Virus record (IMG/VR): IMGVR_UViG_3300048910_000190
Coordinates: 1 to 49,157 of that record
From: a virus
Reading direction: 5' to 3' (one strand)
Length of the DNA: 49,157 nt
Part shown: one piece after another, positions 1-49,157 of the stretch
Numbering within the stretch: the first letter of the stretch is position 1
Layout of the letters: every line of letters starts with the position of its first letter
Notes under the pieces: generated by a model
Database searches by the model: none
Told to the model about the DNA's origin: nothing
Seen by the model: the letters and a program-made list of their open reading frames with translations, nothing else
Program-made: the position numbers and the translations under genes

Positions 1-68
1 GTCAGTGCCTCGCGTACGACGTTGGCCATGAACTCCACGGAGTCGTTCGCCTCGGGCGGGTTGGTCAC
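1..68 (-). CDS. 5' part of a 42-aa hypothetical protein that continues across the circular junction into 49157..49097
   Basis: AGGAG RBS then GTG at 68; VTNPPEANDSVEFMANVVREAL continues in frame as TDAVVHVRDIPGWRDSTTRG* with GC-rich third positions. Confidence 0.7.
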   Translation of the reverse strand, partial: MTNPPEANDSVEFMANVVREAL

Positions 69-129
69 GGTGGTCTCCTGGGTGTTGGGTTGGGTGGCTG
101 GCGGGAACACGGGGCGGTCAGGCGGGACA

Positions 130-534
130 TCAAGCAGGCAGCGCCAGAGCCTTCGCCACGACCGCAGCCATCTCGTCGAACGAGGCCGCGTAGCCGAACA
201 CCACGCGATTCATCTCGTCCCGGATCTGCCAGCCGTCGGAGACGGGAGCCTCCGGGTGTCCAAGCCAGCGGGTCCGAGCGGAAGGTCGGACTGGTGAGGC
301 GTAGGCGTACGGCAGGCGCGGCCGTTTCGAGTCCTGAAGGGCAAGCTCGGCAGCAGTGTGCTGCGGGGCAATGCCCCACAGGTTCCACCAGTGGTCGAGC
401 GCGCAGCTGGTGCACTGCTCGCCTCCGGTACGGATGTCGACCTGGCAGCCTCCGACGCGGAACACCTCGTACGGGCGGCTATTGATGGTGATTCGGGACA
501 GAACTAGGGCGGGCGTGGGCGGCATCGTGGTCAC
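130..534 (-). CDS. hypothetical protein
   Basis: GTG overlaps the upstream stop (GTGA); GGAGAA RBS; GC3-biased frame. Confidence 0.7.
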   Translation of the reverse strand: MTTMPPTPALVLSRITINSRPYEVFRVGGCQVDIRTGGEQCTSCALDHWWNLWGIAPQHTAAELALQDSKRPRLPYAYASPVRPSARTRWLGHPEAPVSDGWQIRDEMNRVVFGYAASFDEMAAVVAKALALPA

Positions 535-689
535 TTCTCCGTTGTGAGGGCCTGGTCGAGGACGGCGAAGGCGTCGCCGAGCGCGGCAGCGGCGTCGAGG
601 TACTCGTCGTCGCTCATGGCGCTGGCCATGCGCTGCGAGGCGGCTCGACCGGCGGTGAGAGCGGCGAGGGCGGCGGGCGTGAGCTTCAC
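531..689 (-). CDS. small Ala-rich helical hypothetical protein (52 aa)
   Basis: GAAGGAG RBS before GTG 689 (VKLTPAALAAL...); 3' part of ORF 531..833. Confidence 0.7.
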   Translation of the reverse strand: MKLTPAALAALTAGRAASQRMASAMSDDEYLDAAAALGDAFAVLDQALTTEK

Positions 690-721
690 GGCGGTCTCCT
701 TCGGGTGTGGTCGGCGGGCGG

Positions 722-1057
722 TCAGGCTTGGGTTGCGCGGATCTGCTTGCAGGCGTCGCAGGTCACGGCGGCGAGATGCTTCGGGAAGCGCGCCTCGGCC
801 CACGTCCGATCGTTGCCAGCCGGGGCACCGCACAGGGTCTGGGAGCCGTCCTCGCTCGCGCTGTACTTCACGCGGTAGAAGGTGTTGCCGCGCTTGCGGG
901 CGATGCGCTTGCGGATGTGCACCTCACCGGCAAGGGAGGCGGCGTTGCGCTCCTCCTGGTCTCGCCGCTGGTCGGCCAGAATCCGCTCGACCAGCGTGCG
1001 GGCTTCGTCGTCGGTGGTGACGTTCTCGAACGCCGCACGGATCTCGTCATCGGTCAT
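722..1057 (-). CDS. hypothetical protein with C-terminal Cys (Zn-binding) motif
   Basis: GAAGGGA RBS, ATG 1057 (MTDDEIRAAF...); TLCG...VTCDAC. Confidence 0.75.
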   Translation of the reverse strand: MTDDEIRAAFENVTTDDEARTLVERILADQRRDQEERNAASLAGEVHIRKRIARKRGNTFYRVKYSASEDGSQTLCGAPAGNDRTWAEARFPKHLAAVTCDACKQIRATQA

Positions 1058-1083
1058 CGCGGTTCCCTTCGGGGGCGGGAGGG

Positions 1084-1527
1084 TCAGGCGGCGTAGGCGA
1101 AGGTGAACCCGCCGGAGACGTCGGTCAGGCCCTCCCACGAGGCGAGGCAGTCGGAGCAGACGAGATCCGAGTTGTGGTCCGGGGCGAGCTCGTCCATCTC
1201 GCACAGGTAGGAGCAGGAGGAGCAGAACGCCTTCGGGGTGGCCGGGGAGAGGTCGGCGGGCCGGGCGACGGTGTAGGCGCTGCGGTGGACCGTGTAGGCC
1301 TGGATGCGGTCCACGCGGAAGGTGCGCTTCTCGCCGGACTGCCGGTCCATGACCTTCAGCAGGATGTCCCCGGCGTTCGAGACCTGAATGTCGTAGATCT
1401 CGATGGTGCGGATGGTCTCCGAGCCGTCGGCCTTGAGGTAGGTGATGGTGACGGGCTGCTGGCGGTCCATGGCGGTCATGAGGCGGAGGGTGGTCTGGGT
1501 CTCGGTCTCGTTCTTGGTGAGGAACAC
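1084..1527 (-). CDS. stand-alone WYL-domain protein with C-terminal CxxC...CxxC zinc ribbon
   Basis: GGAGG RBS; VTITYLKADGSETIRTIE...DRQSGEKRTFRVDRI matches the WYL pattern (Y...R.(V/I)EP...R.FR.DRI); CSSC...CSDC. Confidence 0.8.
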   Translation of the reverse strand: MFLTKNETETQTTLRLMTAMDRQQPVTITYLKADGSETIRTIEIYDIQVSNAGDILLKVMDRQSGEKRTFRVDRIQAYTVHRSAYTVARPADLSPATPKAFCSSCSYLCEMDELAPDHNSDLVCSDCLASWEGLTDVSGGFTFAYAA

Positions 1528-1569
1528 CAGGGCCTCCGGGGCGGGGAGTTCGTCCGGCCTGTCGCCGTC

Positions 1570-1685
1570 CTTGTGGGTACAACGCTACGCATCTTGTGGG
1601 TACAAGGCAAGCGATTGGCCAAAGAATCTTGTAGGTACATCGCGCGCCACTCCCCATTGCCCTTGTAGGTACACGCCGCTACCCT
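1570..1685. promoter_or_regulatory. divergent promoters containing four CTTGT(G/A)GGTACA operator repeats
   Basis: Repeats at 1570, 1593, 1628 and 1662. Minus promoter TTGCCT(1610-1605)-17bp-TAGCGT(1587-1582). Plus promoter TTGCCC(1657-1662)-17bp-TACCCT(1680-1685)-6nt-ATG (leaderless). Confidence 0.8.
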
Positions 1686-1691
1686 GCGGAC

Positions 1692-1931
1692 ATGGTCAAA
1701 ACAAGCTCCGACTACGAGAAGCCCAAGAACATCCGCGTCCCCAACGCCGACGAGTGGGCGCCCTTCGAGCAGGCCACCAGGGCCATGCATCCCGAAGGCC
1801 GCAGCCCCCGCACGGCCGTCATCCGCGAGTTCATCCGCTGGTACATGCGACGCCCCGGCGCCAAGCTCCCCGAGCGGCCACCCGCCGGCCCCTGGTCCAC
1901 TGCGGCCGAGGAACCCACCCCCGACGCCTGA
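1692..1931 (+). CDS. putative ribbon-helix-helix DNA-binding protein (likely autorepressor)
   Basis: KNIRVP beta-strand followed by two helices (EWAPFEQAT; RTAVIREFIRWY); leaderless start right after a -10 box; isolated plus-strand gene. Confidence 0.7.
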   Translation: MVKTSSDYEKPKNIRVPNADEWAPFEQATRAMHPEGRSPRTAVIREFIRWYMRRPGAKLPERPPAGPWSTAAEEPTPDA

Positions 1932-1987
1932 CCCGCGCCCCGCCTGAAGCCGCCGGCCACCGCCGAGCGGCGCATTCGCGTGCCCGC

Positions 1988-2749
1988 TCACTCCCACACC
2001 ACCGGCGCTGGCCGCCCTGCCCGCCGGTGGGCCTGCCTGACGGCGTCCCAGCCGATGCCGAGCCGTACGGCGATGCCCTCCCGCGACAGGCCCTCCGCGA
2101 CGAGCTCCGCCGTGTCCTCCACGACCGCCTGTACCCGGGACACTTCGCGGCCGAGGTCCGGAACGGCGTCCGCGGCGTCGATGTCGTCCCAGGCGAGCGC
2201 TGGCGCCCACTGGTGGCGCTCGGCGAGGAGCCGGGCCCGGCGGGCGGAGATCGGCTTGACGCCGCGCTCCTCGGGCTGCTGGTCCCACAGGCGGCGGAAT
2301 CCCTGGGCGACCGCGGCCTCGGTGCGGACGGCCACCGCATCGTGGGTGGCATGCAGCAGCCGGTACAGCTGGTTGGGGTGGATGCCTAGCTCGGCGCCGA
2401 GGCGTGCGGCGGGCCAGCCGGCGTGGATGAGGGCCTGGAGGCGGCGGCGGGTGCCGTGCGGGGGGACCATGGCGGCGCTGACGACGCGCTGGGGGCCGGT
2501 GGGGACGGGTACGGCGAGGATGCGCTGCTCGGTGCGCACGCTGATGCGGGCGCGGCGGTTGGCGGCAGTGTCGAGGGTGCTGTGGCCGATGCGGGCGGCG
2601 GCCCGGATCTGCTGGTCGGTGAGTCCGGCGTGGCGGAGCTGCTGGATGTGGGCGGCGGCCCGGTTGGGGTTGGTGGTGCGGCGGGTGGGGGCGCCGTGGG
2701 TGCGGAGGTACTGGCGGTGCTTGGGGCTGAGGACCGGGGTGGTGGGCAT
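1988..2749 (-). CDS. multi-HTH DNA-binding protein (possible late regulator)
   Basis: ATG 2749; HTH-like segments GLTDQQIRAAARIGHSTL, GWPAARLGAELGI and GLSREGIAVRLGIGWDAV; last gene of the early arm. Confidence 0.7.
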   Translation of the reverse strand: MPTTPVLSPKHRQYLRTHGAPTRRTTNPNRAAAHIQQLRHAGLTDQQIRAAARIGHSTLDTAANRRARISVRTEQRILAVPVPTGPQRVVSAAMVPPHGTRRRLQALIHAGWPAARLGAELGIHPNQLYRLLHATHDAVAVRTEAAVAQGFRRLWDQQPEERGVKPISARRARLLAERHQWAPALAWDDIDAADAVPDLGREVSRVQAVVEDTAELVAEGLSREGIAVRLGIGWDAVRQAHRRAGRPAPVVWE

Positions 2750-2772
2750 GCGCTGTCCCTCGAGGTCGTGGG

Positions 2773-2919
2773 CTAGGCGGGTTGGTAGTCGGCGAGGTCG
2801 CGGAGAACGTTGCGGGTGTGGCGTGGGGGCGGCTCGGGGGTGGGCTTGGGCTCGTCGTCGGGGTCGAGGTCGAGCCCGGCCTCGATGGCCGCCCACCGGT
2901 CGTCTTCGAAGCGGCTCAC
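2773..2919 (-). CDS. small hypothetical protein (48 aa)
   Basis: GTG 2919 overlaps the upstream stop; VSRFEDDRWAAIEAGLDLD. Confidence 0.6.
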   Translation of the reverse strand: MSRFEDDRWAAIEAGLDLDPDDEPKPTPEPPPRHTRNVLRDLADYQPA

Positions 2920-3776
2920 GGCTGGGCGCCTGCCGGAGTAGCGAGGTTCGGCTTCAGCACGACGCCCAGCGTCTGGCGGACGCGCGCCCGCATCTGCTCC
3001 TCGCTTGGCAGCGCCATGGGCTCCGGTGCTACGGGCAGCTGGTCGGCGATGCACTGCTGCACCAGGTCGCGCTGCCGGTCCTCCTCCGACCGGACTGCCC
3101 ACCACGGCTGTGCACCTTCGCCGAATGCGGCACCGTAGTGATCGGGCAGGGGGTCGAACGGCAGCAGAGTTCCGGGGATCCAGCTTCCGAGCCAGCCTCC
3201 GTTGTTGTCCTCGAGCTCGGCCAGTCTGGCGTCGGCCGCAGCGGCGCGCTTGCGGGCTGACTGCCAGGCGAGGCGGTACCGCTCGGCGCGGTCCTCTGCG
3301 GGCCTGGGGCAGCACTCGGCACACGGGCAGCAGAACGGCTGGTCGAGGTAGTTGCGGTAGACGACCGCAGTCGAGCCGCACTGGCAGCAGACGGGCGCCT
3401 GCTGGGCCTCCTGGCTGGCTACGGCTCCGTTCAGGACAGCGATGGTGGGGCACGGCCACGGGACGCCGTGACTGCCCGTGCAGGCCGCGCAGAGGCCGTA
3501 CTCCTCGCGATGCAGGGCCCGGACACGGGCTTCTGCCTGACGCCGCTGGGCCAACTCGTCCTCGGCCGCACGAAGCTGGGCCTCGAGGCCGCGCACCTTG
3601 GCCTCATGGCGCTCGTCGCAGCAGACCAACGGCACCCGGACCGCGAGCCGGTCGCGCTCGGCGGTCATGTCCTTGAGCTGGCCGCCAAGTTGCTGCACCT
3701 TCGCCATCAGGCCGCCAGCGGTGCGGCGGGCTTGCTCGAGCTGCTGCTTCACCTGCTCGTGGTACGCGTCGGTCAC
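2916..3776 (-). CDS. mosaic coiled-coil/Cys-rich hypothetical protein
   Basis: GGAGG RBS; heptad-rich N-terminus; several CxxC motifs. Confidence 0.75.
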   Translation of the reverse strand: MTDAYHEQVKQQLEQARRTAGGLMAKVQQLGGQLKDMTAERDRLAVRVPLVCCDERHEAKVRGLEAQLRAAEDELAQRRQAEARVRALHREEYGLCAACTGSHGVPWPCPTIAVLNGAVASQEAQQAPVCCQCGSTAVVYRNYLDQPFCCPCAECCPRPAEDRAERYRLAWQSARKRAAAADARLAELEDNNGGWLGSWIPGTLLPFDPLPDHYGAAFGEGAQPWWAVRSEEDRQRDLVQQCIADQLPVAPEPMALPSEEQMRARVRQTLGVVLKPNLATPAGAQP

Positions 3777-4006
3777 GGGGTGCCTCCTTCCTGGGTCTTA
3801 AGGAGCTCGCGGCGCTGGGAGCGGATGACCTGCTCGTAGTCGGCGGCTCGCGCGACGAGTTCGGCGATCTGCTTCTCCATGTGGTCGATGGCCGTGTAGC
3901 AGGCGGTGAGGCCGTCCCGGAGGATGGTCGTTTCGGGGCCGCGCAGGGGGCGGCGTGCAGCGGTTTCGACGAGGACGTGCAGCTGTTCGCGGCTGATCGG
4001 GGTCAT
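3773..4006 (-). CDS. hypothetical protein
   Basis: AGGAG RBS, ATG 4006 (MTPISREQL...), ATGA coupling. Confidence 0.7.
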   Translation of the reverse strand: MTPISREQLHVLVETAARRPLRGPETTILRDGLTACYTAIDHMEKQIAELVARAADYEQVIRSQRRELLKTQEGGTP

Positions 4007-4326
4007 GCTGCGGTCTCCTGCCGTGCGGGGGCCTGTGCGGCCTGTGGCGGCCCTGCCGGGGTCGGGTTGGGCCTGGGAGCCGGTTGGATGTCCCGGAGCG
4101 TCAGGACGCCGTGCCTGATGGCCCTGGCGACGGCGTGAGCCCGGCCCGTGGCGCCGAGCTTCCGGCTGACGCGCTGCAGGTGGGACTTGACGGTGTTCTC
4201 GGTGAGGTACAGCTCGCGGCCGATCTCGGCGTTGGACTGGCCGTTGGCGATGCCGCGCAGGATCTGCACCTCGCGGACGGTCAGGCGCTGGCCCAGACGG
4301 GCCGTGCAGCTGGTGGCGGAGGTCAC
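4003..4326 (-). CDS. LuxR/GerE-family HTH transcriptional regulator (DNA-binding domain only)
   Basis: LTVREVQILRGIANGQSNAEIGRELYLTENTVKSHLQRVSRKLG is a textbook LuxR HTH. Confidence 0.9.
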   Translation of the reverse strand: MTSATSCTARLGQRLTVREVQILRGIANGQSNAEIGRELYLTENTVKSHLQRVSRKLGATGRAHAVARAIRHGVLTLRDIQPAPRPNPTPAGPPQAAQAPARQETAA

Positions 4327-4457
4327 TGGTCGGTCTCCTCATCGTGGTGGTGGTGTTCGCGCCACAGGGCGCGGGCGAGGTAGTAGCCGAGGACGAGCAG
4401 CGGCCCGCCCACCACCTCGCCTAGGGCCCGCAGGTCGGGCCAGAAATCAGGCGTCAC
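4323..4457 (-). CDS. small membrane peptide (44 aa) with His-rich tail
   Basis: Not in the ORF track; VTPDFWPDLRALGEVVGGPLLVLGYYLARALWREHHHHDEETDQ; fills the gap between coupled genes. Confidence 0.5.
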   Translation of the reverse strand: MTPDFWPDLRALGEVVGGPLLVLGYYLARALWREHHHHDEETDQ

Positions 4458-4575
4458 GATCGCCTCGCTTCGGGGGCTTGGGCATCTCGCGGGACGCGGC
4501 GCGGGCGAGGCCGGCGACGAGCAGCAGTACCAGCAGCGCGGCCACGATCAGCACCGCCAGCACAACCGCGCTCAT
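4447..4575 (-). CDS. small single-TM membrane peptide (42 aa)
   Basis: Not in the ORF track; MSAVVLAVLIVAALLVLLLVAGLARAASREMPKPPKRGDRDA; ATGA overlap with the upstream gene. Confidence 0.65.
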   Translation of the reverse strand: MSAVVLAVLIVAALLVLLLVAGLARAASREMPKPPKRGDRDA

Positions 4576-4934
4576 GACGCGTCCCGAGGGTCAGGCAGCG
4601 CGGCATTCGGGCAGCCGTCGTAGGAGGCGCCGGGGAAGCACAGGTTGCCGTGCTCCGGGCACTTCGTGCAGCGCGGGCACCACTCCAGGCCTTCGTCTAC
4701 CGGCAGGCGGCAGTTCCCGCAGATGGAACGCGCGTCCACAGGGGGCGCCTTGCGCTCGGCCCGCCAAGCGGCGAACCGCGAGACCCGCTCCCACCGGCCA
4801 GCCCACCCGCGAGGCCGGTACAGCTGCCAAGCCTTCCCGCAGTGGTCGCAGCGGACCATGTCACCGCTGTCGTGGAGCCGTTCGGCGGGGAGGTCGCACC
4901 GGTGGTCGCCCTTGCGGATCAAGGTGGCGCTCAC
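4572..4934 (-). CDS. Cys-rich (zinc-finger) hypothetical protein
   Basis: CDHC, CGNC, CPRC and CPEH motifs; GTGA coupling. Confidence 0.7.
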   Translation of the reverse strand: MSATLIRKGDHRCDLPAERLHDSGDMVRCDHCGKAWQLYRPRGWAGRWERVSRFAAWRAERKAPPVDARSICGNCRLPVDEGLEWCPRCTKCPEHGNLCFPGASYDGCPNAALPDPRDAS

Positions 4935-5326
4935 GACTCGCCGCCGAGGAACTGCCGGGCCACCGCGAGGGTGTACGGGTTGATCTCGCCCTGCGCATCG
5001 CCCTCAGCCGCATCGTCCAGCCAGTCGGCGAGAGCGAGCCCGACACCCGGATGCATCAGCGCGATCCAGGCAGCGTCGTCCTCGCCGCGCTCCTGCACCG
5101 AACGCTCGACGGCGAAGACCTCCGGACGGTCAACGTCCGCGCTGCCGACCATCGCGTGCGGGCTCCCCACGAGCAGGAGGAAGCAGGCGGGGTCGTTGCA
5201 GTCGGCGGGGCAGGTGTTGGAGTGCCAGCGGTTCCAGGACCACGGCCCCGGGGTGGCGGCGGTGGCCCGCTCCCGGAGGAGCTTGGCGGCAGCGGTCAGA
5301 ATCTCGGACGGGGAAAGGTCAGACAT
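4931..5326 (-). CDS. Ead/Ea22-like protein
   Basis: LRERATAATPGPW...DAAWIALMHP pattern; GGAGG RBS, ATG 5326. Confidence 0.6.
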   Translation of the reverse strand: MSDLSPSEILTAAAKLLRERATAATPGPWSWNRWHSNTCPADCNDPACFLLLVGSPHAMVGSADVDRPEVFAVERSVQERGEDDAAWIALMHPGVGLALADWLDDAAEGDAQGEINPYTLAVARQFLGGES

Positions 5327-5636
5327 GACGACCTCCAGCGAGCTCGAACGTGACGGCCTGCCACCCGGACGCCTCGTCCAAGTCGCCAAGGGTGACGGCG
5401 TAGCCGTGCGCCATCGCAATCAGATCGACCTGCGGCAGGTAGCGGGCGTCCATGTAGCGCTCGCGCGGGATGGCCGCCGTGAGACGAAGCATGCGCAGCT
5501 CCTCGATAAGGGCGCCGCAGGTGGCTCCGGCGACGAACGCTGCATCGTCGAACGGGCCGCCATTGCTCTTGCAGAGGACGAACGGCATGACGGGCGCGTA
5601 CTCGCCCTCGGCATGCTCGGGGCTCAGGTTGGTCAT
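5319..5636 (-). CDS. hypothetical protein
   Basis: GAAGGAG RBS, ATG 5636 (MTNLSPEHAEGEY...). Confidence 0.75.
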   Translation of the reverse strand: MTNLSPEHAEGEYAPVMPFVLCKSNGGPFDDAAFVAGATCGALIEELRMLRLTAAIPRERYMDARYLPQVDLIAMAHGYAVTLGDLDEASGWQAVTFELAGGRHV

Positions 5637-5709
5637 GTGCTTCTCCTTCGGGTGGGTGGTGGGCCCGCTGTGTGCGGGCCCGGCAGAGACGATCAGGCGG
5701 CAGCGGCCG

Positions 5710-7284
5710 TCAGATGCCGTGCAGGACAGCCCGCAACCGGGCCCCAATCCACGCCCCGACCTGCGGCGAGACAGCGTTGCCGAAGCCGTCGACCTGGTCA
5801 CGGGCACTACCCCAGACGACGAACGAGCCCTCGTAGCCAGGGAAGTTGACATCGAACCCGCAGCCGCGGCCGATCTCGTACTCCCGCATCATCCGGAAGT
5901 AGCAGTCCTCCAACCGCAACTGGCTCAGGGTGGCCCGCCACTCGGCCGTGAGCAGCGCAGTCGCGTTCCCGGTGGAGCCGTTCCGCTTGTGCCAGCCGGA
6001 GAACAACAGGCCGGGAATCTGATCGGACGTCACGGTCGGCATCGACTCGCTGTGCACCGTCGGCAGGGTGTTCTTCCGGAACGGCACCACCCCGGTGGAC
6101 AGCATCGCCATCGTCTCCGAGCCGCCCTGCGTCGGCAGCGGTTCGCCGACACCCCGGGGCGCACCCTGGAAGTTGTCGACAGCGATCGCCAGCTGCCCAG
6201 TGGACAGGAGCGCGGTCTCCTGCTGGCTGGTCTGCGTCGCCATCGGCTGCCACGGATGCCGCTCGGAGCCGTGCACGGCCTTGGCCGGCATCAGCACCGC
6301 GGGGAAGTCGGCGAACCGCTGGCGGCAGCGTTCCGCGCGGGCCATCGTCGCCTCGGCAAGGGGCCTAGGGCGGTCGCCGATGCGAGTGCCCAGGACGGAC
6401 AGGTCCAAGGCGGCCAGCGACGGAGTCATGGGCGGGACGACCGGGCGGTGGCACCTGGGGCAGCAGTACTCGTACTGCTTGCCGTAGCGCACCGACCCGG
6501 TGGGCGGCAGACCGGTCTTCCACGACCACACGGCCTCAACGTCCCGGTCGCATCGGTGGCAGCGCGCCACCGGCCGGTGGTCCAGGTCGGGCGCGGGCAG
6601 CGACTTGTCCCAGAACACCCAGTAGGCCCGGTCGCGGGACTGCGGCACCCCGAAGAACATGCTGTTGAGGTAGAGGACCTTGTCGAACCGGTAGCCGAGC
6701 ACGTCGAACTGCTTGAGCCACCACCGGTACGTGGAGCCGTCGCCGACCTTCGGCCGGCCCGGAATCGCGGGCCCCCAGGAGGTGAGCTCAGTGGTGCACT
6801 CGACGAGGATCAGCCGCGGGTGGTGCTGGGCGGCGTAGTGCAGGACACAGTTCGCGGTGGCCCGGTCCCGCTCGGACTTGGTGACCCGCGCCTCGTAATC
6901 CGGGTCTTCCAGGTCGAACAGGGAGACGCCCTGCGCGTAGGCCTTCTGGGTGTTGGCCTGCGAGTGATTGACGCAGCTCACGCCGGCGACGAGGAGGTCG
7001 GCCGCCGGGAGGTCGCGGGCAGAGTGGTAGTCCGCTGCCTCGGGGTCGACCAGATCGGCTATCCAGTGCTCGGCGTTGGGGTGGTTCGCCTCGTGGACCT
7101 CGACCTTGTAGGCGTTGTGGTTGGCGGCCATGATCGTGGTGAACCCGGCCATCTCGATGCCACGGGTCAGGCCTCCGAATCCGGAGAACAGGTCGACTGC
7201 GATGAGGTCGTCGTTGCGGAAGCGGCGGCGCTTGGTGGCCGGCCGGTGGGTGGCGACGCGACGAACGGTCGTGGTCTGGCTCAC
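5710..7284 (-). CDS. DNA (cytosine-5)-methyltransferase with variant catalytic motifs
   Basis: Motif I DLFSGFGG, IV AGVSC, VI VECT, VIII GVPQSRDR, IX RMMREYE, X GNAVSP; GAAGGAG RBS. Confidence 0.9.
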   Translation of the reverse strand: MSQTTTVRRVATHRPATKRRRFRNDDLIAVDLFSGFGGLTRGIEMAGFTTIMAANHNAYKVEVHEANHPNAEHWIADLVDPEAADYHSARDLPAADLLVAGVSCVNHSQANTQKAYAQGVSLFDLEDPDYEARVTKSERDRATANCVLHYAAQHHPRLILVECTTELTSWGPAIPGRPKVGDGSTYRWWLKQFDVLGYRFDKVLYLNSMFFGVPQSRDRAYWVFWDKSLPAPDLDHRPVARCHRCDRDVEAVWSWKTGLPPTGSVRYGKQYEYCCPRCHRPVVPPMTPSLAALDLSVLGTRIGDRPRPLAEATMARAERCRQRFADFPAVLMPAKAVHGSERHPWQPMATQTSQQETALLSTGQLAIAVDNFQGAPRGVGEPLPTQGGSETMAMLSTGVVPFRKNTLPTVHSESMPTVTSDQIPGLLFSGWHKRNGSTGNATALLTAEWRATLSQLRLEDCYFRMMREYEIGRGCGFDVNFPGYEGSFVVWGSARDQVDGFGNAVSPQVGAWIGARLRAVLHGI

Positions 7285-7343
7285 GACGGTGCTCCTTCCG
7301 GGGTGGGGTGGCGCGGGGTGGTGGCGGCCACCCCGCAGGACGA

Positions 7344-7958
7344 TCAGGCAGACGGCTGGGCGGTGCGCGTCGGACACGAGGGGTAGTGGCCGGGGTGAAC
7401 GTAGGTCTGGCAGCCGCAACCGGGTGCGTCGGCAGGCGGCTGGGCGGCGGCTCGAACGACAGCGACCCACTCGGGCACGGGCAGAGGCTGCTCCCAGCGG
7501 GTGGCGCCCTTCTCGGCCTGGTCGCAGACGGCGAGGACTGCGGCGATCCGGTCCTCAGCTGCAGCCACCTCTCGCAGCGCTTGGCGGCGAACGGCCCGGA
7601 CCCCGTTCTCGCGGGTGCGGATTCGCTCAACGTCTGCCTGAGCCTGCTCCAGATCGGCGCGGAGCCGGTCCTGCTTGGCGATGGCCCGGTCCCGCAGGTC
7701 GGTCATGGCAGTGAGCTCGGCGCGGAGCCGGTCCAGCTCGGGCTGCACGACAGCGGCGACCGTGTCGGCAAGGGCATGCACGTCACCGGTCACGTCGGAG
7801 ACGATCCCGAAGTGCAACACCGCAACCTGGATGGGGTGCTGGGCATCGCACTCGCGCTCGCCGAGACCGCAGGTGCCATCGCAGTCGTAAGCGGCGTTCC
7901 GGATGACCTCGGCAAGCCGGTCGCGGAGCTGCTGGTCGGTGAGCGGGACGGCGGTCAT
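7344..7958 (-). CDS. coiled-coil hypothetical protein
   Basis: GGAGAG RBS, ATGA coupling, heptad pattern. Confidence 0.75.
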   Translation of the reverse strand: MTAVPLTDQQLRDRLAEVIRNAAYDCDGTCGLGERECDAQHPIQVAVLHFGIVSDVTGDVHALADTVAAVVQPELDRLRAELTAMTDLRDRAIAKQDRLRADLEQAQADVERIRTRENGVRAVRRQALREVAAAEDRIAAVLAVCDQAEKGATRWEQPLPVPEWVAVVRAAAQPPADAPGCGCQTYVHPGHYPSCPTRTAQPSA

Positions 7959-8260
7959 CGGGACTCTCCCGGGCTGTCGTAGTCGAGCAGGGCATGATGC
8001 GCGGCATGGGCAACCGCGAGGCAGCGACGCTGCTGCTTAGGGCCGAGGTGAACGGACAGCAGCGGGCCGAGCTGCTGCGCGAGGAACCCGATCCGCTCCG
8101 ACGGGACGAACTCGCCGAGGCTGCACGCGTACTGCGGCGAGAGCGTGCAGTCCTCGCAGGCGCAGCTGCCTTCGCTGTGCTGGTCGAGGCGACCACCGCA
8201 GTTGTCACACCAGCACTTAGGGCAGCGGTCCACGTGGCCGTCAGGCTCGGCGGCGGTCAC
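7955..8260 (-). CDS. Cys-rich hypothetical protein
   Basis: GTG 8260 overlaps the upstream stop; CPKCWCDNC...CACEDC. Confidence 0.65.
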   Translation of the reverse strand: MTAAEPDGHVDRCPKCWCDNCGGRLDQHSEGSCACEDCTLSPQYACSLGEFVPSERIGFLAQQLGPLLSVHLGPKQQRRCLAVAHAAHHALLDYDSPGESR

Positions 8261-8613
8261 AGGTTCACCGTCCGGCCGTGCCCGGTCAGCAGCAGCGGTT
8301 GGCCCTGCTGAATCGTCCGCCACCGGTACTTCGCCCCGCCGTAGTTGTAGACCGGCATCAGCCCCATGTCGCCGAGCTCCACCAGCCCCGCCCCGACGGC
8401 CTCCTCCACCGTGCGGACGGTCACGAGCCGCAGGAAATCCAACGGCCCGTACATCGCCGGGACGATCAACGCATACCGGCCCGCGTCCATCTGCGACAGC
8501 CAGCACGTCGTCAGATGCGGCGCCTTCGGGCCATGCGACGGCAGGTAGCGGTGAACGCGCAGGACGTGCAGCAACTCACGAACGGCAGGCCGGCAGACGG
8601 TCGTCGCGGTCAT
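8257..8613 (-). CDS. hypothetical protein
   Basis: ATG 8613 (MTATTVCRP...), ATGA coupling. Confidence 0.7.
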   Translation of the reverse strand: MTATTVCRPAVRELLHVLRVHRYLPSHGPKAPHLTTCWLSQMDAGRYALIVPAMYGPLDFLRLVTVRTVEEAVGAGLVELGDMGLMPVYNYGGAKYRWRTIQQGQPLLLTGHGRTVNL

Positions 8614-8792
8614 CGGGCCACCGCCTTGAGGCACCGCGGGCAGGTCACCGGCGTGCTGGCATCCTGCGGACGGTCGGGACGGGCCTGGATGAACCCGCAG
8701 GCAGTGATGTTGCCGATGCCGTACGGCTTGGTTGCGCAGACCTCGTCGGCGCCCCAAAGTGTCAGCCTTCCCAGCCAGTCGGTAGCGATCAC
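8610..8792 (-). CDS. small Zn-binding hypothetical protein
   Basis: TACG...VTCPRC; GGAGG RBS. Confidence 0.6.
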   Translation of the reverse strand: MIATDWLGRLTLWGADEVCATKPYGIGNITACGFIQARPDRPQDASTPVTCPRCLKAVAR

Positions 8793-8795
8793 CGG

Positions 8796-9107
8796 TCAGC
8801 CCTCCTGGGCGGTCGAGGCGGCGGTGGCACGGTCGGCCTCCGCCTGACGGATCAGACGCCCGTTGTTCGCCGCTGCCATCAGCAGGAACTCCGTCGCCCC
8901 GAGCTCCTCCGCACCCATCGGCGCGTTCTCCTCCCGGAGCCGCTCCGCCTCCCAGCAGCGGGAGCACAGGAGCGGCTGCTCGTCGCGGTCGCACCACTCG
9001 CAGGGCACGGGGATGGCGTGCATGTTGTGGTCGGGCTCGTAGCGGAACAGGGGCCGGGTCTGCTGGCAGCTGCTGCACCGGCCTTCGGTGGGCTGGGTGT
9101 TGGTCAT
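8796..9107 (-). CDS. Cys-rich hypothetical protein
   Basis: AGGAG RBS, ATG 9107; CSSC, CEWC and CSRC. Confidence 0.75.
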   Translation of the reverse strand: MTNTQPTEGRCSSCQQTRPLFRYEPDHNMHAIPVPCEWCDRDEQPLLCSRCWEAERLREENAPMGAEELGATEFLLMAAANNGRLIRQAEADRATAASTAQEG

Positions 9108-9169
9108 CGTTGCTGCTCCTGGGTGGTGTCGTTGGCGCCGTTTGCTGTTGAGGCGGCGGCGAGGTGCCC

Positions 9170-9868
9170 TCAGGCGGCGTCCTGCGAGGCTGGCTGGTGG
9201 GCTGTGGCGGCCCGGCGCTCGGCCTCGGCGACGAGCTCGGCAAGTGCGCGGCGTACTGGGGACCGGTTGATGCCGTTGACCCCGAGCTCTTGGGGGACGA
9301 AGCCGCTCCAGCAGTCGGGCCGGATGTTGATCGGGGCTTGGCCGAGGCGTTCGGCGAGGTCGGGGTGGGCGAGGACGAGGCGCTTGCGGCGGTCGTTCTC
9401 GGCCTTGGCTTGTTTCCCGACGCCGGTCCACATGCGCTTGAGGTCCCCTTCGAGGCGCATCGCTCCGAGGTCTTCGGGTTGGTAGGCGAGGGCGGCGACA
9501 GTGGGCATGCCGGGTCCGAGGGCGGCGCGCGGGGTGTTGGTGGTGCCGCTGCGGCGGCCGGCGGCGAGTTCGGCGTTGTAGGCGGTGGTGTTGTCGGGGT
9601 CGGCGGTGGGGACGGGGTCGACGTAGCGGTTGGCGCGGTCGCGGACGTGGGCTCGCCACTGGCTGGCGATGTCGCTGGGCTTCACGAGGTATGGGCTGTC
9701 GGCGTAGTGCTTGGCGACGGCGTTGAGCGCGAAGTGGTCGTCGACGTCGGTGAGGGAGACGGCCCAGAGGGCGATGGCTGCTACGGCTTCTTGGGCGTCG
9801 CTGGGGAGGATGCGCGGGTCGGTGAGCGCGATCTGCTTGAGGAACGGCCCGACGTGTTCGGGGGTCAT
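9170..9868 (-). CDS. putative helicase loader/inhibitor-like replication protein
   Basis: Coupled directly after the initiator gene; N-terminus (L..I...DPR...W...L.D.....A..AV..HY......P.DI) resembles G39P-like loader/inhibitor domains. Confidence 0.55.
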   Translation of the reverse strand: MTPEHVGPFLKQIALTDPRILPSDAQEAVAAIALWAVSLTDVDDHFALNAVAKHYADSPYLVKPSDIASQWRAHVRDRANRYVDPVPTADPDNTTAYNAELAAGRRSGTTNTPRAALGPGMPTVAALAYQPEDLGAMRLEGDLKRMWTGVGKQAKAENDRRKRLVLAHPDLAERLGQAPINIRPDCWSGFVPQELGVNGINRSPVRRALAELVAEAERRAATAHQPASQDAA

Positions 9869-10812
9869 TGGAATCCTCCGGCGGCGAGGGTGGCGGCGGC
9901 TTGGTCGAAGAGGGCCCGCTTGGCCTGGTTGGGGGTGAGGGGCCCGGCAGCGGGCAGTACGGGGGCGCTGTCGGCAGTGGGGGCGTCGGGGAGGGTGCGC
10001 CAGCCGGGGAGGAAGTAGTTGCCGGTCTGTGGGCGGCTCTTGGCGCGCTGCCACTGGCCGGCGGCGTGGTCGACGAGCATGTCGATGCCGCAGCGCTTGA
10101 TGAGGGCTTCGATGAGGAGCCAGCTGGTGTTCTCGTCCCAGCCGACGGCCATGCGGGCGTTGGTGAGGGCTTCGACGAGGGGTCGGCAGCTGGCGGGGAT
10201 GCGCGGTTGGGGGCCGACGATCGGCAGCTGCCCGGCGGTGCTGTAGCTAGCTAGCTGTACCTCCGTAGGAGGTACAGAGGTAGAGGTGTTGGCTAGGAGG
10301 GGCGTGACAGTACCTGCGGGGTCACGCTGTGACAGACCGTCCTGACCTGCGGCGGAGTCCGAAAAGTGGGGTTCGTTTCGAGGGGCATTTACGTTTTTTT
10401 GCTCTCCGAATCGACGACGATTCGAAGCGTTTTCGTCTGCGTTTTCCGGCGCGTTGTCGCGGTCGCGCTTCCTGGACTGGCGGTCGGCGGCGCGCTTGCG
10501 GGCGTCTTCGACCTGGGCGCGGGTGCTGTTGCGGCCGCCTTCGAAGAAGTCGTGGATGACGTAGTCGCCGGGCTCGGGCTGGGGGCAGCGGGGGCAGGTG
10601 TGCGGGTTGCCGTGCCAGAGGCCGACCTTGACGAGCTTGGCGGCCTGGGGCGGGGTGCCGTAGAGCTGGGCGATGACGCCGGGGACGATGCCTTCGGTGA
10701 GGTGCTGGGCGGAGTAGGAGCCGGCGCGTACGAAGAGTCCAAGGGCGGCGTTCCCGGCCTTCAGCCACTTGGGGTGGCTGTGCGCCTTGTCGTCGATCTT
10801 GAACCAGGGCAT
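9865..10812 (-). CDS. putative replication initiator (RepA-like, actinophage type)
   Basis: MPWFKIDDKAHSHPK...AALGL...LTEG N-terminus; low-complexity AT-richer linker with repeats. Confidence 0.65.
   Translation of the reverse strand: MPWFKIDDKAHSHPKWLKAGNAALGLFVRAGSYSAQHLTEGIVPGVIAQLYGTPPQAAKLVKVGLWHGNPHTCPRCPQPEPGDYVIHDFFEGGRNSTRAQVEDARKRAADRQSRKRDRDNAPENADENASNRRRFGEQKNVNAPRNEPHFSDSAAGQDGLSQRDPAGTVTPLLANTSTSVPPTEVQLASYSTAGQLPIVGPQPRIPASCRPLVEALTNARMAVGWDENTSWLLIEALIKRCGIDMLVDHAAGQWQRAKSRPQTGNYFLPGWRTLPDAPTADSAPVLPAAGPLTPNQAKRALFDQAAATLAAGGFQ
10245..10445. other. putative replication origin inside the initiator gene
   Basis: Inverted repeat CTGTACCTCC-GTA-GGAGGTACAG 10255-10277; AGCT tandem 10245-10256; GTGACAG at 10304 and 10329; adjacent AT-rich tract ~10365-10445. 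Confidence 0.45.
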
Positions 10813-10899
10813 GTCTGCTGCTTCCGGCTGGCTGGGGTGGTGGTTGGTCGCCCGTGGCGGGCGTGCGGTCCGGCCCGCCACGGGCCGTCAGGGGATGGG

Positions 10900-11250
10900 T
10901 CAGGCGGCGCGTGCGGCCCTGCGGGCATCGCGCTCGCGGTGGGCTCTGCCCTCGGCAGCGAGGCAGCCCGTGCACGGCTCGCTGCCGGCCCGGCGGTGCG
11001 CGGCTGCACCCGCCTCGGTGCCGCAGTCGGCGGCCACGCGGTCGCGCTTGGGCTTGTAGCCGGCCTTGGTGCGTTCCTTCTCGTCCTCGCCGCCCCAGAT
11101 GCCGAACTCGCGGTTGCGTCGCGCGAAGTCACGGCACTGGTCCTGCTCGGGGCAGCTGCGGCAGAGGTTCTTCGCGAACTGGATGTCGTTGGGGTTCGTG
11201 GAGAAGAACAGGTCCACGTCGTAGCGGCGGCACGGGAGGTCGGTGGTCAC
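10900..11250 (-). CDS. whiB: WhiB-family Fe-S transcription factor with extra C-terminal Cys motif
   Basis: C...LFF...AKNLCRSC.....C...FGIWGG WhiB signature; C-terminal CGT...H...PCTGC. Confidence 0.9.
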   Translation of the reverse strand: MTTDLPCRRYDVDLFFSTNPNDIQFAKNLCRSCPEQDQCRDFARRNREFGIWGGEDEKERTKAGYKPKRDRVAADCGTEAGAAAHRRAGSEPCTGCLAAEGRAHRERDARRAARAA

Positions 11251-11546
11251 TTGACGGCCTCCTTGCTGGCACGCCAGCGCCAGATCGTGCGGGGTGTGAC
11301 GTTGAGGACGGCGGAGAGCTCGGCGGCGGAGAGCTCGTGCTCGTCGGTGATGAGGGTCCAGGCGAGCCGGGCCTCGGCGGGGTTGAGTGGCACCGTCGGG
11401 TGTTCTCCGCCGAGGACCCGCTCGATCGCGTTGAGGTCCACGAGGGGCTGCTGGCCGATGGTGGGTTCGGCGTGGATGGTGAGTGGCGCGCGGTAGCGGA
11501 CGAGTACGTCGCCGAGCTTCCGCTTGGGCCGGATGATCAGCCTCAC
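11247..11546 (-). CDS. HTH DNA-binding protein
   Basis: LSAAELSAVLNVTPRTIWRWR. Confidence 0.75.
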   Translation of the reverse strand: MRLIIRPKRKLGDVLVRYRAPLTIHAEPTIGQQPLVDLNAIERVLGGEHPTVPLNPAEARLAWTLITDEHELSAAELSAVLNVTPRTIWRWRASKEAVK

Positions 11547-11725
11547 TCTGTGCCCCCTACCTGCTTGGCGTGGGGGCCGAGGATGGCGTCGAGGAGGGCC
11601 TGCTCGTCGTCCTGGTTGAGGGCGTTGGTGGCGATGAGGTCGGCGACGCGCTGGTAGTCCTCGTCGTCAGGTTCGCGGCAGGGCCCGAGGGCGGCGGTCG
11701 CGTTGTCGCTGTACGGCTCGCTCAC
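11543..11725 (-). CDS. small acidic hypothetical protein
   Basis: GTG 11725 overlaps the upstream stop; VSEPYSDNAT... Confidence 0.6.
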   Translation of the reverse strand: MSEPYSDNATAALGPCREPDDEDYQRVADLIATNALNQDDEQALLDAILGPHAKQVGGTE

Positions 11726-12603
11726 TCGGCACCCCCGGGCTGTGCGACGGCCGGCCACGGGGTGCCCTCTGCGGGCTGGGCCTGCTCGGCGGGTGCCTGC
11801 GGGGCGGCCTGCTGGCTGATCTCGGAGGCGGTGACGCGTTCGGCGGGGAACTCGTCCTCGATGGTGACGGCGCCCTGCTGGAGGCTCTTGTACGTGACGG
11901 TGAGCTGGGCGACGTCGTAGTCGGTCCACTTCTCGGAGGGGCGCCCGAACTTCTGGGCGATCCGGTCCTCGGAGACGCCGAGCCCGTCGAACACCCTGAT
12001 GGCGTCGGCGATGCGCTGCGGGAGCGGCTTGCCGCCGCCGCCACGCAACGTCTGCGAGCACAGTTCCTTCGCCTCTTCGACGAACCAGGGCGGCAGGATC
12101 GCGAAGATCGCCTCACGGACGCGGCGGGCACCGTTGTTGGCGTTGTTCTCGTAGATGTCCCGCATGTCGGTGAGCTGCTTCGCGCCGTCTTTCGTGTCCC
12201 GCTTGTGGGGGACGACGAACGTCGAGCTGTTGCGGGAGTTGGTCTGCACGTCCCACGCGAACGCCTGCATCTCGGACTGCCCGTACTCGTCGTCACGCCG
12301 CAGCTCGATCAGCCCGTACTGGATGTTGCCCCAGCAGCGGGCGAGCTCCCGGGCGAGGTGCACCGACGGGCCGGAGACGGCCCCTCCGGCACGGGGGAAC
12401 CTGAAGAACGCCCGCTCGGCGAGCGCGGTCTGCTGGCAGGACTGCCGCATCTGCTGCAGCGCCGAGGTGAGGTTGCGGGGGCATTGCTGGGCGACGACGA
12501 TCGCGGCCTGGACCTCGGCGACGGCGCGGGACTGCTCGACGGCGGTGCCCTGGCCGATGCGGCCCGGCAGTGGGGGCATGTACTGCTCGACGGGGTTGCT
12601 CAC
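11722..12603 (-). CDS. putative single-strand annealing (RecT-like) recombination protein
   Basis: Coupled to the RecE-like gene; GTG 12603 with AGGAG RBS; GPSVHLARELARCWGNI...AFAWDVQTN core. Confidence 0.65.
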   Translation of the reverse strand: MSNPVEQYMPPLPGRIGQGTAVEQSRAVAEVQAAIVVAQQCPRNLTSALQQMRQSCQQTALAERAFFRFPRAGGAVSGPSVHLARELARCWGNIQYGLIELRRDDEYGQSEMQAFAWDVQTNSRNSSTFVVPHKRDTKDGAKQLTDMRDIYENNANNGARRVREAIFAILPPWFVEEAKELCSQTLRGGGGKPLPQRIADAIRVFDGLGVSEDRIAQKFGRPSEKWTDYDVAQLTVTYKSLQQGAVTIEDEFPAERVTASEISQQAAPQAPAEQAQPAEGTPWPAVAQPGGAE

Positions 12604-13499
12604 TGCATCTCCTGCATCTGACGGTCCTGGGCCCACTGGGGAAGGGAGACGATCTCGACCTGGTCGGAGTAGCCGGGCCAGTGGTCGGCGGCGGCGCACT
12701 GCTGGTACAGGGAGATCGCTTTGCGGTTGCGCTGGCGGCCGAGCCGCATCGTCACGTGGTCGAGCTGCACCACCGTGACCAGGTACGGGGCGGTCTTCTC
12801 CTGGAACACGAAGACGAACGCGGCACTGTCGTCGGCGACCCCGACCGCGCGGACGGCGTCGAGGTACCAGGCGGCCTGCTGGTGGTAGCCGTACGTGTGG
12901 ACGGACTTGGCGATGGCCTCGGGCTCGGCGGAGACGGTCGTCTTGTAGTCGGCGATGACCATCCGCCCGCATCCCGGGGTGGGGAGCCAGTCGAGCCGGG
13001 CCCGGCGCCACACGCCGGTGGCGTGGTCGGCCCAGAACAGGGACTGCTCGGGCTCGCCCGCGCCGGTCGCGAACAGGGCGCTGGCGATGGGGTGCTGGCG
13101 GAGCGCGGCGGCCATGTGCTGGACCTGCTGGTATTCGGCCGGCTTGAGGGGGATGCCGCCGCTCTCCCGGACTTCGCGGACTTTGGCCTTGACGGCACTC
13201 GTTCGCCACTCATCGGCGTCGATCCGCACCAGCTCTGGACCGGTGCCGAGGACGAGGCCGTGGGCTGCGGTGCCGAGGTCGAAGACCTTGCGGTGTCGCT
13301 GGCCGTTGAGCTGCTCGTGGCGGAACAAGGCTGGGCAGCTGGGCGCCAGCAACTTGCGGGCGCCGGTGGAGGAAAGGGAGCCTCCCGGGACGGGGTCGGC
13401 GTGGTACTGCTCGTTGGTGAGGTCGTAGATGCCGGGCTCGGTGATGATGGGTCCGGCGGCCGGGGCCGTGGTGGCCCCGGCGGTCGAGGTGATGGTCAC
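12600..13499 (-). CDS. RecE/Exonuclease VIII-like PD-(D/E)XK nuclease
   Basis: YHAD...LSSTG...GTAAH...EQSLFW...RARLD...IADYKT...YGYHQQAAWY. Confidence 0.9.
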   Translation of the reverse strand: MTITSTAGATTAPAAGPIITEPGIYDLTNEQYHADPVPGGSLSSTGARKLLAPSCPALFRHEQLNGQRHRKVFDLGTAAHGLVLGTGPELVRIDADEWRTSAVKAKVREVRESGGIPLKPAEYQQVQHMAAALRQHPIASALFATGAGEPEQSLFWADHATGVWRRARLDWLPTPGCGRMVIADYKTTVSAEPEAIAKSVHTYGYHQQAAWYLDAVRAVGVADDSAAFVFVFQEKTAPYLVTVVQLDHVTMRLGRQRNRKAISLYQQCAAADHWPGYSDQVEIVSLPQWAQDRQMQEMQ

Positions 13500-13843
13500 A
13501 GCTTGGTCCCCTTCGAGCTGCCCGCGTCGATGGCGGCGTGCTGCTCGTAGCTGCGGCCGAGGGCGTTGTCGAGCTGGGAGCGAAGCCCGTTGCGGTCTCG
13601 CCGGAGGAGGTCAATCTCGGATGCGAGCCGGACGTTCTCGGCGAGGAGGTCGCGGTGCCCAGCGGTCAACGCCTCCCGGGCGATCTGCGCCTCGGCCTCG
13701 GCAGTGTCGGCCCGCTTGATGGCGGCGACACGGTCGGCAGCGAGCTGGGCAGCTTGCTCGCGGGTCTCCCGCAGGTCGGCCCGCAGGAGGCGGACCACCC
13801 GGGCGTGCAGCTCCTCGCGGCGGCGACGAGTCCAGATCATCAT
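13496..13843 (-). CDS. coiled-coil hypothetical protein
   Basis: Coupled starts and stops; heptad pattern. Confidence 0.7.
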   Translation of the reverse strand: MMIWTRRRREELHARVVRLLRADLRETREQAAQLAADRVAAIKRADTAEAEAQIAREALTAGHRDLLAENVRLASEIDLLRRDRNGLRSQLDNALGRSYEQHAAIDAGSSKGTKL

Positions 13844-14016
13844 CAGAAGTCCCCCTTCTCCAGCTGCTCGTGGGCGGCGCGGACGAGGTCCCGCGCGTTG
13901 TCCGCCACCTTCTTCAGCTCGTCGAGCTGGGCGTTGGCGGTGTCGAGCTGGACCTGCAGGTCATCGACCTGGGCCTCCAGCTCGTCGATGCGGTCCTGCA
14001 TCTCCTCGGTGTCCAT
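13843..14016 (-). CDS. small acidic coiled-coil protein (57 aa)
   Basis: Not in the ORF track; MDTEEMQDRIDELEAQVDDLQVQLDTANAQLDELKKVADNARDLVRAAHEQLEKGDF; TGATG coupling at both ends. Confidence 0.75.
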   Translation of the reverse strand: MDTEEMQDRIDELEAQVDDLQVQLDTANAQLDELKKVADNARDLVRAAHEQLEKGDF

Positions 14017-14357
14017 CAGTTGACGTCCTCGCCCTGGCGGCTGCGGCGCTTGGCGTCAGCCAGGAACGCGTCAGCGTCGTGGCGCCGGTCGAAGGTCACC
14101 GAGCGACGCCTCTTGCCGTCGCTCCAGCGGACCTGCCACTTGCTGGCCCGGGTCCGGGCCACGGAGCCGGACACGGCACGCGGTTCGGCACGCTCACGGA
14201 GCCGCTCGATCTCTGCCTCGGCGTCGGACAGTTCGTCGTCCAGGCCGTCGATCTCGTCCAGGAGCTGGATGATCAGCGGGCCGTCCGGGCTGATCTCCTC
14301 CGCGTACTTGCGGATGTTCGCCAGGTTCTCGGGGTTGAGTTCGTCGACGGGGTTCAT
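14016..14357 (-). CDS. coiled coil fused to an integrase-arm-like DNA-binding domain
   Basis: C-terminus KWQVRWSDGKRRRSVTFDRRHDADAF resembles the three-strand/helix arm-binding N-terminus of tyrosine integrases. Confidence 0.6.
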   Translation of the reverse strand: MNPVDELNPENLANIRKYAEEISPDGPLIIQLLDEIDGLDDELSDAEAEIERLRERAEPRAVSGSVARTRASKWQVRWSDGKRRRSVTFDRRHDADAFLADAKRRSRQGEDVN

Positions 14358-14794
14358 GCGACCCTCCGGTCCTGCTGGTTGGGGATGGCGGACCCGGCGG
14401 CGGCGATGATGCGGTCCGCGAGGCGGTGTGCGGCGGTCGAGCCCATGCGCTGCGTCGCACCACCGAGCCGGTCGAGGAGCTGGTCGAGCAGGGCGTCCCG
14501 CTCACCGTCCGACGAGGCGGCCAGCTCCTGCAGCTGCCAGCCGACACCGTCCGGGTCCTCGGCGAAGTCCTTCGCGAGCCCGACCAGCAGGGCGCCAACC
14601 AGGTCGTAGTGGTCGAGCTCGACGCCGATACCGGTCCGGCGGATGGAGATGGCGAACGGGGCACCAACCCGCTCCACCGGGGTCGCGAGCAGACCATCCC
14701 GGTCGAGCAACTCGGCGGCCTGCCGGGCCTTGTGGCGGCCCAGACTGTGGGTGAGGGCGCGGACCGTGCGCCGCACCACGGGATTCCCGATCAT
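14354..14794 (-). CDS. hypothetical protein
   Basis: GGGAGAG RBS, ATG 14794 (MIGNPVVRR...). Confidence 0.7.
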   Translation of the reverse strand: MIGNPVVRRTVRALTHSLGRHKARQAAELLDRDGLLATPVERVGAPFAISIRRTGIGVELDHYDLVGALLVGLAKDFAEDPDGVGWQLQELAASSDGERDALLDQLLDRLGGATQRMGSTAAHRLADRIIAAAGSAIPNQQDRRVA

Positions 14795-14910
14795 CGGGCA
14801 CTCTCCCTGGTCAAGAGGCGGTAGATGCGGCGAACAGCGGCCGAGATCGCTTCCGCGATGGCGGCGGCCACGAGGGCCCCGGCGGCGGCGAAGACGATGA
14901 GGCCGGTCAC
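14791..14910 (-). CDS. small membrane peptide (39 aa)
   Basis: Not in the ORF track; VTGLIVFAAAGALVAAAIAEAISAAVRRIYRLLTRESAR; coupled at both ends. Confidence 0.55.
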   Translation of the reverse strand: MTGLIVFAAAGALVAAAIAEAISAAVRRIYRLLTRESAR

Positions 14911-15452
14911 TGGCTGGCCCAGACGTACGAGACGCTGCTGCCGCCGAGCGCCTGGTGGTCACCGCCGTGGCCGGCGGGCCAGTCGCAGCGGCGCCCGCGC
15001 GGCGATTCGTTGTTGCAGCGACCAGCGAGGGACTCCAGCTCGGCGATACGGGCTTGGGCTGCCGTCAGGAGCTCCCCGATGCTGGCGGTCTCGTACCGGG
15101 CGCTTTCCACGGTCGCCTGGAGCCGGGGCGCGAGCAGCTGGTAGGAGCCGAGGGTTGCGCGGGTGCTCTCGTGGGCGGTCTGCTCGGCGGCAAGGGCGGC
15201 GGTCAGGCGCCGTACCTCTGCGAGCAGAGCGGGCACGTCCTGGCGGGCATGTGCCATGAACGCGCCGTTCGCGTCGCCGTAGTCCGGAAGGTCGACGACG
15301 CAGGTCTCGCCGATCCACATGCTGGCGGCGGGAACGCCGGGCTCGCCGACGTAGATCTCGTGACCGTCGTTCCACCACAGCCCCGGCAGGGCGGCGTTGG
15401 CGCGCTGCTCGATCGCGTCGAGCTGCTCGGCGGGCATGCCGTCCGTGTTCAC
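14907..15452 (-). CDS. Ead/Ea22-like protein
   Basis: LDAIEQRANAALPGLW...ANGAFMAHARQDVPALLAEVRRL; GGAGG RBS, GTG 15452. Confidence 0.65.
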   Translation of the reverse strand: MNTDGMPAEQLDAIEQRANAALPGLWWNDGHEIYVGEPGVPAASMWIGETCVVDLPDYGDANGAFMAHARQDVPALLAEVRRLTAALAAEQTAHESTRATLGSYQLLAPRLQATVESARYETASIGELLTAAQARIAELESLAGRCNNESPRGRRCDWPAGHGGDHQALGGSSVSYVWASQ

Positions 15453-15634
15453 AGCCGTCCCTCCGCCCGCGCAGTGGCGACAGCGGCGGCGTACGCGAGG
15501 CGCGTCTCCTGCGACCACTCACCCGGGTCACCGTGGTCGTCCATCCAGCAGGAGCACAGCTCCAACTCGGCGTCCGAGCAGCGGGTCCGCACCGGCAGCG
15601 GCTCGGCGGCGGAGACGAATCCGTTGGCCATCAC
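15449..15634 (-). CDS. small hypothetical protein
   Basis: Coupled at both ends; RC...CSC...H motif. Confidence 0.6.
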   Translation of the reverse strand: MMANGFVSAAEPLPVRTRCSDAELELCSCWMDDHGDPGEWSQETRLAYAAAVATARAEGRL

Positions 15635-15990
15635 GCCGCCACCCCCAGCACGACCGAGGTGAGCGGGTACGTCACGGTCAGGCCGATCCGGATGCCGCGG
15701 AAGCGGAACCGCAGCTCCTCCGTCTCATGGGCACCGGTGCTGTCGGACCCCTGCCAGCGCTCCGTCTCGTGCTCGCCGATCGCGAGCCGCCACGGCTCGA
15801 AGTCCGCCTGCCGGGGCATCTCGTCCAGCGAGAACGAGCCGCGCAGGTAGCCGCTCTCGTGGACGAACCACATCGGCAGGCGGTCGGCGCCCAAGCTCAC
15901 CGCCAACGCGGTGAGGTCGGTAGCGGCTCGCAACGAAGCGAGCTGCAGGGGCTGTTGGGCCCGGGGGGTCTGTTCGGTAGGCTGGTTCAT
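15631..15990 (-). CDS. hypothetical protein
   Basis: AAGGGAG RBS; GC3-biased frame. Confidence 0.75.
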   Translation of the reverse strand: MNQPTEQTPRAQQPLQLASLRAATDLTALAVSLGADRLPMWFVHESGYLRGSFSLDEMPRQADFEPWRLAIGEHETERWQGSDSTGAHETEELRFRFRGIRIGLTVTYPLTSVVLGVAA

Positions 15991-16082
15991 GGCCTACTCC
16001 CTTCGTGTGATCGCGATGGGTTGCGTAGTGGGCCTGGGTCGTCCCCTGGGGTCGCATCCGGGGGCGGCCCGCCCTTGAGGGG

Positions 16083-16550
16083 TCAGGCGGAGCGGCGGGC
16101 GCCCGAGTTGACCGGCTGCACCGTGAAGCTCTTGAGGATCAGGCGGACCTGGGCCTCGGAGAAGCGCAGCAGGCCCTTCGAGTTGCCCGGCAGCGTCAGG
16201 TAGGTGCACTCGATCGAGCGCGATGCCGCTGCCTTCTGCAACCAGCTCTTGGAGATGCCCCACAGGTCGGCGACCTGCTGGGCGGTGAAGAGCCGCAGGT
16301 CGGCGTCTTCGGCGATGGCGGTGGTCATGAACCTCTCCTGGGTGATGGCCTCCGGTGGCACGCCGAGGGCTTCGGCGATGCACGTGAGGACGTGCTGGCG
16401 CGGTTTCCGGTCACCCCGTTCGATCTGGGCCAGGTAGCTGGGCGAGATGCCCGCTGCCGTGGCGATCTCCAGCAGGCTGGAGTGCCTGGCCTCACGAAGG
16501 GCCCTGATTGCCGCGCCATTCGGTGTCACGAGGAAGACGTTACGCGTCAT
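16083..16550 (-). CDS. Cro-like XRE HTH fused in frame to an excisionase-like (HTH_17/MerR-type) domain
   Basis: IRALREARHSSLLEIATAAGISPSYLAQIERG (XRE) plus LFTAQQVADLWGISKSWL...LRFSEAQV (Xis-like); internal AGGAGAGG RBS and ATG at 16328. Confidence 0.75.
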   Translation of the reverse strand: MTRNVFLVTPNGAAIRALREARHSSLLEIATAAGISPSYLAQIERGDRKPRQHVLTCIAEALGVPPEAITQERFMTTAIAEDADLRLFTAQQVADLWGISKSWLQKAAASRSIECTYLTLPGNSKGLLRFSEAQVRLILKSFTVQPVNSGARRSA

Positions 16551-16760
16551 GACGCGTCACGTCAACGCTTCTTGCGTCAAAGCGCTTCATTTTCTACAGC
16601 TTGCGACGTAATGACACTCAGTGACACCTGATGGCATGTGCCAGATGCACGGGAAGATGCACGCGCACCAGCCAGCACACGCGACGACCCGTGTGACATG
16701 GCTTAAAGGCAGGTCAAATGGCGCACCACTGACTCCCCGCGTGAACCCAGGTGATGCATC
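16542..16760. promoter_or_regulatory. immunity switch region between divergent cro and repressor
   Basis: AT-richer intergenic DNA; palindrome ACGCGTCATGACGCGT (16542-16557) over the cro start; further TGAC/GTCA half-sites. Confidence 0.6.
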
Positions 16761-17297
16761 ATGTGGAACATGGAGCAGCTAGATTGGACCCGCCTCGGCG
16801 CGGCGATCGTGTCCGCGTACGAGTCCCTGGGGCTCAGCCACACGGAATTCGCCGAACTCGCCGGCGTGTCACGCAGCACGCTGCACCGCCTGGAGCGCGG
16901 CCTCGGCGGGACACCCAGTGACAGCACCCTCGCCAAGGTGGAACGCGCCGTGGGCTGGGAGCATGGGGCCGCCCGGGCGGTGGCCGCCGGAGGTGCCGCA
17001 CCATCCGCCACCGGCCCGCGCGTGGTCGCCTTCAGCAAGCCCGAGGCGTTGAGCGAACCGAGTGTCCTCGACCAGCTCCCGGTGCAGGTGCGCGAGGAAC
17101 TCCGGCAGAGCGGCACGCTCCTCGGCGCCGATGTCGTGGATCTCGGGCCCGACGGCTCCGGCGCACGGATGATCATCGTGGCGACGCGTGATGCCTCTGG
17201 CGCCGAGCTGGACCCCGAGGTACTGCGGGCGACCCTGGTGGAGTGGCAGCGCAAGCGCCGCGAATTGTGGCGTCAGGGCGACGCCCCGCCAGTCTGA
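16761..17297 (+). CDS. XRE-family immunity repressor (CI-like)
   Basis: LGLSHTEFAELAGVSRSTLHRLERG HTH; divergent from cro and upstream of the integrase. Confidence 0.8.
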   Translation: MWNMEQLDWTRLGAAIVSAYESLGLSHTEFAELAGVSRSTLHRLERGLGGTPSDSTLAKVERAVGWEHGAARAVAAGGAAPSATGPRVVAFSKPEALSEPSVLDQLPVQVREELRQSGTLLGADVVDLGPDGSGARMIIVATRDASGAELDPEVLRATLVEWQRKRRELWRQGDAPPV

Positions 17298-17434
17298 CCA
17301 ACAGTCAGATTGTCCTGGTCATAACACTCTTGTCAGTAGTTGAACATTTTTCATACGAGTCGCCCCCAAACGAGTGACACCCCTGTTGAATCTGTGATTC
17401 CATCTCCTGCATACGTCGGCGGGCAATCCCGATC

Positions 17435-17611
17435 ATGGGGGTCGATGTGCAAGACCATGCTGTGCCCGCGCTCCCGCCGGGCTTCCTGGCGGTGGTGTCC
17501 ATTCCTGCGAACAGGGAGGATGGCCTGATCTACACCGAGGTGTCAGAGGAGCGTCCTACCTTCGTACCCGAGCTCCTCCGGGCGCTTTCGGTCCTGTCTC
17601 CCTCCATGTAG
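17435..17611 (+). CDS. possible small hypothetical protein (58 aa)
   Basis: Not in the ORF track; MGVDVQDHAVPALPPGFLAVVSIP...SPSM fills the repressor-integrase gap. Confidence 0.35.
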   Translation: MGVDVQDHAVPALPPGFLAVVSIPANREDGLIYTEVSEERPTFVPELLRALSVLSPSM

Positions 17612-17710
17612 CGGGCACAGCGACCTGATCCGATCCGAGCACCGGGGCGTTGGGGCGCCCCGGCGTGCGGCCCACCACCACGCACGCACGGACATGAATC
17701 GGAGTCAGCC

Positions 17711-19045
17711 ATGGCTCACGCTGAAAAGCGCGGAAAGAATTGGCGCGTACGGTACAAGCTGCCCAATGGGGAATTCGGCAGCGAAAGCGGATTCGCCACC
17801 AAGTCCGCCGCACTGAAACGCGGCAACGACCTCGAAGCTGACCTCCGGCACGGCCGATTCGTCGACCCGCGCAAAGCCCGCACCCCCTTCGGCGAGTGGG
17901 CACAGACCTGGATGTCCGCCCAGAACGTCGCCCCCAGCACCGTCGCGAAGCGCCGACGCCTGCTGTCGCGGCATCTGCTGCCCGAGTGGGAGAGCACCCC
18001 GCTCTGCGACATCAACCTGTTCACCGCCAAGGCCTGGGGCGCCAAGCAGACCTGCTCCCCCACCACCGTCGGGCACGCCCTCACCCTGCTCAGCATGATT
18101 CTCACGGGCGCCGCCGACGCCGGGCTCCTGCTCGCCAATCCGATGTTCGGCCGCACCAGGAAGACCGGACAGGCAGCGCACGCTGCAGCACGCAACGCGG
18201 CGAAGGCAGCTGTCGCCTGGGCCCAGCCCGACGAGGCGCACCGGATCGGGGAGCGTCTCAACGGTGTCGCGCGGCTGATGGTTCTCACCACCGCCTGGAC
18301 CGGCCTGCGATGGGGCGAACTCGCCGGCCTGCACCGGGACAACTGCCTCCTCCTTCGGCGCGACCGCGTCGACGGCAAGACCTTCGTCCGGCACGTCATC
18401 CGGATCGACCCGGAGGTCGGCGCGCTCCACGAGGTGGAGTTCGAGCTGACCGAGGAGGAGCGGGCCGCGTGGCGTGAGGCGGAGGATGCGCGGATCGCTA
18501 CGGCCGTCGCGGCCGGGAAGTCGCCGCGGCGACGCAAGGACCCGGAGCACCGGGTCGAGCTGTACCTCGGGCCGCCGAAGAACGGGACCTCGGCGCGCGA
18601 GGTGGACGTGCCGCCGTTCCTCGCCGACCTGCTGGCCGCTCACCTTGCGGCCTGGCCGCACCAGTACGTGTTCTCCACGCCGACGGACGGCACGTTCTGG
18701 CGCCGGGGGAACTTCGGGCGCCAGCAGCTGCGGCCGGCCGCCGACGGGCGTCCGGCGATCGAGCGCAAGCGGGGCCATGCCGGGCGTCACGCGTGGGAGC
18801 CGATCCTGCCGGGTGTGACGATGAGGTGGCTGCGGCACACGCACGACACGTGGATGAAGGAGGACCGGATCGACCGGGCGCTGCGGTACCAGCGGATGGG
18901 CTGGGCCGTGCGGGACATCGAGGGTGTGTATGAGCATGTGACTCCGCAGATGCGCCGGGAGCTGCTTGACGCCCTGGAGGCGCGTTGGCAGCGGGCGTGC
19001 GGTGCGGGGGCCGGGGTGACGGTACTGCGGCCCACTGGGAGTTGA
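17711..19045 (+). CDS. int: tyrosine integrase
   Basis: N-terminal arm domain; TGLRWGELAGL (R), PPKN (K), WLRHT (R), MGW (H/W), VYEH (Y); adjacent attP. Confidence 0.95.
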   Translation: MAHAEKRGKNWRVRYKLPNGEFGSESGFATKSAALKRGNDLEADLRHGRFVDPRKARTPFGEWAQTWMSAQNVAPSTVAKRRRLLSRHLLPEWESTPLCDINLFTAKAWGAKQTCSPTTVGHALTLLSMILTGAADAGLLLANPMFGRTRKTGQAAHAAARNAAKAAVAWAQPDEAHRIGERLNGVARLMVLTTAWTGLRWGELAGLHRDNCLLLRRDRVDGKTFVRHVIRIDPEVGALHEVEFELTEEERAAWREAEDARIATAVAAGKSPRRRKDPEHRVELYLGPPKNGTSAREVDVPPFLADLLAAHLAAWPHQYVFSTPTDGTFWRRGNFGRQQLRPAADGRPAIERKRGHAGRHAWEPILPGVTMRWLRHTHDTWMKEDRIDRALRYQRMGWAVRDIEGVYEHVTPQMRRELLDALEARWQRACGAGAGVTVLRPTGS

Positions 19046-19077
19046 TCTCCCAAATTTCGCCCAAGGTGGCATGAAGA

Positions 19078-19105
19078 AGCCCCGGACCGATCTTGGTCCG
19101 GGGCT
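19078..19105. terminator. stem-loop terminator between int and the attP tRNA fragment
   Basis: AGCCCCGGACC-GATCTT-GGTCCGGGGCT, 11-bp stem. Confidence 0.75.
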
Positions 19106-19122
19106 CTCTTGCTGGTCAAGCG

Positions 19123-19172
19123 TGGTGGGCGCAGACGGGATCGAACCGCCGACATCCGCTTTGTAAGAGCAG
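19123..19172 (-). mobile_element. attP core: 3' half of tRNA-Val(TAC)
   Basis: Reverse complement CTGCT-CTTACAA-AGCGG-ATGTC-GGCGG-TTCGATC-CCGTC-TGCGCCC-ACCA gives anticodon arm (TAC), T arm, acceptor 3' strand and CCA; no D arm or 5' acceptor strand. Confidence 0.9.
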
Positions 19173-19429
19173 TGTCGGATGCTCTCTGACCAGGGCTTTC
19201 TTGCCTTCGTCGCAGGTCAGAGCATGGGTGGATGCGGAAGCTGCGGAACGTATCGCAAGGTGTAGCAGGCAAGCATTCAAGATCATCACCCACTCACCAC
19301 CCATCACCCCCAGGAACTGGAGAGGCACCCGAGGGCCGGATCGGCGGGCAGCGGGACCACCCTCGGGTGCCACCGGACAGGAGTGCGGACTCCCGCCCGT
19401 TCGGAGCAACGCACCACCAGAACGGCACG

Positions 19430-19445
19430 TCGAACATGTGAGCGA
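19430..19445. promoter_or_regulatory. putative LexA (SOS) box overlapping a leaderless start
   Basis: TCGAAC-ATGT-GAGCGA versus actinobacterial TCGAAC-N4-GTTCGA (2 mismatches); on the minus strand TACATT-7nt-ATG(19437). Confidence 0.45.
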
Positions 19446-19581
19446 ATGTACAGGTAGGGGAGTGCCCTGCCGTGGATGTTGGGGCACCCACGGCAGGGAC
19501 GTCTAAGGGGAGGTACCCAGTCTCGCCCGAATTACCCGATCAGGTAAAGACACCTGCTCCACTGTCGCCCAGCGTGGACGG

Positions 19582-19821
19582 GTGTCAAGCGATGATCTTC
19601 CGGACTGGGTACGACAGCAACGATGGGAGATCGGCGCGCGCCTACGACGCCTACGCCTCGCGCAGAGCCTGTCCCAGGTAGACCTCGCCAACCGCGCCGG
19701 CCTCGACCACAAGACCGTCAGCCGACTGGAGAACGGAACCTACAACGTCGGCGTCGACTACCTCACGCGCATCGCACGGGCCCTGAATGTCGAGACCTGG
19801 CAGCTGTTCAAGGACGGGTGA
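19582..19821 (+). CDS. small XRE-family HTH protein
   Basis: IGARLRRLRLAQSLSQVDLANRAGLDHKTVSRLENG; probably leaderless (CAGCGT-6nt-GTG). Confidence 0.85.
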   Translation: MSSDDLPDWVRQQRWEIGARLRRLRLAQSLSQVDLANRAGLDHKTVSRLENGTYNVGVDYLTRIARALNVETWQLFKDG

Positions 19822-19944
19822 CGTGCAACCGAGGTGCTGGTCGATGGCCTGGTCCCGGTCGGCAATCATCCACCGGTACCGGCCGCGGCCGTAGGCCCCG
19901 CAGTGGATGCAGTAGCCCCACGTCAGGTCAGCCAGATCGCTCAC
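19651..19944 (-). CDS. small Zn-binding hypothetical protein; its 3' end overlaps the XRE gene antisense
   Basis: GTGA coupling with 19941..20225; CIHC...HLGC. Confidence 0.45.
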   Translation of the reverse strand: MSDLADLTWGYCIHCGAYGRGRYRWMIADRDQAIDQHLGCTSPVLEQLPGLDIQGPCDAREVVDADVVGSVLQSADGLVVEAGAVGEVYLGQALREA

Positions 19945-20225
19945 CTGGACGCTACAGGGGTGATCCGCACAGCGTGCGACTGCCCTGCCATGACGAACGT
20001 CAGGGTCAGCTGCCCGTCGCGCTCCAGGAAGCCCTCAACCCGGTCGACGGCACCCTCGCCGAAGAACTCGCGGAATGCCTCGTACTGGTGCGACCCCAAC
20101 GGGAGTCGACGAAGCGACTCCCAGATGGCGGGGATGGCATCCTGCAAGCGCGTGAACCTGGCGGGATCGGCGATGCCCTCGATGGTCACGGTGACGGGCC
20201 GCGACACTTTCGTGATGGTGTTCAT
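19941..20225 (-). CDS. hypothetical protein
   Basis: AGGAG RBS; downstream of the operator at 20284-20314. Confidence 0.75.
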   Translation of the reverse strand: MNTITKVSRPVTVTIEGIADPARFTRLQDAIPAIWESLRRLPLGSHQYEAFREFFGEGAVDRVEGFLERDGQLTLTFVMAGQSHAVRITPVASR

Positions 20226-20283
20226 GCTGGTCTCCTGGCTGGTCCCGTAGTGGGCAGATGACCATGCTGGCAGTGGACATGCC

Positions 20284-20314
20284 GCTGCCCGTGTACACCG
20301 TGTACACGGGCAGC
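20284..20314. promoter_or_regulatory. perfect 15-bp inverted repeat (operator and/or terminator)
   Basis: GCTGCCCGTGTACAC-C-GTGTACACGGGCAGC; each half contains the palindrome GTGTACAC. Confidence 0.75.
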
Positions 20315-20320
20315 AGGTTT

Positions 20321-21517
20321 TCAGATCGCGATGTGCAGCCGCCTGGCAGTCTCCGCGATAGGACCGACCGTCCGAGCCCGGCGAGCCGCCGTCAGGACCA
20401 TCTCCTGCACCAGCGGATGAGCCCTCGCCCCCTCCGGAGAGAGCCGGTCCGCCTCGGTGATCTCCCGCATCGCTGCCGCATCGTCACCGTCTCGCGTGAA
20501 CGCCCGAGCGCGGTCGATCCGGTGACGGGCCCGGCGCTCCCGGGGCATCCCGGCGAGGCTCACCCCGGCAACCCGCTCCAGTGCCTCGACACCCTCGCCG
20601 AGCTCCAGCGCCACATGCACGACGTGGATCGCCTGGTTCCCCTCCGAGAACTCGGTCTGATAGGCGCCCCCCGTCTGGTCGCGGTCAGCAGCTGATGCCG
20701 CCTCGGCGAGATGGGTGGCAGCGTCAGCCGATCGGCCGCGCTGGCTGGCCGTCACCGCCTTCACGAGGTGCAGGGTGCCCCACAGGCTCCACTGCCCCGT
20801 ATCGTCGTCGGCGCTGAGCAGGCCATCGAGGCGGTCGAGCCCGATGTCGAGGAGGGCCTCGGCCTCACCCCGGGCGCCAGCCGTCATGCAGACCTCGGCC
20901 TGCGTCCATTCCATCGCGGTGATCAGCAGAGGGTCGCCTGAGAGCTGGGCGGCCTGTACCGCCTGCCCGGATGCGAGAGCCGCGAGGTCGACGTACCCGA
21001 GCTTCTTGGCCATCATCGCCGCGTTGTGCCGGGACTCCGCGAGCAGATGGTGGGCTGCTGGCCGGTCGGCTTCGCCTATCGCGGCAGCGGTCGCAGCGGT
21101 GTCCGTCAGGAGCTCGGGCAGCAGGGTGGCGAGTTGCGTGTAGTGGCCGTGGCGCCGGAGCGCGTTGGAGTCGGTGACGCGGCGTCGCAGTTCGTCGAGC
21201 GGCAACGGCACCGCACCGACGGCGGGCAGCATCGCGTGCAGCAGAGTGCGACGAACCGCCGGGATAAGGAGGTGCGCGCCCTGGGTGGTCGGGTCGCCGA
21301 GCGCACGAGGACGGCCGAGGAGATCGGTGTAGTCGATCTGGAGCGCGTCGGCGATGGCCTGGATGACGGTGAAGGAGTCGAGGCGGCGCCGCCCGAGCTC
21401 GACGGAGGTCACCCATTCGCGGCTCATGCCGAGCGCGCCGGCGAGGTCCTCCCGGGACCAGCCGCGGCTGATTCGGGCCTGCTGGAGCCGCTGGCCGATG
21501 GTCTGTTGAGCTTCCAC
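20321..21517 (-). CDS. XRE-family HTH regulator with large all-helical (TPR-like) C-terminal domain
   Basis: GGAGGGG RBS, GTG 21517; IGQRLQQARISRGWSREDLAGALGMSREWVTSVELG; Ala-rich paired helices over ~300 aa. Confidence 0.85.
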   Translation of the reverse strand: MEAQQTIGQRLQQARISRGWSREDLAGALGMSREWVTSVELGRRRLDSFTVIQAIADALQIDYTDLLGRPRALGDPTTQGAHLLIPAVRRTLLHAMLPAVGAVPLPLDELRRRVTDSNALRRHGHYTQLATLLPELLTDTAATAAAIGEADRPAAHHLLAESRHNAAMMAKKLGYVDLAALASGQAVQAAQLSGDPLLITAMEWTQAEVCMTAGARGEAEALLDIGLDRLDGLLSADDDTGQWSLWGTLHLVKAVTASQRGRSADAATHLAEAASAADRDQTGGAYQTEFSEGNQAIHVVHVALELGEGVEALERVAGVSLAGMPRERRARHRIDRARAFTRDGDDAAAMREITEADRLSPEGARAHPLVQEMVLTAARRARTVGPIAETARRLHIAI

Positions 21518-21580
21518 GTCGTCCCCTCCGGGGTCTCTAGTGTGGTGCGTCAACGCTAGGTGGGGCCCGATTCGGCTCCA

Positions 21581-21596
21581 TGTACACGGTGTACAC
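21581..21596. promoter_or_regulatory. second copy of the GTGTACACCGTGTACA operator
   Basis: TGTACACGGTGTACAC is the exact reverse complement of the 16-mer at 20291-20306. Confidence 0.75.
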
Positions 21597-21683
21597 GCTA
21601 CGGGGTGGCGGGAGTAGTTCGATAGTGGCCGCGCGCCCCACTCGGGGCGCTACCGTAGTCACACGGACACGGAGGGGTTCACC

Positions 21684-21845
21684 ATGCCGCAGATCGTCAC
21701 CTGCCCCGCCTGCGGAGGCGCCAGGGGTACCGAGAAGGTCCAGCACACGGTGGAGACGGACTCGCAGGGCAATCAGACGCCAAAGACCTACACGACGTGG
21801 TCGCCGTGCTCCTTCTGCAGCGGCTCGGGAACGGTGGTGCAATGA
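21684..21845 (+). CDS. 53-aa zinc-finger microprotein (DnaJ-type CxxCxGxG-like)
   Basis: Not in the ORF track; GGAGGGG RBS; MPQIVTCPACGGARGTEKVQHTVETDSQGNQTPKTYTTWSPCSFCSGSGTVVQ. Confidence 0.75.
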   Translation: MPQIVTCPACGGARGTEKVQHTVETDSQGNQTPKTYTTWSPCSFCSGSGTVVQ

Positions 21846-22159
21846 GGCTGATCTTCGCCTGTCAAGAGTGCAGGACTCACTACTTGCCGCCCGCGGGGCT
21901 GCGATACGCCGACGGTGGCCGCGCGAGCGCCGTCTGGTGCTCGACGTGCCAGGCAACTAACGCAGCTCAAGGCGTCGAGGAGGACCCGGCGATGGCCGCC
22001 ATCGCCCTCCTGGCCGCCACCCATGCGATGACGGCCGCCCTCACGGCCCGGGTACGCGTGACCGGTGGGGCTCCATCAACCGACCGGCGCCCGTCCCGCC
22101 CCGCCCAGACGGCGCGCGGCCAGAAGCGCCCGACCGGCCAGCGCAGCAAGTTGCGTTGA
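21842..22159 (+). CDS. small Zn-ribbon protein with hydrophobic segment and basic tail
   Basis: ATGA coupling at 21842; CQEC...CSTC; MAAIALLAATHAMTAAL. Confidence 0.6.
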   Translation: MRLIFACQECRTHYLPPAGLRYADGGRASAVWCSTCQATNAAQGVEEDPAMAAIALLAATHAMTAALTARVRVTGGAPSTDRRPSRPAQTARGQKRPTGQRSKLR

Positions 22160-22174
22160 CCCCGGGCACGACGA

Positions 22175-22210
22175 AGCGCCCTCGCTCTCCCGGAGGCGAG
22201 CGGGGGCGCT
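22175..22210. terminator. stem-loop between convergent accessory and lysis genes
   Basis: AGCGCCCTCGCTC...GAGCGGGGGCGCT. Confidence 0.65.
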
Positions 22211-22211
22211 G

Positions 22212-22577
22212 TCACACATCGAGGCCTTGCAGGAAGGGGCGGACGTCCTCAGGGACCGGCACCGGCGGCGGTGGCGGCTCCAGCCCGGACGCCCGTATGA
22301 AACCCACCATGCTGCGGACCCAGCCCGCCAGGTAGCGGGTCGAGTACTCCTGGCTGGCAAGACGTGCCTTCTGCTGGACGCTGTCGAGCTCCTGCTTCTC
22401 AAGGCGCTTGCCCAGCCGCTCAAGCTCCTTCTCCATACGGGTAGTGACGACCCGGAAGTCATCGCGTCTCTCCTGCCGCAGAGACCTGCGGCCAGCGCGC
22501 GCGGTGTAGACGACGCCCCCAGCAGTGAAGACGCTGACGCCGATGGCAGACACAGCGGCCCAGGAATCAGTGCCCAT
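22212..22577 (-). CDS. lysis-cassette membrane protein (N-terminal TM plus coiled coil)
   Basis: GGAGG RBS, ATG 22577; TM AAVSAIGVSVFTAGGVVY; Pro-rich C-terminus. Confidence 0.75.
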   Translation of the reverse strand: MGTDSWAAVSAIGVSVFTAGGVVYTARAGRRSLRQERRDDFRVVTTRMEKELERLGKRLEKQELDSVQQKARLASQEYSTRYLAGWVRSMVGFIRASGLEPPPPPVPVPEDVRPFLQGLDV

Positions 22578-22992
22578 CGGCGCCTCCAGGATGCTCAGGT
22601 TCGGGCCACTCGGCCACGATGGCCGCGACCCCGCAGAAAGCCCCCCACACCACTGCGCCAGCCCAGCCGCGCGGATTCCCATACAGCCACCACGATGCGA
22701 GCGAGCCGAGCGCCCACGGGGCGGCAGCAAGGTAGATGGCCGGGTAACCCAGCCAGTCCCGACCGGCCGGCCGCCACGCGGAGACGACCGCGGTCACGCC
22801 CGTGGCAATCCACACCCACGCCCATGCGTGCAGCGGCATCAGGTCGAGCAGCAACCTGATGCCGCGGGTGTCAGCGGGAGGCTGCACGAGAAGCGAGTAG
22901 CCGTAGACGAGCGCCATGATCCCCTTGAGGGAGAGCACGGCGCCGCGGCGGCCCACCCGGCGCGCGGCCCGGTGGACCGCCGCGCGGATCAC
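22567..22992 (-). CDS. multi-pass membrane protein (holin-associated)
   Basis: About four hydrophobic segments; coupled to the holin stop. Confidence 0.75.
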   Translation of the reverse strand: MIRAAVHRAARRVGRRGAVLSLKGIMALVYGYSLLVQPPADTRGIRLLLDLMPLHAWAWVWIATGVTAVVSAWRPAGRDWLGYPAIYLAAAPWALGSLASWWLYGNPRGWAGAVVWGAFCGVAAIVAEWPEPEHPGGADGH

Positions 22993-23237
22993 AGTGTCTG
23001 AGTGGTGCTCGGCGACGAAGCGGCGGCAGGCAGCATGGCCGCCGAGGTCGGGTCGCCAACGAACCCGGCGAGGACGCCCTTGATGACCGTCAGCGCCGCC
23101 GGGATCGCGGCGATCGCCGCGGCCTTCAGCGCGCCCAGCGACGTCAGGTCGAACCCGGACGCGAGCAGCAGTCCCAGGAACGTGGTCGCGTAGGTGGCGA
23201 CGGTGCGCTCTACGACGTCAAGCAGGAAGCGATTCAT
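22989..23237 (-). CDS. holin (r1t-like)
   Basis: FLLDVVERTVATYATTFLGLL...AAIAAIPAALTVIKG, two TM segments; directly after the endolysin. Confidence 0.8.
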   Translation of the reverse strand: MNRFLLDVVERTVATYATTFLGLLLASGFDLTSLGALKAAAIAAIPAALTVIKGVLAGFVGDPTSAAMLPAAASSPSTTQTL

Positions 23238-23247
23238 GCTGATCTCC

Positions 23248-24120
23248 TCAGGTGAGGTTGTCGGTGCGGAAAGCGGTGGCCCAGGTCTGCGGCCCGACGA
23301 TGCCGTCTGCGGCAAGGCCCTTCTCAGCCTGGAACTGGCGGCAGACGCGGTCGGACTGGGAGGTCTGCTTGATCGGGTCACCGAAGCAGCCATCGACGGT
23401 GATGGACCAGCCACGGTCACGCATGCGCTGCTGCCACTGGCGGACATCGGCGCCCGTCATGTAGTTGCGCAGGTACCGTCCCGGCCAGGGTGCCCCGGAC
23501 GGGGCAGGGGTGGGCTTCGGGGGCGTCGGGGTCGGGCCGACGGCGAACAGCGGCGGCATCGGGCCCGGGTCGGTGTGGTCGTTCTCCGGGATCTGGCTGT
23601 GCCCGTAGTGGCCGGGCTGCGAGTCCCAGACGGCGGCGTTGCGGTGCGAGTTCCAGTCCGGGGCGCCCATGGGCCACACGTCGGGGACGCCCCAGGAGCG
23701 GAGCCACGCCATGATCCGGTCGAGGCCGACGAGCGGAGTGTCGGCGACGGTCGCGTACGTCTTGCCGCCCACCTGGCAGTACGGGAAGAACAAGATTTCG
23801 ATCTGGATGCAGACGTTGCCCTTGCGGTTGGTCTCGACGCCGCCGGGCGCATTGATGACGCTCTTGGAGCGGGAGGTGGCGGAGAAGAACTGAGCGATGC
23901 GGCCAGTGAACGGGTCCCAGGTGAGGTGCGGTGCCACCCCGGTGCCGCCGCTCGCGAAGTAGGCCACCTCGTTGTCGAAGGAGACCAGGGGCGCGGGTGC
24001 GGCGGCGGTGGCGTTCTTGTCCCAGGTGATGTGCCAGATGACGCGCGAACCGCCGTCGCCGGTCATGGGGGCGTCGTCGAGGAGGCGGAGCTCGGCTCCG
24101 GGGATGTGCTGGTCGGCCAT
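23248..24120 (-). CDS. endolysin: N-acetylmuramoyl-L-alanine amidase with peptidoglycan-binding domain
   Basis: VIWHIT...PH...IQIE...GHSQIPENDHTDPG amidase; Pro linker; DVRQWQQRM...FQAEKGLAADGIVGPQTW PG-binding domain. Confidence 0.9.
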   Translation of the reverse strand: MADQHIPGAELRLLDDAPMTGDGGSRVIWHITWDKNATAAAPAPLVSFDNEVAYFASGGTGVAPHLTWDPFTGRIAQFFSATSRSKSVINAPGGVETNRKGNVCIQIEILFFPYCQVGGKTYATVADTPLVGLDRIMAWLRSWGVPDVWPMGAPDWNSHRNAAVWDSQPGHYGHSQIPENDHTDPGPMPPLFAVGPTPTPPKPTPAPSGAPWPGRYLRNYMTGADVRQWQQRMRDRGWSITVDGCFGDPIKQTSQSDRVCRQFQAEKGLAADGIVGPQTWATAFRTDNLT

Positions 24121-24152
24121 GGGGCGCTCCTTGGGGCGTGCGTGAGATGAGG

Positions 24153-24962
24153 TCAGAGGTTCTTCGCGGTGCGCCACGTGGTGAACGCCGCCACTAGCGC
24201 CTGGTCGACACCGACCGGAGTCGGCGGGGTGGGAACCGGGGCCGGGGCGGTGAGCGGCACGAAGGCGGTCGCATCACCCTGCTCGCCAAGGAGTCGGCCG
24301 AGGTCGTCGAAGGAGAAGGAGAAGCAGCCGCGAGCTCCGTACGACTCGCCCCAGGAGTTGCGGGCGAGCACCCGCTGCCCCGGTCCGTCGATGCCGTACA
24401 GCAGGAACTCGTGGCCGCCACGCACCGAGCCGGAGATGGAGACGAACCCGGCGGCGTCCGGGCTGTCGAACCCGGAGTACCAGTTGACGCCCACGATCAG
24501 CGGCATCACCGACAGGGCCTTCAGCGCGGCGTCCAGCGAGAATGCGTGCTGATAGCCGCTGATCAACCCGGCCTTCTGCGCAGCCTTCGCGACCGCGACG
24601 CCGGTTGAGCCCGTGTCAGTCGGCGGGTAGACGCCCTGGATAGAGTCCAGCCGCGTCGCCGCCGAGTACAGGGCCACCGCCTGCTGGTGGTCCGCCCCGG
24701 CGTCGCCCGTCGGACGGGCCGCGATCGACAGCGGTATCGCCCCGTACAGTGGGTCCGTCCCGGCCAGGGCCTCCGCCGCATGCCCGGTGCAGCTACCCGT
24801 CTGCCCCTGGTCGAGCACGGGGATGTTGATGGTGTGCACGGCCGAGCTGTACGTGCCGGGCAGCAGGTCCTCGGAGAGAGCGTAGGCGCGCGACCGGGGG
24901 TCGTGCTCGACGTGGCGGCCGAGACGTCCGATGCCGGGATGTTCGTCGATGAAGCGGATCAC
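24153..24962 (-). CDS. papain-like (C1) cysteine peptidase
   Basis: DQGQTGSC (Q, C), GGHE (H), RNSWG (N). Confidence 0.85.
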   Translation of the reverse strand: MIRFIDEHPGIGRLGRHVEHDPRSRAYALSEDLLPGTYSSAVHTINIPVLDQGQTGSCTGHAAEALAGTDPLYGAIPLSIAARPTGDAGADHQQAVALYSAATRLDSIQGVYPPTDTGSTGVAVAKAAQKAGLISGYQHAFSLDAALKALSVMPLIVGVNWYSGFDSPDAAGFVSISGSVRGGHEFLLYGIDGPGQRVLARNSWGESYGARGCFSFSFDDLGRLLGEQGDATAFVPLTAPAPVPTPPTPVGVDQALVAAFTTWRTAKNL

Positions 24963-24975
24963 AGGTGCTCCAAGG

Positions 24976-26124
24976 CTAGTTGCAGGTGAAGGGGAGGAAT
25001 GGTGGCCGGTGGATCCCGCCATCGCCGGTGGTCCCGGCGGCAAGCGCCGGGCTGTAGGACAGCGGCTCGAAGTGCAGGCCAGCGCTGGTCTCGTTCATCT
25101 GGCCGGTCCACAGGTCGAGCTTCTGCCAGGCCTGCCCGTCGATGACGCTGACGGTGTCGGGCTGGCCGCCACAGGAGTCGGCGCTGATGAGACGCCTCGC
25201 GTTGGCGGGGGCACCAACGCCCGTGTTGCCGGGGGCCGTCCACGGCCCGAGAGGGCCTGGGGCTGTGGCGTACCCGGTGCCGGTCCCGGCGCAGTAGCCG
25301 CAGCGGACGTCCGAGTAGGTCATGACCCAGGTGCCGGTCGCGGCGTCGCGCCACATGCCCATCGCCTCTACGAGGCTGAGCCCGGCGACGTTGGTGGCGC
25401 CGACCCCGGTCCCGTCCGAGCCCCACTTGGAGAGCTGCTCGACAGCGACTGAGGTGGTGCCGATCATCGGGCAGAGGAGGTAGATGCTGGTGCCGTCCGA
25501 GGAGGCGCTGATCCCGGGGTCACCGTTGGCGCCGTTGCACTGGTGGAGTGTCGGCCGGTGGGTAGTGCCGTAGGGGGCGCCCGCGCTGGCCCCGCACGGT
25601 CCGGCGGGCCCGTTACACCCCATGATCATGTAGGCGTGGGGCGCCGACCCGAGACCACTGGTCACGTAGCTCGGGGCGTTGAACCACAGCACCCACACCC
25701 CATCGTTCGCGCCCCAGCCCGAGCGCTTCACCATCCGCGGGGAGAAGCAACCCCCGCCACCCGTGCCGCACGTCTGCTGGTAGGTGTGGCCCGGGTTGTA
25801 CGGGTCCGGCGCTGCCGCCGGGAACAGCAGCTGCGGCGACGACCACGGACCCTCAAGCGCCGACGCGGTCGACACCCCGAAACCACACCACGGACTGGTG
25901 GTCTGCCACGTGAACCCACAGCCATACATGGTGCCGACCATGTAGTAGGTCGAGCCGTCCTTGTAGACCTGGCCATCGTGCAGGTCGACCCCCGTCAGCG
26001 TCACCGATGCCGCCGGCGCCAGTGCCCCAGCGGCCTGCGGGGAACACGCCCCCAGCAGCATGGCCACGAGCAGCAGCACGGCGGCTATGAGGCCGAACGG
26101 ATGGGTACGACGGGCAGACTGCAC
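24976..26124 (-). CDS. secreted lipoprotein, GH43-like beta-propeller glycoside hydrolase
   Basis: Signal peptide with lipobox LLGA-C; DLHDGQV...TYYMVG, GDPGI, VEAMGMW, GGQ; 12 further Cys. Confidence 0.65.
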   Translation of the reverse strand: MQSARRTHPFGLIAAVLLLVAMLLGACSPQAAGALAPAASVTLTGVDLHDGQVYKDGSTYYMVGTMYGCGFTWQTTSPWCGFGVSTASALEGPWSSPQLLFPAAAPDPYNPGHTYQQTCGTGGGGCFSPRMVKRSGWGANDGVWVLWFNAPSYVTSGLGSAPHAYMIMGCNGPAGPCGASAGAPYGTTHRPTLHQCNGANGDPGISASSDGTSIYLLCPMIGTTSVAVEQLSKWGSDGTGVGATNVAGLSLVEAMGMWRDAATGTWVMTYSDVRCGYCAGTGTGYATAPGPLGPWTAPGNTGVGAPANARRLISADSCGGQPDTVSVIDGQAWQKLDLWTGQMNETSAGLHFEPLSYSPALAAGTTGDGGIHRPPFLPFTCN

Positions 26125-26192
26125 GTGAGCTCCAGCGACAGGAGGGCCAGTTGTGCAGGAAGCTACAGACCGGCCCGAACAAGCCACTGACC

Positions 26193-26699
26193 TCAGGCGA
26201 TGCGCGTGAACCTGAGCCACGAGTTGCCGAGCATGTACGTCGTGGTCGCACTCGACGTGGCCTGAGCCCACCGCAACTGCACCGTCCCGGCGGTCGTCCC
26301 CATGATGATCGACGCGTGGATCGCGGCACCCATGTCAGTCGAGGCGTTCGTGGCGAAGGACCGAGCCGTCGAGGCCGCGTTGACGGTGGCCTCGTACTGG
26401 ACGGCCGGGCTGGTGGCGACCGCCCCGAACGAGGTGTACAGCAACCCTGCGCCGGTCGGCAGCGTGAAATCAATCTTGATGTCGCCGGAGCCAGGAGCAG
26501 CACCCCGAACCTGCAGATACCCGTCCATGATGTACGTCGCGTTCGCCTCCAGCGCTGCGAACAACTCATCGTCGTTCTGCAGCGTCGTCGAAGACGTCAC
26601 ACCCTCGGCCGCCGACTTGTAGACGACAATCGGCAGCATCGACGTCAGCAGCGAGCCAGTGATCCGCTGGCCCGCAGAGATAGCCGGATACGTGGACAA
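26193..26699 (-). CDS. minor tail protein
   Basis: GGAGGG RBS, TTG start; AGQRITGSLL N-terminus, TTLQNDDEL, GTVQLRWAQ beta-sandwich. Confidence 0.75.
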   Translation of the reverse strand: MSTYPAISAGQRITGSLLTSMLPIVVYKSAAEGVTSSTTLQNDDELFAALEANATYIMDGYLQVRGAAPGSGDIKIDFTLPTGAGLLYTSFGAVATSPAVQYEATVNAASTARSFATNASTDMGAAIHASIIMGTTAGTVQLRWAQATSSATTTYMLGNSWLRFTRIA

Positions 26700-26708
26700 G
26701 ATTCCCTC

Positions 26709-28844
26709 CTACAGGGCCAGGATCGTGGGCTGGTACAGGCGAATGTCGGTCCCCGCGAGATGGCTCATCGAGACGCCGTTGACCGCCCGAGTCACCGTGA
26801 ACGACTGCGGTGACGAACTGCCCGACACGGCGGTGACCGTCACCCGCTCCGGGCCCAGCGCAATGTCGAACGGCCAGTCCGCCGAGGCGCGCGTCCACAG
26901 TGGACCGGCCGTCACCGACACCGACAAGGTCGTCGCACCTGCCGACACACCCACCGCCAGAGAGCTGCCATCCGTGTCTACCCGACCCAATACGGCATCG
27001 CCCACCACGCCGATTCGATAAGGGCTCTCGGGCTGGCAGTTGAGCGTCACCCGGTGCTGGAACTTGTCGATCGACTCGGACGTGCCGAGCACCAGCTGCG
27101 AGATCGTGTCCGGGGGCAGCCACGACGGCAGATTCGTCACCACCACCCGGTCGCCGGGCCGCAGCCCGAGCACCGCGGACTGCAGCCCGGCCATCGACGG
27201 ATGTGCGAGGTTCACCGACAGCTGCGGGTACCGGGCCTCATCCACCGTCCCCAGATGCAGCCGCCAGCCAGCCTGATCAGCCGCGTCGCCATCCTCATGA
27301 AGGTTCAGCGTCACCGTCTCCGGGTACGGCCCCACCCCCGCCGGCGGAGCTGCAGTCGACAGAGCCCCCGTCGGCAGCGTCGCCCGAGCGAAGCTGCCGC
27401 CCTGCCGTGTCACGGTGATGTCGTTGCGGGTGTACTGGTCGTCGTCCTGCAGCGTGGGCACCTGCGCGAGCTGGTGCCCCGCGTACGACAGGGTTAGGGC
27501 CGGCGACTGGTTCTCGAGCGAGATCCGAGTCCGATATCCCAGGCCCAGTACGGACAGGGACTCGAAGAGTCGGCCGCCGCCCGTGTCGACGGCCTGCTGG
27601 ATCAGGTCGGGGATGGAGCCGCTCGACTGCACGCCCATCAGGGAGGAGGTGGCGGCCGTGCCGACCAGTTCGAAGCCGACGCCGGCTACCGCGCAGAGCC
27701 GGGCGATCCGATCAGCCACCGTCTCCCCGGAATACCCGGCCGCAGCGAGTGCGAGGGCCGCCGCGTCCGTGGGGTAGGACGGTGTCAGCTGGACACTGAC
27801 ATGGCCGATCACCGTATCCGGCAGGCCGCGGCCCGGCGCGATGCTGACGGACTGGACAACGCCCGTCGCAGGACCTGCCACGGACCCTGCAGCCACGTAT
27901 GGGGTGCTGCCGCCGACGGGCAGAATCGATAGCCCGTACTCGAAGAGGATGCCCCCAGCCTCGTCCAACGATGCGGTGACGTGTACTGGCAGCCCGTTGA
28001 GCGCCAGGGCGACAACGCCCGTGTCCTGTACGACTGCGCCCGTCGCGTCCCGGCCCCGCAGGCCAAGCTTGCCGCCAGAGGCCGCAGCGTAATACACCTC
28101 CCAGCGGGGGATGGTGCCGGTCCACGTCATCGCCGCCACGATCTGGCCATCCGTGGCGCCAGCAGCGGGGATCAGCAGGAGGAACCGCAGCAGCGTGTTG
28201 AACGGGTTGGTGCCGATCAGACCGCCAGGCGGTATGTACGGCGGGATGCTGCCGATGAACACGGCCGTGCCCATCTTCGGGAGCGGCGCCGAGCAGGCGA
28301 ACGTGCTGTCGGTGGCGAGCGTCGGCGCCCCGGTGATCACCATCGGGCGCACGCCCGACACTGCCGAGCTGAGCACCGATGCCCCCGACGGATCCTCCAG
28401 CGGCCAGTACGCGGCCAGCTGGTTGATGGGCTGACTGGCAGCCAGGGACACGTACATGGCGGAGCCGATCGGCGCCGACCCCTGCCCGAGGCGCCGCAGA
28501 ACGCCGGCAGCTTCCACGTCGACCCACACGTCCCTGCCGGTCACGTCCCACCGTGGAGGCCACGCCGGAACCTCGCCGAGGAACCGCACCACCGAGCCCA
28601 CCTTGACGCGAATCGGTTGGTTGCGGCCGATCAGCCCGTACAGCGGCGAGTACGGGTTGCGCGGGCTGAAGCGACCGTCACGGTTGTTGAGCTGCATCGT
28701 GCAGCGCCCCGGTTCGGTGCGGGAGCCTTCGTTCGGCTGGCCACGCGTGATGCTGACGTTGACGCTGCCGTCACGGGTCATCACGTATGAGGTGATGTCG
28801 GTCCAGACGCCGCTGATCTGCAGTTCTACGGTCGGGCCCGTCAC
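26709..28844 (-). CDS. tail tip/baseplate hub protein with LamG-like insert
   Basis: Follows the TMP; GVWTDITSYV, LNNRDGRFSP, AYWPLED, RNDITVTR. Confidence 0.8.
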   Translation of the reverse strand: MTGPTVELQISGVWTDITSYVMTRDGSVNVSITRGQPNEGSRTEPGRCTMQLNNRDGRFSPRNPYSPLYGLIGRNQPIRVKVGSVVRFLGEVPAWPPRWDVTGRDVWVDVEAAGVLRRLGQGSAPIGSAMYVSLAASQPINQLAAYWPLEDPSGASVLSSAVSGVRPMVITGAPTLATDSTFACSAPLPKMGTAVFIGSIPPYIPPGGLIGTNPFNTLLRFLLLIPAAGATDGQIVAAMTWTGTIPRWEVYYAAASGGKLGLRGRDATGAVVQDTGVVALALNGLPVHVTASLDEAGGILFEYGLSILPVGGSTPYVAAGSVAGPATGVVQSVSIAPGRGLPDTVIGHVSVQLTPSYPTDAAALALAAAGYSGETVADRIARLCAVAGVGFELVGTAATSSLMGVQSSGSIPDLIQQAVDTGGGRLFESLSVLGLGYRTRISLENQSPALTLSYAGHQLAQVPTLQDDDQYTRNDITVTRQGGSFARATLPTGALSTAAPPAGVGPYPETVTLNLHEDGDAADQAGWRLHLGTVDEARYPQLSVNLAHPSMAGLQSAVLGLRPGDRVVVTNLPSWLPPDTISQLVLGTSESIDKFQHRVTLNCQPESPYRIGVVGDAVLGRVDTDGSSLAVGVSAGATTLSVSVTAGPLWTRASADWPFDIALGPERVTVTAVSGSSSPQSFTVTRAVNGVSMSHLAGTDIRLYQPTILAL

Positions 28845-28853
28845 TTTCGCCCC

Positions 28854-31652
28854 CTAGTTCCGGCCAAGAGCGGTCTGCACGTTGCCGCCACCCCTGACCC
28901 GGACGTTCTTCCGTAGCCACTCGAACAGTTCGTCCCCAGCGTTGCCACCGGCCCACTCCAACTGCACCGTCTGCACGCCGTTGGTGGTCGCGGCTGCCGC
29001 CATGCGCTGACTGTCCGGGTTGCTGTGCACGGTCGCTCCATACGGCAACCGGACAAGCTCCGGCCCCTGCTCGCCGACCCACGTCATGCCGCCACGGGCG
29101 CCACCCGTCGCCGCGCCACCGATGATCCCGCCGTGCGCGTCGCCGTTGAGCCTACTCTGGCCGGCCTTCGTGTTGACGATGATGTCGATCGTCCTGCCGT
29201 GCATGCTGTCCACGGCGTCCTGCGCCTGGCCGACGACCCTGTACAGCTGCGACGCCTCGGCCAGCAGTCGCACCTCGCGAGGACCTGACGCCGTGTCGAG
29301 CTCCGTCTCGATGTCGGCCAGGCGCCGCTTCGCCGCATTGATGTCCACCGTGACGGCAACGTTCTTGTCGGGCACGTGCAGAATTGAGTCGGCGAGGTCG
29401 TTCGCCTGCTGGCTGGTCAGGCCCATCTGGCCCGCGAGGGCGATGAGCTTCGACTTGCCCTTGTCGTAGATTCCGTTGACGACGTCCAGCGATTCGCCGT
29501 TATTCAATGCTGCGAGGGCTGCCGCGTCGGTCTTCGCTGCGAGAGTCGTCAGCGCGCCCTCTTCGTTGCGGGCCTTCTCGGTTGACAGGTCCAGTACGCC
29601 ATTGCGCATGGTCAGCGCCCGGCCGTTATCCGTCAGAGCCTTGGAGGCGGCGTCGATTGCCGCCTCGAACCCGGCCATGCCGTCCAGGGCGGCGCGCTCG
29701 ACGTCGTTCAGATCCTGGATGGCCTGCTTCAAGCCCTGAGCGGTCAGCTGCTGGTCGGCGAGGAGCTTCGTGGTGTCCTGCGCCGCCGAGCCGAACGCCC
29801 CCATGCTGTCCGCGGCCATCTTGTCCATCAGGTCGAGGTCCTGCAGAGCCCCGTTGTACTTCGTGAGCTCGCCCGTCAGCTTCCCCGGGTCCTTGCCCTG
29901 CGCGGCGAGGGCGTCCTGCATCCGCTTGACGGCCTGGGCAGCGATGTCTGCATGGCCGCTCTTGACGAGCCCGGCGAGGCTGTCGTCCAGGGAGCCGATC
30001 TCCTTGGTGGCCTCCTTCATGCTGTTGGACTGGCCCATCCCCAACGTGAAGATCTTGTTCATGATGTCGTTGAAGTGATCCATGCCGGTGGACTTTCCGG
30101 CAACACGCTCCACCGCGTAGCCAAGCCCGTCGAGGTTCACCCCGAACGTCTTCGTCAACTCGCCCGACTTCTCGCCAGCTTGCCCAAGCGCTGTCAGCGC
30201 CGTCGTCATCTGGTCGACGTCAGGGGCGGCCTTCTGGCCGACCTCCGAGAGCTTCGAGATCACGAGGATCGCGAGGCCGATTCCGGTAGCAGCAACCGCC
30301 AGCTTGGCCTTGGTTCCGAGCGCACCGAACGCCGCACCCAGCGCGCCTAGGCCGCTGCCAGCTCCGGCAGAGGCCACCTGCAGCTCGAACATCTTCAGCT
30401 TCGCGATGGCCATGGCGTCACCCATGGCTGTGACTGCCGTCCCGAGCGTCTTGAACAGCGCGATGACCTTGGCCACCGCACCGAACGCCACGAACGCGCC
30501 CAGTAGAACGCCCGCGGCCTGGGCGAGGTCGAGGGTTACCCGCTTGTGCTCCTCGAAGAACGCGATGCCCTTCTGGATGACCGGGATCAGCTTCTCGCCC
30601 AGCGAGATCATCAGCGACTGGAGCTTCTCCTCGAGGCTCTTGACCTGGAAGGAGAAGGTGTGAGTCGTGTCTTCCCACGCTTGGGAGAAGTTCTTCGCCC
30701 CCTTCTCCAGGGCCGGGTACTTGGACTCGAGACGGTCCATCTGGCTGACCAGCACGTTGAGTCCAGCACCGGCCTTGCGGCCGAACGCCTGGGTGATGAT
30801 CTGGCCCTGTTGGTCGGCAGAGATGCCGGCCTTGTCCATGCGCGCGACGAGGTCCTCGAGGGCGAGCTTCAGGCCGCCCTTCTGCATGTCCTTGGCGAGG
30901 GTGTCAGTCTGGAGTCCGAGCTTGGCGAGAGCCTCGCCGCCGGACGCCACCGGCTTCGCCAAGGCCTGCACCGACATGCGGAGTTGCGTACCAGCCAGTG
31001 CACCACGGATGTTGTTGTCGCCGAACACGGCGAGAGCCGCGCCAACATCCGTGATGTTCAGGCCGAAGCCCTTGACGGTGGCGACCATGCCGGAACCGAA
31101 GGCAGCGGCCAGGTCCTGCATCTTCATGTCGCCGACGCCGACCGTCGCGTTGAGGACACCCATCGCCTGGTCGAAATCCTGCACACCCGGAATGCCCGAA
31201 GCCACCGCCGCCGTCAGGGCGTTGGTGACGTCCACGAGATCGGCGTGGCCGACGGTCGCACCCTTCGCGGCGGTCTCCGTCAGGTGCAGAGCCTTCTCCG
31301 AGGTGATGCCCATCGACTCGAAGTTCGACTCGACGTGGAACAGCGACTCGGCGAGACTGTCGGGGTCCTGGGCGACCTTCCCTGCCAGGCTGAGGACGCC
31401 CTTCTTCAGGCCATCCATCTTGTCAGCGCTGACGCCCGCCTGCGTGTGCAGCAGCGTCATCTCGGAGTCGAACTTCGAGGCCATCTTCACGGACTCGCCC
31501 AAGAAGGCGACCATCGCGACGCCAGCCAGCGCGGCCGTCTTGCTCACCTTCGCCATGGTGGACTCCATGGCGGTTGCGCTGCCCTTGGCCTCCGCGAAGG
31601 CCGGGGCCGTCAAGTTCTTCGCGGTGACCAGGATCTCGACGACGCTAGGCAT
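28854..31652 (-). CDS. tape measure protein (TP901-like core)
   Basis: 932 aa, Ala-rich helical; FDSEM..., AGTQLR, hydrophobic middle; C-terminal WVGEQGPELV. Confidence 0.92.
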   Translation of the reverse strand: MPSVVEILVTAKNLTAPAFAEAKGSATAMESTMAKVSKTAALAGVAMVAFLGESVKMASKFDSEMTLLHTQAGVSADKMDGLKKGVLSLAGKVAQDPDSLAESLFHVESNFESMGITSEKALHLTETAAKGATVGHADLVDVTNALTAAVASGIPGVQDFDQAMGVLNATVGVGDMKMQDLAAAFGSGMVATVKGFGLNITDVGAALAVFGDNNIRGALAGTQLRMSVQALAKPVASGGEALAKLGLQTDTLAKDMQKGGLKLALEDLVARMDKAGISADQQGQIITQAFGRKAGAGLNVLVSQMDRLESKYPALEKGAKNFSQAWEDTTHTFSFQVKSLEEKLQSLMISLGEKLIPVIQKGIAFFEEHKRVTLDLAQAAGVLLGAFVAFGAVAKVIALFKTLGTAVTAMGDAMAIAKLKMFELQVASAGAGSGLGALGAAFGALGTKAKLAVAATGIGLAILVISKLSEVGQKAAPDVDQMTTALTALGQAGEKSGELTKTFGVNLDGLGYAVERVAGKSTGMDHFNDIMNKIFTLGMGQSNSMKEATKEIGSLDDSLAGLVKSGHADIAAQAVKRMQDALAAQGKDPGKLTGELTKYNGALQDLDLMDKMAADSMGAFGSAAQDTTKLLADQQLTAQGLKQAIQDLNDVERAALDGMAGFEAAIDAASKALTDNGRALTMRNGVLDLSTEKARNEEGALTTLAAKTDAAALAALNNGESLDVVNGIYDKGKSKLIALAGQMGLTSQQANDLADSILHVPDKNVAVTVDINAAKRRLADIETELDTASGPREVRLLAEASQLYRVVGQAQDAVDSMHGRTIDIIVNTKAGQSRLNGDAHGGIIGGAATGGARGGMTWVGEQGPELVRLPYGATVHSNPDSQRMAAAATTNGVQTVQLEWAGGNAGDELFEWLRKNVRVRGGGNVQTALGRN

Positions 31653-31866
31653 CCTGGTCGTCCCTTCTCCCCAACTCGCAGATCTTCAGCAGCCGCCACA
31701 TCTCGGCCGGTTCAGCCAGAATCTCCGACGGCACCTTGTGCCAGCGGTCGCACAAGCCGATGACGGTCTCGGCGTGAATCAGCTCGCCAGGCTTGACGAC
31801 GGGACGTCCATCGGAATCGACGCCTCCAGCGACGGCTGCCCACCGCTGGAGGTCACGGGCAAAGGG
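31645..31866 (-). CDS. tail assembly chaperone, -1 frameshift extension (gpT equivalent)
   Basis: -1 frame from C-CCT-TTG gives PFARDLQRW...GLCDRWHKVPSEILAE... Confidence 0.75.
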   Translation of the reverse strand, partial: PFARDLQRWAAVAGGVDSDGRPVVKPGELIHAETVIGLCDRWHKVPSEILAEPAEMWRLLKICELGRRDDQDA

Positions 31867-32195
31867 GCGGAGATCCCCACGAGCGCGTCCGTCCACGCGT
31901 CCATGACGCGAGCGGCAAAGCCGGGCCCCTGAGACAGCAGCCCGTCCAGATTCGGAGGGATCGGCTCGCCCTCCTCCGTCTCGGCGTTCCACGCCACCAA
32001 CGCGTCGGCGAGCATCTGCATCGTCCGCTGCCGGCCTTCCAAGGCGCCCTCGCCGCCTGCATGGCCTGCCTTCTCAGCTGCGATGAACTCCCAGAGCTGG
32101 CCGGAGCTGAGCTCTCGGGCGGTCACCTCGAGACCCTCGTAGTCTGGGTCCTTGAAGACCAGCTTGTAGACCTTGCGCTGAACCTTGAATCCCAT
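31779..32195 (-). CDS. tail assembly chaperone (gpG equivalent)
   Basis: Between tail tube and TMP; LVAWN motif; slippery site near the 3' end. Confidence 0.85.
   Translation of the reverse strand: MGFKVQRKVYKLVFKDPDYEGLEVTARELSSGQLWEFIAAEKAGHAGGEGALEGRQRTMQMLADALVAWNAETEEGEPIPPNLDGLLSQGPGFAARVMDAWTDALVGISAPLPVTSSGGQPSLEASIPMDVPSSSLAS
31823..31866 (-). promoter_or_regulatory. programmed -1 ribosomal frameshift signal
   Basis: In-frame heptamer C CCT TTG (31866-31860), 7-nt spacer, hairpin CCTCCAGCG...CGCTGGAGG (31852-31823). Confidence 0.75.
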
Positions 32196-32207
32196 GCGGT
32201 GCTCCTC

Positions 32208-32615
32208 TCAGGCCCAGGTGGGGACGGTGCCGTCGGCGAGGACGCCGGGGACGCTGAACGTGAGCTCGCCGGACGCGGAGCGGGAGAGCGGGTAGTCGGT
32301 GTACAGCACCTCGTTCGCCAACGTGACGCCGTTGACGGTGAGTGTGGTGGTCCGGGCGACGCTCGTGGACGGCACCGTCTTGAAGACGTCGTGCGACTGG
32401 CCCGTGGCCGCGTTGAAGACACCCTTGAGCGTGACGCTGAAGTCGGCGAGCAGGAGCAGACGCTCCATGGCCGACTTGTCAATCCCGGTGATGTCCTGGA
32501 CGGCGCGCGGCGTCGCGAACTGCAGGTCCGTGATGTCGTTCTTGATCGTCTTGGGTGTGCCGCCTGCATCGTCGACGCTGCAGGTCGTCCACCCGAGACC
32601 AGAAGCCTTGGCCAT
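32208..32615 (-). CDS. major tail tube protein
   Basis: 135-aa beta-rich protein directly before the TAC. Confidence 0.75.
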   Translation of the reverse strand: MAKASGLGWTTCSVDDAGGTPKTIKNDITDLQFATPRAVQDITGIDKSAMERLLLLADFSVTLKGVFNAATGQSHDVFKTVPSTSVARTTTLTVNGVTLANEVLYTDYPLSRSASGELTFSVPGVLADGTVPTWA

Positions 32616-32618
32616 GGG

Positions 32619-33056
32619 TCAGCCCCTCTCGATACGGTCGGCGAGCCGGAGTTGGTTCTCGCCGAAGTCGTCCACCCAGTCAGCCGCGTTGGCGTGCTTC
32701 CGCACCGCGCCCGGCGCGCGCCAGTCGCCACCCTGCACCAGGTACAGCTCAGGCCGGTCTAGCCGCACCTGATGGCTGCTGGACGCGAAGCACTCCTGGC
32801 CAGCCTCGAAGCTGAAGCGCGTTAGGCCGGTGGGCAGGCGCTCCTCGGTGAAGCCCCGGCCGGACTGACGGCGGATGTAGTGCGCCTGCTGCTGTCCCAG
32901 CACGGTGGTCTCGTCGATCGTCGACTGCCAGCCGTTCAGGTGGGCCTCGCACTCGGCCTCGGCGCACGTCGCCGGGCGGAAGTGCGTCGCCTGCGGGGAG
33001 ACGATCCGGTACGTCTGGTATGCGTCGGGCGGCAGCGCCGGCTCGATCCGCTGCAT
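32619..33056 (-). CDS. hypothetical virion-module protein
   Basis: ATG 33056 (MQRIEPALP...), TGATG coupling; CAEAEC...CF...H. Confidence 0.75.
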   Translation of the reverse strand: MQRIEPALPPDAYQTYRIVSPQATHFRPATCAEAECEAHLNGWQSTIDETTVLGQQQAHYIRRQSGRGFTEERLPTGLTRFSFEAGQECFASSSHQVRLDRPELYLVQGGDWRAPGAVRKHANAADWVDDFGENQLRLADRIERG

Positions 33057-33802
33057 CAGAACACCACCCCTGCCACCTCGTTGCGTGTGAGGTGCACAGC
33101 AAACGTCACGGCCGTGACACCGCCGCTGGTGGTGGTGACGGCGCGGACGTACCGACGGATGGTCGCGGTGTTGGCGGTGGCGATCCGCTGTGTGAACGGC
33201 GCGGCGGTGACGGCGGTGAAGGCGAGTCCGGAGACGTCGGCGAAGCTCACGTTGTCCGCCGAGTCCTGGATCTTGATGGTGACGTCCGTGCCCGTGAACG
33301 CAGACACCTGAACGTATGCCTGAGCCCCGAAGCTCAGTGCCGCCCCGAAGTCCACCGAGGCGCCGTTCGTCGCCGCCGAGTCCGTCCGCAGACCCGCAGT
33401 CAGCAGCACGCCCCACTCCAGCCCGAAGCCGTCCGCCTCGGCGTCTACAGCGAACGTGAAGTCGCCGGCATTGGTCCTGTTGCCGTCGTAGTTGAGCTGG
33501 CGGCCGACGATGCTCGCGCACGGGCTGCCGAGGGTGGTGCCGCGGCAGTAGGTGGCGACGACGTCAGCGGTGGGAAGCGCGGAGAGGACAGGATGGGCGG
33601 CGCCGAGCGCGGTGTTGAAGAACGCGCTCCAGCTCATGGAGCCGTCGCGGATGCCGCCGATCCGTTCGAAGGCGCTCTTGTTGATGCCGGTGACCGCGAT
33701 GGGCTTCGGGCCGCCCTGGATCTTGGAGAGGGCGCCGATGTCCCCAGACAGGTCATAGCCGCCCACGTAGAGGTTGTCACCGAGCCCCGAGCTCTTCGTC
33801 AT
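33056..33802 (-). CDS. tail-tube-like protein with extra C-terminal beta domain
   Basis: ATG 33802; N-half aligns by eye with 32208..32615 (KSSGLG/KASGLG; TGINKSAFER/TGIDKSAMER). Confidence 0.7.
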   Translation of the reverse strand: MTKSSGLGDNLYVGGYDLSGDIGALSKIQGGPKPIAVTGINKSAFERIGGIRDGSMSWSAFFNTALGAAHPVLSALPTADVVATYCRGTTLGSPCASIVGRQLNYDGNRTNAGDFTFAVDAEADGFGLEWGVLLTAGLRTDSAATNGASVDFGAALSFGAQAYVQVSAFTGTDVTIKIQDSADNVSFADVSGLAFTAVTAAPFTQRIATANTATIRRYVRAVTTTSGGVTAVTFAVHLTRNEVAGVVF

Positions 33803-34263
33803 CACCCACCACCCTCGTCCCACGCGTCGTTGATGATCAGCGGCAGCGTGATCGTGAACACCCGGAACATCGTCTGGTCCTGCGTCAGATAGCCCGCCTT
33901 CGCGGCCAACATCACACCCGACGCCCCGAACAGGTCGACCTCACGGACCAGGCCGCCGAGGGTGAAGTCCCCCGCGTACGCCGCCATGAGGGCACTGACC
34001 GCGCTGAGCATGGTCGGGTCGATCGCATCCTGCGGCTCCTGCAGCATCGACGTGTACAGCCGCACGTTCAGGACAAGCAGCGCGGAGGCCGAGGCGAGCC
34101 CCGACGACTGCACAGGCTGGATCGTGTCCGCCCAGACGGCCGCCGAGACGCCCCGGCTTGTCGGCCGGTTCTTCGGCTCGTGCCCGTTCACGGCCTCGAA
34201 CCATCCGGACGCGGCGGCGTGCGACTGCACAGCGTCGACAATGCCCTGCACGTCGAAGGGCAT
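33802..34263 (-). CDS. putative tail terminator/completion protein
   Basis: Position; DFTLGGLV motif. Confidence 0.65.
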   Translation of the reverse strand: MPFDVQGIVDAVQSHAAASGWFEAVNGHEPKNRPTSRGVSAAVWADTIQPVQSSGLASASALLVLNVRLYTSMLQEPQDAIDPTMLSAVSALMAAYAGDFTLGGLVREVDLFGASGVMLAAKAGYLTQDQTMFRVFTITLPLIINDAWDEGGG

Positions 34264-34640
34264 CAGAGCCTCCCGGCGAGGGATGCAAGGATCGCGGCGA
34301 ACGTGCGGTCAGCGCGGGCCTCCACCCGCTTGGCGACCCGGCGGAACGTGCCGTAGCCCTTGAAGCGGGTAGTCTGGTTGCGCTCGGAGATGCCCTCGAG
34401 CCATGGCCCGTAGACCACGCCGCCATCGGTGATGACGAAGCTGTCCGGCGACACCTGGTCCACCCTGACCTGCGACTCGTAGTAGCCCGTCGGGTTGCGA
34501 AGCACCTGCCCCAGCACCCGGTGCACCTCGGCGTCAGCCCAGCGGGCGACCTCCTCGCCGCCTTCCTGCGTGTAGCGCTGCACAAGCGGGCTCGCGGTGC
34601 CGTCGAACAGCGGCCCACTCGCCCTGGCCGTGATCTCCAT
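34263..34640 (-). CDS. neck/tail-completion protein (HK97 gp10-like)
   Basis: PTGYY...VVYGPWLEG...FKGY; position. Confidence 0.6.
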   Translation of the reverse strand: MEITARASGPLFDGTASPLVQRYTQEGGEEVARWADAEVHRVLGQVLRNPTGYYESQVRVDQVSPDSFVITDGGVVYGPWLEGISERNQTTRFKGYGTFRRVAKRVEARADRTFAAILASLAGRL

Positions 34641-36031
34641 CAGACCGCCCTCGTTCGCGCCTTGCGGCCATGCGATGCGTACACCTGGTCGCGAAGGTCA
34701 GCGATCCCCACGCCCGGCGCGGAGCGCACCGCCTGGCCGCCGCCAACCGTCCGCGACTGCGAGCCGACACCTGTCTGCGCCGCGTAGCCGCTGGATGCCC
34801 GCAGCTCCGTCACGATGGCCTCCGCCGTTGCCAGTTGCCGGACCGGCCCGGGCACCTGCCACGCCACGATCTGCGCACCCTGGGCGATCGCCGCCGCTGT
34901 CGTCCCAAGCGCGCCCCGGGTGACCGTCAACAGCCGTGGCGCGTAGATGGGCGCCCCGGTGGTGTGCGCCGCGAGCGTCGACCCGTCCCATGCCCGCTTC
35001 ACGGTCGCCTGGTTCCCCGCGATGTCGATGACCAGCATCCGCTCGGCGTCGACCAGCAGCGTTTCCCCGACGACGAGCTGCGTGCCGTCGGGCACGTGCA
35101 TCGTCTCCGAGTTCTTGGCGGTCGACAGGTCGGCGGACAGCGTCTGCCCCGTGGCCCGCATGGCCTTCTCCGTGACGATCAGCCGCTCGGAGCCGATCCG
35201 CAGGAGCTGCCCCACGCCGATGGTCCCGGAGTCCGAGACTGCCAGGGTGGTGGCCGTATCGGTGGCCGCCGCGGCGACCTGGCCGGCGGGGCGCTCGTTG
35301 TTCTGGTAGCCCCACAGGCCCCAAACCGCGATGTTCCGCTGAGGTGTCTGGCCGCCGCCGAACGCGCTGTTGGTGTCCAGTCGCAGCTCGATACGCCGGT
35401 ACGGGGGCCCGGTGCGGTTCGGCTCCAAGTTCACGTTGGCGTTGGGGATCGCCACGCCGCCGGCGGTCAGCGAGTACAGCTCGATGAGCTCGGACGCGTC
35501 GAGCCACAACCGCCAGCTCCTGGCGTACTGGTCGGGCCAGTCGAAGTACCGGGTCGCCAGCAGCGGATAGAAGGTGCGGTTGAGGAGCCCCTCGACGGTT
35601 CGCGTGGCTGCCGCGATCGCACGGTCCACCTCGGCGTTGGACCGGGCGGTCTCCTTGATGTCCAGGGCGCCCTTCACGTCCTCCCGGGTGCAGTACCAGA
35701 CCCCCTCGGTGTTCACGGCGGCCTGCTGGGTGCCTGCCGCGGTGACGGTGATGGTCTCCGCCGCGGTCACGGGGGCGCTGGCCTTGGTGCCTGTCCAGGT
35801 GGCGAGGTACTCGCCTGCCGTCAGGCTGGTGGCGGGGGTCCAGGTGTAGCCGTAGGAGCCCGTGCCGGGGTGGGTGACGCCCGTGGTGGTGGTGCCGAGC
35901 GCGGGGGTGCCGGTGCCAATGTTGACGATGGTGATGCTCGGGGTGGCATCCAGGTCGGTGAGGGAGCCGCCCTCGAAGTCGTACCACTGGGAGAGCAGAG
36001 TGACGCTCTGGCCTGCGATGACGTCGGTCAT
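34640..36031 (-). CDS. head-tail connector protein with N-terminal Ig-like domain
   Basis: N-terminal GSYGYTW...GEYLATW beta-sandwich; YCTREDVKGAL...AIAAATRTVE connector motif. Confidence 0.7.
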   Translation of the reverse strand: MTDVIAGQSVTLLSQWYDFEGGSLTDLDATPSITIVNIGTGTPALGTTTTGVTHPGTGSYGYTWTPATSLTAGEYLATWTGTKASAPVTAAETITVTAAGTQQAAVNTEGVWYCTREDVKGALDIKETARSNAEVDRAIAAATRTVEGLLNRTFYPLLATRYFDWPDQYARSWRLWLDASELIELYSLTAGGVAIPNANVNLEPNRTGPPYRRIELRLDTNSAFGGGQTPQRNIAVWGLWGYQNNERPAGQVAAAATDTATTLAVSDSGTIGVGQLLRIGSERLIVTEKAMRATGQTLSADLSTAKNSETMHVPDGTQLVVGETLLVDAERMLVIDIAGNQATVKRAWDGSTLAAHTTGAPIYAPRLLTVTRGALGTTAAAIAQGAQIVAWQVPGPVRQLATAEAIVTELRASSGYAAQTGVGSQSRTVGGGQAVRSAPGVGIADLRDQVYASHGRKARTRAV

Positions 36032-36040
36032 GGTGCCTCC

Positions 36041-38929
36041 CTAGCTGAGGGCCGCCCACCAGGCGTTGGATGCGCCTGAGAGGGTGCCGAGGGTGGAGGG
36101 CATGGCGGTGGTGAGGCCGCCGTCGGCGGTGCCGTAGCGGGAAGTGCTGGCGCTGAGCCCGGCGTTGACCACGGACTGGCTGACGCCGCGGAGCATCGTG
36201 GGCAGCGTGCTCCCGTTGGCGTAGAACGCCACGAGGTAGTCGCCGGCCGCGAGAGCCTGAGCCCCGCCTGCGAGGGCCATGGTCTTCGTGCCGGTGGACT
36301 GCCAGTTGGTGGCTTGGTCGGCGGTGGCGGCGATCAGGGCCTTGGAGGCGTTGTATAGGGCGGCGAAGCACTGGCCACTGGTCAAGCTGGTACCTGCTGC
36401 TGAGATGAACAGCAGGATGTTGGTGATGGTCTTCGCCTCGGACAGGTGGATCCGGGCGAACTGCACCTGCCCGGCAGTCGGGATGATCTGGCCAGCCGCG
36501 CAGGTCGCCGGGTCCTGGGTCCAGGTGATCAGGTTGTGGTCCTCGGGGGCCCAGTGGGCCCGAGGGTGGACGTGGTCAGACGCGGAGGCGAGGATACTTC
36601 CGCCTGCGGCGCCGATCGCCCCGAGCTTCTTCGGGATGCTGGAGTTGTCCACTGCGGCGCCGCTGCTCGCAGACGTGAGGGCGTAGCGCATCAGCTCGCC
36701 CATGGTGAGGACGGGGATGCCGCGCGAGGCGATGCCGTCGATGATGGTGTTGAAGTCGGACTGCAGGATCTGGCTGGAGTCGGCAGGCGAGCTGGCCACG
36801 ATCTGGTGGAAGTTCAGGCAGAGCACACCGCCAGCTGCCTTGATCTTGTCGAGGTCGCCGCCGCTGTTGGTGATGTTCGTCGGCGCGTAACCGCCGGAGA
36901 AGCTGCTGATCGCGCTGATCCGGCGCACTCGGAACGGGTCGCTGGGCGGGAAGACCTCGCGGGTCTTGTTCACCGTGGTGGCCACGGTGTTGAAGTACTT
37001 CTGCAAGATCGGGATTAGCGAAGCGCCGTCCGTCGTCTTGGCGGTCGACCCCTTCGGCAGGGCGAACAGGTCCGCACCACGCCAGCCGTTGGCCACGGCG
37101 TAGGACTTCATCGCGCGGGCGTCCGCATCGACCTGAGCCGCCGTCACGCCGCTGTACGTCAGGCCGTGCACCGTGTCCGAGGAGGCATGGCACGCCAGCT
37201 CCCAGCCGCTGGTGGCCTGGAGATCCTGGAGCTCCTGGAGGGTCATGCGGCCGGAGAGCCCGACACGGTCCACGATCACGTACTCGGTGACCGGGTAGCC
37301 GTAGAGGTCGAGGCGGCTTTTGCCCAGGTCAACGAAGCTCTGGTAGCAGTCGTCGGCGGACAGGACCACGACGCCGTTGGGGAACACCGCACTGCCGTCC
37401 GCGACCAGCTCAGCCGCCTGGAGGCGCACCGTCAGCGCAGCCGTGCCGGTGTCCCGAACACGGAACCGCAACGCCGTTAGGCCCGTACGGGCCCCAGCGC
37501 CGAGCGCGGTCGCGTCCGCAAAGCCCAGGCTCATCAGCACCCAGTCGCCCGAGGTCAGGTAGGTGCTCGTGCCCGTAGTGCCCTGCGGGTTCCACGTCCA
37601 CCCGTTGGCGAAGGTGTTGTCGACGGCGAGCTGCACGTCCAAGGACCGCAGCAGGGTGATGTCCTCGACCCTCACCAGGATCCGCAGCAGCCGGGCGGTG
37701 GAGTCCACCGTGCTGATCGTCCCCGTGACGTTGTAGGTGACACCGTCCCCCGGGGTGACGATCTGCGCGCACTGGGTGCCGCGCACGTACGCCGAGGTGT
37801 CGTTCGCGGTGAACGTGGCCCCGGAGGCGGTGAACCCGTGGCCCGACTGGAAGTCCGTGAGGGCCACCGCTGGCTGCGAGAACCGCGGCAGCCGGAACGA
37901 TGGCGGGTAGATCGCCGACGTGCCCGAGGAGCTGATCGCCGTCAGCAGGATGCTCATCGGGTAGTTCGAGGAGGCGTAGACGGTGCCGGTGCCAGTGCCC
38001 TTGGTGACCAGGGCGATCGTGACCACGCCGCCGGAGATGTGGCCGGCCGCGACGGTGAACTGCCACTGCCCGGTGACGCCGGGGAAGCTCGCGGACTGCG
38101 GGTAGTAGGAGGGCAGGCCCTCGGTGGCGGGCGTCGTGGTCCCGGACGAGGCGTACAGGTTGGGGACGCCCGCGCTGTCGAGGAGCGCGAGGTCGAGGAA
38201 CTGGTTGCTGGCGCTCCTCATGAACGCTGCGGTGACGATCACCTTGTCGCCGATGGACGCGGCGATCTGTGCCTGGAGCGGCACGGTGCCGCCGCTCTTG
38301 ACGATCTGCCAGGTGCCGGAGGTGTTGGGCAGCGCGACGTCGCCGGGTGTCAGGTAGGTCTCGGTTGTGGCGATGGCCGTCGCGGTGCCGCTTCCTCCGC
38401 TTCCCCCGGTGGCGGCGGCCCACTTCACTCCGGCGGTCTGGGTGGAGTCCGCGGTGAGGACGTAGCCGTCCGCGCCGACCGCGACCCGGGCCGGGGAGGA
38501 AGGCCCGGTGGCGGCGAGGATGTCGCCCTTGGTGGTCCAGGTGGCGAGCGAAGCCGCGTTGATCGAGCCCGGGGTGATCGGGTCGGTTCCGCCGCTGGCG
38601 TGGCTGCTGGCGTGGGCGGTGGGGGTGCGGGCGTCGGACAGGCGCGAGTCGTTGCCCTGGGCGGCGGTCCCGGCGCCACTGCCGTACGCCACGGCGAGGG
38701 TCCGGTCCGCCGCGAGGGTGCCGCCACCGGTCAGCCCGGTCCCGGCCAGGATCTGCATGGCCGCAGAGGCCCGGGTGGCGGTCTGCGCGTCGACGTAGCC
38801 CTTGCTGGCCGCGTTGAGGGGGGCGTCCGGGGAGGAGTCGGGCAGGGTGAGTTCGCCAGTCATGGTGTCGCCCGACTTGCTGACCTTGCGGGTGTCGCCG
38901 GTCGTGCTGACGTAGCCGGTGGCAGTCAC
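36041..38929 (-). CDS. large fibre-like structural protein with polysaccharide deacetylase (CE4/NodB) domain
   Basis: GTG 38929 after GGAGG; fibre modules (AGTGLTGGG, HASSH, TTKGDIL, DHVHP); CE4-like LSADD...WELACH...H...LPKG...LNFH. Confidence 0.75.
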   Translation of the reverse strand: MTATGYVSTTGDTRKVSKSGDTMTGELTLPDSSPDAPLNAASKGYVDAQTATRASAAMQILAGTGLTGGGTLAADRTLAVAYGSGAGTAAQGNDSRLSDARTPTAHASSHASGGTDPITPGSINAASLATWTTKGDILAATGPSSPARVAVGADGYVLTADSTQTAGVKWAAATGGSGGSGTATAIATTETYLTPGDVALPNTSGTWQIVKSGGTVPLQAQIAASIGDKVIVTAAFMRSASNQFLDLALLDSAGVPNLYASSGTTTPATEGLPSYYPQSASFPGVTGQWQFTVAAGHISGGVVTIALVTKGTGTGTVYASSNYPMSILLTAISSSGTSAIYPPSFRLPRFSQPAVALTDFQSGHGFTASGATFTANDTSAYVRGTQCAQIVTPGDGVTYNVTGTISTVDSTARLLRILVRVEDITLLRSLDVQLAVDNTFANGWTWNPQGTTGTSTYLTSGDWVLMSLGFADATALGAGARTGLTALRFRVRDTGTAALTVRLQAAELVADGSAVFPNGVVVLSADDCYQSFVDLGKSRLDLYGYPVTEYVIVDRVGLSGRMTLQELQDLQATSGWELACHASSDTVHGLTYSGVTAAQVDADARAMKSYAVANGWRGADLFALPKGSTAKTTDGASLIPILQKYFNTVATTVNKTREVFPPSDPFRVRRISAISSFSGGYAPTNITNSGGDLDKIKAAGGVLCLNFHQIVASSPADSSQILQSDFNTIIDGIASRGIPVLTMGELMRYALTSASSGAAVDNSSIPKKLGAIGAAGGSILASASDHVHPRAHWAPEDHNLITWTQDPATCAAGQIIPTAGQVQFARIHLSEAKTITNILLFISAAGTSLTSGQCFAALYNASKALIAATADQATNWQSTGTKTMALAGGAQALAAGDYLVAFYANGSTLPTMLRGVSQSVVNAGLSASTSRYGTADGGLTTAMPSTLGTLSGASNAWWAALS

Positions 38930-38943
38930 CGTGCCTCCCTCCT

Positions 38944-39126
38944 CTACTGGTTGCTGATGTAGGTGCCGTCGGGGCGCCAGCCGTCCCAGCGGCAGTAGAG
39001 CTGGCCGTCTGGGCCGGTCAGGAGGGGCTCTCCGTCGTTCGGGCACGCGATCGGGCCCCGCTGGCGCTCGTCTTGGGCGAGCTGCTGCCCTTCGAGGAGG
39101 ATGTCTCGGAGCTGCTGCCAGGAGAT
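38944..39126 (-). CDS. small Cys-containing protein, apparent ATC start
   Basis: GAGGAGGAG-CC-ATC; (I)SWQQLRDILLEGQQLAQDERQRGPIACPNDGEPL...YCRWDG; overlaps 39018..39323. Confidence 0.5.
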   Translation of the reverse strand: MSWQQLRDILLEGQQLAQDERQRGPIACPNDGEPLLTGPDGQLYCRWDGWRPDGTYISNQ

Positions 39127-39323
39127 GGCTCCTCCTCGGGGGCGTCGAGCTGGGTGGTGTCGGGCTCGGGTTCGGGTTCGTCGGTGGCGTTGGTGGCGCC
39201 GCCGTGGACGCTGATCTTCGGCATCGGGTGGTCCTCCAGGTAGGCGGTCGAGCCGCAGTTGGGGCATGCGGGCTGCCCCACCGCGTAGGCGGCGGAGCAG
39301 TCCGTGCACAGCCACAGGGCCAC
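39018..39323 (-). CDS. Zn-ribbon protein with acidic/Ser-rich tail
   Basis: GTG 39323; CTDC...CPNC. Confidence 0.65.
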   Translation of the reverse strand: MALWLCTDCSAAYAVGQPACPNCGSTAYLEDHPMPKISVHGGATNATDEPEPEPDTTQLDAPEEEPSPGSSSETSSSKGSSSPKTSASGARSRARTTESPS

Positions 39324-39325
39324 CG

Positions 39326-39787
39326 TCAGGCCGCCGTCACCGCAGCACCGTCGTCCAGCGGCGCGTACGTGAGCAGCCACGTGATGTTGCCGTCCGGGCT
39401 GGTGCCGGTGGTGACCTGCTCGATCGTGCCGACGGCCACGGCGATCGGCTGCTTGAGTGTCGGCACCGCCCCTACGCCGAAGACGATCGAGTCGGTCTTG
39501 AGGCCCTGGAAGCTCAGCAGGTCACCGGCAGGGGTGTCGGTGGTGCCGAGGTCGGTTGCGGCGCACAGGTCGCCGGTAGCGCCGACGGTCGGGTTGGCCT
39601 GCAGCTTCACGGTGTTGGCGACGGTCATCGTGGTGGTCACCACGCCGATGAGCGACGTGATCAGCACCTTGCCGCCGGTCACGTTGAACAGGGTGTGCGT
39701 CTCGGTGACGAGCGCGTAGTCGGTGGCCTGTACGCGGCTGCCGAGCAGGATCGTCCGCAGCTGGTTGGTGGGGATGACGACGGTCAT
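39326..39787 (-). CDS. putative capsid decoration/structural protein
   Basis: Thr/Val-rich beta protein in the head module. Confidence 0.65.
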   Translation of the reverse strand: MTVVIPTNQLRTILLGSRVQATDYALVTETHTLFNVTGGKVLITSLIGVVTTTMTVANTVKLQANPTVGATGDLCAATDLGTTDTPAGDLLSFQGLKTDSIVFGVGAVPTLKQPIAVAVGTIEQVTTGTSPDGNITWLLTYAPLDDGAAVTAA

Positions 39788-39788
39788 G

Positions 39789-40226
39789 TCAGACCCCCAT
39801 CGCGGGCAGGTTGGCGGGGGTGCGCTGGGTCATCAGGTCGCGGGTGACCGCGTTGACCGTCCCGGCGCCGGTGGAGGTGAGCTTCACGAACTTGTAGGTG
39901 TCCGAGAGGCTGGTGCCCTCGACCTCGCACACCATGGCGTTCTGCGTGGCGGCGGCGGCGGTGACGACGGTCGCGGCGGCGGCCTGCGTGCGCCGGGTCC
40001 ACGCGTCGGAACCGTCGCCGGTGCTGGTGTGGTACTCGGTGATGTTCACCAGGTTCTGGGCGCCGGTGCCGGAGGAGTCCTTGGCCTCCTGCAGCGTGTA
40101 GGTGTCGCCTGCCGCGCCGGCGAGGTAGCAGATGAACGTCACTCCTGCAGCACCCTGCAGGTTGATCCACTTGCCGTCGGCGGCAGGCGTGCTGTTGATG
40201 AGGCGCCCGAGGGCCTTCTGGGACAT
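39789..40226 (-). CDS. putative capsid decoration protein
   Basis: AGGAAGG RBS, ATG 40226; directly after the capsid gene. Confidence 0.65.
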   Translation of the reverse strand: MSQKALGRLINSTPAADGKWINLQGAAGVTFICYLAGAAGDTYTLQEAKDSSGTGAQNLVNITEYHTSTGDGSDAWTRRTQAAAATVVTAAAATQNAMVCEVEGTSLSDTYKFVKLTSTGAGTVNAVTRDLMTQRTPANLPAMGV

Positions 40227-40283
40227 GGTGTTGCCTTCCTGGTGGGTGCCGGTCCGGGGCGGCGCTGCCGGTCCGGGTGGTGC

Positions 40284-40313
40284 CCGGCGCGGGGGGTTGA
40301 TTGCCCGCGCCGG
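40284..40313. terminator. stem-loop after the major capsid gene
   Basis: CCGGCGCGGG...CCCGCGCCGG, 10-bp stem. Confidence 0.55.
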
Positions 40314-40321
40314 TCGGGGGG

Positions 40322-41710
40322 TTAGCGGGCCGCGAGCTCCACGAACGGTGACAAGGTGCTGCCGCCGTTCTTCGGGGTGATCGCGGACTTGAGCCACGGG
40401 CGGCCGTCGACGCGCTGGATGATCCTGAACGTGGTCTTGTCGGAGCCGAAGTTGAAGTCGGTGGAGCTGTCGGCGGTCATGGTCTGCCGGTCGCCGACCA
40501 GGTAGTACGACAGGTCCACGAAGGAGATGTCGCCCTGGGAGCCCAGCGCGCCGGCCTTCTCGGAGATGATGAGCGGGCGGCCGAAGATGGTCATCGGGGC
40601 CGAGCCGACGGCCGAGTTGATGAACACGGGGCCACCGCCGACGCCCACCGCGAGGGCCATGGTGAACAGCTCGGGCAGCGCGTCCGGCGAGCAGATCCAC
40701 ACGGCCTTCGAGAGGCTGGAGGGCAGCATGCGGGCGTACATGCTGACGATGTTCTTGTAGGTGATGGTGGCACTGGGCTGACCGGACTCCGCCGCGACGG
40801 CGATCATCGCGGAGTTGGCCGCGCCCATGAACCCGAGGGGCTCGCCCACGCCGGAGCCGGACATGAACGCGGCGTCCTCGGAGAACGCGAGCGCCTTGGG
40901 CCAGAGGTTCTCGATCAGTGCCGAGAAGCTGACGATGGAGTCCTGAAGGAGCTCGTTCGGGACCGCCGACAGGCCGGTGAGCTTCTTGGCGTCGAGCTCG
41001 GCCCGACCGAACTTCGGGTTGGAGTCGGTGAGGTTGGCGCCCTCCTCGCCCCAGTAAGCGATCATCCCACCGAAGACGCTGGACTGGTTCGACGTCGAGT
41101 CGATCATCGGGAACGGCACGCGGGCGCTGTCCATCGGCACGACCGTCGCCAGCGGCCGGACCACCGACTCCTCCAGCGCGATCTGCAGCAGCTGGCTGCG
41201 GAGGTTCTCCGGCACCAGGAAGCCACCGTCGGACGGCGAGACGCTCGACGCCGCGTTCCGCAGCACGCCGAGCTTCTCCGCGACGCTGGCCTCGGGCGTC
41301 TTGTGCCAGATCGTGCGCACGTAGTCGATGTGGTCCTCGAAGTGCTGGTCGAGGATTGCGCCGGCCGCGTGCGGGTTGTGGGCGGTGCCCTGCCGGTGAG
41401 AGGTGAGCATCGACCCGGAGCGCTTGGCCTGCGGGTCGAAGGACGGCCGGCGGATGGCCTCCTTGTCGGCCTTCTGGCCGTTCTCGCGGAGCATGTTGGC
41501 GAGCTGACGCTGGGTCTCCTCCGCAACGATGCGGTTGAGCTCGGTGCCGTCGCCCTGCTGCTTGTCGGCGTACGCGTTGATGAACGCCCCGAGGACCTCC
41601 TTCGAGCCCAGGACGTCCTTGAGCCGGCCGGGGTCGGCGAGCATCTCGGCGAGCTCGGCGGCGTTGGCCGGGATGGGGGTGCCCGTCGGGAGGGCGGTGG
41701 TGGTGGTCAC
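40322..41710 (-). CDS. major capsid protein (HK97 fold)
   Basis: GGFLVP, AYWGEEG, AKKL...ELLQDS, GSGVGEPLG, IFGRP, RVDG; GTG 41710. Confidence 0.95.
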   Translation of the reverse strand: MTTTTALPTGTPIPANAAELAEMLADPGRLKDVLGSKEVLGAFINAYADKQQGDGTELNRIVAEETQRQLANMLRENGQKADKEAIRRPSFDPQAKRSGSMLTSHRQGTAHNPHAAGAILDQHFEDHIDYVRTIWHKTPEASVAEKLGVLRNAASSVSPSDGGFLVPENLRSQLLQIALEESVVRPLATVVPMDSARVPFPMIDSTSNQSSVFGGMIAYWGEEGANLTDSNPKFGRAELDAKKLTGLSAVPNELLQDSIVSFSALIENLWPKALAFSEDAAFMSGSGVGEPLGFMGAANSAMIAVAAESGQPSATITYKNIVSMYARMLPSSLSKAVWICSPDALPELFTMALAVGVGGGPVFINSAVGSAPMTIFGRPLIISEKAGALGSQGDISFVDLSYYLVGDRQTMTADSSTDFNFGSDKTTFRIIQRVDGRPWLKSAITPKNGGSTLSPFVELAAR

Positions 41711-42585
41711 AGGAGTGCCTCCGTCAGGGTGGCGAACGCGTCGTCGGGTGACGGCGCGGAAGTCAGGTGGCTGGTGGCGTCGGCCCACGGGTCGGCCTCC
41801 GGCGCGGCCGGGGGCTCGACGGCGGGCGCAGGCTCGGCAGCCGCCGGGGTGGTGTCTGCGGCAGGATCAGCGGCTGGCGGCGTCTCGGCCGTCGCCTCGG
41901 TGGCGGCCACGTTCACCGGGGCGGGCGCCTCGGCGCGCGACGCGTACCGGAAGATCGAGAGATCCCACGAGTTTTCCGGCGAATTTCCGCTACTCGGGTT
42001 TCGTGTTGGTGAAACCTCATCAGCCAGCCCAGCCTCGACAGCCTCTTCGGCCGTGTACCAGGTCTCGGCGGTCATCAGAGCGCGCCAGTCCGCGACGGTC
42101 CCGCCAGCGCGCTGGGCGTAGACGTCGGCGATGTTGTCGGACTGCCGGTCGAGGAGGTCGGCCATCTCGCGCATCTCGGCGGCGTTGCCGATGCACAGCC
42201 CACTACCGTCGTGGATCATGAGCTGGCTGTTGGGCGCCATCACGACCCGGTCGCCCGCCATCGCGATCACGGACGCGATGCTCGCGGCGAGGGAGTCGAC
42301 GTACGTGGTGACCGTCGCCCGGTGCGCACGCAGGGCGTTCATGATGGCGATGCCGTCAAAGATCTCGCCGCCAGGCGAGTTAATGTGCACGTCGATCGCG
42401 GAGACGTCCAGGGCAGAGAGCTCCGCGACGAGGTCGGACGCGGTGATGCCCCAGTACCCGATCTCGTCGTAGATGTGCAGCGTCGCCGGGGCGTTGCCGC
42501 CGATGCTGTTGATCAGCCGGTACCAGTCGGTGCGGCCCTGCCTCAGCTGTGCCCGGGGCCGAGCAGTGCGTAGCCTGCCTGGCAT
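41707..42585 (-). CDS. ClpP-like head maturation protease
   Basis: IYDEIG, HINSPGG, LAASIAS, LMIHD, ETWYTAEEAVEAGLAD. Confidence 0.95.
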   Translation of the reverse strand: MPGRLRTARPRAQLRQGRTDWYRLINSIGGNAPATLHIYDEIGYWGITASDLVAELSALDVSAIDVHINSPGGEIFDGIAIMNALRAHRATVTTYVDSLAASIASVIAMAGDRVVMAPNSQLMIHDGSGLCIGNAAEMREMADLLDRQSDNIADVYAQRAGGTVADWRALMTAETWYTAEEAVEAGLADEVSPTRNPSSGNSPENSWDLSIFRYASRAEAPAPVNVAATEATAETPPAADPAADTTPAAAEPAPAVEPPAAPEADPWADATSHLTSAPSPDDAFATLTEALL

Positions 42586-42600
42586 CCAGCCCTCCTCGCC

Positions 42601-44619
42601 TCAGCTGCCACCACCACCGGAGGGCCATTCGGCGGTCACGGTGCCTCGGCAGCGGATCCCGCCGTCGCACCCGATGTAACCGCCCGTGCCGTACGCCGCC
42701 TCAGCTGCAGCGAGGTTGGGGAACTCGGTTCCGTCGATCTGACCGCAGGGCTCGCACTCGTTGATGTCGTTGATCTCGCACGCGGTGATGACCACGTCGT
42801 CAGGCCCGGCGCCGATCGCCGCGAGGCGGCCGGTGTTCTGGGCGCGGTGGAGTGCACCGCCGAGCTGGTCGCGGCGAACCCAGCCCGCGAGGCCGCGCAG
42901 GAACGCGCCGACGGCATCCGCGACGGAGCGCCCTGATGCGGCGGGTGTGGCGAGGCGCATCGCCTCCCGGGCGGCTGATGCGGCCAGGCCAGAGGCGAGG
43001 AGCGCGGAAGTGGCCTGTGCGATGGCGGCCAGATCGGCACCGAGCGCATCACGCAGTGGTGCGCGGTTGGTGAACTGCGGCGGCATGATGCGGATGCCCT
43101 GCCGCCCGGCCTGCTGGACGATGCGCTGCGCGGCCTGATCGGCCATCACCTGCAGCGCGCGGGTGAGCGCCTCGGCGGCGGTGTCCGTCGGCACGGTGAG
43201 GCCGGCAAGGGCCGCGGTGTCGACGGCGTCGACGGCCGTCTCGATCTGCCCCTCGAGGTCGGTGATCCATCCGGCCTCGATGCTGCCCCAGGTGGCGGTG
43301 AGGCTAGCGAGGGCTTGCTCATGGTCGGCTCGGACGTCCTCCAGGTCGGCGTCGGCGGAGTCCCGGAGGCGGAGACGGCGGCTGGCGCGGGGCCGGTGGT
43401 CGTGCCGGTTGACGGGCACGCTGAGCGGGGGCGCGGGGGCGACGTGCGTCATCGGCGGCAGGCCGACGGTGTGGAGCACCTCGGCCGGGTCGTAGCCCGC
43501 TTCAACGAGGACGGCAGCGGCGGTGGAGCGGGTGGTCAGCGCAGCGTTCTCGGCCTCCTCGTCCTCGGGGACGGGGCTCTCGTAGTCGAACTCGAGGTCG
43601 GTGGCAGTGGCCCCGTACATCGGCAGGAGTTCGAAGTTCAGAGCGGCCTTGAAGCGCTCCAACCTCGGCTCGGTCAGCTGCTCGGCGAACCAGACGCGGC
43701 TGGCGTCGGCGGTGGCCCGGTTGACGTCGGCTACTTCGCCCAGTGCGAAGGCGGGCATCGTGAAGGCCTCCCGGATCACGTCCCGGGAGACGGACCGGAG
43801 TTCGGCGAACTGCATGTCTCTCTGCGTGAATTTCCTATCGACCCAGGTCGCGCCCTGCTCCATGATCGCCACGCGGTGGGCTGCGGCCACACCGCGGTGC
43901 TGCTCGGCCCAGCGCATCCGCATCTCGTCGAACTCGTCGTCGTCGAGGCGCCGGTCGACGGCGATGATTCCGCCCGGCTCGGCCGAGTTGAGGAAGAAGT
44001 TCCGGTTCCACTCGGCGCTGTACCGGCTCGCGTCAAGATCGGTGAGGATCGCCTGCACCGGGCCCATGCCCCGGTACGTGTCGAGCGGGTTGGGCATGCG
44101 GATCTGGATGACCTCGTCCAGGCCCAGCGGCACCTGCTCGCCGTCCGGGCCCGTGTACACGTAGCCGACTAGGTAGTCCGTCGGTGACGGGATCGGCATC
44201 ATCCGGTCTGGGCGGACCGGCCACAGCTCCAGCGGAATCGGCGAGCGCGGGTCCCGGGCGATCACCCACCAGCCCTCACCCGTCAGGTCGATGTGCTGCT
44301 GCTCAACCTCGACGAACTCCTGCCTCGGCATGAACGGGTTGGGGCGGTTCCACAGGTCGAGTGCGGCGTGACTGGTGACCTCAACCCGGTCCTCCTTCCG
44401 CCCGCTCTTGGCCTTCCGGTAGAGGTGCCACTCCACCTGGGCGGTCGATGTGGACGTGCGGTTGACGATCGAGAACAGCGTGCCGACGCTACCCATGGCC
44501 CGCATCTGCGCGGTCATCCCAGACGGCGAGCCCCACATCGACGACATGCCGCGGCCGACACGCGACGGGGCATACGCGACCGGCGTCCGGTTCAGCAGAG
44601 AGCGGATGAACGACGCCAC
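42601..44619 (-). CDS. portal protein (HK97 family) fused to a MuF/minor-head-like domain
   Basis: LWPVRPDRM, YRGMGP, FFLNSAEPGG; C-terminal CEPC...C..GIRCRGTV. Confidence 0.9.
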   Translation of the reverse strand: MASFIRSLLNRTPVAYAPSRVGRGMSSMWGSPSGMTAQMRAMGSVGTLFSIVNRTSTSTAQVEWHLYRKAKSGRKEDRVEVTSHAALDLWNRPNPFMPRQEFVEVEQQHIDLTGEGWWVIARDPRSPIPLELWPVRPDRMMPIPSPTDYLVGYVYTGPDGEQVPLGLDEVIQIRMPNPLDTYRGMGPVQAILTDLDASRYSAEWNRNFFLNSAEPGGIIAVDRRLDDDEFDEMRMRWAEQHRGVAAAHRVAIMEQGATWVDRKFTQRDMQFAELRSVSRDVIREAFTMPAFALGEVADVNRATADASRVWFAEQLTEPRLERFKAALNFELLPMYGATATDLEFDYESPVPEDEEAENAALTTRSTAAAVLVEAGYDPAEVLHTVGLPPMTHVAPAPPLSVPVNRHDHRPRASRRLRLRDSADADLEDVRADHEQALASLTATWGSIEAGWITDLEGQIETAVDAVDTAALAGLTVPTDTAAEALTRALQVMADQAAQRIVQQAGRQGIRIMPPQFTNRAPLRDALGADLAAIAQATSALLASGLAASAAREAMRLATPAASGRSVADAVGAFLRGLAGWVRRDQLGGALHRAQNTGRLAAIGAGPDDVVITACEINDINECEPCGQIDGTEFPNLAAAEAAYGTGGYIGCDGGIRCRGTVTAEWPSGGGGS

Positions 44620-44630
44620 AGGTGGGCCTC

Positions 44631-44810
44631 CTAGCGACGCGGCCGGTCCGAGATGGCCATCTCAGCGCACAGGCAGGACGCGCCGGCGGCGACCCAGCCG
44701 AGCGGCGGCCAGGCGAGCCACAGCCCGTAGGAGACGAGCCCGAGCCCGGCGATGACCAGCACGACGGGCAGTAGGGGGCGGAGTAGGGCGGCGATCTGCT
44801 GGTAGGGCAT
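44631..44810 (-). CDS. small two-TM membrane protein
   Basis: ATG 44810 coupled to the terL stop; VVLVIAGLGLVSYGLWLAWPPLGWVAAG. Confidence 0.75.
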   Translation of the reverse strand: MPYQQIAALLRPLLPVVLVIAGLGLVSYGLWLAWPPLGWVAAGASCLCAEMAISDRPRR

Positions 44811-46204
44811 CACATCCACCTCACGCGGGGTCGGGAGCGTAGGTCTGCCTCGGCGACGGCGTACCGCATCGCGTCCATGCCGTGGTCGTCCTTCTTGACG
44901 GGGGCTTCTTTCGGCGGTTTGCCGGGGCCTGGAGGCTCCCACACGTACCCGACGATCTCCTCGGCTGTGCAGGTGGGCAGCTTGGCCTCTACGAGCTCCG
45001 GGTCCTTGTCGACGAGGGCGTCCTCGCACAGGAAGATGCGGGGCTTTCCGTCGCCAGCTTCCTTGAAGCGGGCCTGCGCGGCTTCGAGGCCGTCCTTGAC
45101 GGACTTGTGGGCGGCGATGGTGCCCATGCCGAGGTGGCGCTCCAGGGTGGCGCGGTCTTCGGCGTCGTGGTCGCAGATGACGAGGCGGGGCTTGTCTTCG
45201 GTCCACTGGCGGATGCCCGCCTGGATGTCCTCGCGGATGTCCTTGGCGGTGAGGACGGTGCGTTTGGGAGCTGGCCTGACCAGCTTGGTCATCTGGAGGA
45301 GCATGTCGCGGGCGTGGTCTTCGACAAGGGTCTTGGTCTTGTAGATCTCCTTGTAGAGGTGGAGGCGCCCGTCGGGGTCTTCTGACCACCATTGGGCGCA
45401 GAACGGGTTGGTGAAGCCGAAGTCGACGACCAGGCGCCGTGGCCACTCGGGCCGGACGACGGCTTTCGGGACGAGGTGGGTGGCGGCGTTCCAGTGCTCG
45501 TAGATGAGGCCTTCGGCGGCGGCCCACTGGCCGTCACGGAGCCGCAGCCTGCGGACTCCGGTGAGGGCGTCGAGCTTGGCCATGTAGGCGATGCCTTCGT
45601 GGGTGAGGCTGCCGTCGGCGTTGACGAACCTGGGGTTGTCGCGGTGGATGCTGGTGAGCATGCGCATCTTGCCTGCGTCGGCGCGCTGCTTCATCCAGTG
45701 GGTGGGGTGGCCGGGGTTGGCTGCGGCGATCTGCTGCTGCCAGGAGAGGCCGCCGTTGCGGAGGCGGGTGCCGATGGCTTCCCAGTCGTCGACGGTGAGT
45801 TCGGTGGCCTCGTCGGCGAACACGAGGTCGTACTCCGAGCTCATGATCTTCTCGGGCTTGTCCATCCCGCCGACGTTGATGACGGCGCCGTTGTCGTAGT
45901 AGTAGCCGGCCGCGTCCTGCTGGCTGCCGCCGTACCACCGGCACAGGCCGGTGGCGACGGCCTCCTTCACGACCTTCTTCTTGAACGTCACGAGGGTGGT
46001 GGAGGTCAGGCTGACGGCCGTCTTACGGACGATCAGGCCTCTGAAGTCCGGGTTCGACAGGGCTACGAGGTGCATGCGGTACAGGCAGGCGAGGGACTTG
46101 CCGGTGCCTGCCGCGCCGACGATGCACAGTTCGGGGTCGCGGGCGCGGAACAGCTCGGCAGCGGCGCCGCGCGGCTCATACCGGACGACTGTGGCCGTGG
46201 TCAC
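44810..46204 (-). CDS. terL: terminase large subunit
   Basis: Walker A GAAGTGKS, Walker B VFADE, ANP coupling motif, nuclease VDFGF and DDHGMDAMRY. Confidence 0.95.
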   Translation of the reverse strand: MTTATVVRYEPRGAAAELFRARDPELCIVGAAGTGKSLACLYRMHLVALSNPDFRGLIVRKTAVSLTSTTLVTFKKKVVKEAVATGLCRWYGGSQQDAAGYYYDNGAVINVGGMDKPEKIMSSEYDLVFADEATELTVDDWEAIGTRLRNGGLSWQQQIAAANPGHPTHWMKQRADAGKMRMLTSIHRDNPRFVNADGSLTHEGIAYMAKLDALTGVRRLRLRDGQWAAAEGLIYEHWNAATHLVPKAVVRPEWPRRLVVDFGFTNPFCAQWWSEDPDGRLHLYKEIYKTKTLVEDHARDMLLQMTKLVRPAPKRTVLTAKDIREDIQAGIRQWTEDKPRLVICDHDAEDRATLERHLGMGTIAAHKSVKDGLEAAQARFKEAGDGKPRIFLCEDALVDKDPELVEAKLPTCTAEEIVGYVWEPPGPGKPPKEAPVKKDDHGMDAMRYAVAEADLRSRPRVRWM

Positions 46205-46421
46205 GGCGGTCAGCTTCCACAGATCGGAATACCGTCAGGTCGGCGTCCTCGATGACCACGAGGGGCACGTGCGTGCCAACAGCCTTGGCCCACTGCTCTC
46301 GTATCGCGTCGAGTTCGTCGAGCGAGAGCCGGTGCTCAGTCCTCAGGACGAACAGGTCGCCGGGGCGGACCTCAACGTGGCGGAGCTCTCCGGCTTCGAT
46401 GCGGATCACCTTGTCGCTCAC
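46176..46421 (-). CDS. hypothetical protein
   Basis: GGGAGG RBS, GTG 46421 (VSDKVIRIE...VRPGDLFVL). Confidence 0.65.
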   Translation of the reverse strand: MSDKVIRIEAGELRHVEVRPGDLFVLRTEHRLSLDELDAIREQWAKAVGTHVPLVVIEDADLTVFRSVEADRRDHGHSRPV

Positions 46422-46594
46422 CGCAGCCTCCCGCCGGCGATGAGGATCAGCACGGCGATGACGGCCAGGTTGATGGTCGTGACCATGGCGGCCTGACCGC
46501 TGGTCATCGGCCGCCGGGCCTTTCCGACGGACGACGGCACGAGCACGATGCTCAGCAGGTGCCACGAGATCAAGATCCAGCATGCGATAACCAC
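46418..46594 (-). CDS. small two-TM membrane protein (58 aa)
   Basis: Not in the ORF track; VVIACWILISWHLLSIVLVPSSVGKARRPMTSGQAAMVTTINLAVIAVLILIAGGRLR; GGGGAG RBS; GTGA coupling. Confidence 0.6.
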   Translation of the reverse strand: MVIACWILISWHLLSIVLVPSSVGKARRPMTSGQAAMVTTINLAVIAVLILIAGGRLR

Positions 46595-46664
46595 GGTTCG
46601 CTCCCCGCTCCTTGGGCGCTTTCGTGCCCACCGTCGCGGGGAGCCGTGACAGCAGAGGATGCGG

Positions 46665-47147
46665 CTACCGCAGGTCCTCCGGGTTGATGCCGACGACCTC
46701 GTACGTCACGCCGCCGCTCACCTGCGTCTTGGCCGGCTGGTCCAGCCCGAGGAGCTTGCGGCGGGACTCGGAGATGCGGACGATGCGGTCGATCGCCGAG
46801 AGTACGGGCCCGTCGTCTTGGAGCGCTTCGCCGTCGAGGCGGACCACCTGCCCGTTCGATACGACGATGTGGTGCCGCTCCAGCACCTTCAGCGCGGCCC
46901 GGTGCATCTCGTCGAGGCGGTCGAGTTCGAACTGCACGGCGTCCTCCGCGGCTTCGCGCACCACGTCCTGCATGGCGTGCTTGACGGCGGTGTGCGCCGT
47001 CTTGACGTCGATTTCGAGCGCTCTGGCGATGTCCCGGTAGCTCATGCCTCGCGAGCGCATGCGGGCTGCCTTGGCGTCGCGCTCGGCGGTCTCCACGGTG
47101 CGGATGAACTTGCCGTCGCCGTCCCGTGCCTGGTCTTCCACGCTCAT
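46665..47147 (-). CDS. terS: terminase small subunit (HTH)
   Basis: GMSYRDIARALEI HTH; RRKLLGLD C-terminus; position upstream of terL. Confidence 0.75.
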   Translation of the reverse strand: MSVEDQARDGDGKFIRTVETAERDAKAARMRSRGMSYRDIARALEIDVKTAHTAVKHAMQDVVREAAEDAVQFELDRLDEMHRAALKVLERHHIVVSNGQVVRLDGEALQDDGPVLSAIDRIVRISESRRKLLGLDQPAKTQVSGGVTYEVVGINPEDLR

Positions 47148-47188
47148 GGTCTCCCCTTTCCCTGCCGGTCAGGGTAGGGAGGGCATGG

Positions 47189-47223
47189 GTCAGCCCCCGG
47201 CCGGAGCGGGACCGGGGGCTGAC
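47189..47223. other. 12-bp stem-loop upstream of terS
   Basis: GTCAGCCCCCGG...CCGGGGGCTGAC. Confidence 0.55.
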
Positions 47224-47344
47224 GTTGCGGGCGCCCGGACCCCTCTAGGTGCCTGCTGTGCATCCCCACACCGGGCCGGCGCCGCCCGAGGGGAGTCGGT
47301 GCGGGCGCCGGGCCCGTCCGAACAGTGGCAGCCGGGCGGGACAG

Positions 47345-47431
47345 TCAGCGTCGGCGGATGAGCTTGACCAGGCCGACGACGATCAGCGCGATGATGACGA
47401 GGACGGCGAGGATGATGTGCCAGGGTTCCAC
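47345..47431 (-). CDS. 28-aa hydrophobic membrane peptide
   Basis: Not in the ORF track; AGGAG RBS; VEPWHIILAVLVIIALIVVGLVKLIRRR. Confidence 0.65.
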   Translation of the reverse strand: MEPWHIILAVLVIIALIVVGLVKLIRRR

Positions 47432-47521
47432 GGTGGCTCCTGCGGGTTGGGGTTGCGGCGAGGGCATCCTGCCGCAGGAGCACGCGGGGCGGGGCGGTTG
47501 TGGCCGGATCGTAGCCAGGCG

Positions 47522-47716
47522 TCAGCCGGTTGTCGGCTCGACGACCTCGGCAGCACCAATCAGTTCGGCTGCGAGAAGCGCGGCCTCCGCGACGGTGAGG
47601 CCGCGCGAGAGGGCGCCGTGTCGGGCTTCCTCGGGGAAGAGGTCGGCGCTCAGCCGGATCTCGCCGTTGGCCATGACGGTGACTCCGGGGAGCTTCTGCG
47701 GTGTCGTCATGGTCAT
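47522..47716 (-). CDS. small hypothetical protein
   Basis: GGAGG RBS, ATGA coupling; MTMTTPQKLPGV... Confidence 0.65.
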   Translation of the reverse strand: MTMTTPQKLPGVTVMANGEIRLSADLFPEEARHGALSRGLTVAEAALLAAELIGAAEVVEPTTG

Positions 47717-48111
47717 GCCTCCGGGGCCCAGTCGGGCCGGTAGTCGGGGTGATCGGCGTACGGCAGGGCGAGCAGGCGGAGGACGGGTAGCACGAAGGCG
47801 CTGCCGCCACCGTTCTTGACGGCCCATCCGCACTCGTCGAGGATGCGCCGCTTGGCGTCGACCTCGGCCAGCACCCGCGCCGGATCATGGCGCAGGATGT
47901 ACTCCTGGACCCCATCGGCGATCGTGAGGCCCCAGGCATCATGGCCTCAGGCTGCCAGCACACCAGCCTCCTCAGAGACGAGCATCGGCCCGTTCTGGTC
48001 CCACTCGTTCGCCTCGGGCGTCCACCGCCAAGGCCCTGACGGGACTGACCGTGCAACCTGCTCGTCCTCGTCGAGGCGTGCCCGCAGGAACGCCACCAGG
48101 TCGGCGGTCAC
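47713..48111 (-). pseudogene. DUF6221-like gene interrupted by an in-frame TGA at 47949-47947
   Basis: DLVAFLRARLDEDE...GPW...AA*GHDAWG...RHDPARVLAEVDAKRRIL...LRLLALPYADHPDY continues in the same frame past the stop. Confidence 0.75.
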
Positions 48112-48374
48112 TCGCCTGCCCCTTCCGGGTAGAGCAGCTGCCGAGCGCGATCCAGCTCGTCCTTGGTAGGCGTGCTGCCTGCCGCCAAGCCCTGGGCCTC
48201 TTGCAGGATCTCCTGCGCGCGCTCCTGGCTGACGCCGAGAGCACCGGCCGTCACGAAGTATCGGCTCACGCGCTCGGCGCCTTCGATCACGGTCTGCATC
48301 GCCGCACCGATCGCGGCGAACTGCAGGCTCGGCCCTGCCCAACGCAGCTCGGACTCACTGGGTTGCTCAGTCAT
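48108..48374 (-). CDS. hypothetical protein
   Basis: AGGAG RBS; coupled to the downstream gene. Confidence 0.65.
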   Translation of the reverse strand: MTEQPSESELRWAGPSLQFAAIGAAMQTVIEGAERVSRYFVTAGALGVSQERAQEILQEAQGLAAGSTPTKDELDRARQLLYPEGAGE

Positions 48375-48534
48375 CCGATTCGTTCTCCTCTACGGTCCCG
48401 GCGAGCGCGAGGATGCCGCGCTTCAGGGCATCGATCTCGGCGTCCGACCGGCGGCCATCGATCGGCGGCTCAGCCTTGTCGGGCGCCAGCCAGTTGCCGC
48501 GCGCCTCCAGGCACACGATCAGGTCGTCGGTCAT
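48367..48534 (-). CDS. small hypothetical protein (55 aa), possible degenerate DUF6221 paralogue
   Basis: Not in the ORF track; MTDDLIVCLEAR...AEIDALKRGIL; TGATG coupling. Confidence 0.5.
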   Translation of the reverse strand: MTDDLIVCLEARGNWLAPDKAEPPIDGRRSDAEIDALKRGILALAGTVEENESDD

Positions 48535-48830
48535 CAGTACGCCTGCGGGTAGTCGAAGGGCCGCAGGGCCTCGGTGAGCGCTTCATGCAGGGTCGGGGGT
48601 GGCATCGTCACCGTGACCTCGGGGGCAAGCTCCTTGACGATCTCCTCCGCCAACTGCCGAAGGACCGCGGCCTTCATGTGCTCCTGGTACTCGGGCCCGG
48701 CCTCGCCCCAGTGGTGGAGGGGAGCCGTCATGGTGGACTGGAGCTTCCGGCCGTTGATCTCGATGGCAGCGTGAAGAACGACGCTGCCGTGGCCGAGGGC
48801 TGGCCGACCGATGGCGGGCTGCTGGCTCAT
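48534..48830 (-). CDS. hypothetical protein
   Basis: ATG 48830 (MSQQPAIG...) after CGAGAGGATGAGGAC. Confidence 0.7.
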   Translation of the reverse strand: MSQQPAIGRPALGHGSVVLHAAIEINGRKLQSTMTAPLHHWGEAGPEYQEHMKAAVLRQLAEEIVKELAPEVTVTMPPPTLHEALTEALRPFDYPQAY

Positions 48831-48863
48831 GTCCTCATCCTCTCGCGGCAACTAGCGTGCCGG

Positions 48864-49091
48864 TCACTCGCTGATCCCCGTCCCGATTCGCTTCAGTGCC
48901 TCAGCGGCACGGTCGCCCTCCTGCACAAACAGATGGCGCGCGGTCTGCCACTCGTCGATCAGAAGATCGGCACCGGCAGCTGTCAGGCCACCTGTGGCTG
49001 GCTCCGCCAGGAGGCGACTGGCCGTCGCGCGGTCCATCTCGCCCGAGGCAACCGCGTAGCCGTAGAACTCGATGTCGTCGACAAGTGCCAT
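48864..49091 (-). CDS. hypothetical protein
   Basis: ATG 49091 (MALVDDIEFY...) after CGAGAGGATGAGGACT. Confidence 0.7.
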   Translation of the reverse strand: MALVDDIEFYGYAVASGEMDRATASRLLAEPATGGLTAAGADLLIDEWQTARHLFVQEGDRAAEALKRIGTGISE

Positions 49092-49096
49092 AGTCC

Positions 49097-49157
49097 TCAT
49101 CCTCTCGTCGTGCTGTCGCGCCAGCCGGGGATGTCCCGGACGTGCACGACGGCGTCG
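49097..49157 (-). CDS. 3' part of the junction-spanning ORF that starts at 68
   Basis: In-frame continuation DAVVHVRDIPGWRDSTTRG*; stop at 49099-49097. Confidence 0.65.
   Translation of the reverse strand, partial: DAVVHVRDIPGWRDSTTRG

Follow-up and report, generated by a model that had tools for sequence, protein, structure and literature searches.

Twin operator-like dyads bracket the gene for an XRE-HTH-TPR regulator in a temperate actinophage and suggest a portable regulator-plus-cargo cassette

Introduction

The RRNPP receptors (PlcR-PapR, NprR-NprX, AimR-AimP, and PrgX) combine an N-terminal XRE HTH with a TPR superhelix, as does the regulator described here. They bind palindromic boxes near -35/-40 and have the partner gene directly downstream, a layout comparable to the one found at this locus. 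PrgX binds as a tetramer to two operator sites and loops the DNA. RRNPP receptors have been treated as systems of the Firmicutes (PMC10075063), and the host phylum of the window, by which we mean the whole stretch of 49,157 nucleotides of viral DNA that was analyzed, is Actinomycetota, from which RRNPP systems are not known to have been described. Unlike the RRNPP systems, the one in the window has a regulator with 9 to 14% sequence identity to the receptors, no gene for an exported propeptide, and one putative operator embedded in a terminator-like hairpin.

In the CI regions of phages lambda and 186, cI lies between OR and OL, long-range looping occurs, and CI at -42 activates PRM. The window resembles them in having a regulator gene bracketed by two presumed cognate operator regions, an upstream site centered near -42 of the presumed promoter of that gene, and similar outward units. 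It differs in that each side has one dyad instead of triple operators and the C-terminal domain is of the TPR rather than the peptidase-S24 kind; its sites are not at early promoters, and the same arrangement is also found outside phages. The WhiJ-BldB-type pairs of Streptomyces consist of an XRE HTH_31 regulator and an adjacent small DUF397 protein. The likeness here is that of a many-paralogue actinomycete XRE regulator with a small protein gene habitually next to it, but the small proteins of the window contain no DUF397 and the regulator has another C-terminal domain. The ~400-aa actinobacterial XRE-HTH regulators of the phrog_5823 type, which have an NsdA-like TPR C-terminal domain, share the length of the window regulator and match it from end to end. 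No published operator, structure, or function was found for them, and the sources say only "helix-turn-helix domain-containing protein."

The regulator and its family

The gene around which the locus is arranged is the following.

20321-21517, minus strand: regulator P0001, 398-aa XRE-HTH plus TPR protein, with a GTG start behind a GGAGG ribosome-binding site

The N terminus of the protein (residues 19-78) matched the Pfam family HTH_31 (E = 1.8e-12, 47.8 bits against a cutoff of 27) and also scored 31.2 bits against HTH_3 (cutoff of 23), which places it among the XRE/Cro-CI-type proteins. This HTH aligned with the ImmR DNA-binding domain at a Z score of 12.5 and an rmsd of 1.1 over 65 residues. 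The AF2 model is all-helical (pLDDT 89) and has a TPR fold at residues ~100-398 (VIA Z scores of 13-19); no Peptidase_S24 domain was found in the protein by Pfam, and the C terminus was modeled as a TPR superhelix. PlcR (3u3w) and ComR (5fd4) were the best Foldseek matches to the model (E = 7-9e-4), and Rgg2, phage Rap, and AimR were among the further top matches (E about 1e-3). Together, the AF2 model, Foldseek, and VIA point to an RRNPP-type architecture with a TPR-type domain fused to an HTH, in agreement with an earlier note on this DNA, which had described the protein as HTH plus TPR-like. The VIA Z scores for Rap phi105 (16.4), NprR (15.2), and AimR (13.4) were equaled by unrelated TPR proteins, and MalT domain III, APPBP2, and KLC matched the regulator as well as the RRNPP receptors did, which indicates a generic TPR likeness.

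The phage family phrog_5823 ("transcriptional regulator," ~404 aa) matched the regulator over its full length, with residues 3-384 aligned to positions 3-389 of the 404 in the profile (E = 1.5e-71, 242.7 bits). The family of the regulator comprised 1204 cluster representatives of equal length at E<=1e-10 and was present in 41 of 301 sampled Actinomycetes genomes (E<=1e-40), often in multiple copies, with up to 7-8 paralogues per actinomycete chromosome, adjoining enzyme genes. The NsdA model NCBIfam NF053720 gave 19.8 bits against a cutoff of 75 (E = 4.6e-4, with residues 145-391 aligned to positions 186-430 of the profile), and the sequence suggests that the C-terminal domain is at most distantly related to NsdA. 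Searches of isolated phages returned HTH-only matches by tblastn of the regulator and no match by blastn of the region, and tblastn of the regulator against plasmids gave weak matches only.

Twin sites flanking the regulator gene

The sites and the presumed promoter to which the following paragraphs refer are these.

21580-21596, no strand: O1, putative upstream operator, ATGTACAC-G-GTGTACAC, between the regulator gene and the divergent zn53 operon
20284-20314, minus strand: O2, 31-bp perfect palindrome with the core GTGTACAC-N-GTGTACAC at 20291-20307, a putative operator at the apex of a terminator-like RNA hairpin
21553-21558, minus strand: TAGCGT, -10-like hexamer of the presumed promoter of the regulator, at equal spacing from O1 in six loci

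The earlier note had reported the same 16-mer on either side of the 398-aa regulator gene. Direct reading of the sequence confirmed this, with GTGTACACCGTGTACA at 20291-20306, within the perfect palindrome, and its reverse complement at 21581-21596. The 17-mer GTGTACACNGTGTACAC had exactly 2 matches in the 49-kb window at <=3 mismatches, where 0.06 would be expected, and 0 of 100 shuffles gave 2. In the dyad form, GTGTACAC-N-GTGTACAC, the motif occurs at 20291-20307 and 21580-21596, in both cases flanking the regulator gene, with no third copy in the 49 kb; O1 and O2 are 1.29 kb apart. The outward, translationally coupled two-gene operons that had been described beside the two copies were also recovered, with a GTGA overlap on the left and an ATGA overlap on the right. 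A reading of the sites as mobile-element termini or as attC-like recombination sites was dropped, since they are not accompanied by a recombinase and one of them stands at a fixed promoter spacing.

Site conservation was assessed in 16 non-redundant loci, the window included, that carry a regulator homologue at >=44% identity. The pattern GTAC-N5-GTAC was present <=70 nt past the stop codon in 11 of these loci (0.05 expected), upstream of the regulator gene in 9 (0.16 expected), and on both sides in 9. We define here a twin-operator subfamily, with the dyad ahead of the start and once more, <=70 nt past the stop, in a hairpin apex. It consists of the 9 of the 16 loci that show the strict pattern on both sides, together with L002 and L007, which have co-varying variants; the window belongs to it. 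In L002 the spacer is 1 nt shorter in both sites, and a 15-mer is common to the two. In L007 the replacement of GTAC by GAC/GTC affects O2 in its two halves and O1 in the half nearer the promoter, and the two 17-mers of L011 differ by a single base. These counts and paired variants are what the earlier note had asked for in proposing a search for homologues with linked, co-varying flanking palindromes. The GTAC sites were absent from three Kitasatospora homologues at 49-56% identity (L006, L009, and L013), and L010 had no upstream GTAC site. A recognition helix of the form W-x-(K/R/T)-S-(V/I)-E accompanies the GTAC-type sites. In relatives whose helix reads W-x-S-(K/Q)-(I/V)-E the upstream dyads are different ones, examples being CTGGCAG-N5-CTGCCAG and CCGGACA-N3-TGTCCGG. 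By the exact k-mers that the regions on the two sides of the gene have in common, distant paralogues (28-34% identity) could not be told from non-cognate controls, so we limit the claim of a twin layout to the subfamily at >=44% identity. The regulator gene is the sole gene common to the phage and chromosomal contexts of the homologues.

Counted from the start, the O1-type GTAC-N5-GTAC falls between -71 and -81 in 7 of the 16 loci, and two further loci have it at -175 and -192. The distance from O1 to a TAnnnT hexamer was 22-24 nt in 6 of the 8 loci measured, and TAGCGT, TACCGT, or TAACGT occurs at equal spacing from O1 in the window, L019, L002, L022, L004, and L005. Another hairpin precedes a second -10-like sequence, TACCGT, whose distance from O1 is 56 nt. 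All promoter assignments were made by eye because a scan of 19300-22400 for consensus sigma-70 promoters and U-tract terminators found nothing. Among public RNA runs, none was listed that contains the region.

O2 as an RNA hairpin and the genes behind it

The earlier note had rightly seen a palindrome around the left 16-mer but missed that, lying 3' of the regulator gene on the same strand, it would also form a terminator-like RNA hairpin. The O2 RNA folds at -31.6 kcal/mol (z of -4.7). The downstream sites form the apex of a 29-33 bp hairpin whose outer arms carry compensatory changes. Across 11 loci, 94% of cells pair and 13 of 17 pairs are changed on both sides, a result that 0 of 500 shuffles matched, and the pairs include 10 sense-strand G·U against 1 A·C. 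The compensatory changes and the sense-strand G·U pairs therefore indicate that O2 is also a terminator-like hairpin at the RNA level; since the hairpin in the window is not followed by a U-tract, termination at O2 is assumed. Rfam returned a sub-threshold tRNA remnant and a chance miRNA match on the palindrome and nothing else.

Three genes lie to the left of O2.

19941-20225, minus strand: p94, 94 aa, first cargo gene behind O2 (AGGAGA ribosome-binding site, 74 nt from the O2 center, GC3 of 0.86)
19651-19944, minus strand: p97, 97-aa CIHC...HLGC ORF (GTGA start/stop overlap with p94)
19582-19821, plus strand: HTH79, 79-aa XRE HTH gene (HTH_3 E = 2.1e-13), outside the shared mosaic unit described below

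Six homologues of p94 were found at 55-93% identity, and a metagenome scan with the p94 alignment added two 39%-identity matches with no regulator nearby. The protein was modeled as a small beta2-alpha3-beta2 fold (AF2 pLDDT 84) that had no informative fold match in the PDB or among viral structures; the only hint from the Atlas was a PAS-like small alpha/beta fold. In the GC frame plot the coding signal of the CIHC...HLGC ORF (p97) is limited to about the first 42 codons, which are shared with the soil relative, and the remainder is antisense to the overlooked HTH79, which is convergent with p97 and covers its last 171 nt. The plot favored the plus-strand gene at 19640-19760 and p97 only at 19820-19944, and third-position GC in the HTH79 frame is 0.85-0.90.

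The downstream cargo of the homologous loci is unrelated from locus to locus and includes unknown 63-94 aa proteins, a terpene synthase, and a methyltransferase; an ORF of 63-94 aa lies directly downstream of the regulator gene in 9 of 13 loci. No Pfam families, DUF397 included, were detected in the small downstream proteins. No signal-peptide-like N terminus was seen in p94, p97, zn53, zn105, or 8 downstream small proteins of homologous loci, and the highest 12-aa Kyte-Doolittle mean among the downstream proteins was 1.1. A complex prediction for the regulator TPR domain with p94 gave no support (score of 0.10 against a mark of 0.32), a result that weighs neither for nor against such a pairing. 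In 11 of 13 loci the 110 nt behind O2 contained no TAnnnT. With a -10-like hexamer thus missing from this interval in most loci, read-through of the hairpin is the probable route of cargo expression.

The zinc finger operon and the phage context

To the right of O1 and in the wider phage context, the following features were annotated.

21684-21845, plus strand: zn53, 53-aa DnaJ-type zinc-finger microprotein with CxxCxGxG twice (GGAGG ribosome-binding site, GC3 of 0.89, weak DnaJ_CXXCXGXG match at E = 0.003)
21842-22159, plus strand: zn105, 105-aa zinc ribbon (CQEC...CSTC), with an ATGA overlap with zn53, a hydrophobic segment at ~50-67, and a basic tail
22176-22209, no strand: GC-rich terminator-like hairpin between zn105 and the convergent lysis cassette (-33.7 kcal/mol, z of -2.35)
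from 22989: holin and endolysin
19126-19186: tRNA-like remnant
17711-19045: integrase
16083-17297: divergent HTH pair adjoining int

Three close homologues of zn53 were found, two of which (83% identity) keep CPACGG...CSFCSGSG, and the third is truncated and has the first Cys motif only. The earlier note had taken the microprotein operons as part of a self-contained module and had placed the Zn-finger operon within it, and neither view survived the comparisons. When p94, p97, zn53, zn105, and HTH79 were compared by tblastn with 20 homologous loci (18 non-redundant), only one weak HTH match was obtained and none to the four small proteins, and a search of viral contigs for related loci of p94, zn105, and zn53 found none. 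The soil contig X6 rec23 shares only a mosaic unit at 19817-21605, at ~95% identity, which ends 9 nt beyond O1 and leaves the Zn-finger operon outside. Metagenome contigs that are L019-like relatives join 21430 to 22163, so that the regulator region runs straight to the lysis-cassette terminator without the operon; in L019 the lysis genes end with a sequence resembling the 22176-22209 hairpin. From these comparisons, the zn53 operon appears to be a lineage-specific add-on beside O1. In related phages the regulator gene always lies between the lysis cassette and the integrase, and the divergent HTH pair at 16083-17297 looks like the main switch.

Alternative explanations

The lambda-like geometry, in which the regulator gene lies between two operators that each precede an outward operon and one site is at about -42 of its own promoter, could mean that the regulator is a second CI-like immunity repressor, with O1 and O2 as OR and OL and outward promoters driving lytic or anti-repressor functions. 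The constant position between lysis cassette and integrase in related phages would suit such a repressor. However, the 49-kb window contains only two sites, both flanking the regulator gene rather than early lytic promoters with a divergent cro-type gene, and neither is close to the blocks of early or late genes. Next to int there is a canonical divergent HTH pair, the family reaches 7-8 paralogues per actinomycete chromosome beside enzyme genes, the genes controlled in different phages are not related to one another, and the S24 peptidase domain is absent, so that we consider this quite unlikely. We also judge it unlikely that the system is an RRNPP-like receptor or partner switch, in which the small protein behind the receptor gene (p94) would be the TPR ligand, acting either as a signal precursor or as an intracellular anti-repressor with feedback on the regulator. 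The HTH plus TPR architecture fits, with PlcR, ComR, Rgg2, phage Rap, and AimR leading the Foldseek matches, and so does the small ORF that 9 of 13 loci have where RRNPP systems carry the peptide gene. Yet the structural likeness is that of TPR proteins generally, the downstream proteins have no signal-peptide-like N terminus, and their families are unrelated although identity among the TPR domains is 44-71%; the position is taken by a terpene synthase or methyltransferase in other loci. No adjacent gene for a small exported propeptide was found among the four small window ORFs and the 8 downstream small proteins, and the system is for that reason not a classical arbitrium system, as the earlier note had also concluded.

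It may also be that the left palindrome is a terminator and nothing else, the shared 16-mer stemming from common descent or chance and having no protein-binding role. The strong RNA hairpin, the covariation of its outer stem, and its place directly 3' of the gene are as a terminator would have them, but the apex sequence is conserved whereas the outer stem varies freely, the dyad recurs upstream without the stem arms at a fixed spacing from a -10-like box, and the two copies co-vary within loci, down to a shared spacer deletion. This makes such an explanation very improbable. The regulator cassette is most likely neither the main immunity switch of the phage nor an arbitrium-type system.

Proposed cassette and its significance

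We favor, as a fairly probable account overall, a portable regulator-plus-cargo cassette built on a dimeric XRE-HTH-TPR regulator that is autoregulated via O1 and has O2 in its own hairpin. The regulator would be a dimeric XRE-HTH transcription factor that recognizes the dyad G(T/G)GTACAC-N-GTGTAC(A/C)C, and its TPR-type domain would serve sensing or oligomerization and receive some input. O1, centered about -41 to -43 from the regulator's own -10-like hexamer, would provide autoregulation. O2 would be the apex of the hairpin ending the regulator transcript, just ahead of the co-directional cargo gene, and the regulator bound there could act as a second lock, either as a roadblock or through an O1-O2 loop of ~1.3 kb. 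O1, the regulator gene, and O2 would then control any gene placed behind O2, both in actinomycete chromosomes and in temperate actinophages, where the cassette lies between attP/int and the lysis genes. The controlled genes in the window would be p94 and the short Cys/His protein, with the divergent Zn-finger operon also placed beside O1 in this lineage.

With ~1200 cluster representatives, one PHROG, and many paralogues in each actinomycete genome, the regulator family is a large one, and it now has a candidate binding motif and cis-architecture. To carry an operator at the tip of the terminator that ends the regulator's own transcript, conserved along with an upstream copy, would be an unusual coupling of autoregulation to the control of a downstream gene. 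Such a cassette could explain silent or inducible accessory genes (morons) in temperate actinophages, and the slot behind O2 is a place in which to seek accessory functions of phages, a phage-borne terpene synthase among them. HTH-TPR signaling would extend beyond the Firmicutes should the TPR domain turn out to sense a signal. A bolder proposal, which we regard as conceivable if somewhat unlikely, is that of an actinobacterial counterpart of the Firmicute HTH-TPR receptors, a ligand-gated mobile "regulator plus double lock" cassette with an operator in its own terminator hairpin, whose sites would cooperate by looping or roadblock and with which phages would turn on accessory genes upon a cue from the host, from a phage, or in the form of a small molecule. 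The accessory genes under such a cue-driven cassette would be those for small Cys-rich proteins here and for a terpene synthase in a related phage.

Location and layout of the locus

The virus record (IMG/VR) that holds the window is 59 kb long, comes from root and soil metagenomes, and has a G+C content of 69%. Nearly all genes lie on the minus strand, the early ones within 1-16.5 kb and the late ones within 22.2-48 kb. A divergent pair of helix-turn-helix (HTH) genes adjoining the integrase gene, the minus-strand member of which weakly matches an excisionase/regulator PHROG, is likely the main lysis-lysogeny switch. The tRNA-like remnant that follows (a sub-threshold match, 24 bits against a gathering score of 29) lies under a >100× depth spike at 19082-19222 in metagenome contigs from three root-metagenome runs and probably represents an attP core that originated as a copy of a host tRNA gene. 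The region studied here fills an accessory slot, with attP on one side and the end of the lysis cassette on the other.

Features of the window discussed in the text
16083-16550, minus strand: HTH gene, 155 aa, half of the divergent pair before the integrase
16761-17297, plus strand: HTH gene, 178 aa, other half of that pair
17711-19045: tyrosine integrase
19126-19186, minus strand: tRNA-like remnant
19582-19821, plus strand: XRE HTH gene, 79 aa (HTH_3, E 2e-13), right after attP
19651-19944: p97, 97-aa ORF, GTGA-coupled to p94
19941-20225: p94, 94-aa gene, 74 nt downstream of O2
20291-20307: O2, downstream site, inside a perfect 31-bp palindrome (20284-20314)
20321-21517, minus strand: regulator ORF, 398 aa, GTG start behind GGAGG, flanked by O1 and O2
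21580-21596: O1, upstream operator-like site
21684-21845: zn53, 53-aa Zn-finger gene, starting 96 nt past O1
21842-22159, plus strand: zn105, 105-aa Zn-finger gene, ATGA-coupled to zn53
22989-24177: holin and endolysin

The earlier note had described this region as a self-contained module, a sensor flanked by twin operators and microprotein operons, and direct reading of the window bore out all of its sequence statements. The 79-aa HTH gene was absent from it. This gene is convergent with p97 and overlaps its 3'-terminal 171 nt. Third-position G+C favors the plus-strand gene at 19640-19760 and backs the minus-strand ORF only at 19820-19944, and so dedicated coding sequence seems confined to the first ~42 codons of p97, the note's CIHC...HLGC protein.

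A regulator from an uncharacterized family

The regulator carries an HTH_31/HTH_3 domain and shows a full-length match to phrog_5823 ("transcriptional regulator"; E 1.5e-71); an NsdA TPR-like model matches its C-terminal half weakly, below threshold. The AlphaFold model, built with 20 homologues as input, is confident and all-helical (pLDDT 89), with residues ~100-398 predicted to form a TPR superhelix. This superhelix resembles those of many TPR proteins, including MalT domain III, phage phi105 Rap, NprR, and AimR (VIA Z 13-19), and the best whole-chain Foldseek matches are the HTH-TPR receptors PlcR and ComR (E ~1e-3, 12-14% identity). The family comprises 1204 50%-cluster representatives at E<=1e-10, almost all ~400 aa long. 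Matches at E<=1e-40 occur in 41/301 sampled Actinomycetes genomes, a tally that takes in the unpublished genomes G017 and G026, the loci of which were left out of the analysis, and 7-8 copies were counted in individual genomes of Actinomadura and Embleya. Source annotations read just "helix-turn-helix domain-containing protein," and the excerpts of full-text literature on XRE/TPR proteins and NsdA in Streptomyces and on RRNPP systems in Actinobacteria yielded no characterized member or published operator. The regulator belongs to a known but uncharacterized family.

RRNPP systems are treated as Firmicute systems in a survey (PMC10075063). We reject a strict arbitrium or RRNPP system, in agreement with the earlier note as to classical arbitrium: none of the small proteins beside any of the regulators has a signal-peptide-like N-terminus, and the downstream genes are mutually unrelated. 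The regulator is probably not the main immunity repressor either, given that the window holds only two sites, that a separate switch stands beside the integrase, that there is no S24 domain, and that chromosomal paralogues are many.

Paired sites are conserved and track the recognition helix

The site GTGTACACNGTGTACAC occurs exactly twice in 49 kb when up to 3 mismatches are allowed, against an expectation of 0.06. The homologous loci comprised 17 genomic and 4 viral ones, plus ~35 that are more distant; sites were counted in 16 non-redundant loci, window included, with at least 44% identity. A strict GTAC-N5-GTAC dyad lies <=70 nt past the stop codon in 11/16 loci (0.05 expected, from 8 background matches per 190 kb) and <=260 nt upstream in 9/16 (0.16 expected), and nine of the 16 have it on both sides of the regulator gene. 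Deviations occur within pairs: in L002 the spacer is 1 base shorter in both sites, which have a 15-mer in common; the two 17-mers of L011 differ by a single base; and in L007 GTAC is replaced by GAC/GTC in both O2 halves and in the promoter-proximal half of O1. The contexts include metagenomic phages as well as chromosomal loci in Actinomadura, Sphaerisporangium, Embleya, Yinghuangia, and Saccharothrix, and the regulator is the sole gene common to all of them.

Regulators of the GTAC group have the recognition helix W-x-(K/R/T)-S-(V/I)-E. In more distantly related members whose helix is W-x-S-(K/Q)-(I/V)-E, the same upstream position is occupied by different dyads, including CTGGCAG-N5-CTGCCAG, CCGGACA-N3-TGTCCGG, and CCCGTAA-N5-TTACGGG. 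The linked, co-varying flanking sites that the earlier note had suggested looking for in homologues are present, as paired GTAC dyads and as a recognition helix that tracks the dyad. Among possible binders of the dyad, the regulator itself is the leading candidate by a wide margin. Judged from sequence, a regulator of the sensor type together with its pair of presumably cognate sites is the real and conserved core of the finding.

Two loci show further features. In L005 (Actinomadura roseirufa), the 22-mer CCGNGTACGYCTGGTACGGGCC, which contains GTAC-N5-GTAC, occurs in four copies (1198, 3647, 9084, and 10703) distributed around a tandem pair of regulator paralogues, with a small "FPGWSIIxT...WWAIR" protein encoded behind each paralogue; the copies may mark a larger regulon or another repeat family. 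L030, an Embleya paralogue (28% identity) with the GTAC-group helix WLKSIE, lies directly behind a tRNA gene and a terminator, has a GGGTACAC half-site and a GGGGAC-N5-GTCCCC hairpin past its stop codon, and may sit at an island edge.

O2 as putative operator and RNA hairpin

In every case the apex of a 29-33 bp palindrome is formed by the downstream site. An ungapped alignment of 11 loci shows conservation of the inner 8-9 stem pairs and compensatory variation in the outer 8; pairing holds in 94% of cells (28-42% in slid controls), and 13/17 pairs show both-sided change, a value reached in 0/500 shuffles. The non-Watson-Crick cells are 10 G·U on the regulator sense strand and 1 A·C, a pattern that points to selection on an RNA hairpin within the regulator transcript. 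In the window, the hairpin folds at -31.6 kcal/mol (z -4.7). The twin sites proposed as operators are both present, and the left one is thus at once a terminator-like RNA element and a copy of the presumed operator. Such conserved placement of an operator inside the regulator's own putative terminator is, as far as could be found, undescribed.

No TAnnnT hexamer lies in the 110 nt from O2 to the next gene in 11/13 loci, which suggests that transcription of the cargo (the gene or genes behind O2) comes from read-through and not from a cargo promoter. In that case, regulator occupying O2 could serve as a roadblock or provide the second anchor of a ~1.3-kb loop; O1 and O2 are 1289-1310 bp apart.

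O1 and the presumed regulator promoter

In six loci a TAnnnT hexamer (TAGCGT, TACCGT, or TAACGT) lies 22-24 nt from the dyad end and ~30 nt ahead of the ribosome-binding site of the regulator gene. If this hexamer is the -10 box, the dyad would be centered near -41 to -43, a position compatible with class-II-type activation and -35 occlusion alike. Beyond O1, the candidate -10 boxes of zn53, GATAGT (21621-21626) and TACCGT (21651-21656), are conserved in no other locus, which leaves O1 control of the zn53 operon plausible but with weak support. A GC hairpin, GCGCCCC-ACTC-GGGGCGC (21633-21650; fold z -1.3), stands just ahead of TACCGT, in the stretch from O1 to the start of zn53.

Variable cargo and mosaic boundaries

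None of p94, p97, zn53, and zn105 has a match in the homologous loci or in viral contigs. p94 has six homologues (55-93% identity) and a confident small alpha/beta model with no informative fold match. Of three close zn53 homologues, two preserve the CxxCxGxG motif pair and one, a truncated protein, has the first motif only. zn105 has an N-terminal zinc ribbon, hydrophobic residues at ~50-67 (Kyte-Doolittle 1.74), and an Arg/Lys-rich tail, and may be a Zn-ribbon protein anchored in the membrane; the Atlas cluster closest to it consists of 103 actinobacterial hypothetical proteins.

The gene behind O2 varies among loci. Nine have unrelated 63-94 aa proteins, two of them Cys-rich, and the Sphaerisporangium locus has a Methyltransf_19 enzyme gene. 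Phage loci L019 and L020 encode an identical 305-aa terpene synthase with a DDxxD-like motif (PF19086, E 6e-19; L019:7319-8233, IMGVR_UViG_3300048903_000268), which in L019 lies directly behind the O2 hairpin with the regulator on one side and the integrase on the other. In distant family members (28-43% identity), small-molecule enzyme genes come next, frequently with a stop/start codon overlap: judged by eye from sequence motifs, these are NUDIX (L036, L039, L040, and L041), flavoprotein (L027, L042, L049, L052, and L054), and HAD (L015 and L016) genes. Family-specific dyads lie at -50 to -80 in these members, an arrangement suggesting that the wider family controls adjacent metabolic genes.

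Metagenome contigs delimit the unit. A 7-kb soil contig is ~95% identical over 19817-21605 and diverges at each end, and in contigs from relatives further removed, 21430 is joined to 22163, so that the Zn-finger operon is skipped. The mosaic unit accordingly is O1, the regulator, O2, p94, and the first ~42 codons of p97, with the Zn-finger operon and the 79-aa HTH gene as neighbors outside it. Of the module first proposed, the regulator with its twin sites stands, but the "microprotein operons" are exchangeable cargo or were added later.
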